Shown: positions 1 through 64,000, counted from the stretch's first letter. The stretch is DNA of 64,000 bases from Syntrophales bacterium (GCA_040767195.1 JAXGPA010000001.1:800001-864000), one strand, 5' to 3'. Numbers and translations: made by a program. The notes: a model not told the origin generated them from the letters alone.

Positions 1-468
1 CAGACCTTTGCTGACCTTTTCAAGGTAGCGAAGAACGCGGTCGGCGCTTTTCATCCCCACGGCGGCCTTTTTCTCCCTGTCAAAACGGACGACCTGCTGG
101 TGATGGGCCACAACCCGCGTTTTAAGAGTCGTCGGGCGGCCCGGCTCAACGATCAGGCCCTCCGTGTCCACGCCCATCCTCTGCAGTTCTTCCAGGAGCC
201 AGCTGCCCATGGCATCAGACCCGACAACACCTGAAACCAAAACATTTCCACCCATGGAATGAATATTGTTCAGCACGTTGGCGCACCCGCCAAGGAGAAG
301 GGACTCGGACAGGACATCCACGACCGGAACAGGTGCTTCGGGCGAGATACGGCTGACCCGGCCCCAGACAAACTGGTCCACCATGAGGTCCCCAAGCACC
401 AGGACCCTCGCCTTGTCAAACCGGTCCATGATTTCGCCGGCTCTCTTCCGGCTCAGGATTTTCACCAT
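1..468 (-). CDS. rfaE1: D-glycero-beta-D-manno-heptose-7-phosphate kinase (HldA/RfaE1, PfkB family); 3' end outside window
   Basis: Manual minus-strand translation from ATG 468 (GGAGGAG SD upstream): MVKILSRKRAGEIMDRFDKARVLVLGDLMVDQFVWGRVSRISPEAPVPVV...LGGCANV...RPTTLKTRVVAHHQQVVRFDRE. Not in the ORF track because it is truncated. Confidence 0.93.
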   Translation of the reverse strand, partial: MVKILSRKRAGEIMDRFDKARVLVLGDLMVDQFVWGRVSRISPEAPVPVVDVLSESLLLGGCANVLNNIHSMGGNVLVSGVVGSDAMGSWLLEELQRMGVDTEGLIVEPGRPTTLKTRVVAHHQQVVRFDREKKAAVGMKSADRVLRYLEKVSKGL

Positions 469-809
469 GGGGGCGCTCTCCTCCGTTACGGGCCGCCTCT
501 TTTTGAGTTTCATGATGTTTAAACCATAACGATCAAAAAAACAACTATTTATCTTCAAAAAACGATGCCGGAGCCCAAAAACCTTCAACTCCAACAGGGG
601 AACGGCCCAAAAGAGTGGCCCCGTGGTGACGGGATACAGCCCCCATGCCCTGCCGCCTTCCAGGGAGGCCCCGCCTCAATTCAGGCTTGACTAAAAAACA
701 AAAAGGATATAGTGATCATGAACTTATACTTGGCATAAAATTTACAGAGGAGAAAAAAGGCGAACCGGCCCTCAAAAGGCCCGGATATCCCCACGAAGGG
801 TCTCGAATA

Positions 810-2297
810 ATGGAAGATGAATTGATCAGGATCCGGAGAGAGAAGCTGGAATCTCTGGGAAAGGACGACGCCGGTCTTTACCCGAACGACGTGAAGGTGA
901 CGGCGACGACGGACGAACTCCATGACCGTTTCGACGACAGGCCCCCGGAGGAACTCGCCTCCCTCGATGAAACATTCGATCTCGCCGGACGGATCATGGC
1001 CCTGAGAAACTTCGGAAAAGCCTCTTTTCTGAACCTTCAGGACCGGAAGGGCCGCATTCAGGTCTACGTCAAGAAGGACGGCATCGGAGAGCCCGCCTTC
1101 GAGTCCTTCAGGAAAATGGACATCGGGGACATCATCTTCGCCTCAGGGCCGGTCTTCAAAACCCGCACGGGGGAACTGACCGTCGAAGCCCGCCAGATCC
1201 GTCTCCTTGCCAAGGCGCTCCGTCCGCTCCCGGAAAAATGGCACGGCCTCACCGATGTGGAGATCCGGTACCGGCAGCGTCATCTCGATCTAATCGTCAA
1301 CCCCCAGGTCCGGGACGTCTTCCGGAAACGGAGCCGGATCGTCCAGCTGATCCGGGATTTCATGCACAGCCGGGATTTCCTGGAAGTCGAGACGCCCATG
1401 ATGCACCCCGTGGCGGGCGGGGCCATGGCGAAACCCTTTAAAACCTATCACAACACCCTGGCCATGGACCTTTATCTCCGGATCGCGCCGGAACTCTACC
1501 TCAAGCGACTCGTCGTCGGCGGACTGGAACGGGTTTATGAAATCAACCGGAACTTCCGGAACGAAGGCGTATCGACGCTCCACAACCCCGAATTCACCAT
1601 GATCGAGTTCTACATGGCCTATGCCGATTACGAAGATCTCATGGTCCTGACGGAAGAGCTCCTGAACCACATCGCCTTCGAACTTTTCCGGTCCCCCCGG
1701 TTTGTCTACCAGGGGACGGAAATCGACCTGACACCCCCCTGGAAAAGGATCAGCGTCAGGGACGCCGTCGTCGAATACGGCAACGTGGATCCCGATCTCC
1801 TGAAAGACGGCCCGTCCCTTTTCCGGTTCGCCCTGGAGCAGGGTTATAACGTCAAGGAAAGCGACCCTCCCGGAAAAGTCCTCATGACCGTTTTCGAGGA
1901 ACGGGTCGAATCCAAGCTCATCCAGCCGACCTTTGTCACGGGATACCCCATCGAGGTCTCCCCCCTGTCGCGAAGAAACGCCGGGGACCACGATATCGCC
2001 GACCGTTTTGAGCTCTACATTTTCGGGAGGGAGATCGCCAACGCCTTCTCCGAGTTGAACGATCCGGCGGATCAGCGTGAACGCTTTCTTCTCCAGCTGC
2101 GCGAACGAGAGGGGGGCGACGAGGAGGCCCACGTCATGGATGAGGACTACGTGACGGCCCTCGAGTACGGAATGCCGCCCACGGCGGGAGAAGGCATCGG
2201 TATCGACCGGCTCGTCATGCTCTTCACCGATTCTCCCTCCATCCGGGACGTCGTTCTTTTCCCCCAGATGCGGGCGAAGGAAGGAACGACCCCATAG
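810..2297 (+). CDS. lysS: Lysine--tRNA ligase (class II)
   Basis: [38 protein letters not shown]...[22 protein letters not shown]; start placed at ATG 810 ([12 protein letters not shown]). Confidence 0.98.
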
Positions 2298-2374
2298 ACC
2301 GCCCTTCGGGGCCCGGCGGGAAAACCGCCGGAACGGATAGGCAATGAACCCATCAGGGAGCGTCCCGGCCGTAC

Positions 2375-3646
2375 ATGTCCATCTATGAATTTTTCATAGC
2401 CCGCCGTTATCTGCAGGCACGACGGAAACAGATGTTCGTTTCTCTTGTTTCCTTCATGTCCGTCATGGGTATTTTTTTGGGCGTCGCCGCTCTCATCATC
2501 GTCCTGGCGGTCATGAACGGCTTCGAAACGGACCTGCGCAACAAGATCCTGGGAATAAATTCGCACATCATTCTCATGAAATACACCGGCGCCCTGGAAG
2601 GGTACCCCTCGGTCAGGGAAAAGGTGGAAAAACTTCCTGGCGTCGTCGCCTCCACTCCTTTCATCTACGGCCAGGCTATGATCAAGAAGGACGACCGGGT
2701 CACGGGGATCGTCCTTCGGGGCATCGACCCCGAGAGCGTGGGGAATGTCATCGATTTCGGAAAAATCTCCGTGGGAAACGTGGGTGATCTCGAAGGATGG
2801 ATGGCGGATGAAAAGGAAGGAGGGGCGGAACAGCCGGGCATTCTCATCGGCAAGGAACTCTCCGGACAGATCGGCGCCTTTCTCGGTGACACCGTGGAGG
2901 TTCTCTCTCCCATGGGGGTCCCGACGCCCATCGGGCTTGTCCCTAAAATCAGTAAATTCCAGGTCGCGGGCATCTTCGACTCGGGCTTTTACGAATACGA
3001 CGCCTCCCTGGCTTTCATTTCCCTCGCCGAATCCCAGAATTTCCTCAACATGGGAGACGCCGTAACAGGTCTGGAAATCAAGGTCAGGAATCTGTACGAG
3101 GCCGAAAAGATCGCCCGGGCCGTAGAAGCAGAACTCGGTTACCCTTTCTGGGCCAGGAACTGGATGCAGATGAACAAGAATCTCTTTGCCGCCCTGCGCC
3201 TGGAAAAGCGGGTCATGTTCATCATCCTGAGCCTCATCGTCCTCGTGGCCGCCTTCAACATCATCACGTCCCTCACCATGGTGGTCATGGAAAAGACGAA
3301 AGACATCGCCATCCTGAAATCCCTTGGGGCCACCGCATCGAACATAATGAAGATATTTATGATCCAGGGAATCATCATCGGCGCCGCGGGAACCCTCCTG
3401 GGCTGCGCGGCGGGGATTCTCGTGGCCCTGCGCCTGGAGAAAATTTCCCTCTTCGTCGAAGATCTCTTCGGATTCAAGATCCTGCCGGGAGATGTGTACT
3501 ACCTGAGCCAGCTGCCGTCGCGGATCGACTACGGGGATGTGTTCCTCATCGTTGTCGTCGCCATGATCCTCAGTTTTCTCGCCACGCTCTATCCGGCGTG
3601 GCGGGCCTCCCGGCTGGATCCGGTGGAAGCCCTGCGCTATGAATGA
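2375..3646 (+). CDS. lolE: Lipoprotein-releasing ABC transporter permease LolC/E
   Basis: IARRYL...[58 protein letters not shown]. Confidence 0.93.
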   Translation: MSIYEFFIARRYLQARRKQMFVSLVSFMSVMGIFLGVAALIIVLAVMNGFETDLRNKILGINSHIILMKYTGALEGYPSVREKVEKLPGVVASTPFIYGQAMIKKDDRVTGIVLRGIDPESVGNVIDFGKISVGNVGDLEGWMADEKEGGAEQPGILIGKELSGQIGAFLGDTVEVLSPMGVPTPIGLVPKISKFQVAGIFDSGFYEYDASLAFISLAESQNFLNMGDAVTGLEIKVRNLYEAEKIARAVEAELGYPFWARNWMQMNKNLFAALRLEKRVMFIILSLIVLVAAFNIITSLTMVVMEKTKDIAILKSLGATASNIMKIFMIQGIIIGAAGTLLGCAAGILVALRLEKISLFVEDLFGFKILPGDVYYLSQLPSRIDYGDVFLIVVVAMILSFLATLYPAWRASRLDPVEALRYE

Positions 3647-4358
3647 CGAGGACGCCATGACTGTCGAGACGACCCCCCTTCTGGCCGCGGAAAACCTCTT
3701 CCGCACATTCATCAAGAACGGCACCACCGTTGAAGTTCTCAAAGGAGTAAACCTGGCCGTACGGCGGGGGGACTCCCTGGCCGTTGTGGGCGTTTCAGGC
3801 GCCGGGAAAAGCACGCTCCTGACAATCCTGGGGGCTCTCGACCACCCAACGGCGGGAAGGGTTCTGTACAACGGGATCGATATCTTCGAGTGGAACGACG
3901 GGCGGCGGTCGCGGTTCCGGAACGAAAAAGTCGGCTTCGTGTTCCAGTCTCACCATCTTCTGCCCGAATTCACGAGCCTGGAAAACACCATGATGCCCGC
4001 CCTGATTCACGGGCACCCGCAGAGAAAAGCCCGGGAAAAGGCGACCCTTCTCTTGACGGACTTGGGCCTCGGTGATAGATTGACCCACAAACCCGGAGAG
4101 CTGTCAGGCGGGGAACAGCAGCGGGTCGCCATCGCCCGCGCTCTCGTCATGGAACCGGAAATTCTACTCGCCGATGAACCGACGGGAAATCTCGACACGA
4201 AAACAGGTGAGAACATTCAGGAGATTCTCCTGGAGCTGAATCGAAACCGGAAAATCACGCTCGTCATCGTGACCCACAATGAGCGGCTGGCAAAGCGGAT
4301 GACCCGCTTTGTCGGCATCAAGGACGGTCTCCTCTATGAAATCAGGTCACCCGAATAA
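3639..4358 (+). CDS. lolD: Lipoprotein-releasing ABC transporter ATP-binding protein
   Basis: Walker [46 protein letters not shown]; follows lolC/E. Confidence 0.93.
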
Positions 4359-6993
4359 TAGGCCCTTTTTCCCTCTCCTCATGCTCCTGACCGCTCTTTT
4401 GCTCGTATTCCCGGAAACACGGGCCCTTGGGGCCGACGGGCAACAAACGGTTCTTCTCGCCCCTTTCGCCGTTTACGCGTCCGAGGACAGCGGCGAAATC
4501 GGGAAAACGGCCATGGACACCCTGCATGCATACCTCATGGAAGCAGAGGATCTCCAAGTCATCGACGGGAGGGCTTTTCTCCCTTCCGGGCCGGGGAAAC
4601 CCGTCGATGAAACGGACATCCTGGCGCTGGGAAAGGCCCGGGGGGCGGATTTCACCATCACCGGAAGCCTCTCCTTCTTCGGCCGCCAGATCAGCGCCGA
4701 CGCCACGATACGGGATCTGGACTCGGGCGGCCGGACCGATCATTTCGTCCAGGGCCGGAACCGGGAGAATCTGCCGGCGGTCGTCCGAAGCCTCGGTGAG
4801 AAAATCGTCCTTTCCCTGCTCCCACAAAGAAAAATTTCGGAAATCCGCATCCGGGGAAACCGGAAAATCGAAAGCATCGCCATCCAGAACGCCCTGAAGA
4901 GCAAAAAAGGCATGCTTTTCGACAGGAAACGGGTGTCCGAGGACATCAAGAGCATTTACGCCATGGGCTATTTCAGCAACGTCGAGGCGGCAAAGGAAAC
5001 GGGCCCGGAAGGCATGACCCTGATTTATGCCGTCGAGGAAAAACCTCTCATCTCGGAAATCAATCTTCAGGGATTTGACGATATAAGCCGCGGAGAAATC
5101 GAAGCGGTCATGACCATAAAAACCCGCCAGATCCTCGACCTGGACCGTCTCAAGGCGGACATCGAGAAAATAAAGGCCCTGTACCATGACAAGGGTTACA
5201 GGAACGCTCTCGTCTCTTATGAAATTCAAGAAACAGGCAAGGATATCCGTGTCATTGTCAAGATAACGGAAAACGAAAAGCTCCACATCGAGTCCATCAC
5301 TTTCCGGGGAAACCGCGTCTTTACGGACAAGGAACTGAAAGACCTGATGAGCACCTCCGAAAAAGGCTTCTTTTCCTTCATCACCGACTCGGGGCTCCTG
5401 AAAACGGACCAGCTCAAGGAAGACGTCCAGAAGATCAGCGGCTATTACCACAATCACGGGTACATCGAGGCCACTGTAGGGGATCCGGAAATCACAAACG
5501 ACCTCGAGGGGATCTACATCGCCATTCCCATCACGGAAGGGAGACAGTTCAAGGTAGGGACCGTGGCCATCGAGGGAGACACCCTCTCCCGGCCCCGCCA
5601 GGACCTTCTCGACAACCTCAATATCAGTAAGAAGGATTACTTTGACCGGCAGGCGGTCCTGAAGGACGTGGACACCCTGGAGGAGATCTGCAACAACGAG
5701 GGTTACGCCTACGCGGTGGTTTCACCGGAAATCGTCACCCGGGAAAAGGAAGAGAGGGTGGATGTCATTTTACGCATCAGTAAAGGCATCCCCGTTTACT
5801 TCAACAGGATCACCATCGCGGGAAACTCCAAAACACGGGACAAGGTCATCCGTCGGGAGCTTGGTTTCGTCGAGGGAGAGGGCTACAGCCGGGATAAGCT
5901 GCAGAAAAGCTACATGAAACTCAACCAGCTCCGGTATTTCGAGGAGGTCAACTTTCAGACGGAGAAGGGCCCAGACGAAAGCCTCATGGACGTTAACATA
6001 CAGGTCAAGGAAATGGCGACGGGGCTCTTCAGCATCGGGGCGGGATACAGTGCCACCGAAAACGCCATCTTCATGGCCCAGGTGGCCCAGAGAAATCTCT
6101 TCGGCCGGGGACAGACCCTCAGCCTGAACGCCTATTTCGGTTCCCAGACGACCAATTACGAGCTCTCCTTCGAGGAGCCCTGGCTTTTCGACATGCCCCT
6201 CTGGAGCCGCCTGGAAGCCTGGAACATGGAAGTGGATTACGATACATACGATCTCGATACAAACGGTCTCGGCTTTACCCTTGGCTATCCCCTTTTCGAG
6301 TATTTCAAGGGATACGTGGAATACAAGCTTTCCCGCAACGATGTCTACAACATCGAAAACAATGCCTCCAGTTACATCAAGGATCAGGAAGGGGAACTGA
6401 CCTCCAGCGGGGTGACCCTGACCCTGATGAGAGACACGACGGACGACTGGATGTTTCCCAGCCGGGGGTCCAAGAACAGTGTTTCCGTCGAGCAGACGGG
6501 AACCATCTTCGGAGGCGACGCCGCCTACACGAAATACATCCTTTTTTCCTCGTGGTTCTTTCCCCTGCCCCTGGACAACGTGTTCAACATCCGCGGCAGG
6601 CTCGGATACATCTCCCCCATGGACGACAAGGAAGTTCCCGTTTACGAGCGGTTTTACCTGGGAGGCATATCCACCTTGAGAGGCCTTAGGGACGTGGGCC
6701 CCGTCGATCCCGTAACGGGGGATGTCATCGGCGGTCTCACCATGCTCAATTTCAACGCGGAAATCGTTTTCCCCCTGGTCAAGTCGGCGGGCATGAAAGG
6801 CGTCGTCTTTTTCGACACGGGAAACGCGTGGGAAAGCGGCTATGAACTGGGAGACATGCGGAAAACGGCGGGAGTCGGCATTCGCTGGTACTCTCCCGTC
6901 GGGCCGCTCAGGCTCGAGTGGGGATACGTCCTCGATCAAAAAGACGATGAACCGGCGAGCCGCTGGGAATTCACCATCGGAATGTTCATGTAA
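4336..6993 (+). CDS. bamA: Outer membrane protein assembly factor BamA with an extra N-terminal domain
   Basis: POTRA repeats (ITIAGNSKTRDKVIRREL), FYLGGISTLRG, GIRWYSPVGPLRLEWG, C-terminal WEFTIGMFM; start probably ATG 4336. Confidence 0.96.
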   Translation: MKSGHPNNRPFFPLLMLLTALLLVFPETRALGADGQQTVLLAPFAVYASEDSGEIGKTAMDTLHAYLMEAEDLQVIDGRAFLPSGPGKPVDETDILALGKARGADFTITGSLSFFGRQISADATIRDLDSGGRTDHFVQGRNRENLPAVVRSLGEKIVLSLLPQRKISEIRIRGNRKIESIAIQNALKSKKGMLFDRKRVSEDIKSIYAMGYFSNVEAAKETGPEGMTLIYAVEEKPLISEINLQGFDDISRGEIEAVMTIKTRQILDLDRLKADIEKIKALYHDKGYRNALVSYEIQETGKDIRVIVKITENEKLHIESITFRGNRVFTDKELKDLMSTSEKGFFSFITDSGLLKTDQLKEDVQKISGYYHNHGYIEATVGDPEITNDLEGIYIAIPITEGRQFKVGTVAIEGDTLSRPRQDLLDNLNISKKDYFDRQAVLKDVDTLEEICNNEGYAYAVVSPEIVTREKEERVDVILRISKGIPVYFNRITIAGNSKTRDKVIRRELGFVEGEGYSRDKLQKSYMKLNQLRYFEEVNFQTEKGPDESLMDVNIQVKEMATGLFSIGAGYSATENAIFMAQVAQRNLFGRGQTLSLNAYFGSQTTNYELSFEEPWLFDMPLWSRLEAWNMEVDYDTYDLDTNGLGFTLGYPLFEYFKGYVEYKLSRNDVYNIENNASSYIKDQEGELTSSGVTLTLMRDTTDDWMFPSRGSKNSVSVEQTGTIFGGDAAYTKYILFSSWFFPLPLDNVFNIRGRLGYISPMDDKEVPVYERFYLGGISTLRGLRDVGPVDPVTGDVIGGLTMLNFNAEIVFPLVKSAGMKGVVFFDTGNAWESGYELGDMRKTAGVGIRWYSPVGPLRLEWGYVLDQKDDEPASRWEFTIGMFM

Positions 6994-7035
6994 CCTTCCC
7001 CCGGGAAGACACAATTATTTTTTAAGGAGACTAAA

Positions 7036-7554
7036 ATGAAAAAGGTGCTTCTTCTGACGGTTCTGGTATTTTTTCTGACGGCGGGCAATCTCCTGGCGGC
7101 GGACAAGATCGCCATCATCAACATGAAGGTAATCCTTCAGAAATCCCTGGCGGGACAGGAGGCTACCAAGGAGTTTCAAAAAATATTCGACAAGACACGG
7201 GCCAAGATCGAGGCGGAAGAAAAGAAACTGCAGCAACTGAAGGAGACCCTGGAAAAGCAGCGGCTCATCCTCACCGAGGAGGCCCTGAAGGAAAAGGAAA
7301 TCGAATACGAGAAGCAATACCGGGATTACAAGCGGCTCGTCGAGGACTCCAACAACGACATGCAGCGCACCAACACGGAAATGAGCCAGAAAATGATTCC
7401 CGAGGTCCTTAAAATCGTCGCCGAAATGGGAAAGAGCGGCGGATACCTGGCCATATGGGACGCCGACAGCCCCGGTCTCGCTTACCACGCGCCGCAGATC
7501 GACCTTTCCGACAAGGTCATCGCCGAGTATGACAAGGTCTACAAAAAGAAATAA
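7036..7554 (+). CDS. skp: Periplasmic chaperone Skp/OmpH
   Basis: Signal peptide, KIAIINMKVILQKS, long coiled coil, DLSDKVIAEYD; AAGGAG SD; follows bamA. Confidence 0.92.
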   Translation: MKKVLLLTVLVFFLTAGNLLAADKIAIINMKVILQKSLAGQEATKEFQKIFDKTRAKIEAEEKKLQQLKETLEKQRLILTEEALKEKEIEYEKQYRDYKRLVEDSNNDMQRTNTEMSQKMIPEVLKIVAEMGKSGGYLAIWDADSPGLAYHAPQIDLSDKVIAEYDKVYKKK

Positions 7555-7562
7555 CGGCCCCC

Positions 7563-8618
7563 ATGGAAAAGCCGGGAGCCCGGAAGATGCCGAAAACACT
7601 CAATGAGATCGCGTCGTACGTGGGAGGAACCGTTTCCGGAAACGGTGAGGTGGCCATTCGCCATATCCGGGGACTCCAGGAAGCGGGCCCGGGGGATCTG
7701 ACCTTTTTCACAAACCCCCGTTACCGACCCCAGCTTCAAAAAACAAAGGCTTCGGCCATTCTCGTTCCGTCGGGTACGGAGATTCCCGGGAAGACCCTCC
7801 TTCTCGCCGCCGACCCTTATGCCGCCTTTGCCAGGCTTCTTCGCCTCTTTTACCCGGAAAAAAAAGAAAAACCCCACGTCAGCGAGGACGCGTGGATCAG
7901 CCCGGGAAGTTTTGTCGACGGCGATGCCACCATCTATCCCGGTGTCTACATCGGCGAAAAGGCCCGGATCGGAAAGAGAGCCGTCCTCCATCCCGGCGTC
8001 GTCATCGGCGACGAGGCGGAGATCGGCGACGAATCCGTTCTCTATCCCAATGTCACCGTCTACAGGCGCTGCCGAATCGGCAAACGGGTCATCCTGCATG
8101 CAGGGGTGGTCGTCGGCAGTGACGGATTCGGGTTCGCCAACCCGGGGCGGGAAAACATCAAGGTTCCCCAGGCAGGCATCGTCCAGATCGACGACGACGT
8201 GGAAATAGGCGCCAATACGACCATCGACCGGGGAACGCTTGACAAGACCTGGATCAAGAGGGGCGTCAAGATAGACAACCTCGTCCAGATCGCACACAAT
8301 GTCGTCATCGACGAAAACTCCGTTATCGTCGCCCAGGTGGGCATATCGGGAAGCTCGAAACTGGGGAAGGGAGTGATCATCGGGGGACAGGTGGGCATCG
8401 TCGGCCATATCGAAATCGGCGATCACGTGATGGTGGCCGCCAAATCGGGGATCCACAAAAACGTGCCGGCCCTGCAGACCGTGTCGGGATACGTCCAGAT
8501 GCCCCACCAGGACTGGCTTCGAACCCTGGCCTGCTTCCCCAGGCTGCCCGACATGAGAAAAACACTGACGAGCCTCCAGAAACGGATCGAGGAACTGGAA
8601 GAAAAAACCAAATCCTGA
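7563..8618 (+). CDS. lpxD: UDP-3-O-acyl-glucosamine N-acyltransferase
   Basis: Hexapeptide repeats, GSDGFGF, VEIGANTTIDRG, KIDNLVQIAHNV; start may be ATG 7587. Confidence 0.97.
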   Translation: MEKPGARKMPKTLNEIASYVGGTVSGNGEVAIRHIRGLQEAGPGDLTFFTNPRYRPQLQKTKASAILVPSGTEIPGKTLLLAADPYAAFARLLRLFYPEKKEKPHVSEDAWISPGSFVDGDATIYPGVYIGEKARIGKRAVLHPGVVIGDEAEIGDESVLYPNVTVYRRCRIGKRVILHAGVVVGSDGFGFANPGRENIKVPQAGIVQIDDDVEIGANTTIDRGTLDKTWIKRGVKIDNLVQIAHNVVIDENSVIVAQVGISGSSKLGKGVIIGGQVGIVGHIEIGDHVMVAAKSGIHKNVPALQTVSGYVQMPHQDWLRTLACFPRLPDMRKTLTSLQKRIEELEEKTKS

Positions 8619-8721
8619 TATGAAGAGCCCGGCTTCGAGGCTGCGGGAAGAGGAAGGCGATGCCGGCCGCTCTTCTTTCCCCGGCCTCTTGTTGTATACC
8701 CCAGGAAGGACTTGAAAACCC

Positions 8722-9495
8722 ATGAACATTCATTCAACGGCGATCATTTCAGACGGGGCCGTCCTCCACGAAACGGTGGAGGTCGGTCCCTATTCGATCA
8801 TCGGCGACGGCGTGACCATCGGAAAAAACACCCGCATCGGCCCCCATGTCGTCATCGAGGGAACCACGACGATCGGCGAAAACTGCCAAATTTTCCAGTT
8901 CGCCGCCATTGGCGCCCTTCCCCAGGACTTGAAATACCAAGGGGAAGACTGCCCCGTCGTCATCGGGAACAATAACATCATCCGGGAATTCGTGACCATC
9001 CACAAGAGCACCTCCGCGGACATCGCCCGGACGGTCATCGGAAACCAGAATCTCATCATGGCTTACTGCCACGTGGCCCACAACTGCAAACTCGGAAACG
9101 GCATCATTCTCGCCAACGGGGTCAACCTGGCCGGTCACATCCACATCGACGACCACGCCATCGTCGGGGGGATGTCAGGCATCCACCAGTTCACCCGGAT
9201 CGGCTCTCACGCCTTCATCGGCGGAGCATCGGCAGTGGCCCAGGACATACCGCCCTTCGTCAGCGCCGCGGGCAACCGGGCCAAGCTTTATGGACTGAAC
9301 CAGGTGGGACTCCGTCGCAGAGGATTCCCGGTCGAAACCATAGAGGCCCTCAAGAAGGCCTACCGGATCGTTTTCCGATCCTCCCTGCTTCTCTCGGAGG
9401 CCCTGGAGAAGGTAAAAAAAGAGGTGGCGCCCCTGCCGGAAGTAGAAGCCTTCGTTTCCTTTATTGAAAAAGCCCCCCGGGGAATCTGCCGTTAA
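8722..9495 (+). CDS. lpxA: Acyl-ACP--UDP-N-acetylglucosamine acyltransferase
   Basis: [50 protein letters not shown]. Confidence 0.97.
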
Positions 9496-9525
9496 CGGCC
9501 GCTCACCGGAAAGGCAGGCTGTTTC

Positions 9526-10488
9526 ATGAAAGAGAAAAAGCCGAAAGTCCGGACAGGAGTTGTCGGAATCGGTCATCTCGGAACCTATCACCTGCAGAAG
9601 TACAGCGGGATCGGTGAGTGCGTCCTGTCGGCCGTGGTGGACATCCTTCCCGAAAAAGCGGAAGCGGCGGGACGGGCGTATGGCTGCCCGTTTTTCACCG
9701 ATACCCGGGAACTCATCGGCCGTGTCGATGCCGTCAGCGTCACCGTTCCGACGGATAATCACCACGATGCCGCCCGGGAACTTCTCGCCGCCGGCATCGA
9801 TGTCCTCATGGAAAAGCCCCTCGCCGCAACCCTCGAGGAAGCAGACGATCTCATCGCCGAGGCGGAAAAATCGGGGGCCCTTCTCCAGGTCGGCCTCATC
9901 GAGCGATTCAACCCGGCCATCACCGCCCTGGACGGTATCATGAAAACACCGCTCTTCATCGAATCCCACCGCCTACACCCCTTCTTTCACAGGGGAACGG
10001 ATGTGGATGTCGTGCTGGATCTCATGATACACGACCTGGACATCGTCCTTCATTACGTCCCCTATCCCATCCGGGACGTGGAGGCCGTCGGGATCCCGGT
10101 CCTTTCCGACAAGATAGACATTGCCAACGCCCGGGTCACCTTCGAAAACGGCTGTGTCGCCAACATCACCGCAAGCCGGGTGACGGGAAAGAAAATGCAG
10201 AAGATCCGGTTTTTCGGTCCCGAGGGGTACCACTCGGTTGACTATGGAAAACGGGAACTGGTTTCCCTGGCCCGGAAAAGAGGCCCCGGGGGAAACGTTG
10301 AAATAACACCCAACGACGTCCGGATCGAGACATACGACCCTCTGGAGCGGGAAATCAGGGCCTTCGTTCACTCGGTGATCACCCGGGAACCGCCCGCCGT
10401 TTCCGGCCGGGAGGGCAGACGCTCCCTGGAACTGGCCTGCCTCATTCTGGAAAAGATGAAAACGGGAGAGGAGTATCTGAAACCATGA
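9526..10488 (+). CDS. gnnA: Gfo/Idh/MocA oxidoreductase, GnnA-like (UDP-GlcNAc 3-dehydrogenase)
   Basis: GIGHLGTYH Rossmann motif, EKP, ERFNPA, DVVLDLMIHDLD, ITASRV; lies between lpxA and lpxB. Confidence 0.75.
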   Translation: MKEKKPKVRTGVVGIGHLGTYHLQKYSGIGECVLSAVVDILPEKAEAAGRAYGCPFFTDTRELIGRVDAVSVTVPTDNHHDAARELLAAGIDVLMEKPLAATLEEADDLIAEAEKSGALLQVGLIERFNPAITALDGIMKTPLFIESHRLHPFFHRGTDVDVVLDLMIHDLDIVLHYVPYPIRDVEAVGIPVLSDKIDIANARVTFENGCVANITASRVTGKKMQKIRFFGPEGYHSVDYGKRELVSLARKRGPGGNVEITPNDVRIETYDPLEREIRAFVHSVITREPPAVSGREGRRSLELACLILEKMKTGEEYLKP

Positions 10489-11576
10489 TCCCCATGGTGA
10501 ACCTGAAAAGACAATACGAATTGCTGAAGGGGGAAATGGACCGGGCCGTTCTGGGCGTCCTGGACAGGGGACAGTTCATCCTCGGAGAAAACGTGTCCCT
10601 CCTGGAACAGGAAATCGCCGACTATCACGGGACATCCCACGGCATCGGCGTGGCCAACGGAACGGACGCTCTTCTTCTCGCCCTTCGGGCCTGCGGTATC
10701 GGCCAAGGCGACGAGATCATCACGACGCCCTTCACCTTCATCGCCACGGCCGAGGTGATCGCCCAGGTCGGCGCCGTTCCCGTCTTTGTCGACATCGAGA
10801 GGGACACCTTCAACCTGGATACCGGAAAAATCGAGGAAAGGATCACCCCGCGAACCCGGGCCATCCTCCCCGTGCACCTTTTCGGCCACCCCGCGGAGAT
10901 GGACCCCATCCTCGACCTGGCCAAGGCCTACAGTCTCCGGGTCATCGAGGACTGCGCCCAGGCCTTCGGCGCCCAGTACAAAGGAAAAAAGGTTGGATCT
11001 TTCGGAGATTTAGGCTGTTTCAGCTTTTTCCCGAGCAAGAATCTTGCCTGCTACGGCGACGGCGGCATGGTCATCACCGGTGACGACGATCTGGCAAAAA
11101 CGGTCCGCATGCTCAGGAATCACGGCACATCGGTGAAATACCATCACAGCCTGCTGGGGTACAACAGCCGTCTTGACGAGATACAGGCCGCCATTCTCCG
11201 GGTGAAGCTCCCGAGAATCGACGCCTGGAACGAAGCCCGTCGAAAAAATGCCCGATCCTACGGAAAAGGGATACACCGCGAGGGAATTAAAACGCCCGAA
11301 GCCAGGTCCCACGTGTCCCCCGTCTATCATCAGTACACCCTGCGCTGTACGGACCGGGAGAATGTCGCCCAGGCCCTTCAGGAGGCGGGCGTCGCCACAG
11401 CCGTTTACTACCCGGTCCCCCTCCACCGACAGGAGGTTTTCGCCTACCTGCCCGACGGTGGTAAACTCGAGGAAAGTGAAACGGCCTCGCGATGCGTTCT
11501 GTCCCTCCCCATGTGTCCTCAGCTGACGGAAGAGGAAATCGGAAAGATCTGCCATGTCATCAACGAGATCCCCTGA
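10485..11576 (+). CDS. gnnB: DegT/DnrJ/EryC1 PLP aminotransferase, GnnB-like
   Basis: ANGTDAL, PFTFIATAE, EDCAQAFGA, FSFFPSKNL..YGDGG, GYNSRLDEIQAAIL; ATGA overlap with gnnA-like gene. Confidence 0.75.
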   Translation: MIPMVNLKRQYELLKGEMDRAVLGVLDRGQFILGENVSLLEQEIADYHGTSHGIGVANGTDALLLALRACGIGQGDEIITTPFTFIATAEVIAQVGAVPVFVDIERDTFNLDTGKIEERITPRTRAILPVHLFGHPAEMDPILDLAKAYSLRVIEDCAQAFGAQYKGKKVGSFGDLGCFSFFPSKNLACYGDGGMVITGDDDLAKTVRMLRNHGTSVKYHHSLLGYNSRLDEIQAAILRVKLPRIDAWNEARRKNARSYGKGIHREGIKTPEARSHVSPVYHQYTLRCTDRENVAQALQEAGVATAVYYPVPLHRQEVFAYLPDGGKLEESETASRCVLSLPMCPQLTEEEIGKICHVINEIP

Positions 11577-12729
11577 CACCTCCCCGGCATCACATGGCGG
11601 AAAAAAGGTTCTTATCGTGGCCGGCGAAGCCTCGGGAGACCTCCATGGATCCAGCCTGGTCCGGGAAATGCGGACGCTAAGACCTTCCCTTCGGTTCTAC
11701 GGAATCGGCGGAGAACGGATGAAAAAAGCCGGGGTCGACCTGGTGGCCGCCTCCGCCGACATGGCCGTCGTCGGGCTTACCGAGGTCGTCGGGAAGCTTC
11801 CTTTCATCCTGGGAATCCTGAAACGGCTGAAAGCCTCCCTGGTGACGGAAAAGCCGGACCTGGTCATCCTCATCGACTATCCCGACTTCAATCTCCCCCT
11901 TGCCCGGTGGGCCTGCCGAAAGGGAATCCCCGTCTTTTACTACATCAGTCCGCAGGTCTGGGCCTGGCGGCGGCGCAGAGTGAAGAAAATCAAAAAATAC
12001 GTGCGCCGCATGGCCGTCATTCTCCCTTTCGAAAAGGCCCTTTACGAGGAGGCGGGCATGCCGGACGTTCACTTCGCCGGGCACCCTCTCCTGGATGTGG
12101 TGAAATCGAGCTTTTCACCTGAGGAAATCCGTCGACGCCTTGAAGTGAAAGAGAAACAACATCTTGTCGCCCTTCTCCCGGGGAGCCGGACGGGAGAGGT
12201 GAAAACGCTCCTTCCCGTGATGATCGAAACGGCCCGGCGTCTCAAGGCGCATCTGCCCGATCTCGTGTTTGCCGTCCCCCTGGCCGAAACGGTGCCGGAA
12301 CGGGTGGTCTCGGACATCATCGGAAAGCCGGAAATCCCTGTCCGTGTCATCCCCAATCATGTTTATGACCTGCTGGCGGTGGCCGACGGGGCCCTGGTGG
12401 CATCGGGCACGGCAACGCTCGAGACGGCTCTCATGGGAACCCCCATGGCGGTCCTGTACCGGGTCTCCCCCATTTCCTACTTCATCGGCCGGCTGGTCAT
12501 CCGGATCCGCTCCATCGCTCTTGTCAACATCGTCGCCGGAAGGACCATCGTTCCCGAATTCATTCAAAAACAGGCGGAACCGGAAGCCATGTCCCGGGCA
12601 CTCCTGAAAATCCTCACCGACAGCACCGTCAGAAAAAGGATGTCTGATGATCTGAGAACCCTGCGGGAGAAGCTGGGAGAACCGGGCGCGGGAAAACGGG
12701 TTGCACAACTGGCCCTGGATCTTCTATAA
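11554..12729 (+). CDS. lpxB: Lipid-A-disaccharide synthase
   Basis: VAGEASGDLHG, IDYPDFN, YYISPQVWAWR, LLPGSR, SGTATLE. Confidence 0.97.
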   Translation: MSSTRSPDTSPASHGGKKVLIVAGEASGDLHGSSLVREMRTLRPSLRFYGIGGERMKKAGVDLVAASADMAVVGLTEVVGKLPFILGILKRLKASLVTEKPDLVILIDYPDFNLPLARWACRKGIPVFYYISPQVWAWRRRRVKKIKKYVRRMAVILPFEKALYEEAGMPDVHFAGHPLLDVVKSSFSPEEIRRRLEVKEKQHLVALLPGSRTGEVKTLLPVMIETARRLKAHLPDLVFAVPLAETVPERVVSDIIGKPEIPVRVIPNHVYDLLAVADGALVASGTATLETALMGTPMAVLYRVSPISYFIGRLVIRIRSIALVNIVAGRTIVPEFIQKQAEPEAMSRALLKILTDSTVRKRMSDDLRTLREKLGEPGAGKRVAQLALDLL

Positions 12730-12800
12730 GTAGAAAAGTCTTCCAGGACCGCTCGTTGCGATAAAAAAAGTTTCTCACTGTAACGGGAAGGCATTTTTTC

Positions 12801-14546
12801 ATGACCGTTTTCAGACGCCTCCTCAGACTGGCCACACCACACACGGGGAAGTTTCTCATCGCCCTCGTTCTCATGCTCGTCGTCGGCCTCACCACGGCGG
12901 CCCTGGCCTTCCTTGTCAAACCCGCCCTGGACGACATTTTCTTCCAGAAAAAGGCTGCCATGCTCTACCTCATCCCCCTGGCCATCCTGGCCATCTACTT
13001 CGTCAAGGGGATCTGCACCTACGGCCAGGCCGTCCTCATGAACTACATCGGGCAGAGAATCGTCATGGATCTCAGGAACGATCTCTACAACCACATCCAC
13101 CGCCAGTCCCTGGCCTTCTTTCACAAAAACCCCACGGGCATGCTCATGTCCCGGATCACCAACGACGTCACCCTCATTCAGAGCGCTGTCTCGGAGGCCC
13201 TGACGAGCCTCCTGAAAGACTCCTTTTCCCTCATCGGGCTTGTTTTCGTCATCTTCTACAGGGATTGGAAACTCGCCATCATCGCCGCCTTCGTCTTCCC
13301 GCTGACGATTTATCCCATCGCCAAGTTCGGCGAGAAACTGCGGAAGGTGGCCACGGGCACCCAGGTGACCCTGGGAAGCCTGTCCAACCTCCTCCAGGAA
13401 ACCATCTCGGGCATCCGAATCGTCAAGGCCTTCGGGATGGAACGTTACGAGGGAAAGCGTTTCGGCCGGGAAAACGAGGAGCTTTTCCACCTTTTCATGA
13501 AATCGGCCTCCATCAGGGCCGTCTCGGGACCTTTCATGGAATTCCTCGGCGGCCTCGGCATCGCCGCCATCGTCTTCTACGGCGGGTACCAGGTCATCCA
13601 GGGCACTTCCACACCGGGAACGTTCTTTTCCTTCCTGACGGCCCTCATCATGCTTTACGAGCCGGTGAAACGCCTCACCAACGTGAACAACACGATACAG
13701 CAGGGAATCGCCGGCGCCGCCCGGGTCTTCGAGATTCTCGACATGGAGCCGGACATCGCGAATGCCGAAGGAGCCGTCCCCCTGCCCCCCGTCCGGGGGG
13801 AAATCCGCCTGGAAAACGTTTCCTTCCGATACGAGGAAGCCCCGGTCCTGAAAAACATCAACCTGGCCATCCGGCCCGGTGAAATCGTGGCCTTCGTGGG
13901 ATCCAGCGGTGCCGGCAAGACGACCCTGGCCAATCTCATTCCCCGGTTCTATGACATCACCGAGGGCCGGATCCTCCTGGACGGCCTGGACATCCGGACG
14001 GTGACCCTGGAATCCTTGCGGACCCAGATCGCCATGGTGACCCAGCAGACCATCCTTTTCAACGACACGGTGAGAAACAATATCGCGTACGGGGATGTCG
14101 GGAAAGACGACGACGCCGTCATCGAGGCCGCCCGGGCGGCAAACGCCCATCACTTCATCGAACAGCTCCCCGAGGGATACGACACCATGATCGGCGAGCA
14201 GGGGGTCCGCCTTTCCGGGGGGGAACGGCAGCGGCTCACCATCGCCCGGGCCATCCTGAGGGACGCCCCTGTCCTCATCCTCGACGAAGCCACCTCCTCC
14301 CTGGACACGGAATCGGAAAGGGAAGTCCAGGTGGCCATAGACAACCTCATGCGGGGCCGGACGACCCTGGTCATCGCCCACCGGTTGTCCACCATCCAGC
14401 ATGCCGACAGGATCTGCGTTCTCGCCGGAGGCCGCATTGTCGAGGAAGGAACCCACGAAGAACTCCTCCAGAAGGAAGGCGAGTACAGCCGCCTTTACAC
14501 TCTCCAGTTCCGGGAACCGAAAGAAGGCCTGGCGGCGGGAATCTGA
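12801..14546 (+). CDS. msbA: Lipid A export ABC transporter permease/ATP-binding protein
   Basis: TM domain plus NBD (GSSGAGKTT, LSGGERQR, LILDEATSSLD, IAHRLST) inside the lpx operon. Confidence 0.92.
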   Translation: MTVFRRLLRLATPHTGKFLIALVLMLVVGLTTAALAFLVKPALDDIFFQKKAAMLYLIPLAILAIYFVKGICTYGQAVLMNYIGQRIVMDLRNDLYNHIHRQSLAFFHKNPTGMLMSRITNDVTLIQSAVSEALTSLLKDSFSLIGLVFVIFYRDWKLAIIAAFVFPLTIYPIAKFGEKLRKVATGTQVTLGSLSNLLQETISGIRIVKAFGMERYEGKRFGRENEELFHLFMKSASIRAVSGPFMEFLGGLGIAAIVFYGGYQVIQGTSTPGTFFSFLTALIMLYEPVKRLTNVNNTIQQGIAGAARVFEILDMEPDIANAEGAVPLPPVRGEIRLENVSFRYEEAPVLKNINLAIRPGEIVAFVGSSGAGKTTLANLIPRFYDITEGRILLDGLDIRTVTLESLRTQIAMVTQQTILFNDTVRNNIAYGDVGKDDDAVIEAARAANAHHFIEQLPEGYDTMIGEQGVRLSGGERQRLTIARAILRDAPVLILDEATSSLDTESEREVQVAIDNLMRGRTTLVIAHRLSTIQHADRICVLAGGRIVEEGTHEELLQKEGEYSRLYTLQFREPKEGLAAGI

Positions 14547-14574
14547 AAAGGCGGGAGAAAAGGCTTTTCGAAGC

Positions 14575-15681
14575 ATGAGACGACAGGTATGGAAAGACCA
14601 TGGTATCCAGGCGACCGCCTCCCCCGGAACGGGCGGTTCGCCTTCCCGGTCCCTGATGACCCTGCTCCGCGGCCTGTCTCTCCTTTACGAGGGAACCGTC
14701 CGGTATCGGAACCGCCTCTATGACGGGAAAATCCTTCACCCGGTGAGGCTTCCCCGCCCGGTGGTGTGCGTGGGAAATCTCACCACCGGGGGGACGGGCA
14801 AAACGCCCATGATCCTCCATCTCGCCCGTTTCTACCAGGACCGGGGATACCGGCCGGCGGTGATAAGCCGGGGCTATGGAAGCCGGGGAGCGAACCGGGT
14901 GAACGTCGTTTCCGACGGAAAGGCGGTCCTTCTCGACCCGGACAGGGCGGGTGACGAGCCGTATCTCATGGCCCGGTTCCTGGGGAACGTCCCCGTCGTC
15001 ACCGGGGCGAAACGGGTCGAGGCGGGATACGAGGCCCTGAAACGGTTCCGGCCGGACATTCTGCTCCTAGACGACGGGTTCCAGCACCGAAAGATCGGAC
15101 GGGACCTCGACATTCTTCTCATGGACGAGAAATCCCCCTTCGGCAACGGCCATCTGCTTCCCCGGGGGATACTCCGGGAGCCCCCGGAAAGTCTCTCCCG
15201 GGCGGACGCCATCATTCTGACAGGAGCCGGGGAAACAGGAGGGGCACCGGTGGCCACCGATCCCCGGATTCCCGGTGAAAAACCTCTTTTCCGGGCCCAC
15301 CGGAAAGGGGAATCCTTCATCCGCGGGAGGGAAAACATCCGCCGCCCCCTGGCGGATTTCAGGGGAAAACCCCTGGTGGCCTTTTCGGGAATCGCCGCCC
15401 CCCGGTCCTTTCACAGGATGCTGACCCAAATTTCGGGAAGCGCCCCGGCCTGCATCACGTTTCCGGACCATCACCGGTACACCCGGCAGGATGTGGACCG
15501 ACTCCGCCGGGTCGCCGGCCGCGTTCCCGGGGCCGTCCTCGTCACCACGGAAAAGGACGGCGTCAGACTGGAAAAATTCCCCGATTTCCATGAAGAATGC
15601 CATCGTCTCCGGATCGTCATGACCCTCGATGACGGAAACGAGGCCTTTGAAGACCTGCTCCTGGGGGTTCTGTCATCGTGA
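14575..15681 (+). CDS. lpxK: Tetraacyldisaccharide 4'-kinase
   Basis: VGNLTTGGTGKTP, SRGYG, GDEP, LLDDGFQH, LLPRGILREP, FPDHH, TTEKD; start estimated at ATG 14575. Confidence 0.96.
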   Translation: MRRQVWKDHGIQATASPGTGGSPSRSLMTLLRGLSLLYEGTVRYRNRLYDGKILHPVRLPRPVVCVGNLTTGGTGKTPMILHLARFYQDRGYRPAVISRGYGSRGANRVNVVSDGKAVLLDPDRAGDEPYLMARFLGNVPVVTGAKRVEAGYEALKRFRPDILLLDDGFQHRKIGRDLDILLMDEKSPFGNGHLLPRGILREPPESLSRADAIILTGAGETGGAPVATDPRIPGEKPLFRAHRKGESFIRGRENIRRPLADFRGKPLVAFSGIAAPRSFHRMLTQISGSAPACITFPDHHRYTRQDVDRLRRVAGRVPGAVLVTTEKDGVRLEKFPDFHEECHRLRIVMTLDDGNEAFEDLLLGVLSS

Positions 15682-16562
15682 CCATGACCCGTTCGACCCG
15701 ATTCATCCTCCTCACCTTCCGGGTTTTGCCCCTGCGGGCACGGAAAAAATTTTTCCGGGCCCTGTTTCTCCTTTATTACCGGTTTTCCCCGCGGCACCGG
15801 CTCATCACCCTCAATAATCTCCTGCGGGCTTTTCCGGAAAAAGGGACCGGCGAAATCTCCCGGATCGGGAGAAGCGTTTTCCGTAACATGGGCACCGTGG
15901 CAGCCGAATTCTTCGAAATCCCGACCTACCAGCCGGGCGAACTGCCCCCCGGGGTGATATTCACGGGCCGGGAATACTACGAGAATGCCCTGGCCAGGGG
16001 GAAGGGCTGCCTCTTTTTCACCGGCCATCTGGGCAACTGGGAACTCATGTCTGTGGCCATGGGCTTCGTGGGCATTCACGCCAACATCGTCTACCGCCGC
16101 CTCGACAACCCCGTGCTGGAAAATGTGGTCCTCTGGTTCCGAAGCATCACGGGACACCGGATGATCCCCAAGGGGGGCGCATCGGAAGCCATCCGGTCGC
16201 TCCTCAGGAACAACCAGGCGGTGGCCATTCTCATGGACCAGAACGTCGCCTGGCGTGAAGGGGTCTTCGTTAATTTCTTCGGACGCCCCGCCGCTACGAC
16301 CCGGGGCGTGGCCGGTTTCGCCCTGGACACGGGCGCCGCCGTCGTCCCAGCCCTCAATGTCCGGCAGGCCGATGGAACCTATCACGTCATCATGGGGCCG
16401 GAGATCCCCGTCACCCGCACAGGCGACCGGAAGCGAGACCTCGTGGAAAACACCCAGGCCTTCACATCCTACCTGGAAGGGTTCATCCGCCAATACCCCG
16501 ACCAGTGGTTCTGGCCGCACCAGCGCTGGAAGACAAAGCCTTACGAGGTCACGGCATGGTGA
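15678..16562 (+). CDS. lpxL: Lipid A secondary acyltransferase (LpxL/HtrB family)
   Basis: HLGNWE, YRRLDNP, MDQN..GVFVNFFG, IRQYPDQWFWPHQRWK. Confidence 0.88.
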   Translation: MTMTRSTRFILLTFRVLPLRARKKFFRALFLLYYRFSPRHRLITLNNLLRAFPEKGTGEISRIGRSVFRNMGTVAAEFFEIPTYQPGELPPGVIFTGREYYENALARGKGCLFFTGHLGNWELMSVAMGFVGIHANIVYRRLDNPVLENVVLWFRSITGHRMIPKGGASEAIRSLLRNNQAVAILMDQNVAWREGVFVNFFGRPAATTRGVAGFALDTGAAVVPALNVRQADGTYHVIMGPEIPVTRTGDRKRDLVENTQAFTSYLEGFIRQYPDQWFWPHQRWKTKPYEVTAW

Positions 16563-17638
16563 AACGGACGCATCCCGGAACCGTTCCCTTCGCCGATCTC
16601 GAGCGGATTCTCGTCCGCGGAACAAACTGGATCGGAGACGTGGTCATGACCCTTCCGGCCCTCCGGGCCATCCGCAAAAGCGCCCCACGGGCCCGGATCA
16701 CCATTCTCGTGAAACCCTGGGTGGCCGATCTCTTCGACCTGTGCCCCGACGTGGACGAGGTCATGATCTATGAAGCCCCGGGCATCCATGAAGGCCTCCC
16801 GGGAAAATGGCGGCTCGCCCGTTCTCTCGCAGAGAAAGACTTTCAGGCGGCCGTTCTTCTCCAGAACGCCTTCGAGGCGGCCCTCATCGCCCGCCTTGCC
16901 GGAATCCCCATCCGGGCGGGATACGGAACCGACGGAAGAAGGCTGCTTCTGACCCACCCGGTGAAACGGGAAAGGGCGATCCTGAAACGCCACCAGATCC
17001 ACTATTACCTGGAAATGATCAAGGCCCTGGGCGGCCGGGGGGATGCCGGCCCGACGGTCCGGCTTTTCCCGGGACAGGACGCGGGTGCCGAAACCCGTGA
17101 GATTCTTCGGGCACACGGCATGACCGAGGAGATGCCCCTGCTGGGCATCGCCCCCGGAGCGACCTATGGACCTGCAAAAATGTGGTTCGCCGAACGGTAC
17201 GCCGCCGTGGCGGACCGTCTCGCCGACGAATACGGCCTCAAGACCGTCCTTTTCGGCAGCGGGGCGGACAGGCCCGTGGCCGAACGGGTGGCCGGGGCCG
17301 GGCGGCATTCCATGATCAACCTGGCGGGATCGACGTCCCTGAGAGAGGCGATGGCGGTCATCTCCCGCTGCCGGCTCTTCCTTTCCAACGACTCGGGCCT
17401 CATGCACCTGGCCGGGGCCTTCGGGATCCCGCTGGTTGCCGTTTTCGGATCCACCAATCCCCGAACCACCTCTCCCGTGGGGGAAAAAAGCGTGGTCATC
17501 ACGAAGAACGTCTCCTGCAGCCCCTGCCTGAAAAAAACCTGCCCCACCGATTTCCGGTGCATGAAAGAAATCACGGAGGAAGACGTGCATGAGGCGGCGG
17601 CCTCCCTGCTGAACCACGAGGAGGACTTCCCGGCATGA
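16556..17638 (+). CDS. waaF: LPS heptosyltransferase II (GT9)
   Basis: ILVRGTNWIGDVVMT, PGATYGPAKMW, SNDSGLMHLA, FGSTNP. Confidence 0.92.
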   Translation: MVKRTHPGTVPFADLERILVRGTNWIGDVVMTLPALRAIRKSAPRARITILVKPWVADLFDLCPDVDEVMIYEAPGIHEGLPGKWRLARSLAEKDFQAAVLLQNAFEAALIARLAGIPIRAGYGTDGRRLLLTHPVKRERAILKRHQIHYYLEMIKALGGRGDAGPTVRLFPGQDAGAETREILRAHGMTEEMPLLGIAPGATYGPAKMWFAERYAAVADRLADEYGLKTVLFGSGADRPVAERVAGAGRHSMINLAGSTSLREAMAVISRCRLFLSNDSGLMHLAGAFGIPLVAVFGSTNPRTTSPVGEKSVVITKNVSCSPCLKKTCPTDFRCMKEITEEDVHEAAASLLNHEEDFPA

Positions 17639-18195
17639 GCGGTAACGGCGCGGTATTTCTTGACCGGGACGGGACGATCCACGAGGAAGTCGGCTATCTG
17701 AACCGGCTGGAACAGCTGAAGCTCTTTCCCGGGACGGCGGAAGCCGTCGCCCTCATCCATGAAATGGGACGGAAAGCCGTGGTGGTGACGAACCAGTCCG
17801 GCGTGGCCCGAGGCTTTTTCGACGAGGGGTTCCTTCACGAAGTGCACGGGGAAATAAACGCGAGGCTGGAAAAGGAAGGAACGCGAATCGACGCCTTTTA
17901 CTACTGTCCCCACCACCCTCAGTTCGGCACCCCTCCTTACAGAAAAGACTGCGACTGCAGAAAGCCGAACCCGGGCCTTTTCTTCAGGGCCGCCGCCGAC
18001 CTGGGAATCGACCTTCACCGGTCCTACATGATCGGTGACATGCTGAAGGACATGGAGGCGGCCCGACACGCCGGCGTCGGGGGCATCCTGGTCAGGACGG
18101 GTTACGGTGCCAACATCCTCCGGGCCGACCGGGTCCTTTACAGGGCCGACGATATCCTCGACGCTGTCCGGTGGATCCGGGAAAGGGAATCATGA
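17635..18195 (+). CDS. gmhB: D-glycero-D-manno-heptose-1,7-bisphosphate phosphatase
   Basis: FLDRDGT, VTNQSGVARG, YYCPHHP..CDCRKPNPG, IGD. Confidence 0.95.
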   Translation: MSGNGAVFLDRDGTIHEEVGYLNRLEQLKLFPGTAEAVALIHEMGRKAVVVTNQSGVARGFFDEGFLHEVHGEINARLEKEGTRIDAFYYCPHHPQFGTPPYRKDCDCRKPNPGLFFRAAADLGIDLHRSYMIGDMLKDMEAARHAGVGGILVRTGYGANILRADRVLYRADDILDAVRWIRERES

Positions 18196-19286
18196 ATATC
18201 CTCATGGTCAAGCTGAGCGCCATCGGGGATGTCATCCACACCCTTCCATCCCTGGCCGCGCTGAGAAAGCGTTACCCCGGGGCCCACATCACCTGGGTCG
18301 TGGAAGAGGGAGCTTCCGACCTTCTGGCGGGCCACCCCTGCCTGGACCGGGTCATCGTGTCCCGGAGAAAAACCTGGGCCTCCCATATCCGGAAAGGCCG
18401 GCACCTTCCGGAAACCCTTAAAGAAATAAAAACATTTCTGGGCGACTTACGGGACCGGCGCTACGACCTGGTCATCGATTTTCACGGCCTTCTGAAAAGC
18501 GCGGTCCTCGTTTTTCTATCCTCGGGAAAACGCCGGGTCGGATACGACAGTCTCCAGGAATTGAGCGGCCTTTTCTACAATGAAAAGATAGACGAGGACA
18601 TGGGAAAGCACGCCGTCCTGAGATACCTCGACTTTGTTTCTCACCTGGGCGGCGATCCCCGAAATCCCCGTTTCGATATTCCCGAGGACGAAGGTAACAG
18701 GACCCGGGTGGACCAGCTTCTCCGGCAGTCGGGACTGGCTCCCGGAACCCCTTTTTTCGCCCTCAATCCGGTCGCCTACTGGAAAACCAAACTCTGGGAC
18801 AGTGAAAAATTCGGGGAGCTCTGCCGCCGAATCACGGACGAGATGAACATTCCCGTCGTTCTCACGGGCAGCCGGTCCGACGGTATCCTCGGGGACATCG
18901 AGGCCCTCTGCCCCCGGTCGGTCAACCTGGGGGGTCAAACGACACTGAAGGACCTGGCCTGCCTTTACCGGCGGTCGTCCCTGGTGATCACGACGGACTC
19001 GGGGCCCATGCATCTGGCCGCCGCCGTGGGAACCCCGACGATCGCCCTTTTCGGCCCCACCGACCCGATCAGGACCGGTCCCTTCGGTGAAAATCACATC
19101 GTCATCAGGAAAAACCTCCCCTGCAGCCCCTGCTTTCTCAAAAAATGCGACCGCATGGACTGCATGAGGGAGATCACCGTTCAGGAAGTTCTCGACGCGG
19201 TCAAACTTTCGGCGGAGGGCAGATTGCCGGGGAAAACAAAGAAGAGGGACCGCTCTCTTTTGAAATCAGAGACCAAAGGAGGATGA
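18192..19286 (+). CDS. waaC: GT9 heptosyltransferase, WaaC-like
   Basis: ILMVKLSAIGDVIHTLP, DFHGLLKS, DSGPMHLAAAVG, LFGPT. Confidence 0.75.
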   Translation: MNILMVKLSAIGDVIHTLPSLAALRKRYPGAHITWVVEEGASDLLAGHPCLDRVIVSRRKTWASHIRKGRHLPETLKEIKTFLGDLRDRRYDLVIDFHGLLKSAVLVFLSSGKRRVGYDSLQELSGLFYNEKIDEDMGKHAVLRYLDFVSHLGGDPRNPRFDIPEDEGNRTRVDQLLRQSGLAPGTPFFALNPVAYWKTKLWDSEKFGELCRRITDEMNIPVVLTGSRSDGILGDIEALCPRSVNLGGQTTLKDLACLYRRSSLVITTDSGPMHLAAAVGTPTIALFGPTDPIRTGPFGENHIVIRKNLPCSPCFLKKCDRMDCMREITVQEVLDAVKLSAEGRLPGKTKKRDRSLLKSETKGG

Positions 19287-19291
19287 AAACG

Positions 19292-19489
19292 ATGGCGATC
19301 AGGAAAGAACTCCTGGACATCCTGGCATGCCCCAAGTGCAAGGGTGACATCGTCCTCAACGACCAGAAAGACGGCCTCATCTGTCATCACTGCCGTCTTC
19401 TCTACCGGATCGAGGACGATATCCCCATCATGCTCATCGACGAGGCTGTCCCCCTGGACCCGCCTTCTCAGAGCCCGGAAAAGCCTTGA
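19292..19489 (+). CDS. Trm112/YcaR family small protein
   Basis: LLDILACPKCKG...LICHHCRLLYRIEDDIPIMLIDEA; GGAGG SD at 19278-19282. Confidence 0.92.
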   Translation: MAIRKELLDILACPKCKGDIVLNDQKDGLICHHCRLLYRIEDDIPIMLIDEAVPLDPPSQSPEKP

Positions 19490-19671
19490 AGACCTTCTCC
19501 CATGAGAGACGCCTCAATCTTGTGGATGCCTGAACAAAGAAAAGGGCAAAACCCCGCATGACACGTTTCAACCATGCCCCCTATCCACAAGGCCCGGCAC
19601 CGGCATCGGAACTGGAGATGCCACGGTAACGGGAGGAGGCATGGGGTCATCCTGAAAAACCCCTGAAACGA

Positions 19672-19709
19672 ATTGTGGGGAATTGGATTTAATCCCAATT
19701 CCCCACAAT
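19672..19709. terminator. Perfect 15-bp hairpin, probable terminator downstream of tRNA-Leu
   Basis: ATTGTGGGGAATTGG-(8 nt)-CCAATTCCCCACAAT, about 25 nt 3' of the tRNA-Leu CCA, between convergent units. Confidence 0.6.
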
Positions 19710-19733
19710 CACGAAGGATGTTGTTTTTTAAAA

Positions 19734-19819
19734 TGGTGCCGAAGCCGGGACTTGAACCCGGACGGGCTTCCCCACTACCCCCTCAAGATAGCGTGTCTAC
19801 CAAATTCCACCACTTCGGC
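19734..19819 (-). tRNA. tRNA-Leu(GAG)
   Basis: Reverse complement GCCGAAGTGGTGGAATTTGGTAGACACG-CTATC-TTGAGGG-GGTAG-long variable arm-CCGGGTTCAAGTCCCGG-CTTCGGC-ACCA; usual position after secG. Confidence 0.97.
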
Positions 19820-19899
19820 ATTTGCGTAAAAAGTCTATTTTCTTTTATGTTTTTTGTCAATACAAAAGTGAGCGGGAACGCGTTTAAACGCCTTATCCA

Positions 19900-20286
19900 C
19901 TACTTCGTTCCACCCGTGTTTTCGCTTCCCGTTTCTGCTGGTTGTGCCGGCTGAACGGGTACCGCCGCAGGGGATGCTTCTCCCTTTCCGCTATCCGACG
20001 GCGGCAGGGTCTGCTCCACCGCGGAAGGAACCGACACATCCTCCATCACCGACGGAACCTTGTGAACGGCGACATAGGCGAGCCACAAGGACGTGAGCAT
20101 GAAAACCGTGGCGATGACCGTCGTCATCTTACCCAGAAAAGTCGTCGGGCCGCTGCTTCCGAAAATGGTCTGGCTGGAACCGCCGAAAGCCGCCCCCATG
20201 TCCGCCCCGCGACCGCTCTGCAGGAGAACGATCATAATGAGCAGCAGACATATAATTACATGAATGACCGTAATAAGAATGAACAA
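19900..20286 (-). CDS. secG: Preprotein translocase subunit SecG
   Basis: VLLQSGRGADMGAAFGGSSQTIFGSSG between two TM helices. Confidence 0.97.
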   Translation of the reverse strand: MFILITVIHVIICLLLIMIVLLQSGRGADMGAAFGGSSQTIFGSSGPTTFLGKMTTVIATVFMLTSLWLAYVAVHKVPSVMEDVSVPSAVEQTLPPSDSGKGEASPAAVPVQPAQPAETGSENTGGTK

Positions 20287-20306
20287 AGCCTTCTATCTCC
20301 TTACTG

Positions 20307-21065
20307 TTATTGTAATGGGCACCGGGCAATTCCGAGGAAAGATTCAACGTCCAGGCTGGCCCCGCCCACCAGAACCCCCTGGATATCGGGCATGCCCATG
20401 AGTTCTTTTATGTTCGATTCCTTGACGCTTCCGCCGTATAAAATTCTCACGGACCGGGCGGCCTCCGCGCCGTAAAGTTCACGGAGCCGCTTCCGGATGA
20501 AACGGTGAACCTCCTGGGCCTCGTCAGGCGTCGCCGTTTTTCCCGTTCCGATGGCCCACACGGGCTCATAGGCTATTGTGAGCGCCTTTATATCACCGGG
20601 AGAAATATTATTCAATCCCCCCGTCAACTGTTTTCCGACAACGTTGAAGGTCCTCTCCCGCTCCCGTTCTTCCAGGGTCTCCCCGATGCAGACCAGCGGC
20701 TTCAGGTGGTGTTGGAGAGCGGCTTTTACCTTGTAATTCACCATTTCGTCGCTTTCCCCGAAGAGATGGCGCCTTTCCGAGTGGCCGAGGATGACCCATG
20801 TGCAGCCGGCGTCGAGAAGCATGTTCGGGGAGATTTCGCCCGTGAAGGCCCCTTTTTCCTCCCAGTGCATGTTCTGGCCGGCCAGGGAAACGGCGGAATC
20901 CCGGCAGGCGAGGGAAACAGCGGAAAGAGCGGTGTAGGGCGGTGCCAGAAGGACCTCCCGGTCCGAAAGGGATGCGATGGACTCTGTCAGCTTCCGGGCG
21001 AACGAAACGGCCTCCCCGACGGTTTTATTCATCTTCCAGTTTGCGGCGAAAACAGGCTTTTCCAT
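20307..21065 (-). CDS. tpiA: Triosephosphate isomerase
   Basis: ANWKMN, GAFTGEIS, LGHSERR, AYEPVWAIGTG, LYGGSV, LVGGASL. Confidence 0.98.
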   Translation of the reverse strand: MEKPVFAANWKMNKTVGEAVSFARKLTESIASLSDREVLLAPPYTALSAVSLACRDSAVSLAGQNMHWEEKGAFTGEISPNMLLDAGCTWVILGHSERRHLFGESDEMVNYKVKAALQHHLKPLVCIGETLEERERERTFNVVGKQLTGGLNNISPGDIKALTIAYEPVWAIGTGKTATPDEAQEVHRFIRKRLRELYGAEAARSVRILYGGSVKESNIKELMGMPDIQGVLVGGASLDVESFLGIARCPLQ

Positions 21066-22082
21066 TTACTTACCGGTCATCTTTTTCCCCATGAAAAGGG
21101 CCAGGTCTCTCATCCGGCAGGCATATCCGCTTTCGTTGTCATACCAGGAAAAAACCTTCACCAGGTTGCCGTCGATGACATTCGTCAGCGGGGCGTCCAC
21201 GATGGAGGAATAAGGACTGCTGGTGAAATCGACGGAAACAAGCTCTTCCTCGCAAAAGGCCATGTAACCCTTGAGCGGTCCGTTGGCCGCCGCCTTGAGG
21301 GCGTCGTTGACTTCGGCGATGGTGACGTTCCGGCTCACTTCCGCCACAAAATCGACGACGGAAACATTCGGCGTGGGAACCCGGAGGGCGACACCATCCA
21401 TCCTGCCCTTCAGATCGGGAATGACCTCCGTGACCGCCCGGGCCGCCCCCGTTGTCGTGGGAACGATGGACATGGCCGCCGCCCGGGCCCTTCGGAGGTC
21501 CTTGTGAGACCCGTCGAGAAGACGCTGATCCATGGTATAGGCGTGGACGGTGGTCATGAACCCCCGGCTGATCTTGAACGAATCGTGGAGCACCTTTACC
21601 ACCGGGGCCAGACAGTTTGTCGTGCACGAGGCGTTGGACACGATGTGATGTTTCTCCGGATCATAAGACGCTTCATTTACACCCATGACAAACGTGCCGT
21701 CGACTCCCTTGCCGGGTGCCGCGATGATCACCTTTTTCGCCCCCGCGTCGATGTGGCCGGCGCATTCTGCGCGCTTTCGGAACTTGCCCGTCGATTCGAA
21801 AACGATATCCACCCCCATGTCCCCCCAGGGAAGAGCGCTCAGGTCGCCCGTCAGGGATGTAATCATGATTTCACGGCCGTTAACGATCAAGGAGGCGTCC
21901 TTTACCTCCACTTTTCCAGAAAACGGGCCGTGAACCGAATCATACCGGAGAAGATGGGCCAGAATTTCCGGATTGGCCCGGGAGTTGATGGCCATGATCT
22001 CCATATCCTCCCTGTCCACACAGGCTCGAACAAGATACCGCCCCACACGACCGAATCCATTGATCGCCACTCTTACGCGCAC
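21066..22082 (-). CDS. gap: Glyceraldehyde-3-phosphate dehydrogenase (type I)
   Basis: INGFGRVGR, SNASCTTNCLAP, LRRARAAA, WYDNE; GTG start with GGAGG SD. Confidence 0.98.
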   Translation of the reverse strand: MRVRVAINGFGRVGRYLVRACVDREDMEIMAINSRANPEILAHLLRYDSVHGPFSGKVEVKDASLIVNGREIMITSLTGDLSALPWGDMGVDIVFESTGKFRKRAECAGHIDAGAKKVIIAAPGKGVDGTFVMGVNEASYDPEKHHIVSNASCTTNCLAPVVKVLHDSFKISRGFMTTVHAYTMDQRLLDGSHKDLRRARAAAMSIVPTTTGAARAVTEVIPDLKGRMDGVALRVPTPNVSVVDFVAEVSRNVTIAEVNDALKAAANGPLKGYMAFCEEELVSVDFTSSPYSSIVDAPLTNVIDGNLVKVFSWYDNESGYACRMRDLALFMGKKMTGK

Positions 22083-22186
22083 GGTCCACCTCCTTGAAGA
22101 TATCCCAGGGAAAAATTTAGTTAAAAAATTACGCTGAAAATGAAGAACACAAGCGTTTCAATTTGTTATATATCCAAGCACGCCTT

Positions 22187-22215
22187 ATATTATGGAAGCC
22201 CGGCGTATTCGTCAA
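22187..22215 (-). promoter_or_regulatory. Putative sigma70 promoter for gap-tpiA-secG
   Basis: Minus strand TTGACG-N17-TAATAT. Confidence 0.45.
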
Positions 22216-22297
22216 TCATTATTTCTCGCTACCCCGTGACCTTCAGGCATGACCCCGCCGCCCCCGGCGCACATGTTTTCCCAATATTTGTTTTGCC

Positions 22298-22326
22298 TTG
22301 ACAAGGAAGTTTAAAGGGGCTATTAA
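22298..22326 (+). promoter_or_regulatory. Sigma70 promoter of tRNA-Arg
   Basis: TTGACA-N17-TATTAA, 34 nt upstream of the tRNA. Confidence 0.7.
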
Positions 22327-22360
22327 TTTCAATTCTTTAAAGCCGTGTGACATAAATCGT

Positions 22361-22437
<77 letters not shown>

Positions 22438-22445
22438 AGAAAAGC

Positions 22446-22485
22446 AAGGGGTTACGAAAAATATGACGTAACCCCTTTTTATTTT
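22446..22485 (+). terminator. Rho-independent terminator of tRNA-Arg
   Basis: AAGGGGTTACG-loop-CGTAACCCCTT followed by a T-rich tract. Confidence 0.8.
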
Positions 22486-22754
22486 ATGCTGCCCCATAGC
22501 TACCCTTATAGAATGAATTGTGTTAAACAAAAAAGCAGACTTGACCTTCTCGTCTGCACCTGCAAACAGGCAGGTCGTGTAAGCTTACCAAATCATTGAA
22601 TACCGTTTCAAGTCTAACGCGAGTTTCTTTATTCCATGACAAGCAAGAATTCCTTGACAAGTAAGTGCCATAACTTTAAATACATATGACGATTCATTTG
22701 TCTTGCCTGTGTCATGCAATTCTTTGAGCGGCTTTAATGAAGGGGGGCATCGTC

Positions 22755-23061
22755 ATGAAGGCGCTCATGCTTTTATTCCTTACTCATGATCTTTTTTATT
22801 TTTTCGCCGGTTGCTGAGGCCACGGCGTTGGTCTTGCCACAAGGGCAGCCATGGTCAGAAGGGAAGGATCCTTTTATAATGGCATGTTCGGGGGATTCAA
22901 ACTCTTACAATAGTGATCTTTTGGCTGCACAGTACGACGACTATGCAATGCACGGTCTTATCGAATTTGATATTTCTTCTTTCCCTGCCGGCACACCTGT
23001 TCATAGCGCAACCTTGGAATTGAAGGAGTATTATCTTTATAATTCCAAAGTTTTTCTTTAA
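22755..23061 (+). pseudogene. Frameshifted, truncated secreted protein with DNRLRE-like motif
   Basis: ATG 22755 (AGGGGG SD) is one base out of frame with ORF 22786; removing one base gives the signal peptide MKALMLLFLLMIFFIFSPVAEA. GLIEFDISSFPAGTPVHSATLEL resembles DNRLRE-domain proteins; the frame stops right after. Confidence 0.55.
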
Positions 23062-23112
23062 TATGCGACAGGATCAGGAAAGGAAACGAAACATGAAAAA
23101 GGAGAAATCAGT

Positions 23113-23781
23113 ATGAAAAAGAGAAGATACGCCCTGTTTTCTGCCTTGACCCTTTTGATGTTTCTTGTGACGCCTCTAATGGTAAACGGTGCCCAAACGC
23201 CAGGACCTATTTACGGGCCCTTTTATCTTCCTGATTTCGGAACAAACCCAGGATCTGAGCACTATTACCAGATCGTTACAACAGACTATCAGGAATTAAC
23301 TTGGTCACAGGCTGTCGAAGCGGCGGAAAACATACCGCCCTACAAGCCTCACCCCCTGGGACCGACATATTATCCACATCTGGTGACGATTACATCGGAG
23401 GATGAGTGGGATATTATCAAGGATGTCATTTTGAAGGAGGGTGACAATTGGTATTGGCTGGGAGCGACGGATAAAGAAGACGAAGGCACGTGGACTTGGG
23501 TCACCGGTGAGGAATTCAGTATTCAAAAATGGTATGCTCCTGATGAACCGAACGGGGGTACCAGTGAAAATTATCTGGAAGGAAGCTATTCGGGATGGAA
23601 TGATATCGACGACACTGGCAGGGCTTGGGGATATATTGTTGAATATGAGCGTAATGAAAACTCCGCACCGGCCGCCATCCCCACGCTTTCCGGGTGGGGA
23701 ATGATCATTATGTCAATACTGTTGGTGTTGACGGTGATAATATTCATGCATCGAGGGCGTATGGTAAGTCGAAGTAAATGA
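23113..23781 (+). CDS. Secreted C-type lectin domain protein with IPTL-CTERM sorting signal
   Basis: Signal peptide; HYY..LTWSQA..HLVTITSEDE..WLGATD..EGTWTWVTGE..EPN..EN..WND; C-terminal IPTLSGWGMIIMSILL TM helix and basic tail. Confidence 0.88.
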   Translation: MKKRRYALFSALTLLMFLVTPLMVNGAQTPGPIYGPFYLPDFGTNPGSEHYYQIVTTDYQELTWSQAVEAAENIPPYKPHPLGPTYYPHLVTITSEDEWDIIKDVILKEGDNWYWLGATDKEDEGTWTWVTGEEFSIQKWYAPDEPNGGTSENYLEGSYSGWNDIDDTGRAWGYIVEYERNENSAPAAIPTLSGWGMIIMSILLVLTVIIFMHRGRMVSRSK

Positions 23782-24060
23782 CAGGTAAATACCTTGTTGG
23801 TCCCACGCGATGTTAGAATAGGTTGCAGCAAACCTATTCAACATAGGAAGAGAACAACATGGTATTTACACGTCTATTTTCAATAGTCTTGACTTTTTTC
23901 AGAAATCGATAAGATTCAATACAGATGCCTCAAGTCTCCGTCCACGGTTACCCGGACGCATTTCCGTTCTTCCGCAAAATCGAAGCCGGTCCAGATTCCG
24001 AACGCCTTCAGGAGGATTTCCTCGGGATGAAAATTCTTCCGGGTATGACCTCATTATGCC

Positions 24061-24313
24061 TTACAAGACACGCTTCACCCCGGGAATTCCCCGGATCAGA
24101 TGAGCGGAAAGAAAGCAGGCTGGAATGCCTGACACGAGTACCAAAACCAGTCTTGCCAGCGGGAAAAGCGCCGCATGCTCGGAAAGGATCGTAAACCCGA
24201 CCACAATCAGCGGGTGGAAGATGTAGTCCGCCAAAAGCGATGGCCGAATGGTGGACGATGACCAGCGTTATGAGAAAAACCCGAAGCCGGTCGATGTAAT
24301 AGGCGCGTTTCAT
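24061..24313 (-). pseudogene. Internally deleted acyltransferase family 3 (OpgC/MdoC-like) relic
   Basis: N-terminus MKRAYYIDRLRVFLITLVIVHHSAIAFGG joined out of frame at about 24226 to a C-terminus YIFHPLIVVG...IPACFLSAHLIRGIPGVKRVL-stop. Confidence 0.75.
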
Positions 24314-24518
24314 AAAATGATGAAAAAAATGGGACTGAGCTGGCAAAACATTATTTGAGAAGTTTATTTTCAGAGTGGCAAATTACGTAAAACAATAGTA
24401 TTTGTCAAAGGATTACGGGCGCTGCATTCAAGTTCAAGTGTACCTGCCGCGGCATATGGCAAATTTCCGGTTCAGAGAAGACAGAATGTGAGTTTATATT
24501 TATCAATAAGGAGGTTCC

Positions 24519-26030
24519 ATGATGAAGAGGCGTGACTTTATTAAAACCGCTCTTGTTTCCTCCGCCGGTATCGGCGTCATGTTGAAAGGAATCCCCTCCT
24601 GCGCGCGGGGCATACCCGCCTCGGCTTTTACAGGAAGGGCCGGGGTCCGTTGCTATGCCGGAGCGCCTGGCGGGGTAATCCTGACATCGCTGAGCGATTT
24701 TTTCAAGATCGGCCCGGGACCCTCCAGTTCCCACACCATCGCTCCCCTCAGAATCGCCGCCCACTTCAGAGAAACCATGGAGAAGCTTCCCCGGGAGAGC
24801 ACATCCCGGGCGAAACAGATCAGAGCGCGGCTTTACGGCAGCCTGAGCAGTACCGGCAAGGGTCACAGAACCGACCGAGCCATCATCGCCGGCCTCCTCG
24901 GCCAGAGGCCGGAGACCTGCGACACCGGGCTGATGGAGGCGCTCGCCGATGAAACGAAAACATACATCACCACAATCGGCGATGTTGATTTTACGGTCGG
25001 ACACAGCACGATCGTTTGGGACAAGGTGGAACACACCTTTCCCTTTGTCAACACGCTGGTCATGGAGCTCATCGACGAGACGGACGTGGAGGTTTTCTCG
25101 CGGGAATATTACTCCACGGGGGGCGGATTCTTTCAGTGGAAAGGTCAGAAACCAGAGGTCCGGGGCGAACCGCTTTTTCCGTACGGCAGCATGACGGCTT
25201 TCCGCCGCCTGGCGGCGGCCCAGGGCAAAGGGCTCCACGAGATCATCCTGGAAAACGACATGGCCGTTATGGGTGTGGATGAAGGAAAAATACGGGAACA
25301 CCTGGACCTTGTCCTGGAAACCATGGACAAAGGGGTACAGCAGGGTCTTCGTGAGGAAGGGCTGCTGCCGGGGCCCTTCGAATTTCACCGCAAGGCCAAG
25401 CGCATCCACGAGCAGGCGCTGAAAAAGAAAGGCGGCGACAATTTCATGGGAATGCTGAGCAGTTACGCCCTCGCCGTTTCCGAGGGTAACGCCGCCGGCC
25501 GGCTGGCCGTGACGGCGCCCACCCTGGGCTCGGCCGGCACCATACCGGCTGTGGCGTATGTGATGAAACACCACCTGAAGTGTTCCCAGGAAACCATGCG
25601 CAAAGGCCTGCTGGCGGCGGCACTGGTCGGGTTCCTCTGTAAAAACAATGCCAGCGTGGCCGGCGCCGAGGTGGGATGCCAGGGCGAGATCGGTGTCGCC
25701 TCCTCCATGGCCGCCGCCATGATCACTTACGCCCGCACCGCTTCCCTGGAAGCCACCGAGGTGGCCGCGACCATCGCCCTGGAGCATCACCTGGGCATGT
25801 CCTGCGATCCCGTGGGAGGCTTTGTTCTGATTCCCTGTATCGAACGGAACGCTTTCGGGGCCGTCAAGGCCTACAATGCCTATCTCATGGCCACGAGCGA
25901 GATCACTTCTCAGCACTGGGAAGACCTGGACCGGGTCATCGCGGCGATGCTGGAGACAGGGAAAGCCCTGCCGCAGGCTTACCGGGAAATGGGAACCGGC
26001 GGCCTGGGCGTGACGATGGTGGACTGCTAG
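24519..26030 (+). CDS. sdaA: Fe-S-dependent L-serine ammonia-lyase (single chain) with N-terminal twin-arginine signal peptide
   Basis: FKIGPGPSSSHT, YGSLSSTGKGHRTD, YYSTGGGF, GAEVGCQGEIG, EHHLGMSCDPVGG, IPCIERNA; N-terminal KRRDFIK; AAGGAGGT SD. Confidence 0.93.
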   Translation: MMKRRDFIKTALVSSAGIGVMLKGIPSCARGIPASAFTGRAGVRCYAGAPGGVILTSLSDFFKIGPGPSSSHTIAPLRIAAHFRETMEKLPRESTSRAKQIRARLYGSLSSTGKGHRTDRAIIAGLLGQRPETCDTGLMEALADETKTYITTIGDVDFTVGHSTIVWDKVEHTFPFVNTLVMELIDETDVEVFSREYYSTGGGFFQWKGQKPEVRGEPLFPYGSMTAFRRLAAAQGKGLHEIILENDMAVMGVDEGKIREHLDLVLETMDKGVQQGLREEGLLPGPFEFHRKAKRIHEQALKKKGGDNFMGMLSSYALAVSEGNAAGRLAVTAPTLGSAGTIPAVAYVMKHHLKCSQETMRKGLLAAALVGFLCKNNASVAGAEVGCQGEIGVASSMAAAMITYARTASLEATEVAATIALEHHLGMSCDPVGGFVLIPCIERNAFGAVKAYNAYLMATSEITSQHWEDLDRVIAAMLETGKALPQAYREMGTGGLGVTMVDC

Positions 26031-26086
26031 AAAGGGGGCACGTTCTTCGTCCCCTCAGAATCGTTTTTCGAGAAGGTAGTCTTTTT

Positions 26087-26746
26087 TTACTTGTGGGGAT
26101 TTTTTCTCAATTCCGGCTGCATGATCCCCTCCAGAAAGAGCCTTTGCGTTTCGAAAGCGGATTTATCTTCGGACGGGAAAAACCGGAGAATTTTTCCAAA
26201 AGAGATAACCACCCTGGCAAAAGGTTTCGGAAGGAAAAAACTGTCCCAGCTGTTGAAATACCATGCCCTGTCGGCCGAGACGTAGAAAGGAACGATCTCC
26301 GCATGGGCGGCGAGAGCCAGTTGGATCGCCCCCGCTTTGACGTGACCCGCCGGACCTTTCGGCCCGTCAACGATGTGGCCGGCCAACCCTGTTACGGCCA
26401 GACGATCTATCAGCTTCTTCAGGGCTTCCTTGCCACCCCGGGATGAAGAGCCCCGAACCGTGTGCCAGCCGCTTTTTTCGGCCACGCCGGCGATGATATC
26501 TCCGTCGGCGCTTTTGCTGATCATGAGGGAAGGGTTAAAGCCCCTGTAATTCTGAAAATGCCTTATGGCGACAAAGAACTGCTGATGCCAGGCACACAAA
26601 AGAACCCGTCCGCCGCTCCTGCAGTGATCCATCCATTCGTTCTCATTTTCGACTTTCATGTGAAAGGTTGAACTGTAGAAACGAATAAACCGGTAGAAAA
26701 GAGTGTGAAACAGCCTTGTCTTGACGATGCTCCTGAGGTTCAGCAT
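26087..26746 (-). CDS. DUF374 lysophospholipid-acyltransferase-family protein (LpxJ-like)
   Basis: CAWH, MISKSADGDIIA, VRGSSSRGGKEAL, VDGPKGP, SWDSFFLPKPFAR. Confidence 0.85.
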   Translation of the reverse strand: MLNLRSIVKTRLFHTLFYRFIRFYSSTFHMKVENENEWMDHCRSGGRVLLCAWHQQFFVAIRHFQNYRGFNPSLMISKSADGDIIAGVAEKSGWHTVRGSSSRGGKEALKKLIDRLAVTGLAGHIVDGPKGPAGHVKAGAIQLALAAHAEIVPFYVSADRAWYFNSWDSFFLPKPFARVVISFGKILRFFPSEDKSAFETQRLFLEGIMQPELRKNPHK

Positions 26747-26795
26747 TTACAAGAGTTCCTATCGCTTCACAAGTTGAGAAGATCTTTTGAGGGGT

Positions 26796-26829
26796 TCGAA
26801 CATCCGGGCACGCGAGCCCGGATGTTCGA
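26796..26829. terminator. 14-bp perfect hairpin downstream of the RND operon
   Basis: TCGAACATCCGGGC-ACGCGA-GCCCGGATGTTCGA; no clear U-tract. Confidence 0.45.
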
Positions 26830-26889
26830 GCATCGTTATCGGGGTTGAAAGGAGGGTGACTTTCGGTCTTTTTCCTGCCGGGATAATCA

Positions 26890-28356
26890 TCAATGGCCTT
26901 CTTCCGGCCCGCTGTCTCTATTTTCCCGGTATGCCTGTCCGGATGGCGTTGCTGATGGCTCCAGTGCTTCCACTTCCCAGCCGCCGCCCATGGATTTGTA
27001 GAGATTGACCATGGCGCGGAAAAGGGTTCCCTTGGTCTGGACGTACGTGAGTTCCATGTTGAAGAGGTTCCTGTCCGCGTCGAGAACTTCCAGATAACTG
27101 CTGTAGCCGTTTTCGTAACGGAGCCTGGCCAGGTCCCTGTATGATCGCAGGGCTTCGACTTGAGCCGCCTGGGCCTCCATGATCTCCCGGGTCTTTCGCT
27201 GGTCGACCAGGTTGTCTTCGACTTCCCGAAAGGCCTCCTGCACGGACTGCCGGTATCGGATCAGGGCCTGTTCCTGAATGGCCTCCGTCGCCTTTTCCTG
27301 GCCGTAGAGACGGCCGGCCATGAAAATCGGCATCGTGATCGTTCCGCCGAAATTCCATGCCTGGGCAGGCCCGGTGAAGAGATTGGAAAGGTCGGTGCTG
27401 ATGGAGCCGAACATGCCGGTCAGGGAGATGGACGGAAAATAGGCGGCCCGGGCGACGCCGATACGGGCGTTCGCGGCGATCAGGTCCTGTTCGGCCTGCC
27501 TGATGTCGGGGCGGCGCTCCAGGACGTCCGAGGGCAGACCTGCCGGCACTTCCGGCACGACGAGCTCGTTGATGGACCTGCCCCTCTTCACCGGTCCCGG
27601 ATTGCGGCCCAGCAGGAAGTTCAGGGCGTTTTCCCCCTGGTAGATTGTTTTTTCGATCTTCGGTATGGCCGCCCTGGCGCTTTCATACTCCGATTTCACC
27701 TGGCTCAGTTCGAGTTCCGAAACCACGCCCCCGGCAAACCGCATGTTGAAAAGATCCAGCGATTCCTTGCGCGTTTCCACGGTCCTCCGGGCGATTTCCA
27801 ACTGCCGGTCCAGATCCCTCAGATCGATATAGCTGCCCGCCACGGTGGCCGCCAGGGAAAGAAGAACGGCACGGCGGGACTCTTCCTTTGCAAGGAGGTC
27901 CGCCCGGGCCGCTTCCGTGGCCCGCCTCAGTTTCCCCCAGAGGTCGATCTCCCAGCTCGCGTTCAGGTCGGCCTGGTAGGTGCTGTACTCCGGTGACAGC
28001 CCCGGCTGCCATCCCGTGATTCCTTCCTGTGTCGCCCGCTGTCTCGCCGCGGCGGCCCCCGCGCCGGCCTGGGGAAAAAGATTTCCCCGGGTGGCCATGT
28101 ATCTTCCCCGGTATTCCTCTATCCGGGCGGCGGCGATGAGTAAATCCTTGTTGTCCTTCAAGGCGGTTTCGATCATTTCGTTCAGCACGGGATCGCCGAA
28201 CTGCTCCCACCAGCGGGCGTTTACGGATGCCCCGGCGTCCTTCTCCTCGAAACGCCAGGCCTGGGGTGTGTCCACGTCAGGCCGGCTGTAATCGGGCCCG
28301 ACGGCGCACGCAGTAAGGATGAGGGCGGCCAGAGCGGCAGCAAGCGGCCTTTTCAT
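26890..28356 (-). CDS. RND efflux outer membrane lipoprotein (OprM/NodT family)
   Basis: Lipobox LTAC-AVGPDY, WEIDLWGKLRR, LERRPDIRQAE, LYKSMGGGW. Confidence 0.95.
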   Translation of the reverse strand: MKRPLAAALAALILTACAVGPDYSRPDVDTPQAWRFEEKDAGASVNARWWEQFGDPVLNEMIETALKDNKDLLIAAARIEEYRGRYMATRGNLFPQAGAGAAAARQRATQEGITGWQPGLSPEYSTYQADLNASWEIDLWGKLRRATEAARADLLAKEESRRAVLLSLAATVAGSYIDLRDLDRQLEIARRTVETRKESLDLFNMRFAGGVVSELELSQVKSEYESARAAIPKIEKTIYQGENALNFLLGRNPGPVKRGRSINELVVPEVPAGLPSDVLERRPDIRQAEQDLIAANARIGVARAAYFPSISLTGMFGSISTDLSNLFTGPAQAWNFGGTITMPIFMAGRLYGQEKATEAIQEQALIRYRQSVQEAFREVEDNLVDQRKTREIMEAQAAQVEALRSYRDLARLRYENGYSSYLEVLDADRNLFNMELTYVQTKGTLFRAMVNLYKSMGGGWEVEALEPSATPSGQAYRENRDSGPEEGH

Positions 28357-28357
28357 A

Positions 28358-31300
28358 TCAGGCACCCTCCTTTTCCGGTGGCTGTTCGACAGCGCCCGGC
28401 TCGACTGTCCGGGCCCGGGCGTTCTCCCGACCCTTCGATCCCGGAGCGCGGACTTTCGTGCTTTCCAGGAGATAGAAAAAGAGGGGGATGAAGAAAATGG
28501 CGATGAGGGTGGCGCCGAGCATGCCCCCGATCACCCCCGTGCCGATGGAATGGCGGCTGTTGGCCGAGGCGCCCGTCGCGAGGGCGAGAGGCACGCAGCC
28601 GAGAATGAAGGCAAGGGACGTCATCACGATGGGGCGCAGCCTCATGCGGGCGGCGGAGACGGCGGCGTCGTAAACAGAGGCGCCCTCCTGGAGCTTCAGG
28701 ACGGCGAACTCGAAGATGAGGATGGCATTTTTCGCGGCCAGTGCAATGAGTGTGATCAACCCGATCTGGAAATAAACGTCGTTCTCGATACCCCTGAGCG
28801 CGATGGACAGGAGGGCCCCGAAAAGGGCGAAGGGAACGGCCAGAACGACACCGAACGGCAGCGACCACTTCTCGTACTGGGCGGCCAAAATGAGAAAAAC
28901 CATGACGAGCCCGAAGATAAAAACGACAACCGACGTTCCACCAGCCTTTTTTTCCTCGTAAGATTGGCCGCTCCAGGCGTAGGAAAAATCCGCCGGCAGA
29001 ACCTGGACGGCCACCCGTTCCATGGCCTCTATGGCCTGGCCGGTGCTGTAGCCGGAAGCGGCACCCCCGATAATCTTGGCGGCGGGAAAGTTGTTGAACC
29101 GGGTGATCAGGTCCGGTCCCGCGACGTAGCGCCTCGTGATGACCGACTTGAGAGGAACCATGTTGTTGTTTTTCGAACGCACGTAGGCCTTTTCTATGTC
29201 TTCCGGTTTGGAGCGGTATTGGGGCTCCGCCTGCAGAATGACCTGCCACAGGCGGCTGAACTTGCTGAACTGGCTGACATACATGGACCCGAACAGGATC
29301 TGGAGGGTGTTGTAGACATCCTCCACGGGGACGCCCAGCATCTCCGATTTTTCCACGTCCACATCGACCATCAGCTGTTGCGAGTGCGCGTTCATGAGGG
29401 TATTGACCCCCTGCAGCTCAGGCTGACGTTTCGCCACGGCGATAAAGGACCGGGTCACCTCTTCAAGCTTGTCCGTTCCCCCGGAGCCGGTGTTCTGAAT
29501 CCAGAATTCGAAACCCGCCGTCGTTCCGAGTCCCGGGATGGAGGGCGGGTTCACCGGCAGGACAATGCCTTCACGGTGCTTCATGAGCTGCATGCCCGTC
29601 GCCCTCACGACTGCTGGAGCCTGCAGCGCCTTTTCCGATCGTTCCTCATAATCCTTCAGGGAAATGAACAGGGTGCCCGCATTGGTCTTCAACTGCCCGT
29701 CCATGAGGCTGTAGCCGTCCACCTCGACGACGTCCTGAACGGCAGGGTGCCCGGAGAATATCATGCCCGCGGCCCGATCCAGTTTCTGGGCCCGGTCAAG
29801 ACTGGCGGCGTCGGGGAGAAAGCTCACCCCCAGGAGGTACCCCTGGTCCTCCGAGGGAACGAAGCTTGTCGGTATCCTGTGAAAGAGGGCGACTGTCGCG
29901 GCAATCATGACGACGACGAAGAGAAGGGACACGAAAGCCCGCCTGATGACGAGCCGGACCACCCGGATGTAGCCTTCCACAAGGCGGTTGAACCCCTTTT
30001 CGAACCAGACAAAGAACCTGTTCTTTTTGTCATCCCCGTGCGTGAGAAGGATGGCGGCCATCGCCGGGGACAGGGTCAGGGCGACGATCCCGGAAAGAAC
30101 GACGGAGATGGCGATGGTTACGGCGAACTGCTTGTAGAGCTGTCCCGTCATCCCCCCCAGAAACGCGACGGGGACGAAAACGGCGCAAAGGACCAGGACA
30201 ATGGCGACAACGGGACCGGTCACCTCCCCCATGGCTTTTTTCGCCGCGTCTTTCGGGGTGAGATTGAACTCGGTCATGTTACGCTCGACGTTCTCAATAA
30301 CGACGATGGCGTCGTCGACCACGATGCCGATGGCGAGAACCATGCCGAAGAGGGTCAGCATGTTGATGGAAAAGCCGAAGAGGGTCATGCCGATGAAGGT
30401 CCCGATGATGGATACGGGAATCGCCATGATGGGAACGACCGTCGCCCGGACGCTCTGAAGAAACAGGTAGACCACGAGCACGACCAGGAGGCACGCCTCG
30501 AAGAAAGTGATGAGGACTTCCTCGATCGACGCCCGGACGAACTTGGTCGTGTCCATGGCGATCTTGTACTCGATGCCGTCGGGGAAATCCTTGCTCATCT
30601 CCTCCAGGGTCCGGGTCACCTGGCTGGACACGTCGAGGGCGTTGGCGCCCGGCTGCTGGTAGACGGCGATGGGGGTGGCCGTTTTACCGTTGAGCCGTGT
30701 GCGGATCGAGTAATCCCGCAAGGCCAGTTCGGCCCGCCCGATGTCTTTCAGGCGGACGATGGCAGCGCCTTCCCGGTCCGTTCGCAGGATAATGTTTTCG
30801 AATTCTTCGGGCTCCACGAACCGGCCCCTGGTCGTGACGGAAAACGTCTGTTCCACCGGGCCATCGGTGGGGGACTGTCCGATCTTGCCGACGGCGTACT
30901 GCTGGTTCTGCCTCTTCACGGCATTGGCCACGTCGGTGGCGTTGATCCCGAGCTGGGCCATGCGGTCCGGCTTCAGCCAGATGCGCATGGCATAGTCGGG
31001 CAGTCCCAGGATGGCCGTCTGGCTGGCGCCCGGTATGCGCTTCAAGGCATCCAGAACGTGGAGATTGGCGTAGTTGGCCACGTAGGTTTCGTCATAGCGG
31101 TCGTTGGGGGAGTAAATGCCGATAACCATGAGGAAAGTGCTTGATTTCTTGCTGACCTGAACTCCCAGGTCCGTGACCGATGAGGGCAGCAGCGGCAAGG
31201 CCTGGTTCACCCGGTTCTGAACGTCCACCTGGGCCAGATCGGGGTCGGTCCCGATGTTGAAGAAAACGGTGAGGGTCATGTTGCCGGTGCTGGCGCTCGT

Positions 31301-31543
31301 CGAGGACATGTAGATCATGTTGTCCGCGCCATTCACCTGCTGCTCTATGGGTGCGGCCACGTTGTCGGAGATCACGTCGGCGCTCGCCCCCGGGTAACTG
31401 GCCGAAACGGTGACCTGGGGTGGCGTTATGTCCGGATACTGGGCGATAGGAAGGTTGTACATGGCCACAAGGCCCGCGATGACGATAATGATGGAAATGA
31501 CGGAAGCGAAGATGGGGCGGTCGATGAAGAAATGGGAGAACAT
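28358..31543 (-). CDS. RND efflux permease (HAE1, AcrB/MexB family)
   Basis: FIDRPIFASV, GIVVDDAIVVIENVER, LAAKNAILI, RLRPIVMTSLAF. Confidence 0.97.
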   Translation of the reverse strand: MFSHFFIDRPIFASVISIIIVIAGLVAMYNLPIAQYPDITPPQVTVSASYPGASADVISDNVAAPIEQQVNGADNMIYMSSTSASTGNMTLTVFFNIGTDPDLAQVDVQNRVNQALPLLPSSVTDLGVQVSKKSSTFLMVIGIYSPNDRYDETYVANYANLHVLDALKRIPGASQTAILGLPDYAMRIWLKPDRMAQLGINATDVANAVKRQNQQYAVGKIGQSPTDGPVEQTFSVTTRGRFVEPEEFENIILRTDREGAAIVRLKDIGRAELALRDYSIRTRLNGKTATPIAVYQQPGANALDVSSQVTRTLEEMSKDFPDGIEYKIAMDTTKFVRASIEEVLITFFEACLLVVLVVYLFLQSVRATVVPIMAIPVSIIGTFIGMTLFGFSINMLTLFGMVLAIGIVVDDAIVVIENVERNMTEFNLTPKDAAKKAMGEVTGPVVAIVLVLCAVFVPVAFLGGMTGQLYKQFAVTIAISVVLSGIVALTLSPAMAAILLTHGDDKKNRFFVWFEKGFNRLVEGYIRVVRLVIRRAFVSLLFVVVMIAATVALFHRIPTSFVPSEDQGYLLGVSFLPDAASLDRAQKLDRAAGMIFSGHPAVQDVVEVDGYSLMDGQLKTNAGTLFISLKDYEERSEKALQAPAVVRATGMQLMKHREGIVLPVNPPSIPGLGTTAGFEFWIQNTGSGGTDKLEEVTRSFIAVAKRQPELQGVNTLMNAHSQQLMVDVDVEKSEMLGVPVEDVYNTLQILFGSMYVSQFSKFSRLWQVILQAEPQYRSKPEDIEKAYVRSKNNNMVPLKSVITRRYVAGPDLITRFNNFPAAKIIGGAASGYSTGQAIEAMERVAVQVLPADFSYAWSGQSYEEKKAGGTSVVVFIFGLVMVFLILAAQYEKWSLPFGVVLAVPFALFGALLSIALRGIENDVYFQIGLITLIALAAKNAILIFEFAVLKLQEGASVYDAAVSAARMRLRPIVMTSLAFILGCVPLALATGASANSRHSIGTGVIGGMLGATLIAIFFIPLFFYLLESTKVRAPGSKGRENARARTVEPGAVEQPPEKEGA

Positions 31544-31557
31544 GGGGGGTCCTCCCT

Positions 31558-32808
31558 TTACCGGCCCGGGCTGGTGCCGGCGGCGGCCGGCGGGGCTTTA
31601 CCGTTCTGTCCGGAGGGCGTTCCCGTCGTTCCGGCTTTCGCTGACGGCTCGGCGATTCTGACAGGAACACCGGGCGCGAGGCGGATCAGGTTGTCGATGA
31701 TGACCTTATCACCGGCCTTGAGGCCTTCGGAGATGAATACACTGTCGCCGTGCCACTCTCCGATGACGACACCGCGAAACTCCACCTTGCCTTCCTCGTC
31801 GACAACCCAGGTAAAATGCCCCTTGGCTCCCTGCATGACGGCGCTGCGCGGCACCAGGACGGCATCGGGACGGATGGCGCCCTTCAGAAACACCCGGGCG
31901 AACTCCCCCGGTCGAAGGAAACCGGGAACCGTCAGCGGGTTGTCGATCTCCGCCCTCACTTCAAAGGTCCCGGTCTTCTGGCTGTAAGAAGGGTCGGCAA
32001 AATTCAGGCGCCCGCGGTTCGGAAAGATCGTCCCGTCGGCCAGCATGAGCTCGACCTCGTAATTTCCCTTCGGGGGCTCCCTGAACGTCCCTTTCGCGAC
32101 GGCCTCCCGGAGCCTGAGATTTTCGTTCTCGGAAACGCTGAAGGTGATCCAGATGGGATCGAGTTTCGCCACATAGCTCAGGAGGCTGTCGCTTCCCACG
32201 GAAATATAACTGCCTTCCTGCCTTTGAGCCCTGCCGGCGTACCCGTCTATGGGCGATTTGATGGTCGTATAACCGAGATTCAGCTCGGCATCTCGGACTT
32301 TCCCCCGGGCGGACAGGACGGCGGCGCGGCTGGTTCGTTCCTGTCCCACGGCATCGTCGAGATCTTTCTGGCTCACGGCATTTTTTTCCGCCAGGGGACG
32401 GATCCTGTTCAGGTTCGCCACAGCCGTCTCCAGTTTCGCTTCCTGTTGAGCCAGTTCGCCGAGGGCCTGCTGCAGGGCCGCCTCGAAAGGACGGCGGTCG
32501 ATTTGAAACATGACCTGCCCGGCCTTTACCCTGCCTCCTTCCTCATAGCTTATCTTTTCCAGAAACCCGGCCACCCGGGAGCGGATCTCGACCTCGTGGG
32601 AGCTCTCCGTGGTCCCGACGAATTCAATGGAAACGGGAACGTCCCTCGTTGCGATTTCGAGGACGGTCACATCGACCGGTCCCGCCGGTGGTGCCGCTTT
32701 TTGCTCACCACCGCACGCGACAAGGAAAGCCATCATGGGGACGGCCAGAAAAAGGGCGAGGAGCGTGCGGATAGAAATCCTGGATATAAGGGGTTCGAAA
32801 AACTGCAT
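31558..32808 (-). CDS. RND efflux periplasmic adaptor (MFP)
   Basis: Lipobox LVAC, VEIRSRVAGFL, LGYTTIKSPIDG, LRPGEFARV; start probably ATG 32808 (GGAGGT SD). Confidence 0.95.
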   Translation of the reverse strand: MQFFEPLISRISIRTLLALFLAVPMMAFLVACGGEQKAAPPAGPVDVTVLEIATRDVPVSIEFVGTTESSHEVEIRSRVAGFLEKISYEEGGRVKAGQVMFQIDRRPFEAALQQALGELAQQEAKLETAVANLNRIRPLAEKNAVSQKDLDDAVGQERTSRAAVLSARGKVRDAELNLGYTTIKSPIDGYAGRAQRQEGSYISVGSDSLLSYVAKLDPIWITFSVSENENLRLREAVAKGTFREPPKGNYEVELMLADGTIFPNRGRLNFADPSYSQKTGTFEVRAEIDNPLTVPGFLRPGEFARVFLKGAIRPDAVLVPRSAVMQGAKGHFTWVVDEEGKVEFRGVVIGEWHGDSVFISEGLKAGDKVIIDNLIRLAPGVPVRIAEPSAKAGTTGTPSGQNGKAPPAAAGTSPGR

Positions 32809-33100
32809 CCCACCGACCTCCGAACAAAAATGATCAGGTTTTTCATGTCCGGAATACAACCGGATCACATGGCTCCCCGCTTGAGAATAAAGAAACCTTG
32901 AAAGCGATTGCGTTGCGATTTATCTACATCACTTGAAGGAGCCTGTCAATGAACATCAGGGCCGGGAAAGCCGCTCTCCAGAAGAGCCGGTTCACCGCCG
33001 CGGCGATCCGGCGTCCCCTCGGAAGACCGAATCGTCGATGACCGCGCCCTTGATCTTTCAAAAACGGCGTGTTAGGAATTGAGAAAAAAAAGGAGGGTTT

Positions 33101-33547
33101 ATGCGAGTCCGCGTATCGGCAGTCTATGAGCAGGAAAACAAAATCCTCTCCATGAAATATATCTACGGCGGCAAGAACGTTTTCTCCATCCCCGGCGGGG
33201 GCGTGGACAAGGACATCCCCCTCCGGGAAGCCATCGTCATGGAGTGGAAAAACGAGCTCGGCGTGAAGGTCGACGTGACTGACATCATCATGATCGGGGA
33301 AGCGCCGGGTACGAAAAGGCACCCCCAGACGCTCCATGTCGTCTTCGAGGCCACGGCCGTTCACGGGACGCCCAAGGTGCGGCCGGATCACACCCATTCC
33401 ATCGACATCGCCTGGGTTCCCATCTCCAAGCTGAACAGCACGCCGCTCTACCCCGACATCGGAAAGCAGCTCTTCGAATATTACCAGAGCAAGACAAGGC
33501 GGTCCGTCGAATTCATCGAAAACTGCATGGAACGCGGTTTCTGGTAG
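33101..33547 (+). CDS. Nudix-fold protein with degenerate Nudix box
   Basis: IPGGGVDKDIPLREAIVMEWKNELGV; AGGAGG SD. Confidence 0.8.
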   Translation: MRVRVSAVYEQENKILSMKYIYGGKNVFSIPGGGVDKDIPLREAIVMEWKNELGVKVDVTDIIMIGEAPGTKRHPQTLHVVFEATAVHGTPKVRPDHTHSIDIAWVPISKLNSTPLYPDIGKQLFEYYQSKTRRSVEFIENCMERGFW

Positions 33548-33555
33548 GAGGGGTC

Positions 33556-34449
33556 ATGATCATCGATCAAAAGGGACAAATCGGCGAAAACCTCTATTCC
33601 ATCGGATCGGCGGAACTTCCCGCCTGGCTCGTCACGGCGGAAAAAACGGCCCTCTTCGATGCGGGAATCACCATCATGGGGCCCCTGTACCTGGCGGACC
33701 TGGAATTTCATCTCGTGGATCCCCGGAGGCTCCAGCACCTTTTCCTCACCCATGCCCATTTCGATCATGCCGGCGCGGCCCCCTTCCTCAAGCGGAAGAT
33801 CCCCGGTCTCCAGATCGCCGCCAGCCGCCTGTCAGCGGACATCCTGGCCAAGCCCAACGCGGTGAAGCTGATCCAGAGCCTCAGCCGGGACTTCGAGGAC
33901 AAGTTCGCCCCCCTCATCCAGGGGCAGAACGTTTTCTTCGACGGCCTTTCGGTGGACCGGATCGTTGAGGACGGCGAGGAGATCGACCTGGGAAACGGCT
34001 GGGAATTCAGGGTCATGGCCACGCCGGGACACACCCGGGACGCCGTTTCCTACTACTTTCCCCGGGTCAAGGCCCTGATTCCCGGCGAGGCGGCGGGCGT
34101 TCTGGATTCCCAGTACAACATCCATCCCGAATTCCTGGCGAGCTACAACGATTACGAGCGGTCCCTGGAAAAACTGGCGGAACTCGACGTGGAAATCCTC
34201 ATGCTGCCCCACCAGTACGTCCTGACGGGCGAAGACGCCCGGGGCTATCTCAAGAAATCCCTCGACCGGACCCGGGAATTCAAGGAGAGGATCGTACGGC
34301 ACCTGGGCAGCTTCTCGGACAAACAGGAAGACGTCGTCCAGAAAATCTTCCGGGAGGATTATCTCGGCACCGGGGCCATCCAGCAGGACGAGAGGTCCTA
34401 CCTGATCAACCTGACCGCCAAGGTGAAGGCGGTGGCCGCGGGAAAATGA
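33556..34449 (+). CDS. MBL-fold metallo-hydrolase, PqsE-like
   Basis: THAHFDHAG, TPGHT, GEAAG, LPH. Confidence 0.85.
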   Translation: MIIDQKGQIGENLYSIGSAELPAWLVTAEKTALFDAGITIMGPLYLADLEFHLVDPRRLQHLFLTHAHFDHAGAAPFLKRKIPGLQIAASRLSADILAKPNAVKLIQSLSRDFEDKFAPLIQGQNVFFDGLSVDRIVEDGEEIDLGNGWEFRVMATPGHTRDAVSYYFPRVKALIPGEAAGVLDSQYNIHPEFLASYNDYERSLEKLAELDVEILMLPHQYVLTGEDARGYLKKSLDRTREFKERIVRHLGSFSDKQEDVVQKIFREDYLGTGAIQQDERSYLINLTAKVKAVAAGK

Positions 34450-34853
34450 TCGACGTCCCGCCCCTTCTCCTCAACGACCACTTCGCCCGGCACCTGAAGA
34501 TCCGGGTCCTGGAGGCGCGGCCCGGGCGCGCCCGGGTCGCCCTGGACGTGGAACCGCATCACTACAACGGCGTGGACATCCTGCACGGGGGCGTTATCTT
34601 TACGGTGGCCGACTATGCCTTCGCCATCGCCTGCAACCGTCACGACCAGGTCGCCGTGGCGGTCAACGCCAACATCTCCTACATCACGACGACGAAACGA
34701 AAGGTCCTCTTCGCCGAGGCGACGGAAATCACCCGGGGAGCCAAAATGGCCTCCTACGATGTCCGCGTCTTCGACGACGAGGACGTCATCGTGGCGAGCT
34801 TCCACGGCCTGGCCTACCTCAAGAAAAAGATGACCCTTGAAGAAAAATCCTGA
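34446..34853 (+). CDS. PaaI-family hotdog thioesterase
   Basis: HYNGVDILHGGVIFTVADYAFAIACN. Confidence 0.9.
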   Translation: MIDVPPLLLNDHFARHLKIRVLEARPGRARVALDVEPHHYNGVDILHGGVIFTVADYAFAIACNRHDQVAVAVNANISYITTTKRKVLFAEATEITRGAKMASYDVRVFDDEDVIVASFHGLAYLKKKMTLEEKS

Positions 34854-34859
34854 CAGGGG

Positions 34860-35756
34860 CTACGACAGGCCCTTGGCGACGTGCTTCACCATCTGCCGGA
34901 AGACCCCTGCCATGATGTCCGGGGAGACGAAATAATCGGGGCTCCTCTCGTAGAACCGGTCAGTCATGGCCCTGGCCGCGGCGTCCACGTCCTTTTTCTC
35001 CCTGAAGAGGGACGCCATCTCCGAGCGCATCTTCCGGGCTTCCTCGATCGCCGCGTCGACGAAGGTTTCCGCCTCTTCCCCGGCGACGAACCCGTAATGG
35101 TCGGCGCACAGGTAACGGACCGGCAGGCCCTTCAGTCTTTCCAGGTTTTTCTGATACTGGGTGTAATCCGAATTGCCCGACGGAAAGGCCGTGTTTTTGT
35201 AGGGAATCCCGACGGCATCGGAGGGAAAGAGGACCTTCATTTCCGGCTCGTAGGCCGTGATGGAGCAGGACGAATGGCCGGGCGTTTCCAGAATCGTGAG
35301 GGTTGCCGTTCCCAGGTCGATCCGGTCCCCTTCGGAAAGGACGGTCCCTGAAACGTCGTCCCGCCAGTCCACATCGAACCCCGCCAGCGCCTCCTCCGCC
35401 CCCATGTGCCGGGCCACGAGCCCGCTGAAGGTATTGGCTGTCTCGACGGCCTTGGGCATCTTCAGAATATCCCAGGCCCGCCGGGAGGCGCATACCTCGA
35501 TGGCCGGCCATGTCCGCTTGAAATAGGGAACGATGCCCACATGATCGAAATGGGAGTGAAGAATGACGATCTTTCTTATTTTACCGGGATCGATTCGGAA
35601 GGTCTTCATCTGCTCCAGGACGTCGGGCAGGATGAGGGCGATCCCGCCGTTCAGCATGACCGAACCGTCCCGGCCCTCCAGGATGTAGACCCCCGATTCT
35701 TTCCGGCCCAGGTACCAGAGATTCTCCGCCACTTTTCCCGCCTTTCGGATTCTCAT
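34860..35756 (-). CDS. MBL-fold metallo-hydrolase, PqsE-like (paralog of 33556..34449)
   Basis: LHSHFDHVG, TPGHS, SDAVG, ADH. Confidence 0.85.
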   Translation of the reverse strand: MRIRKAGKVAENLWYLGRKESGVYILEGRDGSVMLNGGIALILPDVLEQMKTFRIDPGKIRKIVILHSHFDHVGIVPYFKRTWPAIEVCASRRAWDILKMPKAVETANTFSGLVARHMGAEEALAGFDVDWRDDVSGTVLSEGDRIDLGTATLTILETPGHSSCSITAYEPEMKVLFPSDAVGIPYKNTAFPSGNSDYTQYQKNLERLKGLPVRYLCADHYGFVAGEEAETFVDAAIEEARKMRSEMASLFREKKDVDAAARAMTDRFYERSPDYFVSPDIMAGVFRQMVKHVAKGLS

Positions 35757-35953
35757 GAAAACCTCCCCCGCCCGTACGGGCGTTCTTTAAGTCCGCTCAT
35801 CTTAAGGGATCGCCCCGGAAAAGATCAAGGGGAAGTTCTCGTGGAAAATGGCTTACGTCTGTGGTACCTTATGGCCGTTTCAGGGGGTTTGACGGTATTT
35901 CATCGCTCATAGGGATGGGATACCGGGAGAACAAAAAAAGAACAGGAGGGAAC

Positions 35954-37972
35954 ATGGAGCCGTTGAAAAGTCTGGACGCCGTCTTCAAGCCGAAAAGCGT
36001 CGCCCTGATCGGGGCCTCCACCGCACCGGGAAAGCTCGGGTACGACATCCTTTACAATCTCATAAACGCAGGGTTCACCGGCCCCATCTACCCCATCAAC
36101 CCGAAAGCCGACGAGATCCTCGGGCTCAAGGTCTACAAGGACATCGCGTCGACGCCCGCGCCGGCGGACCTGGCCGTGGTGGTCATTCCCGCGAGATTCG
36201 TGCCCGGCACCCTCGAGCAGTGCGGGAAGGCGGGGGTGAAGGCCGCCGTCGTCGTCACGGGGGGATTCGCCGAAGCGGGTGAGGACGGGGAAATCCTCCA
36301 GAAAGAACTGGCCGACACGGCAAAAAAATACGGCATCCGGGTTATCGGGCCGAACTGCCAGGGGGTCAACCACCCCCATCACAACCTGTGCGCTTCCTGG
36401 CCCCTTCTCACCACCCGGGGAGGCATGGCCTTCATCGCCCAGAGCGGCACCGTGGGCGCCGCCCTCATGGACTGGGCGAGCGAGGACCATCTCGGCGTGA
36501 GCGTCTTCGTAAGCCTGGGAAACCGGGCGGACGTGGACGAATCGGACTGCATCCGGTATTTCAACGAAGACCCGAACACGAGCGTCATCGCCCTTTACGT
36601 GGAAGGGGTGAAGCGTCCCGAGGTCTTTCTCGAATCCCTGGCCCAGGCGAAAAAACCCGTGGTCGTCCTCAAGGCGGGGCGGACCGCCCGGGGCCGGGTG
36701 GCCGCGGAAAGCCACACCAAGTCGCTCGCCGGATCGGACGAGATCTACGGCGCCATCTTCCGGAAATACCGGGTCCACCGGGCGGAAAACCTGGAAGAGC
36801 TTTACGACTTCGCCAAGATCCTCTCGAACATGACAAAACCCCCGGGCCGGCGGATTCTCAACATCTCGAGTTCCGGCGGGGCCGCCATCCTGGCCATCGA
36901 CGAGGCGGAAAAATGGGGACTCGACGCCCCGCCGCCGACCCAGGCCCTGAAAGACCGCCTCCGGGCGTTTCTGCCCGCCCACTGCGGGGTGAGCAACCCC
37001 ATCGACCTCACCGGCGACGCCATTTCCGACCCGAGCCTCTACGCCCGGGTCATCGAAACCTCCCGTGGGGAATACGACATCATGGCGGTCATCTTCGGCG
37101 ACCCCATCCACGGGGCCTCCAAGATGGTCACGAATTCGGAACTGGTCATCTTCTGCGGCGGCGCCGACGTGGAGCGGGAGGAAAAGATCCTCATGCACAA
37201 GAAGGGCATCCCCGTGTTCCCCACGCCGGAGCGGGGCGTCCGGGCCCTCGGCCAGTTCTTCCTCTTCGATGAAAAGGAGGAAAAACCCGCCGAGCCGGCC
37301 GTACCCCACAGCGGCAGGAGCCTCCGTCTCATGCCGGCGGGGGAGGCCGTCGACCTTCTGAAAGCCTATGGAATTCCCGCCGTGGAAGCCCCGCTGGCCG
37401 CCTCGGCGGACGAGGCCGTCCATCTCTTCCATAAAGCCGGGGGTCCCGTGGTTCTCAAGGTGTCCTCCGCCCAGGTCTCCCACAAGAGCGACCTGGGCGG
37501 CGTCCGCCTCAACCTGGCCACCGATGAAGAGGTCCGGAAAGCCTACGGGGACATCCTGTCGTCGATCGGGAAACACCTCCCCGGGACGGACGTGGAGGGC
37601 GTCACCGTCTCGCCCATGGCGACGCCGGGGACGGAGGTCATTTTAGGCGTCATCAACGACCCCCAGTACGGGCATGCCCTCATGTTCGGCCTCGGGGGGA
37701 TTTTCACGGAAGTGTACCGGGATGTCCAGTTCTGCCTCCTCCCGGCGGAGGAAAAGGAATTTCTCCGGATCATCGAGAGCATCCGGGGATATCCCGTCCT
37801 CGCGGGGATCCGGGGGCAGAAACGGAAGGACACGGCCGCCCTGGTGAATGCCATGAAGGGGCTTTCCCGGCTCGTCCAGGATCACCGGACCATCGACCAG
37901 ATCGATCTCAACCCGGTGATCGTCTACGAAAAGGGGATCGCCGCCGTGGATTACCGGATCTACACGGGGTGA
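35954..37972 (+). CDS. ADP-forming acyl-CoA synthetase (fused alpha-beta, acetate--CoA ligase family)
   Basis: CoA-binding PKSVALIGAS, GPNCQG, QSG, phospho-His in ESHTKSLAGS, NPIDLTGDA; ATP-grasp PVVLK..HKSDLGGV, DLNP. Confidence 0.92.
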   Translation: MEPLKSLDAVFKPKSVALIGASTAPGKLGYDILYNLINAGFTGPIYPINPKADEILGLKVYKDIASTPAPADLAVVVIPARFVPGTLEQCGKAGVKAAVVVTGGFAEAGEDGEILQKELADTAKKYGIRVIGPNCQGVNHPHHNLCASWPLLTTRGGMAFIAQSGTVGAALMDWASEDHLGVSVFVSLGNRADVDESDCIRYFNEDPNTSVIALYVEGVKRPEVFLESLAQAKKPVVVLKAGRTARGRVAAESHTKSLAGSDEIYGAIFRKYRVHRAENLEELYDFAKILSNMTKPPGRRILNISSSGGAAILAIDEAEKWGLDAPPPTQALKDRLRAFLPAHCGVSNPIDLTGDAISDPSLYARVIETSRGEYDIMAVIFGDPIHGASKMVTNSELVIFCGGADVEREEKILMHKKGIPVFPTPERGVRALGQFFLFDEKEEKPAEPAVPHSGRSLRLMPAGEAVDLLKAYGIPAVEAPLAASADEAVHLFHKAGGPVVLKVSSAQVSHKSDLGGVRLNLATDEEVRKAYGDILSSIGKHLPGTDVEGVTVSPMATPGTEVILGVINDPQYGHALMFGLGGIFTEVYRDVQFCLLPAEEKEFLRIIESIRGYPVLAGIRGQKRKDTAALVNAMKGLSRLVQDHRTIDQIDLNPVIVYEKGIAAVDYRIYTG

Positions 37973-38004
37973 GACGGCAACGCCAATAAGCCTTCGGAGG
38001 ACGC

Positions 38005-38412
38005 ATGTATACGGGAACGGTTCAGATCACGCTCCTGGTCACCGATGTGGCCCGGAGCGTGGAATTCTACACGGAGGTTCTGGGATTCGGATTCAGCGGT
38101 TTCTGGGACGGGAAGACCCGGGAAATCGTCGATCGCTGGACCGACGAACTGGCGCCTGAATATGCCGAGGTTTTCGCCGGCGAAAATCCCGTGGGTCTCC
38201 GCAAGGCGGGGCGGATCGTCACGGCCGGGACGGCGGAGTGCTCCCTCGAAGTTCAGGATGTGCGGCGTATCCATGCGTCCGCCCTTCGCATGGGCTTCGA
38301 TGTTCCCGAGCCGGAGGACCAGCCCTGGAACGCCCGGACCCTTTCCATCCGGGACCCCGACGGATACCTGTGGCATTTCATCGAGAAAAAGGAGGCGGAC
38401 ACCCCGTCATGA
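38005..38412 (+). CDS. VOC/glyoxalase family protein
   Basis: LLVTDVARSVEFYTEVLGF...PEDQPWNARTLSIRDPDGY. Confidence 0.9.
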   Translation: MYTGTVQITLLVTDVARSVEFYTEVLGFGFSGFWDGKTREIVDRWTDELAPEYAEVFAGENPVGLRKAGRIVTAGTAECSLEVQDVRRIHASALRMGFDVPEPEDQPWNARTLSIRDPDGYLWHFIEKKEADTPS

Positions 38413-38867
38413 AGGCCGACCCTCCCCGCCCGAAGGCCCGGCTGCGGCCCGGAGTCACACGGGAAGCCCTGGAGAAGCGGATCAAGGGCACGCTGCCCGA
38501 ACTGATCGGCATGGAGTTCCTTTCCATCGAAGAAGGGAAGATCACCGCCCGGATGGCCGTCCGGGGCGACCTCATGGCGCCCAACGGGTTCCTTCATGCC
38601 GCCTCGATCATCGGCCTGGCGGACACGGCCTGCGGTCTCGGAACGAAGGTCCATCTTCCCGAAGGCGCCGATAATTTCACCACCGTCGAGCTGAAGACGA
38701 ACTTCATCGGAGCAGTCCGGGAGGGCGCCCTTGTCTGCGAGGCCTCGCTGGTTCACGGGGGGCGGACGGTCCAGGTCTGGGACGCCCTTGTCACCGAGGA
38801 GGGAACGGGAAAACCGGTGGCCCTTTTCCGGTGCACCCAGATGCTTTTGGCCTCAAGGCAACCATAA
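38409..38867 (+). CDS. PaaI/MenI-family hotdog thioesterase
   Basis: LMAPNGFLHAASIIGLADTACG, FTTVELKTNF, HGGRTVQVWDA; ATGA overlap with the VOC gene. Confidence 0.9.
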   Translation: MKADPPRPKARLRPGVTREALEKRIKGTLPELIGMEFLSIEEGKITARMAVRGDLMAPNGFLHAASIIGLADTACGLGTKVHLPEGADNFTTVELKTNFIGAVREGALVCEASLVHGGRTVQVWDALVTEEGTGKPVALFRCTQMLLASRQP

Positions 38868-38881
38868 AAGGAGGAACGGTC

Positions 38882-39346
38882 ATGGCGCTTTTGAAAAAAG
38901 GAGACGCCGCCCCGGCTTTCGAGCTGGAAAACCAGGACGGGAAAACGGTCCGGCTGGCCGACTACCGGGGGAAAAAACTGCTTCTTTACTTTTACCCGAA
39001 AGCGGGGACTTCCGGGTGAACGACCCAGGCGGTGTCCCTGCGGGACGCCATGAAGACCCTTCAATCCAGGGGCGTGTCCGTCGCCGGCGTCAGTCCCGAC
39101 AGCGTCAAGGCGCTGAAGAAATTCGACGAAAAGAATTCCCTGGGGTTTCCCCTCCTTTCCGACGGGGATCACGGCGTGTCAACGTCTTATGGGACGTGGG
39201 GCGAAAAGACCCAGTGCGGCAGAACATCGGTGGGGATGATCCGGTCGTCTTTCCTGATCGACGAAAAGGGAAAGGTCGCCGAGGCCTGGTACAAGGTGAG
39301 CCCCAAGGACACCGTTCCCAGGGCCCTCAAGGTTCTCGGGAGCTGA
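38882..39346 (+). CDS. bcp: BCP/PrxQ peroxiredoxin, predicted selenoprotein (UGA at codon 46)
   Basis: ORFs 38831..39019 and 39032..39346 share one frame: APAFELENQDG...YFYPKAGTSG-TGA-TTQA...GVSPD...FPLLSD...RSSFLIDEKG. The TGA occupies the peroxidatic Cys of PxxxTxxC. Confidence 0.92.
39031..39049 (+). promoter_or_regulatory. Candidate bacterial SECIS hairpin
   Basis: GGTGTCCC-TGC-GGGACGCC stem with a G in the apical loop, starting 11 nt after the in-frame TGA (39017-39019). Confidence 0.7.
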
Positions 39347-39364
39347 ACGGCGGGAGGATGTGAA

Positions 39365-40810
39365 ATGAACGCACCGGAAGCCCTGCTCATCGCAAAAGGG
39401 GAAAGAGAGGTTTGTCTTCTGCCCCGGATGGCCAACCGCCACGGCCTCATCGCCGGCGCCACCGGGACGGGGAAAACCGTGTCGCTCCGTGTTCTCGCCG
39501 AGGGATTCAGCGAAATGGGGGTCCCTGTCTTCCTTTCCGACGTCAAGGGGGACCTCACCGGAATCGCCGTTCCCGGCGGCGGCAACCGGAAGGTGGAAGA
39601 AAGAATCCGCGATCTCGGCCTGGAAGGGTTCCAATACGCTGGGTTTCCCGTCGTCTTCTGGGATGTCCTGGGCGACCGGGGACACCCCGTCCGGACAACG
39701 GTCTCCGAGATGGGCCCCCTGCTCCTCGGCCGGATCCTGAACCTCAACGACACCCAGAGCGGGGTCCTCAGCATGATCTTCAGGATCGCCGACGACAACG
39801 GCCTTCTCCTCCTCGACCTGAAGGACCTCCGGGCCATGGCCGCCTTTGTGGGGGACAACGGGGACAAGTTCAAGGTCGAGTACGGCAACGTCTCCCGGGC
39901 GAGCATCGGCGCCATCCAGAGAAACCTCCTCGTTCTCGAGGAACAGGGAGGGGACCGCTTTTTCGGGGAGCCGGCGCTCACCATCGACGACCTCCTGCAG
40001 ACGGACAGCCGGGGGCGGGGGATGATCAACATCCTCCTGGCGGACCGGCTGATCCAGTCGCCCAAGGTATACGCCACTTTTCTCCTGTGGCTCCTCGCCG
40101 AGCTTTACGAGCAGCTCCCCGAAGTGGGCGATCCCGAAAAGCCCCGGATGATTTTCTTCTTCGACGAGGCCCATCTTCTTTTTGAGGACATCGCGACGGC
40201 CCTGGAGGAAAAGATCGAACAGGTGGTCCGGCTCATCCGCTCCAAGGGCGTGGGGGTCTACTTCGTCACCCAGAATCCCCTGGACCTGACGGACGACGTC
40301 CTGGGACAGCTCGGAAACCGGGTTCAGCATGCCCTCCGGGCGTTCACCCCCCGGGACCAGAAAGCCGTGAAAGCCGCCGCGGAAACCTTCCGGCCCAATC
40401 CCCGGGTCGACGTGACTCGGACCATCACGGAGCTGGCCGTGGGGGAGGCCCTCGTTTCCGTTCTCGACAGGAAGGGAGCGCCCGAGCCGGTGGAACGGGC
40501 CTTGGTCCTCCCGCCCCGAAGTTCCCTCGCCCCTCTTGCCCCCGAGCAGATCCGTTCGATCGTCCGGGATTCCGTCCTTTACGGCTTTTATGAAAAAACG
40601 GTGGACCGGGAATCGGCTTACGAGAAGCTCAAGGAGCGGGCGGAAACCCTGCAGAAGGAGGAAGCGGCGGCCTCCCGGGTGAAGGCCAAGTCCCCGCAGA
40701 AGGATCTCTTCGGCGCTGCGGCGAAGAGCGCCGCCCACGCCATCGGGAGCCAGATCGGCCGGCAGATCATCCGGGGCATCCTGGGATCCTTTTTCGGGGG
40801 CCGCCGATGA
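39365..40810 (+). CDS. YjgR/DUF853 HerA-like ATPase
   Basis: [62 protein letters not shown]. Confidence 0.93.
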
Positions 40811-40905
40811 CTTCCTTACGGGACATTTGACGGATCTGCCCGAGACGGCGTCTCCAGGAAGCCGTCTTCCGGCATGGATGGCACATCGCTCCGGGGGCTC
40901 ATCCC

Positions 40906-41286
40906 GTGAAGAGAAAAATGACGAACCGGGAATTCGACCAGGTGGTCCAGAGGGCGATCCGGCGGATTCCCGAAGAAATCCGGAAACATCTGAAGAACAT
41001 CATGATCTCCGTCCAGGACCGGCCGTCGCCGGACATCCTGGATGAGATGGGATACCCGCCCGACGAAGCTCTTTTCGGCCTCTATTACGGCACCTCCCTC
41101 CTGGAGCGGTCCCTGAACGAACCGCCCCTTTACCCGGACACCATTTTCATCTACCAGGAGCCCCTCGAGGAATTTTGCGAAACCCTGGAGGAGCTGGAAG
41201 AGGAAATCGAAATCACGGTGGTCCACGAGATCGCTCACTACCTGGGCATGGATGAGGACTGGCTCATTGAGCTGGGATACGAGTGA
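40906..41286 (+). CDS. Zincin-like metallopeptidase (DUF1025-type)
   Basis: LFGLYYG..PDTIFIYQEP..ITVVHEIAHYLG. Confidence 0.88.
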   Translation: MKRKMTNREFDQVVQRAIRRIPEEIRKHLKNIMISVQDRPSPDILDEMGYPPDEALFGLYYGTSLLERSLNEPPLYPDTIFIYQEPLEEFCETLEELEEEIEITVVHEIAHYLGMDEDWLIELGYE

Positions 41287-41324
41287 GACGTCCTTCACCG
41301 CCCTGACAGGCCTGGAGCGGACGG

Positions 41325-42350
41325 TCAGGCGACCCTTTCCCGGTCTTCCCGGATAAACGCCAGAAGTTCCCTTGAGAAACCGGACTCGAGGACGATGCTC
41401 TCGAAATCGGGCGGGCACAGGATCTTCTGCATGAGGAAGCCGTCGCCGTCGAACCAGCGGGGCAGGGGGCCGCCGAAAAAATAACCGGCCTCCCGAAGGG
41501 CTTCCACCGACGCGCCCGCCCAGGGTTCGGTCAAATTCAGCCAGGCCTGAAAAACAACGCACCCCTTGTCGGCGGCCTCCCGTTCCAGGTCGGCCAGGCG
41601 GCTTCCGAGATCCGCCCCCGAGACGGGAACAGCGATCCGGGCAACCCCGGCAAAATCAAAGACGGTCATCCCGGCGCGGCTGACACGGCCGGCGGGAAAC
41701 GGGTCCACCGATCGGGCGAGGTCCCGGGAATCGTCGAGACGCCCGTAAATCCTGTGGAGGACGTCTTCGTAAACGGCGGGAAGAAAGACCCGGTGCGGCC
41801 TGGGTCGAAAGGAACGGAAGACGCTCAGGGTCGCCACCCGTCCCGGAGCGCTTTTTTCACGGGTGTACGCCTCGGCGGGCATGAGGGCCACTTCGATGGC
41901 GGTTTCCGAAAAGCCGAATGCCGCCACGGCCTTCTGCATGTAAGGATGGTTGCAGACCGCCTCCCCGAAGATCTCTTCGATGTGGGGCTGGCGCGGGACA
42001 AAATCATTGTAGAGATAATCGTGCAGTTTTCCCGTGATCCCCGATTTTCGATACGCCTTGAGAACCAGTCCCACGCCGTGTTCGTAGATGGCGTCGCAGG
42101 GGGTCGACCGGTACAGGTGGGTCACACCGACGACGTCCCCGGAAACGGTGCGGGCCACGATGGAATAGTAACGGCCCTCGCGATTGGCCTCTGTCACGGC
42201 ACCGGGATCATAAAACAGCCTGATCGGGTAGTGTTCGCCATAGACCGCCCGGAAGAGACGGACGATCCCCTCGGCGTCTTCGGGCCGAAAGCTGTCTACG
42301 ACGACATCTTCAGGGATCGATCTTTCGCTCCCGCTGTCACGAGTTTCCAT
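41325..42350 (-). CDS. GNAT-like protein
   Basis: FRPEDAEGIVRLFRAVYG..YP, GLVLKAYRKSGITGKL (acetyl-CoA motif A-like), FGEAVCNHPYMQK. Confidence 0.65.
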   Translation of the reverse strand: METRDSGSERSIPEDVVVDSFRPEDAEGIVRLFRAVYGEHYPIRLFYDPGAVTEANREGRYYSIVARTVSGDVVGVTHLYRSTPCDAIYEHGVGLVLKAYRKSGITGKLHDYLYNDFVPRQPHIEEIFGEAVCNHPYMQKAVAAFGFSETAIEVALMPAEAYTREKSAPGRVATLSVFRSFRPRPHRVFLPAVYEDVLHRIYGRLDDSRDLARSVDPFPAGRVSRAGMTVFDFAGVARIAVPVSGADLGSRLADLEREAADKGCVVFQAWLNLTEPWAGASVEALREAGYFFGGPLPRWFDGDGFLMQKILCPPDFESIVLESGFSRELLAFIREDRERVA

Positions 42351-42401
42351 GGTCCCGGTCCTCCCTGTTTCGTATTTTCGTCATCGGTTTTCCTTCCCCC
42401 G

Positions 42402-43652
42402 TCATTCCCCTTCCTTTTCCCCGCAGTGTAAAGAAACGGGGTCGCAAAAGCCACTTGGTTCTTTCGTTCCCCGGCGGCCGAGGGCCGTCATCAGTATCGA
42501 AGCCAGGCCGATGTGGCCCGCGGCCAGGTAAAAGAGGATGTCAAACCCCGAACCGAGGGCGATAAGGGTCCCGCCGGCGTAGGGCATGAGGAAATAGGCG
42601 GCGTCCATGGTGAAGAGGGTCATGTTGGTGTTGAGCCCCCTCAGGGCCGGCGTAGAGGCCGAGAAGAGAAGCGCGTTGAGCAGAGGCAAGGCCACGCCCA
42701 TGGAAAACCCGTAAAGGACGGCCAGTAAATAATAGGTTACCGGGGAAGACGTCAGGGGAAGAAGGAAAAGACACGGAGCGAGCAGGGCGAACATCTTCCA
42801 CACCGTGGAACGCTTGTCCATCCGGTCGAAAAGGACCGCACCGAGCGCGCGGACGGCGATCATCGCCATCATGGAAAGACTGAAGAAGAGTCCGACGGCA
42901 CCGGCTCCGGTCACAAGGGACAGGTCCTTCATGAAATAAAATACCGTGGCGTGGGCAAGATAGACCAGGAAAATGGTTGAAAGAAGAAAAACCACGGAAC
43001 GGAGACGGAAATTCTCCCGGATCTCGGAAAAGGCCGGGCGGCGGAGCAGCGCCCCGTCCAGGCCCAGCAACGCCTGGCCGATCCGTCTCCAGACGGCCAG
43101 GAGGATCAGGATGGCCGCCACCGAAAAAACCGAAACGGCGGCATAGACGTCCGCTTCGCTTCGCACGTGGGGAAAAATCGCCTCGGCCAGGGGAGGGATG
43201 ACGGCGAAGGGAATCATCGTCGCGATGCTGAGGGTGCTGAACCCCTGGCCGCTCCTCTCCCCGGGAATGAAGTTCACCACGAGCGCGATGACGGCGGACG
43301 TGAGGAGGACAAAAACGGTGCCGTGGAGCATGCGCAAAACAATCATGGCGGGCACGGAGGTCACCCACAGGTAGGAACAGGAAACGGCAATGAGCAGGAC
43401 AAGCGAAGCCATCGTCACGGCCAGGGCGTTGCGCATGTGCAGCCAGGGCAGGACAACAAGCCGGAGGATGAAAGCCGACATGGGTTCGAGACCCACGAGA
43501 AACCCCCGCCAGGGAAGGGGAATGTCGATGGTGCCCAGGTAGTGATAGAAGCTGTAGAACACGCTGACGTTACAGAAGGCCGACACGATGACGAGGCACA
43601 GGGCGAGAAATTCGAAGGACAGGAGCTTTCGGGGAGAAGACGGCTGGTCCAC
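42402..43652 (-). CDS. MFS transporter
   Basis: About 12 hydrophobic segments; LRMLHG, GERSGQGFS, LFDRMDKR. Confidence 0.88.
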   Translation of the reverse strand: MDQPSSPRKLLSFEFLALCLVIVSAFCNVSVFYSFYHYLGTIDIPLPWRGFLVGLEPMSAFILRLVVLPWLHMRNALAVTMASLVLLIAVSCSYLWVTSVPAMIVLRMLHGTVFVLLTSAVIALVVNFIPGERSGQGFSTLSIATMIPFAVIPPLAEAIFPHVRSEADVYAAVSVFSVAAILILLAVWRRIGQALLGLDGALLRRPAFSEIRENFRLRSVVFLLSTIFLVYLAHATVFYFMKDLSLVTGAGAVGLFFSLSMMAMIAVRALGAVLFDRMDKRSTVWKMFALLAPCLFLLPLTSSPVTYYLLAVLYGFSMGVALPLLNALLFSASTPALRGLNTNMTLFTMDAAYFLMPYAGGTLIALGSGFDILFYLAAGHIGLASILMTALGRRGTKEPSGFCDPVSLHCGEKEGE

Positions 43653-43664
43653 GGGCGCCGCCTT

Positions 43665-44771
43665 TCAGGCCAGGATCTTTTTCAGGGCCGCCGCGAAGGC
43701 CTCCATGGCCTCCAGGCCCGCCAGGGTGACACGGATGTGATTCGGGTAGCGGAATCCTGTCATGGGCCGGATCATGACCCCCTCGTGCATGAGCTTCCGG
43801 TAGGCCAGGGTGTCGCTCCCGGGCAGTTTCACGATGAGAAAGTTCCCTTCCCCGCTCGTGACGGGAAGCCCCATTCCGCCCATTTCCTCCTTCAGGTAAT
43901 CCCGGCTTTGCCGGACCATGTCCCGGGTGCGGCCGACGTGGCCCGTGTCGTCCCGGAGACAGGCCAGGGCCGCCTCCTGGGCGATGGTGTTGACGGAATA
44001 AACGACGCAGGTCCTGCGGATCATGTCGACGACTTTCAGGTCGCCCGCCAGATACCCGATGCGAAGCCCCGCGATCCCGTACATCTTGGAAAAGGTCCTG
44101 AAGACGACCAGGTTGGGATAGTCCCGGGTGAGGGAAATCCCGTCGGGGTAATCCTCCGCCTCGACGAATTCGAAGTAGGCCTCGTCGACGACCACGATCT
44201 GCCGCCCCCCGACGGCGTCGAGAAAAGCGGTGAGGGTGTCCCGGGACCAGTAGGTCCCCGTCGGGTTGTTGGGGTTGCAAAGAAAGATCACCTTCGTGGC
44301 GCCATCGATCCTTTCCAGCATGGCGCCGTCGTCGAACCGCCCTTCCTTCAGGGGGACGACCCGGGCCTCGATGCCGGAAAAGACGGCCACCCACTCGTAG
44401 ACGGCGAAGGTCCTGTCCGCCGTGACGATGTTGTCGCCCCGCTCACAGAAGGCCTTGATCACGAAGGTGATGACCTCGTTGGCGCCGTTTCCGACGATGA
44501 CCTGGTCGGGGTCGATGCCGTGGAAAGCGGCAAGCTCGCGGCGCAGGTCGTAGGAATCCCCGCTGGGATAAACGGCGCCCCGGGGGGGCGGGAACCGCCG
44601 GATAACCTCCTGGGCGCCCGGCGGCGGGCCCAGGGGGTTTTCGTTGTTGTTGAGACGGATGAGGCGACGGCAGCCATAGAGCTTTTGAAGCTCCCGGTCG
44701 GGCTTGCTGGGGATGTAGGGCTCGAATTCCCGGACGCAGGCGGGTACAAGACGGTCAAGGTCGGGTTTCAT
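43665..44771 (-). CDS. HisC-like class I/II PLP-dependent aminotransferase
   Basis: NENPLGP, GNGANE, CNPNNPTG, VDEAYFEF, RTFSKMYGIAGLRIGY. Confidence 0.88.
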   Translation of the reverse strand: MKPDLDRLVPACVREFEPYIPSKPDRELQKLYGCRRLIRLNNNENPLGPPPGAQEVIRRFPPPRGAVYPSGDSYDLRRELAAFHGIDPDQVIVGNGANEVITFVIKAFCERGDNIVTADRTFAVYEWVAVFSGIEARVVPLKEGRFDDGAMLERIDGATKVIFLCNPNNPTGTYWSRDTLTAFLDAVGGRQIVVVDEAYFEFVEAEDYPDGISLTRDYPNLVVFRTFSKMYGIAGLRIGYLAGDLKVVDMIRRTCVVYSVNTIAQEAALACLRDDTGHVGRTRDMVRQSRDYLKEEMGGMGLPVTSGEGNFLIVKLPGSDTLAYRKLMHEGVMIRPMTGFRYPNHIRVTLAGLEAMEAFAAALKKILA

Positions 44772-46086
44772 GGTATTGAAAAACCACCAGGTCGGCCTGG
44801 CCGGCAAAGGGGATGATCATGCCGGGCCTGAAGCGGCGGCCCAGGAGAACGGGAACCAGGGGGGCCTGCCAGGAAACGCCCAGGTCAATCTCGAAGAGAA
44901 GGTTCAGAAACCCTTCCTCCCGGAGAAAACGGATGTGCCGTTCCACGTTCGCGGCCAGATCGTCTCCCGGCCACAGGGGCCGCAGGACGACCTCCGACCA
45001 TTCCCGACGGATCTCGGCGGAAAAGATGGAGGACCCTTTTAGCGTTTCTCCCAGGTCTTGGACCTCCCGGATATCCCGGGCCAGGAAGAGGCGCCCGTAT
45101 TCCCTTTCCAGAAACTCCTTGAGAGCCCCGTTCGTCCAGACAGGGCAGCCGGGATCCTCGTGAAGGAAACGGTACCAGGCCGGTCTGGCCAGGGCAGGCC
45201 CCTCGTCCCGGAAAAAGGCCAGGGACCCCAGGGGTTCGAACTGGGACCGGACCGGCTCGGGCAGGCCCGTGAGGCTGACAAGGCCAATGGCCCGGGTCCT
45301 CGCCACGGCGGCAATGGCGGCATCAAGGAGGGCCTCGGCGATCTCCTGCTCCCTCGACGGGTCGAAGACGTGGGGACCGACAATCTCGACGATCCGCTCG
45401 GTGAGAAACCGGAACAGGATGCCGCCGGCCACACGGCCCGCCCCGTCGACGGCCGCGATGACCTCGTTGTCCCCGGCGGCGACCATGTCGACCACTTTGC
45501 CCGGATAGTCGAAAAAGGCCGGTCCGGGCGAATCCGCCCGTCCCCGGGCCACCTCGCCGGCATACTGTTTCAGTGTCTCGGCGTCCGGGGTCCTTTGAAT
45601 CGTGAGGCCCTCCCGAAACGGGGCCGGCGGGTGGGCCACGTCCGGCAGAGGCGGATAGGTTTTTTCCTTTTCCACGGCCAGGCAGATCCGGCCCCGGCTC
45701 TCCTCGGTGATCCGAAGCCGGTCAACGGTTCGGGAAGCAATGACGAGGCCCATCTCCGCCAGGGCCTCGTCACTTTCAAACTGGCCGGTGGCGGTGATGT
45801 TGAGGGCGCCCATGTTCAGGGCCGCCACGGAAAAGCGGAACTCGACCCTCCCGTAGTACAGCCCGTTGACGGCGCGGATATCCACGGGTTCCACGGGACG
45901 GACATGAGAAATGATGTAAGAAAAGATCTCCTCGGCGGCGAGCCGGAGCTTGAGGGATTCCTCCCGCCCCATGCCCAGGGCCCGGACCGATGACTCGACG
46001 AAACCGGTGACGACGTCCAGGAAGGGCGACCGGGCCGGCAGTTGGATGCCCAGTGTGTCGTTGGAATGACGATTCGGAGGATTCAT
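44755..46086 (-). CDS. Hypothetical protein: degenerate RsbW-like HATPase domain fused to GNAT-like domain(s)
   Basis: IQLPA..FLDVVTGFV..LKLRLAAEEIFSYIISH..MGLVIASRTVDRL..LAVEK resembles the anti-sigma-factor fold; downstream VAGGILFR..VEIVGPHV..IAEALLDAAI is GNAT-like. Confidence 0.55.
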   Translation of the reverse strand: MNPPNRHSNDTLGIQLPARSPFLDVVTGFVESSVRALGMGREESLKLRLAAEEIFSYIISHVRPVEPVDIRAVNGLYYGRVEFRFSVAALNMGALNITATGQFESDEALAEMGLVIASRTVDRLRITEESRGRICLAVEKEKTYPPLPDVAHPPAPFREGLTIQRTPDAETLKQYAGEVARGRADSPGPAFFDYPGKVVDMVAAGDNEVIAAVDGAGRVAGGILFRFLTERIVEIVGPHVFDPSREQEIAEALLDAAIAAVARTRAIGLVSLTGLPEPVRSQFEPLGSLAFFRDEGPALARPAWYRFLHEDPGCPVWTNGALKEFLEREYGRLFLARDIREVQDLGETLKGSSIFSAEIRREWSEVVLRPLWPGDDLAANVERHIRFLREEGFLNLLFEIDLGVSWQAPLVPVLLGRRFRPGMIIPFAGQADLVVFQYHETRP

Positions 46087-46222
46087 CCCCGGCCTTTCCC
46101 CGGAAAACGTGTTACGTCAGAGGCTCCTTTTTGTATCGTATCCCCTCTCGTGATGTCAATAACGAGACATCCACGAAAAAAGTCCCCGGCAGTTTTGATC
46201 TGCGAAGGTTCTCACAGGAATT

Positions 46223-47014
46223 TCAGACAGCGAGGATGCCCTTGAAAACGGTGACGGCCTGCCCCCCGATAAAGACGCGGTCTTCGCCGACGCGGACCCG
46301 GATGACGCCGCCCCGCTCCGACGCCTGGAAGGCCGTGAATTCCCGCTTTCCCAGTTTCCGCTGCCAATAGGGGCCAAGGCTGCTGTGGGCTGAACCGGTT
46401 ACCGGGTCCTCGTCTACCCCCACGGCGGGGGCGAAAAAGCGGGAAACGAAATCAAAGCCGCCGGAACGGGCGCGGCTTGTCACGATAAACCCCCGGGCGG
46501 GGATATCCCGGAGGGCCTTCATGTCCGGGGACATGGCGCGAACCGTCTCCTCCCCGTCCACTTCCACGAGGTAATCGTAAACCGTCTTGCCCACATAGAT
46601 AGGGTTCACCCAAAGGGCTTCAGCCAGGCCGTCCGGGGTGCTGACCGGTTCGTCCGCCGTGGCGGGAAAATTCATCTCGATCCAGTCTCCGTCCCTGCGG
46701 GCGGTGAGAAGACCGCTCAACGTGTGAAACCGGGCCTCCCCATCTTTCGGGAGAACCCCTTCCTGCCACAGGATGTGGGCGCTCGCCAGGGTGGCGTGGC
46801 CGCACAGTTCCACCTCCACGAGGGGCGTGAACCACCGGAGCCGGAACCCGTCATTTTCTCTGTGCAGAAACGCCGTTTCCGAAAGATTCATTTCCCGGGC
46901 GACGGCCTGCATCCAGGAAGCCTCCGCCGGTTCTTCCAGAAGACAGACCCCCGCCGGATTCCCCCGGAAGGGGCGATCGGCAAAGGCATCCACCGTAAAG
47001 ATGGGAATAGCCAT
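46223..47014 (-). CDS. PhzF-family isomerase/epimerase
   Basis: VDAFADRPFRGNPAGV, MNLSETAF, LRWFTP..EVELCGHATLA, SRFFAP..DEDPVTGSAH. Confidence 0.95.
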   Translation of the reverse strand: MAIPIFTVDAFADRPFRGNPAGVCLLEEPAEASWMQAVAREMNLSETAFLHRENDGFRLRWFTPLVEVELCGHATLASAHILWQEGVLPKDGEARFHTLSGLLTARRDGDWIEMNFPATADEPVSTPDGLAEALWVNPIYVGKTVYDYLVEVDGEETVRAMSPDMKALRDIPARGFIVTSRARSGGFDFVSRFFAPAVGVDEDPVTGSAHSSLGPYWQRKLGKREFTAFQASERGGVIRVRVGEDRVFIGGQAVTVFKGILAV

Positions 47015-47161
47015 TTTCCCTGCTCCTTTCGCGATGCTGATCGTATACCATGCCCGGAAACAGCAGACCTGGAAAAACCATTTACAGGAGTCACGCCGTT
47101 CTGTCAAAAAAACATTTTAAAATTCCGGGGGATGGGTTAAAAAAAGGGCTTGAACGGCGAA

Positions 47162-47959
47162 ATGATAAGCCCGAAGAGAGCAGGGAAAAGCAAGAAACCC
47201 GTGTCATCATCATCTGACAGACCCGCCATCGGCATCACCTGCGGCCGTGAGAGCGCTGCGGACTGGGTTCCGGCCGCCTCCGGAAGACTGAGGGATTTTC
47301 TCTTTCAAGATTACGTCACGGCGGTCGAGCACGCCGGAGGCCTCCCCATGATCCTGCCGCCTACTGCGGCCGTGGAGACCTTTGTCGAGACCCTGTCGAG
47401 ACTGGACGGGCTTCTCCTGACGGGGGGCGGCGATGTCTGCCCCGCCATGTACGGGGAGAAACGCGGGCCGGGCTTGAAAGACATGGATCCACAGCGGGAC
47501 GCTTGCGAAACCGCCGCGCTCCGGGAGGCCCGGAAACGGGGGCTGCCCGTCCTGGGTATCTGCCGGGGGATCCAGATCATGGCCGTCGCTTTCGGGGGGA
47601 CACTCTACCGGGACCTGCCAAGTGAAAAGGAGGGCTTCTCGGGTCACTGGCAGCAAATGCCCCGGGCAAGGCACAGCCACCACGTGCGGGTCACCCGGGG
47701 ATCCCGGCTCTTTCGTATCCTCGAAGATGTTTTCGTACCGGTCAACAGTCATCATCACCAGGCCGTGAAGACGGTTCCCCCGGGTTTCACCGCTTCCGCA
47801 TCGGCCGAAGACGGCCTTGTCGAGGCCCTGGAAGATCCCGTCCACCCTTTTTTCCTTGCCGTCCAGTGGCATCCCGAGGGAACCTTCGACGGGGATGCCC
47901 CATCGAGGAAAATTTTTGAAGCCTTTATTCATGCGGCACGAAGGGCGCTCTCATCATGA
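47162..47959 (+). CDS. Gamma-glutamyl-gamma-aminobutyrate hydrolase family (peptidase C26, PuuD-like)
   Basis: LLLTGGGDV, LGICRGIQ, VNSHHHQAV, VQWHPE. Confidence 0.92.
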   Translation: MISPKRAGKSKKPVSSSSDRPAIGITCGRESAADWVPAASGRLRDFLFQDYVTAVEHAGGLPMILPPTAAVETFVETLSRLDGLLLTGGGDVCPAMYGEKRGPGLKDMDPQRDACETAALREARKRGLPVLGICRGIQIMAVAFGGTLYRDLPSEKEGFSGHWQQMPRARHSHHVRVTRGSRLFRILEDVFVPVNSHHHQAVKTVPPGFTASASAEDGLVEALEDPVHPFFLAVQWHPEGTFDGDAPSRKIFEAFIHAARRALSS

Positions 47960-48813
47960 AAATTTTATTCACGTCCGACCTCCACGGCCTGAAGAACCTC
48001 TATGAAGAGCTGTTCGAATTGATCCGGACCAGCCGGCCCGATGCCGTTTTCCTCGGAGGGGATCTTTTTCCCAATGAGGGTCCCCTGGAAGAATCCATGG
48101 AGGAGCAGCGGCTTTTCATAGAGAATTTTTTCAGACCGAGGCTTTCCGAATGTCGCCTGGAAAGCCCTTCGACGGAATGGTTTGCCATGCTGGGAAACGA
48201 AGACTGGCATTATCACATCGCCCGCCTTCAGGAGATGGAATATCGAGGTCTCCTCCGGCTCCTCCACAACCGGAAGCATCTTTTGAAAAACGGGTTCGAG
48301 GTGATCGGGTATTGCCATGTCCCCCCCACGCCCTTCAGCAACAAGGACGGAGAGAGAATCGACCAGGCCGGCGTCCCCGGGGAACCCCAGCGGTCATCCC
48401 CCTGCCTCAGCACGAAAGGCGGTCTCCGCGACATCCGGCGAGACAGCTACTTCCGGGCCCAGCCGACCCTGGAAGAAGAGCTCGCGTCGCTTCCCCGCCC
48501 CGCCTTCCCCGAAAGGACCGTCTACGTCTTTCACACCCCACCCTTCGAAACGAGCCTCGACGTGCTTCACGACGGCCGTCACGCCGGAAGCCGGGCGGTC
48601 ACCCGGTTCATCCGGGAAAAACAGCCTTTCCTCACCCTGCACGGACACATCCATGAATCGCCTGTTATGACGGGCCGGTTTACCGACCGGATCGGCAAAA
48701 CCCTCTGCGTCAACCCCGGACACGGCCGGGAAAGGCTTCACGGGGTTTTCCTGGCGTGGGAAGGGAATCGCCTGGACGTCAGGCACACGGTCCTGGGAGA
48801 ACCGTTCGTCTGA
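47956..48813 (+). CDS. Calcineurin-like metallophosphoesterase
   Basis: SDLHG, GGDL, LGNED, HTPP, LHGHIHES, NPG. Confidence 0.9.
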   Translation: MKILFTSDLHGLKNLYEELFELIRTSRPDAVFLGGDLFPNEGPLEESMEEQRLFIENFFRPRLSECRLESPSTEWFAMLGNEDWHYHIARLQEMEYRGLLRLLHNRKHLLKNGFEVIGYCHVPPTPFSNKDGERIDQAGVPGEPQRSSPCLSTKGGLRDIRRDSYFRAQPTLEEELASLPRPAFPERTVYVFHTPPFETSLDVLHDGRHAGSRAVTRFIREKQPFLTLHGHIHESPVMTGRFTDRIGKTLCVNPGHGRERLHGVFLAWEGNRLDVRHTVLGEPFV

Positions 48814-48875
48814 CAGGGAATTTTACAGGTAGACCGGCGGCACCTCTACCAAGAGTGGAAGACCTCTTCGTCTTT

Positions 48876-49889
48876 TCACCAGTTGTTGTTCAGGATACGA
48901 CAGGAGGCTTGACAGTGCCGAATCTCGCGGCGGAGACGTCGGGTCCTTTCGGATCGCCATATCTCCAGGGGTTCCTGCTCCAGGAGATTTCCCGCCGGCT
49001 GCATGCCGTTGCAGAGCCTCACATCGCCGTAGGGATCCACGAGAAAATTGGCATATCCGCAGGGACAGGGAATATTTTTTAGCGATTCCTCGTCCCGGTA
49101 ATAACGGGAAAACAGTTGAAGCTGTTTCAGGGGATTCAGAACGGGAAAACCCTTCCTTTTTAACCGGATGATCTCCGTCATGACCCTGTCGAGAGCATCC
49201 AGGTCATCGATCCATTCGGGATCCCAGCGGTACCACCCGGGTGCCGGCCGGCGGTTCCGGTTTTCCTCGAACTTGTTGTGAACATTCACCGCCGTCAGGA
49301 CCTGAAAAAGGAGCCCCTTCAGGTTATTTTCCCGGGCCAGCCGCACGAGGGCTTCCAGTTCCCCGAGATTGGACCGGAGAATAACCGTTTCCAGGACGAC
49401 GGGGACACCGTTTTCCTTGAGAAGACGGACCGCCGTCATGGTTTTTTCGAAACTCCCGTCGACACCCCGGGTTTTGTCGTGGGTTTCCGGTTTAACGCCG
49501 TTCAGGGAAAGGATCATCTGACGAATGCCCAGGCGGCCCAGCTTTTCCGCGGCCGGCCGATCGATGAGGGTGCCGTTGGAAATGACGATCAGCTGGAAAT
49601 TCATTTCTCGGGAGTCTTTGAGAATCTCCAGAAATTCACTCTTGCAGAAGGGCTCCGCCCCTTCGAAGACGAGAAGGTTCGTCAGGGCGAACCCTTTCAG
49701 GGACCTGAGGATCCGGGTCCACTCTTTCCCCGTCAATTCCTCGGTTCTTGGCTGACCGCGCCATTTAGAGCAGGTCACGCAACGGAGGTTGCAGGCATCC
49801 GTCAGGGCCAGGTTGACTCTCAGAGGACGAAGAGGGATTCTTGATAAACAGGCTATTTCCCTATAAAGTCGTTTTACTTCGCTCTTCAC
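48876..49889 (-). CDS. Radical SAM protein with SPASM/Twitch domain
   Basis: CNLRCVTC, GAEPF, SNG, HDKTRG; C-terminal CPCG..VDPYGDVRLC..GNL..C..SC; likely GTG start overlapping the upstream stop. Confidence 0.9.
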   Translation of the reverse strand: MKSEVKRLYREIACLSRIPLRPLRVNLALTDACNLRCVTCSKWRGQPRTEELTGKEWTRILRSLKGFALTNLLVFEGAEPFCKSEFLEILKDSREMNFQLIVISNGTLIDRPAAEKLGRLGIRQMILSLNGVKPETHDKTRGVDGSFEKTMTAVRLLKENGVPVVLETVILRSNLGELEALVRLARENNLKGLLFQVLTAVNVHNKFEENRNRRPAPGWYRWDPEWIDDLDALDRVMTEIIRLKRKGFPVLNPLKQLQLFSRYYRDEESLKNIPCPCGYANFLVDPYGDVRLCNGMQPAGNLLEQEPLEIWRSERTRRLRREIRHCQASCRILNNNW

Positions 49890-50791
49890 TCGCACCCCTT
49901 CGTGATCTTTTGCTCGCAAGAAACCATCCCGAGGCCGTAAGAAACCATGGCGGCGGAAATCCAGGCCAGGGAAAGCGCCGCTTCATGGGGTTTCATTCGG
50001 TAAGCCCGCCTGTTTCTCAAGATTTTCGACATCAGGGATATCCCTCTGCCCGAAGCGAACACCACGGGAACAGCCCAGGGAAAATCGGTGAAACGCGCAC
50101 CGGGGAGGCTTCTGTCAAGGCACCGGGTGATCAGCGTGTTGGGTCCGTAAACCCGAAACCACATTCGAAGGGATTGGAGGAAGGTTTCGGATTCGTGAAA
50201 GACCCGCAGACTCGGTTCGTGGCACACCGGAATGCCTTTTCGCTCGAAAACCCGGGCCAGAAGCAGGGCCCCTGCACCGTCGCTTACCGGCGGCTTCACG
50301 GGAAGGTCGGGCAGCACGGCTTTCAGCGCTTCTTTCCGGATCACGAAATTCCCGTCAAAAAGGTTGGCGATCCGTTTCCTCTCGGGTGATAAAAATTCCC
50401 CGTGGGTCGTCACCCCTGAGAACCTTTCCACGAACCGTTCCCCGTGATCCACGGCGCCGCTCAGAACCTGTCTTTTTCCCAAATGCTCTTTAATCCGGGA
50501 AATCCAGTCACGACTGACGATACAGTGGGAATCGGTGAAGGCCAGGACGTCAAACCGCGACACCTCTGCCGCCTGCCGCAGGAACCCGAACCAGCCTTCT
50601 CCTTTTTCCAGAAGGACGGTCCGGTAGCCGGCAGCCGGTCCCTCTACGGAGCCAAGGAGACCGTGGCCGGCGACAACCACTTCAAAGGGAACAGGAGCTC
50701 CCTGTTTCTGAATGAGAATCGCCGAGAGGGAGGATTCGAGAGGGATCGTCCCTTTCTTGTCCGTCAGAAAAACACTGATCCCGCTGTCCAT
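49886..50791 (-). CDS. Divergent GT2/GT-A fold glycosyltransferase-like protein
   Basis: FEVVVA, VLAFTDSHCIVSRDW, GNFVIRKEAL, EPSLRVFH; C-terminal hydrophobic segments. Confidence 0.65.
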   Translation of the reverse strand: MDSGISVFLTDKKGTIPLESSLSAILIQKQGAPVPFEVVVAGHGLLGSVEGPAAGYRTVLLEKGEGWFGFLRQAAEVSRFDVLAFTDSHCIVSRDWISRIKEHLGKRQVLSGAVDHGERFVERFSGVTTHGEFLSPERKRIANLFDGNFVIRKEALKAVLPDLPVKPPVSDGAGALLLARVFERKGIPVCHEPSLRVFHESETFLQSLRMWFRVYGPNTLITRCLDRSLPGARFTDFPWAVPVVFASGRGISLMSKILRNRRAYRMKPHEAALSLAWISAAMVSYGLGMVSCEQKITKGCE

Positions 50792-50846
50792 GACAAACTC
50801 CTGCCGGTCGAATAGGAATCTGAATGGTTCCGCCTGACGAATCAGA

Positions 50847-51701
50847 TCAGCCGTCAGCTCCGTCCGGTCCCGTTCCGGTGTATCGGTCGAGAATCTTTTC
50901 CATGGCGGCGTTCCAGCCCCGGGATCCAGGGTGAGGCGCCCGGATCACGTCCGGCCCGGAGAAGGGTTCGTATTGTCCGTCCGGATGGGGGATGAGGACG
51001 GGCATATCGACGGATTCAAGCATCGGAAAATCGTTGGGGCTATCCCCCAGCCCGACGGTGAGGGGCCTTTTTCCGAATTTTTTCCCCAGGATTTCCGTGA
51101 CCAGGCGGACGGCCTTCCCCTTATCCTGGTTTGCGCCGATGAGATGATGAAACCGTCCACCCCGAGTCACCCGGAGACCCTCCAGGGCGGCCCGGTCTTC
51201 AATCTCCGGGAGCGATTCCTCTCGTTCAAGGAGAAAGGGCTCGGTGAATTCCCGCGCTGCCGCCCGCAGGGCCTCATCATGAGAGAGATCGGTGAGGCGG
51301 CTGATTTCCGTCGCCTCCATGTCCCCGAAACCGCGGACGCCGTAAGATGGATCCAGGGTTTTCATGAAACGGCGAATCTCCCCGTAGGGCTTCCCAAGAC
51401 GGACGAAAACATGGGGCGGTGAAATGATTCCTCCAGGAACCCAGGGGGCGTCCGAGGCGGGAAAGAAAACCCCCCCGCCGTTTTCGGAAATGAAGGGATC
51501 GTGGAATCCCAGGAGATCCCGGAGCGATTCGATTTCCCGCCTCGTCTTGCTTGTCGTGAAGATGAGGGGAATACCTCGATTTCGAAGCCTCTCCAGGGCG
51601 GGACGGGCGGCGGCAAAGGAATAGTCCTCATGATCCAGAAGGGTCCCGTCGAGATCGGTGAAGACGGCCATCCTGTTTTCGAGGCGAGTCGTCCCGTCCA
51701 T
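50847..51701 (-). CDS. Mannosyl/glucosyl-3-phosphoglycerate phosphatase family (HAD-IIB, MpgP/YedP)
   Basis: FTDLDGTLLDH, TSKTRRE, ENGG, REFTEPF, GGRFHH, DKGKA, LGDSPND. Confidence 0.9.
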   Translation of the reverse strand: MDGTTRLENRMAVFTDLDGTLLDHEDYSFAAARPALERLRNRGIPLIFTTSKTRREIESLRDLLGFHDPFISENGGGVFFPASDAPWVPGGIISPPHVFVRLGKPYGEIRRFMKTLDPSYGVRGFGDMEATEISRLTDLSHDEALRAAAREFTEPFLLEREESLPEIEDRAALEGLRVTRGGRFHHLIGANQDKGKAVRLVTEILGKKFGKRPLTVGLGDSPNDFPMLESVDMPVLIPHPDGQYEPFSGPDVIRAPHPGSRGWNAAMEKILDRYTGTGPDGADG

Positions 51702-51710
51702 GACAATCAG

Positions 51711-52508
51711 TCATTCCCTTATCCGGATTCGGAGTGGAAAGTCCTTCGCACCGTTCAGCGAAGAGATGCTCAGTTGCGAAGCGGCATTTCCACCGGGCAC
51801 GGCGATCTCGAGAAGACCGAAGCTGTTGAAAAGAGCCACCAGAGGCTCCCGGGTGTCATAATGGTCCGCTATCCTTTCCACGGAACGCCCGGCGATTTCC
51901 AGTGAAAAGGAAGACAGCCCCACGGTCCTTTCCAGGGTTTCCCGGGTCAGGGCGAAGATGAGGTTGCCGAAATGGTCCACGTGAACCAGGGGAACCTCCA
52001 GACCCCAATCCGTTCTGCGGACCGAGACGCCGGGCAGGGTGACGATCCCGTCCTGAAAGGACCCGAGCCTGAAAACAGGGATGCCCCGGTCCAGGTAAGC
52101 CGCCGCGGGGGCGAAAACATCCCGGCCGTGGAACGTGCCGCCCGGGGCGCTTTTCAAGTGGAACTCGGGCCGGTCCAGGGCCACCACCTGTTTCGGCGTC
52201 GCCGGAACCGTTTCGACAAAGCTGAAAAGGCCATTGTCGGGACCGACGAAGTAATAGTCCCCCGCCCGGATCGCCAACGGTTTCCGCGACGTTCCCACAC
52301 CGGGATCGACCACGGCGACGAAAACCGTCTTGGCGGGGAAAAACGGGTAGGACTGCTCCAGGAAAAGACGGGCCAGGGCGATGTTCCCCGGGGGGACCCG
52401 GTGGCTCAGGTCGAGGATTTCCGAGGACGGGGAGATCTTCTTGATCACCCCTTTCATGATGCCCACATAGGGGTCCGAAAGTCCGAAATCGGTGATAAGA
52501 ACGATCAT
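51711..52508 (-). CDS. SAM hydroxide adenosyltransferase / chlorinase family (DUF62)
   Basis: LITDFGLSDPYVGIMKG, VVDPGVGT, GPDNGL, TFHGRDVFAP, HVDHFGN. Confidence 0.93.
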   Translation of the reverse strand: MIVLITDFGLSDPYVGIMKGVIKKISPSSEILDLSHRVPPGNIALARLFLEQSYPFFPAKTVFVAVVDPGVGTSRKPLAIRAGDYYFVGPDNGLFSFVETVPATPKQVVALDRPEFHLKSAPGGTFHGRDVFAPAAAYLDRGIPVFRLGSFQDGIVTLPGVSVRRTDWGLEVPLVHVDHFGNLIFALTRETLERTVGLSSFSLEIAGRSVERIADHYDTREPLVALFNSFGLLEIAVPGGNAASQLSISSLNGAKDFPLRIRIRE

Positions 52509-52771
52509 GGAAGGTCCTTTCCTCCGGGGATCACGACGGTCCAGCGGTCGAAGAGGGCGTGATAACAGAGGATGTATTCCCCGCCTTCTTCCGTGCGCAC
52601 CTTGAAATAATCCAGCGGCGGGCGTCCCGGGTCGGTTCCCCCTTCGTACCACCGGTCAAGAATGTCCGTGACGACACGGCGCTTTCCCCTGAAGACGAAG
52701 GCCCTGGGCCGCTCGTTCACCTTGTAACCGCTGTAGCATTCCACGAAGACGACTTCCGTCTCCATGGCCAT
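52505..52771 (-). CDS. Small conserved hypothetical protein
   Basis: VECYSGYKVNERPRAF..ILDRWY..YFKVRT..Y.L..D.W; GGAG SD; ATGA overlap with the DUF62 gene. Confidence 0.75.
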   Translation of the reverse strand: MAMETEVVFVECYSGYKVNERPRAFVFRGKRRVVTDILDRWYEGGTDPGRPPLDYFKVRTEEGGEYILCYHALFDRWTVVIPGGKDLP

Positions 52772-52805
52772 TGTTTCTTCTCCCTTTTTTTTCGGGGATC
52801 GTCTC

Positions 52806-53888
52806 TCAATCTTCTGACAAGGCGCGAACCATGTCCTTGATCTCTTCAACCCGGTCGCCGGGGACGACAAGGGTCCGCTTGCCCGAGCGGACGATGACGA
52901 GGTTCTCCACGCCGAGGAGCATCACCGTCTCCGCCGGGTCTTCGCAGAAGACAAGATTCCCCCGGGCGTCCTGGCAAACAAGGTTCCCCCGGCGGCAATT
53001 GTCTTCTCCGTCCCGTTCCAGAAATTCCCGGAAGGCATGCCATCCCCCCACGTCGTTCCATGAAAAAAGAGACCGGACACAGCCGGCCCCGTCCACCTTT
53101 TCCATGATTCCGTAATCGATGGAAATGACCGGCAGGGCCTGGAAGGCGTCGTCCAGGGCCCCTTCCCAACGCTCCGTTCCAAGGGCTTGCACGGCCCGGG
53201 AAAGGATCCGCACGTGTTCGGGAAGATGGGCGGCCAGGGCCTCCTGGATGGCCCGTACGGTCCAGACGAACATGCCGGAATTCCAGAGATAGCGGCCGGT
53301 TTGCAGATAGTGCCGCGCCGTCTTTTCGTCGGGCTTCTCCTTGAACCGGGCGACCTGGAAGTGCTCAATGATGCCGTCATGACAGATTTTCGGGCCGAGT
53401 TCGATGTAGCCGTAAGCCGTGGCGGGCCGGGTGGGAGGAATTCCGAGAGTGTAAAGCCTCCCGCTCTCCCCGGCGGACCGGACCGCCGAGAGAATCGTTT
53501 CCTGGAAACGTTCCTTCGGTTCGATGAGATGATCCGCGGTCAGAACCATCATGACGGAATTGCCGAAACGGACGGCACAGATGAAGGACGCCAGTGCCAC
53601 CGCCGCCGCCGTGTCCCGCCGCAGGGGCTCGCCGAAAACATTTTCCGGCGGTAATTCGGGAAGCTGTTCCCGGACAAGGCCGACGAAAGCCCGGTTCGTC
53701 AGCACAAGGGTCCTTTCCGGGGGGACCATCCCTTCGAGACGGTCGAAACTTTTCTGGAGAAGGCTCCGGTCATCGAAGAGGCCGAGGAACTGCTTCGGTT
53801 TCCTTTCCGTGCTCAAAGGCCAGAACCGGGTGCCCGCGCCACCGGCCATGATCACCGCCACCGGCTGCTCCGTTTTGACCTTCACCAT
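52806..53888 (-). CDS. manC: Mannose-1-phosphate guanylyltransferase
   Basis: IMAGGAGTRFWPLS..PKQF, EP.RRDTA, TADH, TAYGYIE, FKEKP, WNSGMF, SIDYGIMEK, WNDVG. Confidence 0.92.
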   Translation of the reverse strand: MVKVKTEQPVAVIMAGGAGTRFWPLSTERKPKQFLGLFDDRSLLQKSFDRLEGMVPPERTLVLTNRAFVGLVREQLPELPPENVFGEPLRRDTAAAVALASFICAVRFGNSVMMVLTADHLIEPKERFQETILSAVRSAGESGRLYTLGIPPTRPATAYGYIELGPKICHDGIIEHFQVARFKEKPDEKTARHYLQTGRYLWNSGMFVWTVRAIQEALAAHLPEHVRILSRAVQALGTERWEGALDDAFQALPVISIDYGIMEKVDGAGCVRSLFSWNDVGGWHAFREFLERDGEDNCRRGNLVCQDARGNLVFCEDPAETVMLLGVENLVIVRSGKRTLVVPGDRVEEIKDMVRALSED

Positions 53889-53930
53889 GACATTTCCTTC
53901 TTTTCAAGAGGCCTGTGCCCCGGGAATCCG

Positions 53931-54290
53931 TCAAACCCTTCCGTAATCGTCGTCCCGGCGCTCGATGTCGTTCTCCTCGAAGGATTTTCCCGTCTGGACC
54001 TCTATGAAAACGAGGTCCTCCGTCCCCGTGTTTTCCACCCGGTGCCAGCCTCCCAGGGGGATGTCCGTCGATTCGCCGGCTTTCAACACCCTTTCTTCCC
54101 CGTCCCGGGTTACCCGGCCCTCTCCCCGGATCACGAACCAGTGTTCCCGCCTCTTTTCATGACGCTGGAGGCTGATCCGCGCCCCCGGGTGGACCACCAG
54201 GCGCTTCACCTTGTGGTCTTTTTCATCGGAAAGGACGACAAAAAATCCCCACGGGCGCCTGTCCGTCTCACCGGTCATTTCGTTCGCCAC
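53931..54290 (-). CDS. Type II phosphomannose isomerase C-terminal cupin (stand-alone)
   Basis: RPWG..KVKRLVVHPGARISLQRH..EHWFV..HRVEN..IEVQTG..ENDIER.DDYGR. Confidence 0.92.
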   Translation of the reverse strand: MANEMTGETDRRPWGFFVVLSDEKDHKVKRLVVHPGARISLQRHEKRREHWFVIRGEGRVTRDGEERVLKAGESTDIPLGGWHRVENTGTEDLVFIEVQTGKSFEENDIERRDDDYGRV

Positions 54291-54347
54291 CTTTTTTCCT
54301 GTTCCCGCCGTCCGTTAAAGCTGGCCGGCGGTGCTCCATGATCCCTT

Positions 54348-55703
54348 TTACAGCCCCCTTCGGATTTCTTCAAGGGTCTCCTCGAAAAAAGAGCGGATTT
54401 CCCGAAGCCGTTCCTCCGTCGCCGCCTCGAAACGAAGGACCAGGACCGGCCCCGTGTTGGACGCCCGGAGAAGCCCCCAGCCGTCGTCGAATTCCACCCG
54501 CACACCGTCCACGTCGATGACCTCGAAACGGCCTTCCAGGGCCTCCCGGAAGGCCTCGACAACGAGGAACTTCTTTTCTTCCGGGCAGGGGATGCGTATT
54601 TCCGGCGTGTTGAACGTCTTCGGCAGGTCTTCCAGGTATGTCGAGACGGGGCCCCCTCTTGCCGAAACGATTTCCAGGAGGCGGCACGCCGCGTACAGGG
54701 CGTCGTCGAAGCCGAAATAGCGGTCGGCGAAGAAAAGGTGGCCGCTCATTTCCCCGGCGAGAATGGCTTTCTCTTCCCTCAACCTCTGCTTGATGAGCGA
54801 GTGACCGGCCTTCCCCATGACGGGGCGGCCGCCCCGTTTCCGGATGTCATCGTAAAGATTCCGGGAGCACTTGACTTCCCCGATGATGGTGGCCCCGGGA
54901 TGGTGTTTCAGGATCTCCCGGGCGAAGACGACCATGAGCATGTCCCCATAGAGCATGTTTCCCCGGTCGTCGATGACCCCGATCCGGTCGGCGTCGCCGT
55001 CGAAGCCGATGCCCAGTTCGAGACCTTCGGAAAGGACCGTGTTTCTCAATTCTTCCATGTTACCGGGCACCGTGGGATCGGGTTCATGATTGGGGAAACG
55101 GCCGTCCATCTCGAAATGGAGCGCCCTGACCGGGTTGCCGAGCCTCTCGAAAACCGGGCCCGCCGCCACGCCGCCGGTGCCGTTTCCGGCGTCCACGGCA
55201 AGCCGGACAGGCCTCTTCAGCCGGATGTTGGCCGCCAGGAAATCGCTGTAAGGGGTGAGCATATCCACGTCCCGTAAAACGCCCCCGGGCCGCGGAACGA
55301 ATTCCCTGTTTTCCAGGGCTCTTCGGAACGATTGGATTTCCTCGCCGAAGATCGTGTCGTATCCCCGGCATATCTTGAAGCCGTTGTATTCCGGGGGGTT
55401 GTGGCTTGCTGTGACCATGATGCCGCCGGCGGCCTGAAAGTGACGGAGGGAAAAATAGAGCAGGGGCGTGGGGCACACCCCGAGATCGAGAACTTCCGCC
55501 CCCGCGTCGAGAAGACCTTCCACCAGGGCCTCCCGGATCTGCGGAGAGCTGAGGCGGCAGTCCCGGGCCACGGTGATCCGTTTTCCCCCGGACGCCCCCA
55601 GCCGTGTTCCGTATACCCGGCCGACGGCCCGGACATCCTCCCCGTCGAAGTCCCGGCCCCAGACGCCCCGGATGTCGTATTCCCTGAAGATTTCCCCCTT
55701 CAT
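54348..55703 (-). CDS. Phosphomannomutase/phosphoglucomutase (AlgC/ManB)
   Basis: FREYDIRG, TASHNPPEYNGFK, FDGDADR, GEMSGH, RASNT. Confidence 0.96.
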   Translation of the reverse strand: MKGEIFREYDIRGVWGRDFDGEDVRAVGRVYGTRLGASGGKRITVARDCRLSSPQIREALVEGLLDAGAEVLDLGVCPTPLLYFSLRHFQAAGGIMVTASHNPPEYNGFKICRGYDTIFGEEIQSFRRALENREFVPRPGGVLRDVDMLTPYSDFLAANIRLKRPVRLAVDAGNGTGGVAAGPVFERLGNPVRALHFEMDGRFPNHEPDPTVPGNMEELRNTVLSEGLELGIGFDGDADRIGVIDDRGNMLYGDMLMVVFAREILKHHPGATIIGEVKCSRNLYDDIRKRGGRPVMGKAGHSLIKQRLREEKAILAGEMSGHLFFADRYFGFDDALYAACRLLEIVSARGGPVSTYLEDLPKTFNTPEIRIPCPEEKKFLVVEAFREALEGRFEVIDVDGVRVEFDDGWGLLRASNTGPVLVLRFEAATEERLREIRSFFEETLEEIRRGL

Positions 55704-55846
55704 CACCGGCTCCCGGCCCTGCCCCGCATCCACGGGACGGTATTTGTGCCGAAGGGGTACCTCAAGTGGAATGGATTGTCCAGTTTTTTTGAAAGGACCG
55801 GGGATACGCGGCGAAAAAAAAGAGAGGGGCGACGAAACCGTTTCTG

Positions 55847-56077
55847 TCAGAGGGGGCGGATCTCGTGGTAAGGAACTTGGCCCTTACGGAGGGCCGATTC
55901 GACGGCTTCACGGTCGGAGGCGGCAAAGCGGATGCACACGCCGCAGTCCGAGCTGATGTGCCGGGGAACGGGAATGACCTTGTGAGAAACGGCCGCCTTT
56001 TTCAGGGCTTTTTCTCCCATGAGGGCGGCGCTCGTGGATTCGAAAAGGACGACCCCGTAATGTTCGCTTCCGCTCAT
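55847..56077 (-). CDS. DUF3343 family protein
   Basis: LFESTSAALMGEKALKK..VIPVPRHISSDCGVCIRF. Confidence 0.85.
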   Translation of the reverse strand: MSGSEHYGVVLFESTSAALMGEKALKKAAVSHKVIPVPRHISSDCGVCIRFAASDREAVESALRKGQVPYHEIRPL

Positions 56078-56658
56078 ATCCGGATCAGCCTTCCCGCGGC
56101 GAAAAGGGTTTCCGCGATGGTGTACATGTTTGAAACCGTTCCCACGGCCAGTTTATCCTTTATTTTCAGAAAATCCAGGCAGGTTCCGCAGACGAGAATC
56201 TCCGTGCCCTTCCTCTCCATGGACCGGATGTCCTCGAGAACATCCGACCCCTCCGTGGCCAGGCGGGCTCCCGTGTTGTAAAAGATGACCGTGTCGGGCC
56301 GGGGAAGTCCCTCGTTCATCGTGTGAAAGAAGCTCCTGACGAGGACTTTCCCCAGATCCTCGTTCCCCCGGCCCATGGTGTCCGCCGAGATCACGACGAC
56401 CACCGGTCCCGTCTCCGGGGAAGGGTCCCTGGAAGGTTCTTCGTCTTTCTTCCGTGCTATCGCAATCCGCGTTCCCCGGTCCGTCTCCTCGACGGTTGCC
56501 GCGCACCCCAGGGCCCGGGCCAGGCGGCTCACGTTTTCCCGGGCGGCGGGGTTGTCCACGTAAATGACACAACCGCCCGACTCCTCCACGGCCTTCTTCG
56601 CCATCAGGACAGGGGCGGGACAGGCGAGCCCCCGGGCGTCGATTTCCTTTTCTTTCAT
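56074..56658 (-). CDS. yedF: Sulfurtransferase-like selenium metabolism protein YedF (TusA + DsrE-like domains)
   Basis: IDARGLACPAPV, VDNPAARENV, MGRGNEDLG, FYNTG, CGTCLDF, GTVSNMY. Confidence 0.9.
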   Translation of the reverse strand: MKEKEIDARGLACPAPVLMAKKAVEESGGCVIYVDNPAARENVSRLARALGCAATVEETDRGTRIAIARKKDEEPSRDPSPETGPVVVVISADTMGRGNEDLGKVLVRSFFHTMNEGLPRPDTVIFYNTGARLATEGSDVLEDIRSMERKGTEILVCGTCLDFLKIKDKLAVGTVSNMYTIAETLFAAGRLIRI

Positions 56659-57842
56659 GACGATGGATCCTTCCCATGGATGAGCTGTCGAAGGGCTGCC
56701 AGGACCGTGTCAACGTCCTTTGCCTCGTTGAAGGCCCCCAGGCTCAAGCGGACGGTCCCCTCGGGAAAGGTCCCGATGGTCCGGTGGGCCGCCGGAGCGC
56801 ACTGGAGACCGGGGCGGCTCATGATGCCGAAATCTTCGTCGAGAGCGTATGACACCTCGCTGGGGGGTCTTCCCTCCACGTTGAAGGAAACGACGGGGGT
56901 CTGTTTATCGGCGTCCCCCGTCCCATAAACTCTAATTCCCCGGATCTCCTTGAGACCGTCAATGAGTCTTGCCGTCAGCCCGATTTCCTTCCGCCGGATG
57001 TAATCGATTCCCTTCTCGCGGACAAACCGGATCCCCGCCTCCAGGCCGGCGATTCCCACGGTGTTCGGAGTCCCCGACTCGAAACGGTCGGGAAGAAAAA
57101 GGGGGTGCTCCTCCGATTCGGAGCGGCTTCCCGTCCCCCCCATCATGAGGGGCCTGACCCGATCCTCAACGGACGAAGACAGGACGAGCCCCCCTGTCCC
57201 CTGGGGCCCAAAGAGGGACTTGTGTCCCGTGAAGGCAAGAAGATCGATGTTCATGGCCTTCACGTCCACGGGGACGGCCCCCGCCGTCTGAGCGGCGTCG
57301 ACGCAGAACAGGACGCCCCTCTCCCGGGCCAGGCGGCCGATGTCGGCAACAGGCATGAGGGTCCCAACGACATTGGAGGCGTGGGTCAGGTAGATCGCTT
57401 TCGTCTCCCGCCGGATGGCCCGGCGGACGTCGTCAGGGTCGATTACCCCGGCGGGCGAACAGGGCACCACGGTGAGGGAGGCACCCCGTTTCTCCATCTC
57501 CCGGAGAGGTCGCATGACCGAGTTGTGCTCCATCCCCGAGGTGACGGCGTGGTCCCCCGGCTCGAGTAACCCGAAAATGGCGATATTGAGGGCTTCCGTG
57601 GCGTTTTTCGCAAAAACCACGTGAAGGGGGTCTTCCGCCCCGAAAAGATCCGCCAGGGCTTCCCGGGTGTTGAAAAGAATCCGGCCCGCCTCGACGGAAA
57701 GACGGTGACCCGAGCGCCCCGGGTTGGCCCCCACATCACGGGAAAACCGCTCCATGGCCCGTAATGTTTCGGCAGGCTTGGGACAGGAGGTGGCGGCGTT
57801 GTCAAGGTACAGGATCCGGCGGGATTCCGGGGATTCGCTCAT
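56655..57842 (-). CDS. Class V aminotransferase, cysteine desulfurase / selenocysteine lyase-like
   Basis: YLDNAATS.PKP, NPGRSGH, EHNSV, HASNV, DAAQ, FTGHK, ESGTPN, RPGLQCAP. Confidence 0.9.
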   Translation of the reverse strand: MSESPESRRILYLDNAATSCPKPAETLRAMERFSRDVGANPGRSGHRLSVEAGRILFNTREALADLFGAEDPLHVVFAKNATEALNIAIFGLLEPGDHAVTSGMEHNSVMRPLREMEKRGASLTVVPCSPAGVIDPDDVRRAIRRETKAIYLTHASNVVGTLMPVADIGRLARERGVLFCVDAAQTAGAVPVDVKAMNIDLLAFTGHKSLFGPQGTGGLVLSSSVEDRVRPLMMGGTGSRSESEEHPLFLPDRFESGTPNTVGIAGLEAGIRFVREKGIDYIRRKEIGLTARLIDGLKEIRGIRVYGTGDADKQTPVVSFNVEGRPPSEVSYALDEDFGIMSRPGLQCAPAAHRTIGTFPEGTVRLSLGAFNEAKDVDTVLAALRQLIHGKDPSS

Positions 57843-58000
57843 GGGCAATAGGAACTCTCTTTCGTGCGTTTCGCCTTTTTTTAAAGTTATCTCCTGACGT
57901 TTCAAAGGGCAAATTCCTATTCACCATAATCGAAACGAACTATTGACACAAGGAATACGAAGATTCCTCGTGAACCTTGAGGCGAACCAGGAAAGGGCAT

Positions 58001-58242
58001 GGCGAGGGAAGCCATGCGGACCGCCAGAAACAGGTAAGCGGCGAGGCCCGGGAATTCGATGCCGATGAGGTTGATCAGGCCAGCCGGGCCAGCTTTCGTC
58101 TCTTCCCCTCCCTGCCAAAGGTGCCGTTCTTTTCCAGAAGAACACCTCCCCGGCCGTTTCTTGCAAACCCCTGGGCCACGGCAAGGCTGACCACGCCGGC
58201 ACCGATAAGGACAATGGAAAATTCGCCGGCGTCAATAGTCAA
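58001..58242 (-). pseudogene. Internally deleted FAD-dependent oxidoreductase (LhgO/L2HGDH-like) relic
   Basis: N-terminus IVLIGAGVVSLAVAQGFARNGRGGVLLEKNGTFGRE joined out of frame near 58105 to a C-terminus EETKAGPAGLINLIGIEFPGLAAYLFLAVRMASL. Confidence 0.7.
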
Positions 58243-58264
58243 GGGCTTATCACCCACGTCCGTC

Positions 58265-58302
58265 AAAAAAAAGAGGCAGCCCGCCGAGGCTGCCTCCCTT
58301 TT
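58265..58302 (-). terminator. Rho-independent terminator (probably bidirectional)
   Basis: A8-GAGGCAGCC-CGCCGA-GGCTGCCTC-CCTTTT, directly after the LVIVD gene stop. Confidence 0.85.
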
Positions 58303-58317
58303 GCGTCTTTCACGTCC

Positions 58318-59961
58318 TCACAGGCCGGGGCGGACGGCGCTGATACCGGCAAATCCGTATTCTTTCACGACTCCATCGGTATTCCGGTAGAGAGCAAAGG
58401 CCGCCAGGCCCTTGGAAGCGGAAATCTTCACACTGCCCTGAGGAATCGATTCCCCGCCCGTCATGGCGGCCACCTCATACTTACCGCTCCCCCGGGCCGG
58501 GATGGTGACACGGTAGGGATCCAGGGCCGTCCCGTCCGTCTGATACACCGTAAAGGTCGCTTCAACGGACGTATTGTTGGGATTGCAGACCATCACGGTA
58601 GTGTCCCAGTATTCGTTATCCGCCAGATGGGGAACGATGAGCGTTTCCGACAACTCCGGGATCAGGGTTTGATCGAACATGAAACGGGGAATGTCCGTTC
58701 TCATGGCGAAACAGAGACCCGTGAGATGCCGATCCGAGTGAACCTGAATCCACCCTTCCTCGTTCGGCCCTCCGTTGACGATACCGGCATACTGTCCGCT
58801 CGGGGGCAGGGTGGGAAGAGCCTGGCCATTCAGAAGATTCCCTTCGGTATCGCGAACATACAGGTATACGTGGGCACTTTCGGAAGGATCGCTGTTCCGC
58901 AGGGCCACGCCTGTCCCGTAACCCTTCGAGGAGAAAAAGGGAATGTAATAGGAATAGTTGACGAGGAGGGGCGAGATATCGATGATCCGAAGACCGTCCG
59001 AACCAGCGGCGAGGTAGGCGTATTTTCCGTAAACGGCGACGCCTCTCGGGTCGCCCACGGTTTCGCAGTATCCCGCCTCCGTCGGGTCGGCCGGATCGGT
59101 GAGATCGATGACCCAAAGACCGTTAGACCCGTCGGTGGAGCTCGCGTCGCTGGCAACAAAGGCCCATTGTCCCACAACGGCGATGTCTCGGTAATACTTC
59201 ACGATGGCGGGGTCGTAGCAACCCGCTTCCACGGGCACGGCGGGGTTCGACACGTCGATGATCCGAAGCCCCCTGTTGTAGTCGGCGACACAGGCGTACT
59301 GGTTATATAGCCCCACGGCATAAGCCTGGCCGCTCGTGTTGAAGTTCCCGATCTCGACGGGTGATGTGGGATTGGAAATGTTGATGATCGTAAGCCCGCC
59401 GTACTGATCGGCCACGAAGGCATAAAGGGAAGACACCGCAACCCCGTAAGCGCTTCCCGGCGTAGCGATGCTGCCCTCCGGGGAGGGCGATCCCGGTGAG
59501 CCCACGTCGATGATCTGTAAGCCACCGTTGCTGTCGGCCACATAGGCCAGGTCGCCCAAGAGAGCGACGCCCCTCGCGCTGCCGGGGGTGTCGTAGTAGC
59601 CCGTTTCCGTGGGCGAGGCGGAGTTGGTCACGTTGATGATCCGAAGGCCCTTGGAACCGTCGGCCACGTAGGCGTAATTTCCCGAGACCGCCACATCGTA
59701 GGCATACCCATTCGTATTGAAGGAGCCGGCTTCGGTGGGCGAAGCGGGATCGGTCACATCGATGATCCGAAGCCCCGAGTAACCATCGGCCATGTAGGCA
59801 TAATTTCCGGAAACCGCAACGGCTTCCGAAGTCCCCGTGAGATTGATGGACCCCACTTCGGTGAGGACTACGACCTCCCCGTGTGCCGGGGGGACAGCTT
59901 TCCATCCGGAAATCAAGAATAACATCAACAAGGCTGCTGCCGTAAAACCGATTCTTTTCAT
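58318..59961 (-). CDS. Secreted LVIVD-repeat beta-propeller protein with duplicated C-terminal beta-rich domain
   Basis: Signal peptide; seven ~42-aa repeats VAVSGNYAYVAD...GLRIIDV.DP..P.E.G; two related ~100-aa C-terminal units. Confidence 0.88.
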   Translation of the reverse strand: MKRIGFTAAALLMLFLISGWKAVPPAHGEVVVLTEVGSINLTGTSEAVAVSGNYAYMADGYSGLRIIDVTDPASPTEAGSFNTNGYAYDVAVSGNYAYVADGSKGLRIINVTNSASPTETGYYDTPGSARGVALLGDLAYVADSNGGLQIIDVGSPGSPSPEGSIATPGSAYGVAVSSLYAFVADQYGGLTIINISNPTSPVEIGNFNTSGQAYAVGLYNQYACVADYNRGLRIIDVSNPAVPVEAGCYDPAIVKYYRDIAVVGQWAFVASDASSTDGSNGLWVIDLTDPADPTEAGYCETVGDPRGVAVYGKYAYLAAGSDGLRIIDISPLLVNYSYYIPFFSSKGYGTGVALRNSDPSESAHVYLYVRDTEGNLLNGQALPTLPPSGQYAGIVNGGPNEEGWIQVHSDRHLTGLCFAMRTDIPRFMFDQTLIPELSETLIVPHLADNEYWDTTVMVCNPNNTSVEATFTVYQTDGTALDPYRVTIPARGSGKYEVAAMTGGESIPQGSVKISASKGLAAFALYRNTDGVVKEYGFAGISAVRPGL

Positions 59962-60118
59962 GACCAAACGCCCTCCTTTCAAGTGACCCGTCAAAATGGT
60001 TCCCCTTTTTACTGCATTTATCCGTTAACACAATTTTCTCGTATTGTTAACCCCTGCCTGCTTGCTTTATGGTATTTTCCCGGTTATATTTATACAAGTG
60101 AAAGGGTAGAGGCCCGAG

Positions 60119-61498
60119 ATGCCAGCGGAACTCGAAAAATACGCCTTCAAGCTCGTCAAGAAAATCCGTATCCGGATCCTCGACATTCCCGGCGCTTTCG
60201 GCCAGCTGGCCACAGAACTCGGCAAATACGGGGCCATGCTCGGGGACATCACCAAGGTTCACCTCACGTCCCAGCACATCACCCGGGACATGGTCATGTT
60301 CTTCGATTCCCGGGATCAGTTGGAAAATACCCTCCAGGATATCGAGAAGCTGAAAGGATACCGGATCCTCTCCGTGGAGGATGTGGTCCTGAACCTGCAC
60401 CGGGGCGGCAAGGTCGCCGTGACGCCCACGGTTAAAATGGAAACCCTGAGCGACCTGCGCCTCCTTTACACGCCCGGCGTCGCCCAGGCCTGCCGCCACC
60501 TGGCGGAACACCCCGAAGAAACCCGGGATTTCACATCCATCGGGAACACCGTCTGCATCGCCACGAATGGAACGGCCGTCCTCGGTCTCGGCGATATCGG
60601 GGTTCTGGCGGGCATGCCTGTCATGGAGGGAAAAGCGGTCATACTGCACAGGATGGCCGGGGTCAGCTGTGTCCCCCTTCTTCTGGACACGAGAGATGTG
60701 AGCCGAATCGTGAACACCCTGGAGACCCTGTCGAAGACCTTCAGCCTCGTCATGATCGAGGACATCAAGGCCCCGGAATGCTTTGAAATAGAGGAAAAGC
60801 TCCAGGAGCGCCTTTCCATCCCCGTCTTTCACGACGACCAGCACGGGACCGCCACGGTCATCCTGGCCACGCTCATCAAGACACTGCGCCTCCTGCGAAA
60901 AGACCGGGAGAAAACGAAAATCGTCATCAACGGGGCCGGGGCGGCGGGAATCGCCACCTGCCGGCTTCTCCTGGAGTACGGGTTCCGCAACGTCGTGGTC
61001 TGCGACCGGGAAGGCGCCCTTTGCCGAACCCGGAAAGAGAACATGAACCGCCACAAGAAGCGGATCGCCAGGGTAACGAACCCAGGCGGAGAAAAAGGCC
61101 TCCTGAAGGAAATCATCCGGGGAAAAGACGTGTTCATCGGCGTCTCGTCGGCCCGGGTCGTCACCGCGGACATGGTCCGGACCATGAACCGGAAGCCTGT
61201 GGTCCTCGCCCTGGCCAATCCCGTCCCGGAAATCCTTCCCAAGGAGGCTGTCGATGCCGGGGCGGCCTTCGCTCTCGACGGGCGGACGGTAAACAACTGC
61301 CTCGCCTTCCCCGGTCTTATCCGGGGCGCCCTGGACGCTCGGGCGGCGCGGATAACGACAGCGATGAAAATCCGTGCCGCCGAGACCATCGCCGCCCTGG
61401 CGGGGAAACATGAGGGCGTTCCCAATTTCATGAACCTCTCCATTCATCGGAAAATAGCGAACGCCGTGAGGCTTGCCGCCCTGGAGACACGGGTATAA
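60119..61498 (+). CDS. NAD(P)-dependent malic enzyme with N-terminal ACT domain
   Basis: ACT DIPGAFGQL; YTPGVA, TNGTAVLGLGDIG, PVMEGK, EDIKAPECF, FHDDQHGTA, GAGAAG, ALANP.PE, NNCLAFPG. Confidence 0.93.
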   Translation: MPAELEKYAFKLVKKIRIRILDIPGAFGQLATELGKYGAMLGDITKVHLTSQHITRDMVMFFDSRDQLENTLQDIEKLKGYRILSVEDVVLNLHRGGKVAVTPTVKMETLSDLRLLYTPGVAQACRHLAEHPEETRDFTSIGNTVCIATNGTAVLGLGDIGVLAGMPVMEGKAVILHRMAGVSCVPLLLDTRDVSRIVNTLETLSKTFSLVMIEDIKAPECFEIEEKLQERLSIPVFHDDQHGTATVILATLIKTLRLLRKDREKTKIVINGAGAAGIATCRLLLEYGFRNVVVCDREGALCRTRKENMNRHKKRIARVTNPGGEKGLLKEIIRGKDVFIGVSSARVVTADMVRTMNRKPVVLALANPVPEILPKEAVDAGAAFALDGRTVNNCLAFPGLIRGALDARAARITTAMKIRAAETIAALAGKHEGVPNFMNLSIHRKIANAVRLAALETRV

Positions 61499-61515
61499 CG
61501 AAAGGAAAAAGAAAC

Positions 61516-62592
61516 ATGGGCAAGGACAAAACCTATCGAATCGCGGCCATTCCCGGCGACGGAATCGGGAAAGAGGTCGTCGTCGAGGGCATGCGGGTTA
61601 TCGAAGCGGCGGCCCGGCGGTTCCGGTTTCGTGCGGACTGGACGGAATTCCCCTGGGGCTGCGATTATTTCATCCAATCCGGGGAAATGATGCCCAGGGA
61701 CGGCCTGGACCGGCTGAGACCCTTCGACGCCCTCTTTCTCGGCGCCGTGGGAACGCCCGGCGTGCCGGACCACGTATCCCTGTGGGGCCTCCTCATTCCC
61801 ATACGCCGTTCCTTTCGGCAGTATGTCAACCTCCGGCCCGTCCGCCTTCTCAAGGGAATCCAAAGCCCCCTCCGGGGCAAGAAGCCCGGAAGCATCGATT
61901 TTTACGTCGTCCGGGAAAATAACGAGGGGGAATACTCCAACGTGGGAGGCCGCATCTACACCGGAACGGAAGACGAAACGGCCGTCCAGGAAGCCGTTTT
62001 CACAAGACGGGGCGTTACGAAAGTCATGGATTTCGCTTTCCGGCTCGCCCGGCAAAGGCCCCGGAAGCGCCTCACCTCGGCAACCAAGTCGAACGGCATC
62101 GTCTTCACCATGCCCTTCTGGGACCAGGTGTTTCAGGAACTGGCCCCCCGGTACGGCGACGTGGAAACGGACCAGTACCACATCGACGCCCTGTGCGCCA
62201 AGGTCGTCCTGAACCCGGAGCATTTCGACGTCATCGTGGCGAGCAACCTCTTCGGCGACATCCTGTCCGATCTCGGTCCCGCCATCGCAGGCAGCATCGG
62301 TATCGCCCCATCGGGGAACCTGAACCCGGAAGGGGAGTTTCCCTCCATGTTCGAGCCTGTCCACGGTTCGGCCCCGGACATCGCGGGAAAAGGAATCGCC
62401 AACCCCATCGGCCAGATCTGGTCGGGCGCCATGATGCTGGACCACCTGGGGGAAGTGGAGGCGGCCCGGGCCATTGAAAAGGCCATCGAAACCGCCCTGG
62501 ACGAGAAGAAACTCCGGACACCCGACCTGGGAGGTAAAGGGAAAACAGAAGAATTCGGCCGGGCCGTCGCCGAAATCGTCGCTTCTTCATAA
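61516..62592 (+). CDS. Tartrate dehydrogenase/decarboxylase (D-malate dehydrogenase, TtuC/DmlA family)
   Basis: PGDGIGKEV, VPDHVSLWGLLIPIRR.F.QYVNLRP, RENNEGEYS, ATKSNGI..TMPFWD, EPVHGSAPDIAGKGIANP. Confidence 0.93.
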   Translation: MGKDKTYRIAAIPGDGIGKEVVVEGMRVIEAAARRFRFRADWTEFPWGCDYFIQSGEMMPRDGLDRLRPFDALFLGAVGTPGVPDHVSLWGLLIPIRRSFRQYVNLRPVRLLKGIQSPLRGKKPGSIDFYVVRENNEGEYSNVGGRIYTGTEDETAVQEAVFTRRGVTKVMDFAFRLARQRPRKRLTSATKSNGIVFTMPFWDQVFQELAPRYGDVETDQYHIDALCAKVVLNPEHFDVIVASNLFGDILSDLGPAIAGSIGIAPSGNLNPEGEFPSMFEPVHGSAPDIAGKGIANPIGQIWSGAMMLDHLGEVEAARAIEKAIETALDEKKLRTPDLGGKGKTEEFGRAVAEIVASS

Positions 62593-62684
62593 ACGGGAGC
62601 GGCTGTCCACAGGCAGCGCCGGAGAAAGAAAAACCCTGAAAAAATAGGCATCGAAAAACCACAGGGAATGACGGAAAAAGGACC

Positions 62685-63818
62685 ATGAAGATATCCCGCG
62701 TCGAAGCCATCCCCATCCGCCAGGAACTGAAGGAGCCTTTCGGAAACGCCCAGGGCTGGACCACGGCACGCCAGTACCTCATCGTCCGGGTCACCGCCGA
62801 CGACGGCACCACGGGGTACGGAGAGTGCTGGGGCCCCATTGCCGGAAACCGGGAGATCGTCCGGGACGTCATCGCCCCCCTCATCCTGGGGGCAAGCCCC
62901 CTGGACACGGCGGTCCTCTGGGAGAAGATCCATTTCCGCCTCCGGTGGGCCTATCACTCCTTTGCCCCCTATTCCGCCCTGAGCGGTGTGGACATCGCCC
63001 TTTGGGACCTCAAGGGAAAGATCCTGGGGCTGCCCCTTTACACCCTCCTGGGAGGCCGCTTCCGGGACCGGGTCCCGGCCTATGCCACGGGCCACTACTT
63101 CCGAAAGGTGGACACGGTGGACCGACAGATCGGCATCATCCGGGAAGAAGCGGCAGGCAACCTCGACAAGGGGTTCCGGATGCTGAAACTGAAAATCGGC
63201 ACGGCTCTCCTTGGCTGGGGTCACCGGGAGGACATACGGCTCATGGAAGCGTTCCGGGACGTGGTGGGTGACCGGGATTTCATGGTGGACGCCAACTGCG
63301 CCTACGGCATCCCCGAGGCCCTGGAAGTGGGCCGGGCGTGCGGGGATCTGGGCGTCTACTGGTTCGAGGAGCCCGTTCCACCCCATGATTACGAGGGATA
63401 CGCCTTCCTGTCGGACAAGCTCGACGTACCGGTGGCCGGCGGGGAAGGATGGGCCCTGCTCAGTGAATTCCACGAGATCTTCCGGCGCCGGGCGGTGTCC
63501 TATGCCCAGCCCGATGTGTGCTCCGCCGGGGGCGTTACGGAGGTGGCAAAGATCGCCGGCCTGGCGCGGTCGATGAACATCGACTGCATTCCCCACGCCT
63601 GGGGGACCCCTATCGCCATCGCCGTTTCCCTTCACGTTCTCGCCAGCCAGCCCGGGAAGGCCCTCCTCGAATTCGACCAGTCGGACAATCCCATCCGGGA
63701 CCGGCTCATCGAAACCCCCTTCCGGCTGGAAGGGCCCGACGTACCGGTCCCGGACGGCCCGGGACTGGGTATCGTCGTGGACGAAAAAGCACTGGAATCC
63801 TTCCGGTTAGAAGGCTGA
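62685..63818 (+). CDS. Mandelate racemase-subgroup enolase-superfamily protein (D-galactarolactone cycloisomerase-like)
   Basis: GYGECWGP, SGVDIALWDLKGK, AYATG, KLKIG, VDAN, WFEEP, AGGE, QPD, PHAWGT, LEFDQSDNP.R. Confidence 0.85.
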   Translation: MKISRVEAIPIRQELKEPFGNAQGWTTARQYLIVRVTADDGTTGYGECWGPIAGNREIVRDVIAPLILGASPLDTAVLWEKIHFRLRWAYHSFAPYSALSGVDIALWDLKGKILGLPLYTLLGGRFRDRVPAYATGHYFRKVDTVDRQIGIIREEAAGNLDKGFRMLKLKIGTALLGWGHREDIRLMEAFRDVVGDRDFMVDANCAYGIPEALEVGRACGDLGVYWFEEPVPPHDYEGYAFLSDKLDVPVAGGEGWALLSEFHEIFRRRAVSYAQPDVCSAGGVTEVAKIAGLARSMNIDCIPHAWGTPIAIAVSLHVLASQPGKALLEFDQSDNPIRDRLIETPFRLEGPDVPVPDGPGLGIVVDEKALESFRLEG

Positions 63819-63929
63819 TCCGGAAAGGACGGATATGAACGGCGTCCTTGCGGGGAGGAAGCGTTTCCTCCCCCAGAAAACCTCACGGGGGCGCTCCTTG
63901 AAAATTTTTCAAGAAAAGGAGAAAACGTC

Positions 63930-64000
63930 GTGAAAAAAGGAAAATGGATTGTCCTGTTGATGGTTCTGGCCCTCTTGTTTTCATTTCAGACCGCCGCCTG
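63930..64000 (+). CDS. Exported protein, 5' fragment only (possibly a transporter substrate-binding protein)
   Basis: AAGGAG SD, GTG start, MKKGKWIVLLMVLALLFSFQTAA signal-like peptide running off the window edge. Confidence 0.6.
   Translation, partial: MKKGKWIVLLMVLALLFSFQTAA

Follow-up and report, generated by a model that had tools for sequence, protein, structure and literature searches.

A predicted twin-arginine signal peptide on a single-chain iron-sulfur L-serine dehydratase from a Syntrophales bacterium and its relatives

Known serine dehydratases and the enzyme of this locus

Single-chain Fe-S L-serine dehydratases have been described from Legionella (LSD, PDB 4RQO), Escherichia coli (SdaA, SdaB and TdcG) and Campylobacter jejuni (SdaA). 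To our knowledge, all characterised enzymes of this kind are cytoplasmic, a location that for C. jejuni is also implied by the need for SdaC. Fe-S cargo of the twin-arginine translocation (Tat) pathway has so far consisted mostly of electron-transfer machinery. PMC12647591 gives His61 of Legionella LSD as the proposed catalytic base and Cys458 as the fourth iron ligand in a 'tail in mouth' arrangement; it also gives a Cys-x-Glu pair, Cys23/Glu25, as essential in the related CyuA of Methanococcus maripaludis (PDB 9FYI). Deamination outside the cytoplasm has two precedents. According to PMC3417520, AnsB of C. jejuni 81-176 is a normally cytoplasmic amino-acid deaminating enzyme that has gained a signal peptide, acts in the periplasm and uses a substrate that cannot be imported; the same paper describes the sdaA gene of C. 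jejuni as working together with the importer SdaC. The L-amino acid deaminase (LAAD) of Proteus is Tat-routed and, according to PMC5651824, converts amino acids to keto acids and ammonia by FAD-dependent oxidative chemistry while held by an uncleaved anchor. No exported Fe-S serine dehydratase appears in the titles and abstract openings of the literature searched on the family or its export, and supplementary genome-wide Tat predictions could list some. In the papers found to name both sdaA and a Tat substrate the two terms are unrelated, and the word 'periplasm' is absent from a 2026 review of L-serine (PMC13168631). The family itself is known; a Tat signal on its known members is not reported in the literature searched and is to that extent new.

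The window analysed here is a stretch of 64,000 nucleotides from a Syntrophales bacterium (GCA_040767195.1, JAXGPA010000001.1:800001-864000), and all positions are counted from its first letter. Positions 24519-26030 on the plus strand form a single open reading frame of 503 amino acids without an internal stop, closed by the stop codon at 26028-26030. The strong Shine-Dalgarno sequence that an earlier, sequence-only reading had placed before this frame is AAGGAGGT at 24508-24515 (+), 3 nt 5' of the first ATG and 6 nt 5' of the ATG at 24522. Met stands two residues before the arginine pair in 96% of 113 homolog rows, and all 12 homolog loci inspected have a comparable GGAG/GAGG site ahead of their M-x-RR start. 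Because homologs begin M-x-R-R, the second ATG is the likelier start, and translation probably begins at 24522 to give a protein of 502 aa. Residues of the protein (P0001) are numbered here from the first ATG, that is, in the 503-aa reading.

The chain opens with a 55-residue N-terminal extension, made up of a Tat-type signal of about 28 residues and a conserved linker of about 26, and continues into a single-chain [4Fe-4S] L-serine dehydratase core (24684-26030, +) that profiles and Foldseek both recognise. Pfam finds SDH_beta (residues 57-208) and then SDH_alpha (residues 236-496) in the one chain. Sequence alignment and Pfam place the beginning of the core at residue 56-57, which bears out the earlier claim of an in-frame extension of some 55 aa ahead of an intact SdaA. 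The protein scores 383.1 bits against TIGR00720, the equivalog profile of the single-chain Fe-S L-serine dehydratase, and so passes the cut-off of 345.1. Legionella LSD is the best solved relative by sequence (4RQO; E 8.7e-84 over residues 56-503), and Foldseek against the same entry gives E 1.9e-27, TM 0.77/0.86 and 38% identity. The AlphaFold model has a mean pLDDT of 81.8, with low quality in the cluster loop and in the C-terminal tail.

In the alignment to Legionella LSD, along which matching residues were counted by hand (for His116, chain position minus 18), His116 (24864-24866, +) pairs with His61, C387, C429 and C440 (25677-25838, +) pair with the cluster-ligating cysteines of 4RQO, and Cys503 (26025-26027, +) pairs with Cys458. 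The sequence-only reading had found the first three cysteine motifs and missed C503, the fourth ligand. All five residues are invariant in an alignment of 41 homologs (A1), as are T335 and the GPSSSHT motif at G67-T73; together with S69-S71 of that motif they are common to the canonical enzymes. Of the defining sequence tests applied for the single-chain Fe-S serine dehydratase family, the protein passes all but those at four non-canonical positions, and databases label the proteins of its clade as plain L-serine ammonia-lyase. Domain order, fold, catalytic His, three cluster Cys and C-terminal Cys are the same as in the Legionella, E. coli and C. jejuni enzymes. To these P0001 adds the Tat-type signal, the conserved 26-residue linker and a set of clade-specific substitutions, and, unlike sdaA of C. 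jejuni, its gene has no linked serine transporter. The alpha domain of CyuA and the chemistry of its cluster are related to those of P0001 (Foldseek E about 1e-6, 11% identity); P0001 lacks the Cys23/Glu25 pair and has GPSSSH/His116 instead.

The twin-arginine leader and its conservation

The predicted Tat signal peptide covers residues 2-29 (24522-24605, +), a span marked by its conservation, its h-region and a helix at residues 4-21 of the model. It is composed of an n-region KRRDFIK, an uncharged h-region T10-L22, a c-region with K23, and a putative signal peptidase I cleavage site, S-C-A / R-G-I-P. The motif RRDFIK lies at 24528-24545 (+), and R4 and R5 are invariant in A1. A close match to the Tat consensus had been claimed; in K-R-R-D-F-I-K (residues 3-9) the RR, F and K agree with it, and the residue before the pair is K rather than S/T. 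Homologs have D (72%) or N (16%) at that place. Their consensus over 113 rows is D/N-R-R-x-F-L/I-K, with F in 96% and K in 95% (RRxFxK), and the part after it, though it varies, remains hydrophobic (mean KD 1.21). The h-region counts 13 uncharged residues in P0001 and fewer than 13 in 22 of the 113 homologs, and a basic residue occurs in the c-region of 60. Ala occupies -1 in 101 of these rows, a small residue stands at -1/-3 in 109, and R-G-I-P is sharply conserved 24-27 residues past RR in 107. A lipoprotein reading was rejected, no lipobox being found in any of the 113 rows. The linker that follows (residues 30-55, RGIP...CY.GPP; 24606-24683, +) is defined by conservation as the N-terminus of the predicted mature protein; its C45 is kept in 95 of 113 homologs, and the AlphaFold model covers it with low to medium confidence (pLDDT about 54-68).

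The RRxF extension is conserved. Among the 120 best homologs (identity 62-96%, almost all of 499-503 aa), RR followed by a hydrophobic stretch is present in 113. The seven others are predicted proteins whose start falls within the leader or downstream of it, four of them still showing the cleavage region. This search used the full protein and is biased toward leader-bearing proteins, a bias that two checks limit. A search with the catalytic part alone returned a single full-length clade representative, the RR-bearing P0038, before identity dropped to 50%, the other clade rows being fragments. Read directly from DNA, the leader is present in 11 of 11 clade loci and also in L088, L089 and L131. 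Canonical-type SdaA loci with a visible N-terminus (among L017-L085) have no such leader when inspected by eye. In one clade member, from a Selenomonadales MAG (L013:6001-6250), the RR leader is intact and the linker behind it is frameshifted, which is either an assembly error or the mark of a pseudogene.

Codon comparison in 13 genes has shown that the RR codons vary synonymously and that differences in the n-region are concentrated at the third position (0.37/0.15/0.71). A start downstream of the RR motif, which the sequence-only reading had itself named as the counter-case, is not indicated: none of the 13 genes has an in-frame start with a Shine-Dalgarno sequence between RR and core. These patterns indicate that the leader is translated and under selection. 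Contigs from four RNA libraries of one anaerobic-digester study also cover the gene with its leader; this coverage was not counted as evidence because neighbouring genes are covered to a similar extent and carried-over DNA may contribute.

Profiles respond less strongly. Pfam TAT_signal (PF10518) matches residues 1-18 with 14.1 bits against a cut-off of 22.7 (E 0.048), and TIGR01409 lists no match for P0001 and is above its cut-off for one of eight homologs tested. Profile support for the single leader is weak, and the case therefore rests on conservation. A self-coded TatFind-like rule, distinct from the published program as well as from SignalP and TatP, passes 25 of 1714 ORF starts of the host genome (1.5%), 65 of 120 clade homologs in its strict form and 91 of 120 in a looser form, which is more than chance would give. 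Of 149 family representatives it passes two, each of which has an RR leader.

Leaders of this kind also exist outside the clade, a point that the sequence-only reading had overlooked together with the clade substitutions at otherwise fixed positions. Three of 149 further family representatives (P0124, P0132 and P0134) have RR-like leaders. Searches from two of these returned a group of 542-aa proteins, with labels including Chthoniobacterales, in which 116 of 120 rows passed the leader test; among 119 new rows, 15 with leaders belong to a Desulfovibrio group and a group of 503-515 aa. There are at least three other Tat-bearing SdaA lineages, with RR leaders that look unrelated and have hydrophobic cores. 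In trees of the catalytic part, each of the four Tat groups is set apart by a single branch (supports 100, 100, 100 and 92) within a subfamily that is rich in anaerobes and has leaderless proteins interspersed, and the maximum-likelihood trees need a minimum of four changes. An AU test (36 rows, LG+G4, 2000 replicates) did not reject one Tat clade (p 0.11), and in its unconstrained tree two of the Tat lineages came together. Because the test did not reject a single clade, repeated gain of the leader is put forward only as possible.

Proposed export and competing readings

The host genome (G000; 2.39 Mb, 98.8% complete) has a tatC adjoining a tatB-like gene, a separate tatA, and other proteins with RR leaders, so that the tatABC set looked for at the outset is present. 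The second, cytoplasmic SdaA that had also been looked for is absent: G000 has neither a second SdaA nor a second SDH_beta gene. Its sole other SDH_alpha protein is a homolog of the CyuA-type L-cysteine desulfidase (L003:1477-2814, minus strand, on contig C7), labelled so on the Cys-x-Glu motif that it carries; no RR leader is seen on it, and BLAST gives no meaningful match to P0001. Seven of 13 other distinct carriers searched likewise have no second SDH_beta gene, and these cells and G000 would therefore have no cytoplasmic SdaA, a point against the export reading; the other six keep one or more further SdaA-type genes. Transporters of the SdaC/HAAAP, SDF/SstT and AGCS families were not found in G000 in a search confined to those families, which is in keeping with export. 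A CstA-type importer was considered as a partner and set aside, since it is not enriched in carriers (11 of 14, against 47 of 61 relatives).

We favour Tat export followed by periplasmic deamination of serine, and give this reading a probability of about 0.55. Export of some kind is highly probable; the Tat export inferred by the sequence-only reading is well supported by conservation of the leader and by tatA, tatB-like and tatC genes. Under this proposal the protein would be translated from the ATG at 24522, fold and take up its cluster in the cytoplasm, with C503 possibly capping the cluster. TatBC would then recognise RRxFxK, and the precursor would cross the inner membrane folded. Cleavage after S-C-A would release a soluble periplasmic enzyme beginning with RGIP. 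Periplasmic L-serine would lose water at the cluster, and the resulting enamine would hydrolyse to pyruvate and ammonia. The pyruvate could then be taken up by the cell, while imported or home-made serine in the cytoplasm would be spared. In this way the cell might use external serine with no importer, shield its PLP enzymes from the enamine and release ammonia outside. Serine is the likeliest substrate. Desulfidation of cysteine, which the earlier reading had allowed beside it, appears less likely because the catalytic His of SdaA is kept, the Cys-x-Glu pair is absent and a CyuA-type gene exists separately in the genome.

Both precedents differ from the enzyme proposed here. LAAD (PMC5651824) is likewise a Tat-signal cofactor enzyme that makes keto acids and ammonia outside the cytoplasm, but it is an FAD oxidase of unrelated fold with an uncleaved anchor, whereas P0001 would be an Fe-S lyase of redox-neutral chemistry, and cleavage of its leader is predicted. 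AnsB differs in having a Sec signal and no cofactor, and it belongs to a different family. If the proposal is true, Tat export extends to catabolic lyases with a solvent-exposed, labile [4Fe-4S] cluster, and periplasmic breakdown of serine changes metabolic models of syntrophs and sulfate reducers. Serine would be used with no importer needed, ammonia would arise outside, and the reactive enamine would stay away from cytoplasmic PLP enzymes. The enzyme would also offer a simple test of whether a C-terminal cysteine caps the cluster during transport.

The alternative that survives best accepts export and cleavage and gives the enzyme another substrate, so that the same cluster chemistry would perform beta-elimination on a different periplasmic amino acid such as L-threonine, L-cysteine or an S- or O-substituted serine or cysteine. 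The evidence for it comes from a residue comparison of 23 clade rows with leaderless relatives, 45 near and 56 far, and with the three other Tat groups. Residue 323, which adjoins the invariant E322 and N324, is Gly in the clade and Glu (the second Glu of EEN) in 93-100% elsewhere. Residue 437, three before C440, is Leu in the clade and Gln (of QIPC) in 88-100% elsewhere (98% of outgroups). M491, which lies with G492 in the C-terminal tail, is found in 70% of the clade, at a position that is Thr (of KET) in 98-100% elsewhere. L336 adjoins T335 and stands where 93% of far relatives have the Asn of PTNG and nearer ones have Cys, Ala or Gly; this Asn is thus replaced in nearby non-Tat relatives as well. 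Further clade differences at positions fixed elsewhere are R117 (adjoining H116), T418, E468 and A483. The position of LpLSD His124 is Phe or Tyr in the clade, and likewise in near leaderless relatives. The substitutions sit beside catalytic motifs in sequence, while the known catalytic residues are all kept. They are absent from the other Tat-bearing lineages and are therefore not simply an adaptation to export. They may be compensatory, alter activation or shift specificity. The changes at G323, L336, L437, M491/G492 and R117, the long stem branch leading to the clade (0.46-0.49 changes per column in the trees) and the further SdaA-type genes kept by six of the 13 other carriers are all in keeping with a shifted substrate. 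Against it, every identified catalytic and cluster residue is retained, the TIGR00720 equivalog cut-off is passed, the CyuA pair is absent and G000 has its separate CyuA-type gene. A shifted substrate is held to be unlikely.

Residence in the cytoplasm is more doubtful. The protein would then be an ordinary serine dehydratase, and its RR leader either a remnant or a maturation tag that holds it for cluster loading or fixes it on the cytoplasmic side of the membrane; RR leaders of this remnant or maturation type occur on some cytoplasm-facing molybdoenzymes. P0001 is the only SdaA of G000, and its h-region is short and weakly hydrophobic, both of which speak for such a role. G001, a carrier genome of the same genus with a listed completeness of 100%, contains the gene and keeps tatA but lacks tatBC in its assembly. 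It also lacks close orthologs of the genes that flank tatBC, PBP1A and an HDAC-family gene (best 42-43% identity), which suggests that the missing block is an assembly gap. Elsewhere tatC is found in 12 of 14 clade-carrier records, the two misses both being G001, and it is found in 58 of 61 relatives, so that its co-occurrence with the gene is weak evidence either way. More telling against a cytoplasmic protein is that cleavage site and hydrophobic core are kept across proteins only 62-70% identical, features that a remnant would be expected to lose, and that RR leaders of unrelated appearance, also with hydrophobic cores, occur in three further lineages. The reading is improbable.

There is a slim chance that the protein is routed through Tat and not cleaved, its leader anchoring the enzyme to the inner membrane on the periplasmic side. 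The Proteus deaminase offers a precedent (PMC5651824), and the -3/-1 site is here S-C-A rather than A-x-A. The prevalence of Ala at -1 and of a small residue at -3 (101 and 109 of 113), the jump in conservation directly afterwards and the lack of a lipobox argue for cleavage. That the extension is untranslated or the motif due to chance, for which the sub-threshold Tat profile scores could be cited, is largely refuted by the placement of the Shine-Dalgarno sequence, codon-level conservation, the lack of internal starts with such a site and the leader in 113 of 120 homologs.

Distribution and gene surroundings

The clade is rare and patchily distributed, being present in four of 61 near relatives, G000 included, and in two of 400 genomes sampled from the phylum (E up to 1e-170). 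The closest named relative is from a Syntrophaceae MAG (83% identity). Named carriers include Syntrophales, Syntrophorhabdales, Desulfovibrionales, Desulfobacterales, Competibacteraceae, Lamprocystis, Roseiarcus, Negativicutes and Nitrospirota; they are diderm lineages (the Negativicutes within Bacillota), except for one MAG labelled 'Clostridia'. Solidesulfovibrio magneticus is a carrier in culture. This distribution suggests lateral spread of the clade among anaerobes and microaerophiles. Among plasmids no clade member was found, all 244 records being below 60% identity.

Within the window the gene is solitary, lying between a low-GC stretch that follows tRNA-Arg(TCT) (22361-22437) and a convergent DUF374 gene. 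The sequence-only reading had noted that it borders the tRNA-Arg islet, which is correct as to position; membership of the islet is rejected on GC (0.608 for the gene, 0.448 for the islet and 0.598 for the genome), and the link is positional only. In G001 the gene is on a different contig from tpiA/gap and the DUF374 gene. A conserved operon was also rejected: in an all-against-all comparison of ORFs from 16 loci, 11 of them from the clade, neighbours were shared only between close relatives among the matches listed, and 15 further loci have varied neighbours. AspT/YidE fails as a general partner, since it occurs in four of 14 carriers and is on another contig in G000.

Some loci place the gene beside other enzymes of amino-acid breakdown. 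A C69 dipeptidase with a signal peptide lies directly downstream on the same strand in L006 and L132, and one lies directly upstream of an SdaA of a different Tat lineage in L160 and L161. It was rejected as a partner because it was seen in three of 15 carriers, was not found in G000 and also lies near a non-Tat SdaA (L150). In L140:5001-7657 (+), an MFS transporter, a Tat-bearing SdaA of another lineage and a signal-peptide asparaginase stand in a row. Directly after the clade member in L133 is a PLP-dependent decarboxylase (PF00282; 6625-8025, +) with an RREF twin-arginine leader, a second candidate Tat-exported amino-acid enzyme by its sequence. A phosphatidylserine decarboxylase with a signal peptide is found further on in that locus. 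Such occasional neighbours are suggestive. A tentative and rather unlikely extension is that the clade has a retuned active site and a substrate other than serine, within an undescribed periplasmic layer of exported dipeptidase, asparaginase, decarboxylase and dehydratase that would yield keto acids and ammonia outside the cytoplasm, with export perhaps gained repeatedly.

Minor features of the window concern the flanks of the gene. A hairpin lies directly 3' of the stop (26031-26056; -12.3 kcal/mol for 42 nt folded) and is followed by a short T run; it is a possible terminator, and a terminator and promoter scan did not call it. That scan found two promoter-like sites against 1.4 expected, which is uninformative. 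The low-GC stretch (22438-24518; GC 0.448) resembles a degenerate insertion at the tRNA. It contains a short ORF at about 22756-23061 without a Pfam match and, at 23113-23781 (+), a gene for a C-type lectin / IPTL-CTERM exported protein. At 24008-24290 (-) is a broken frame that begins MKRAYYIDRLR and is interrupted by stops; Pfam found nothing in it, and we take it to resemble an acyltransferase-3 / OpgC-type gene. On the other side, at 26890-32868 (-), the translations point to an RND efflux system with periplasmic adaptor, transporter and outer-membrane factor.
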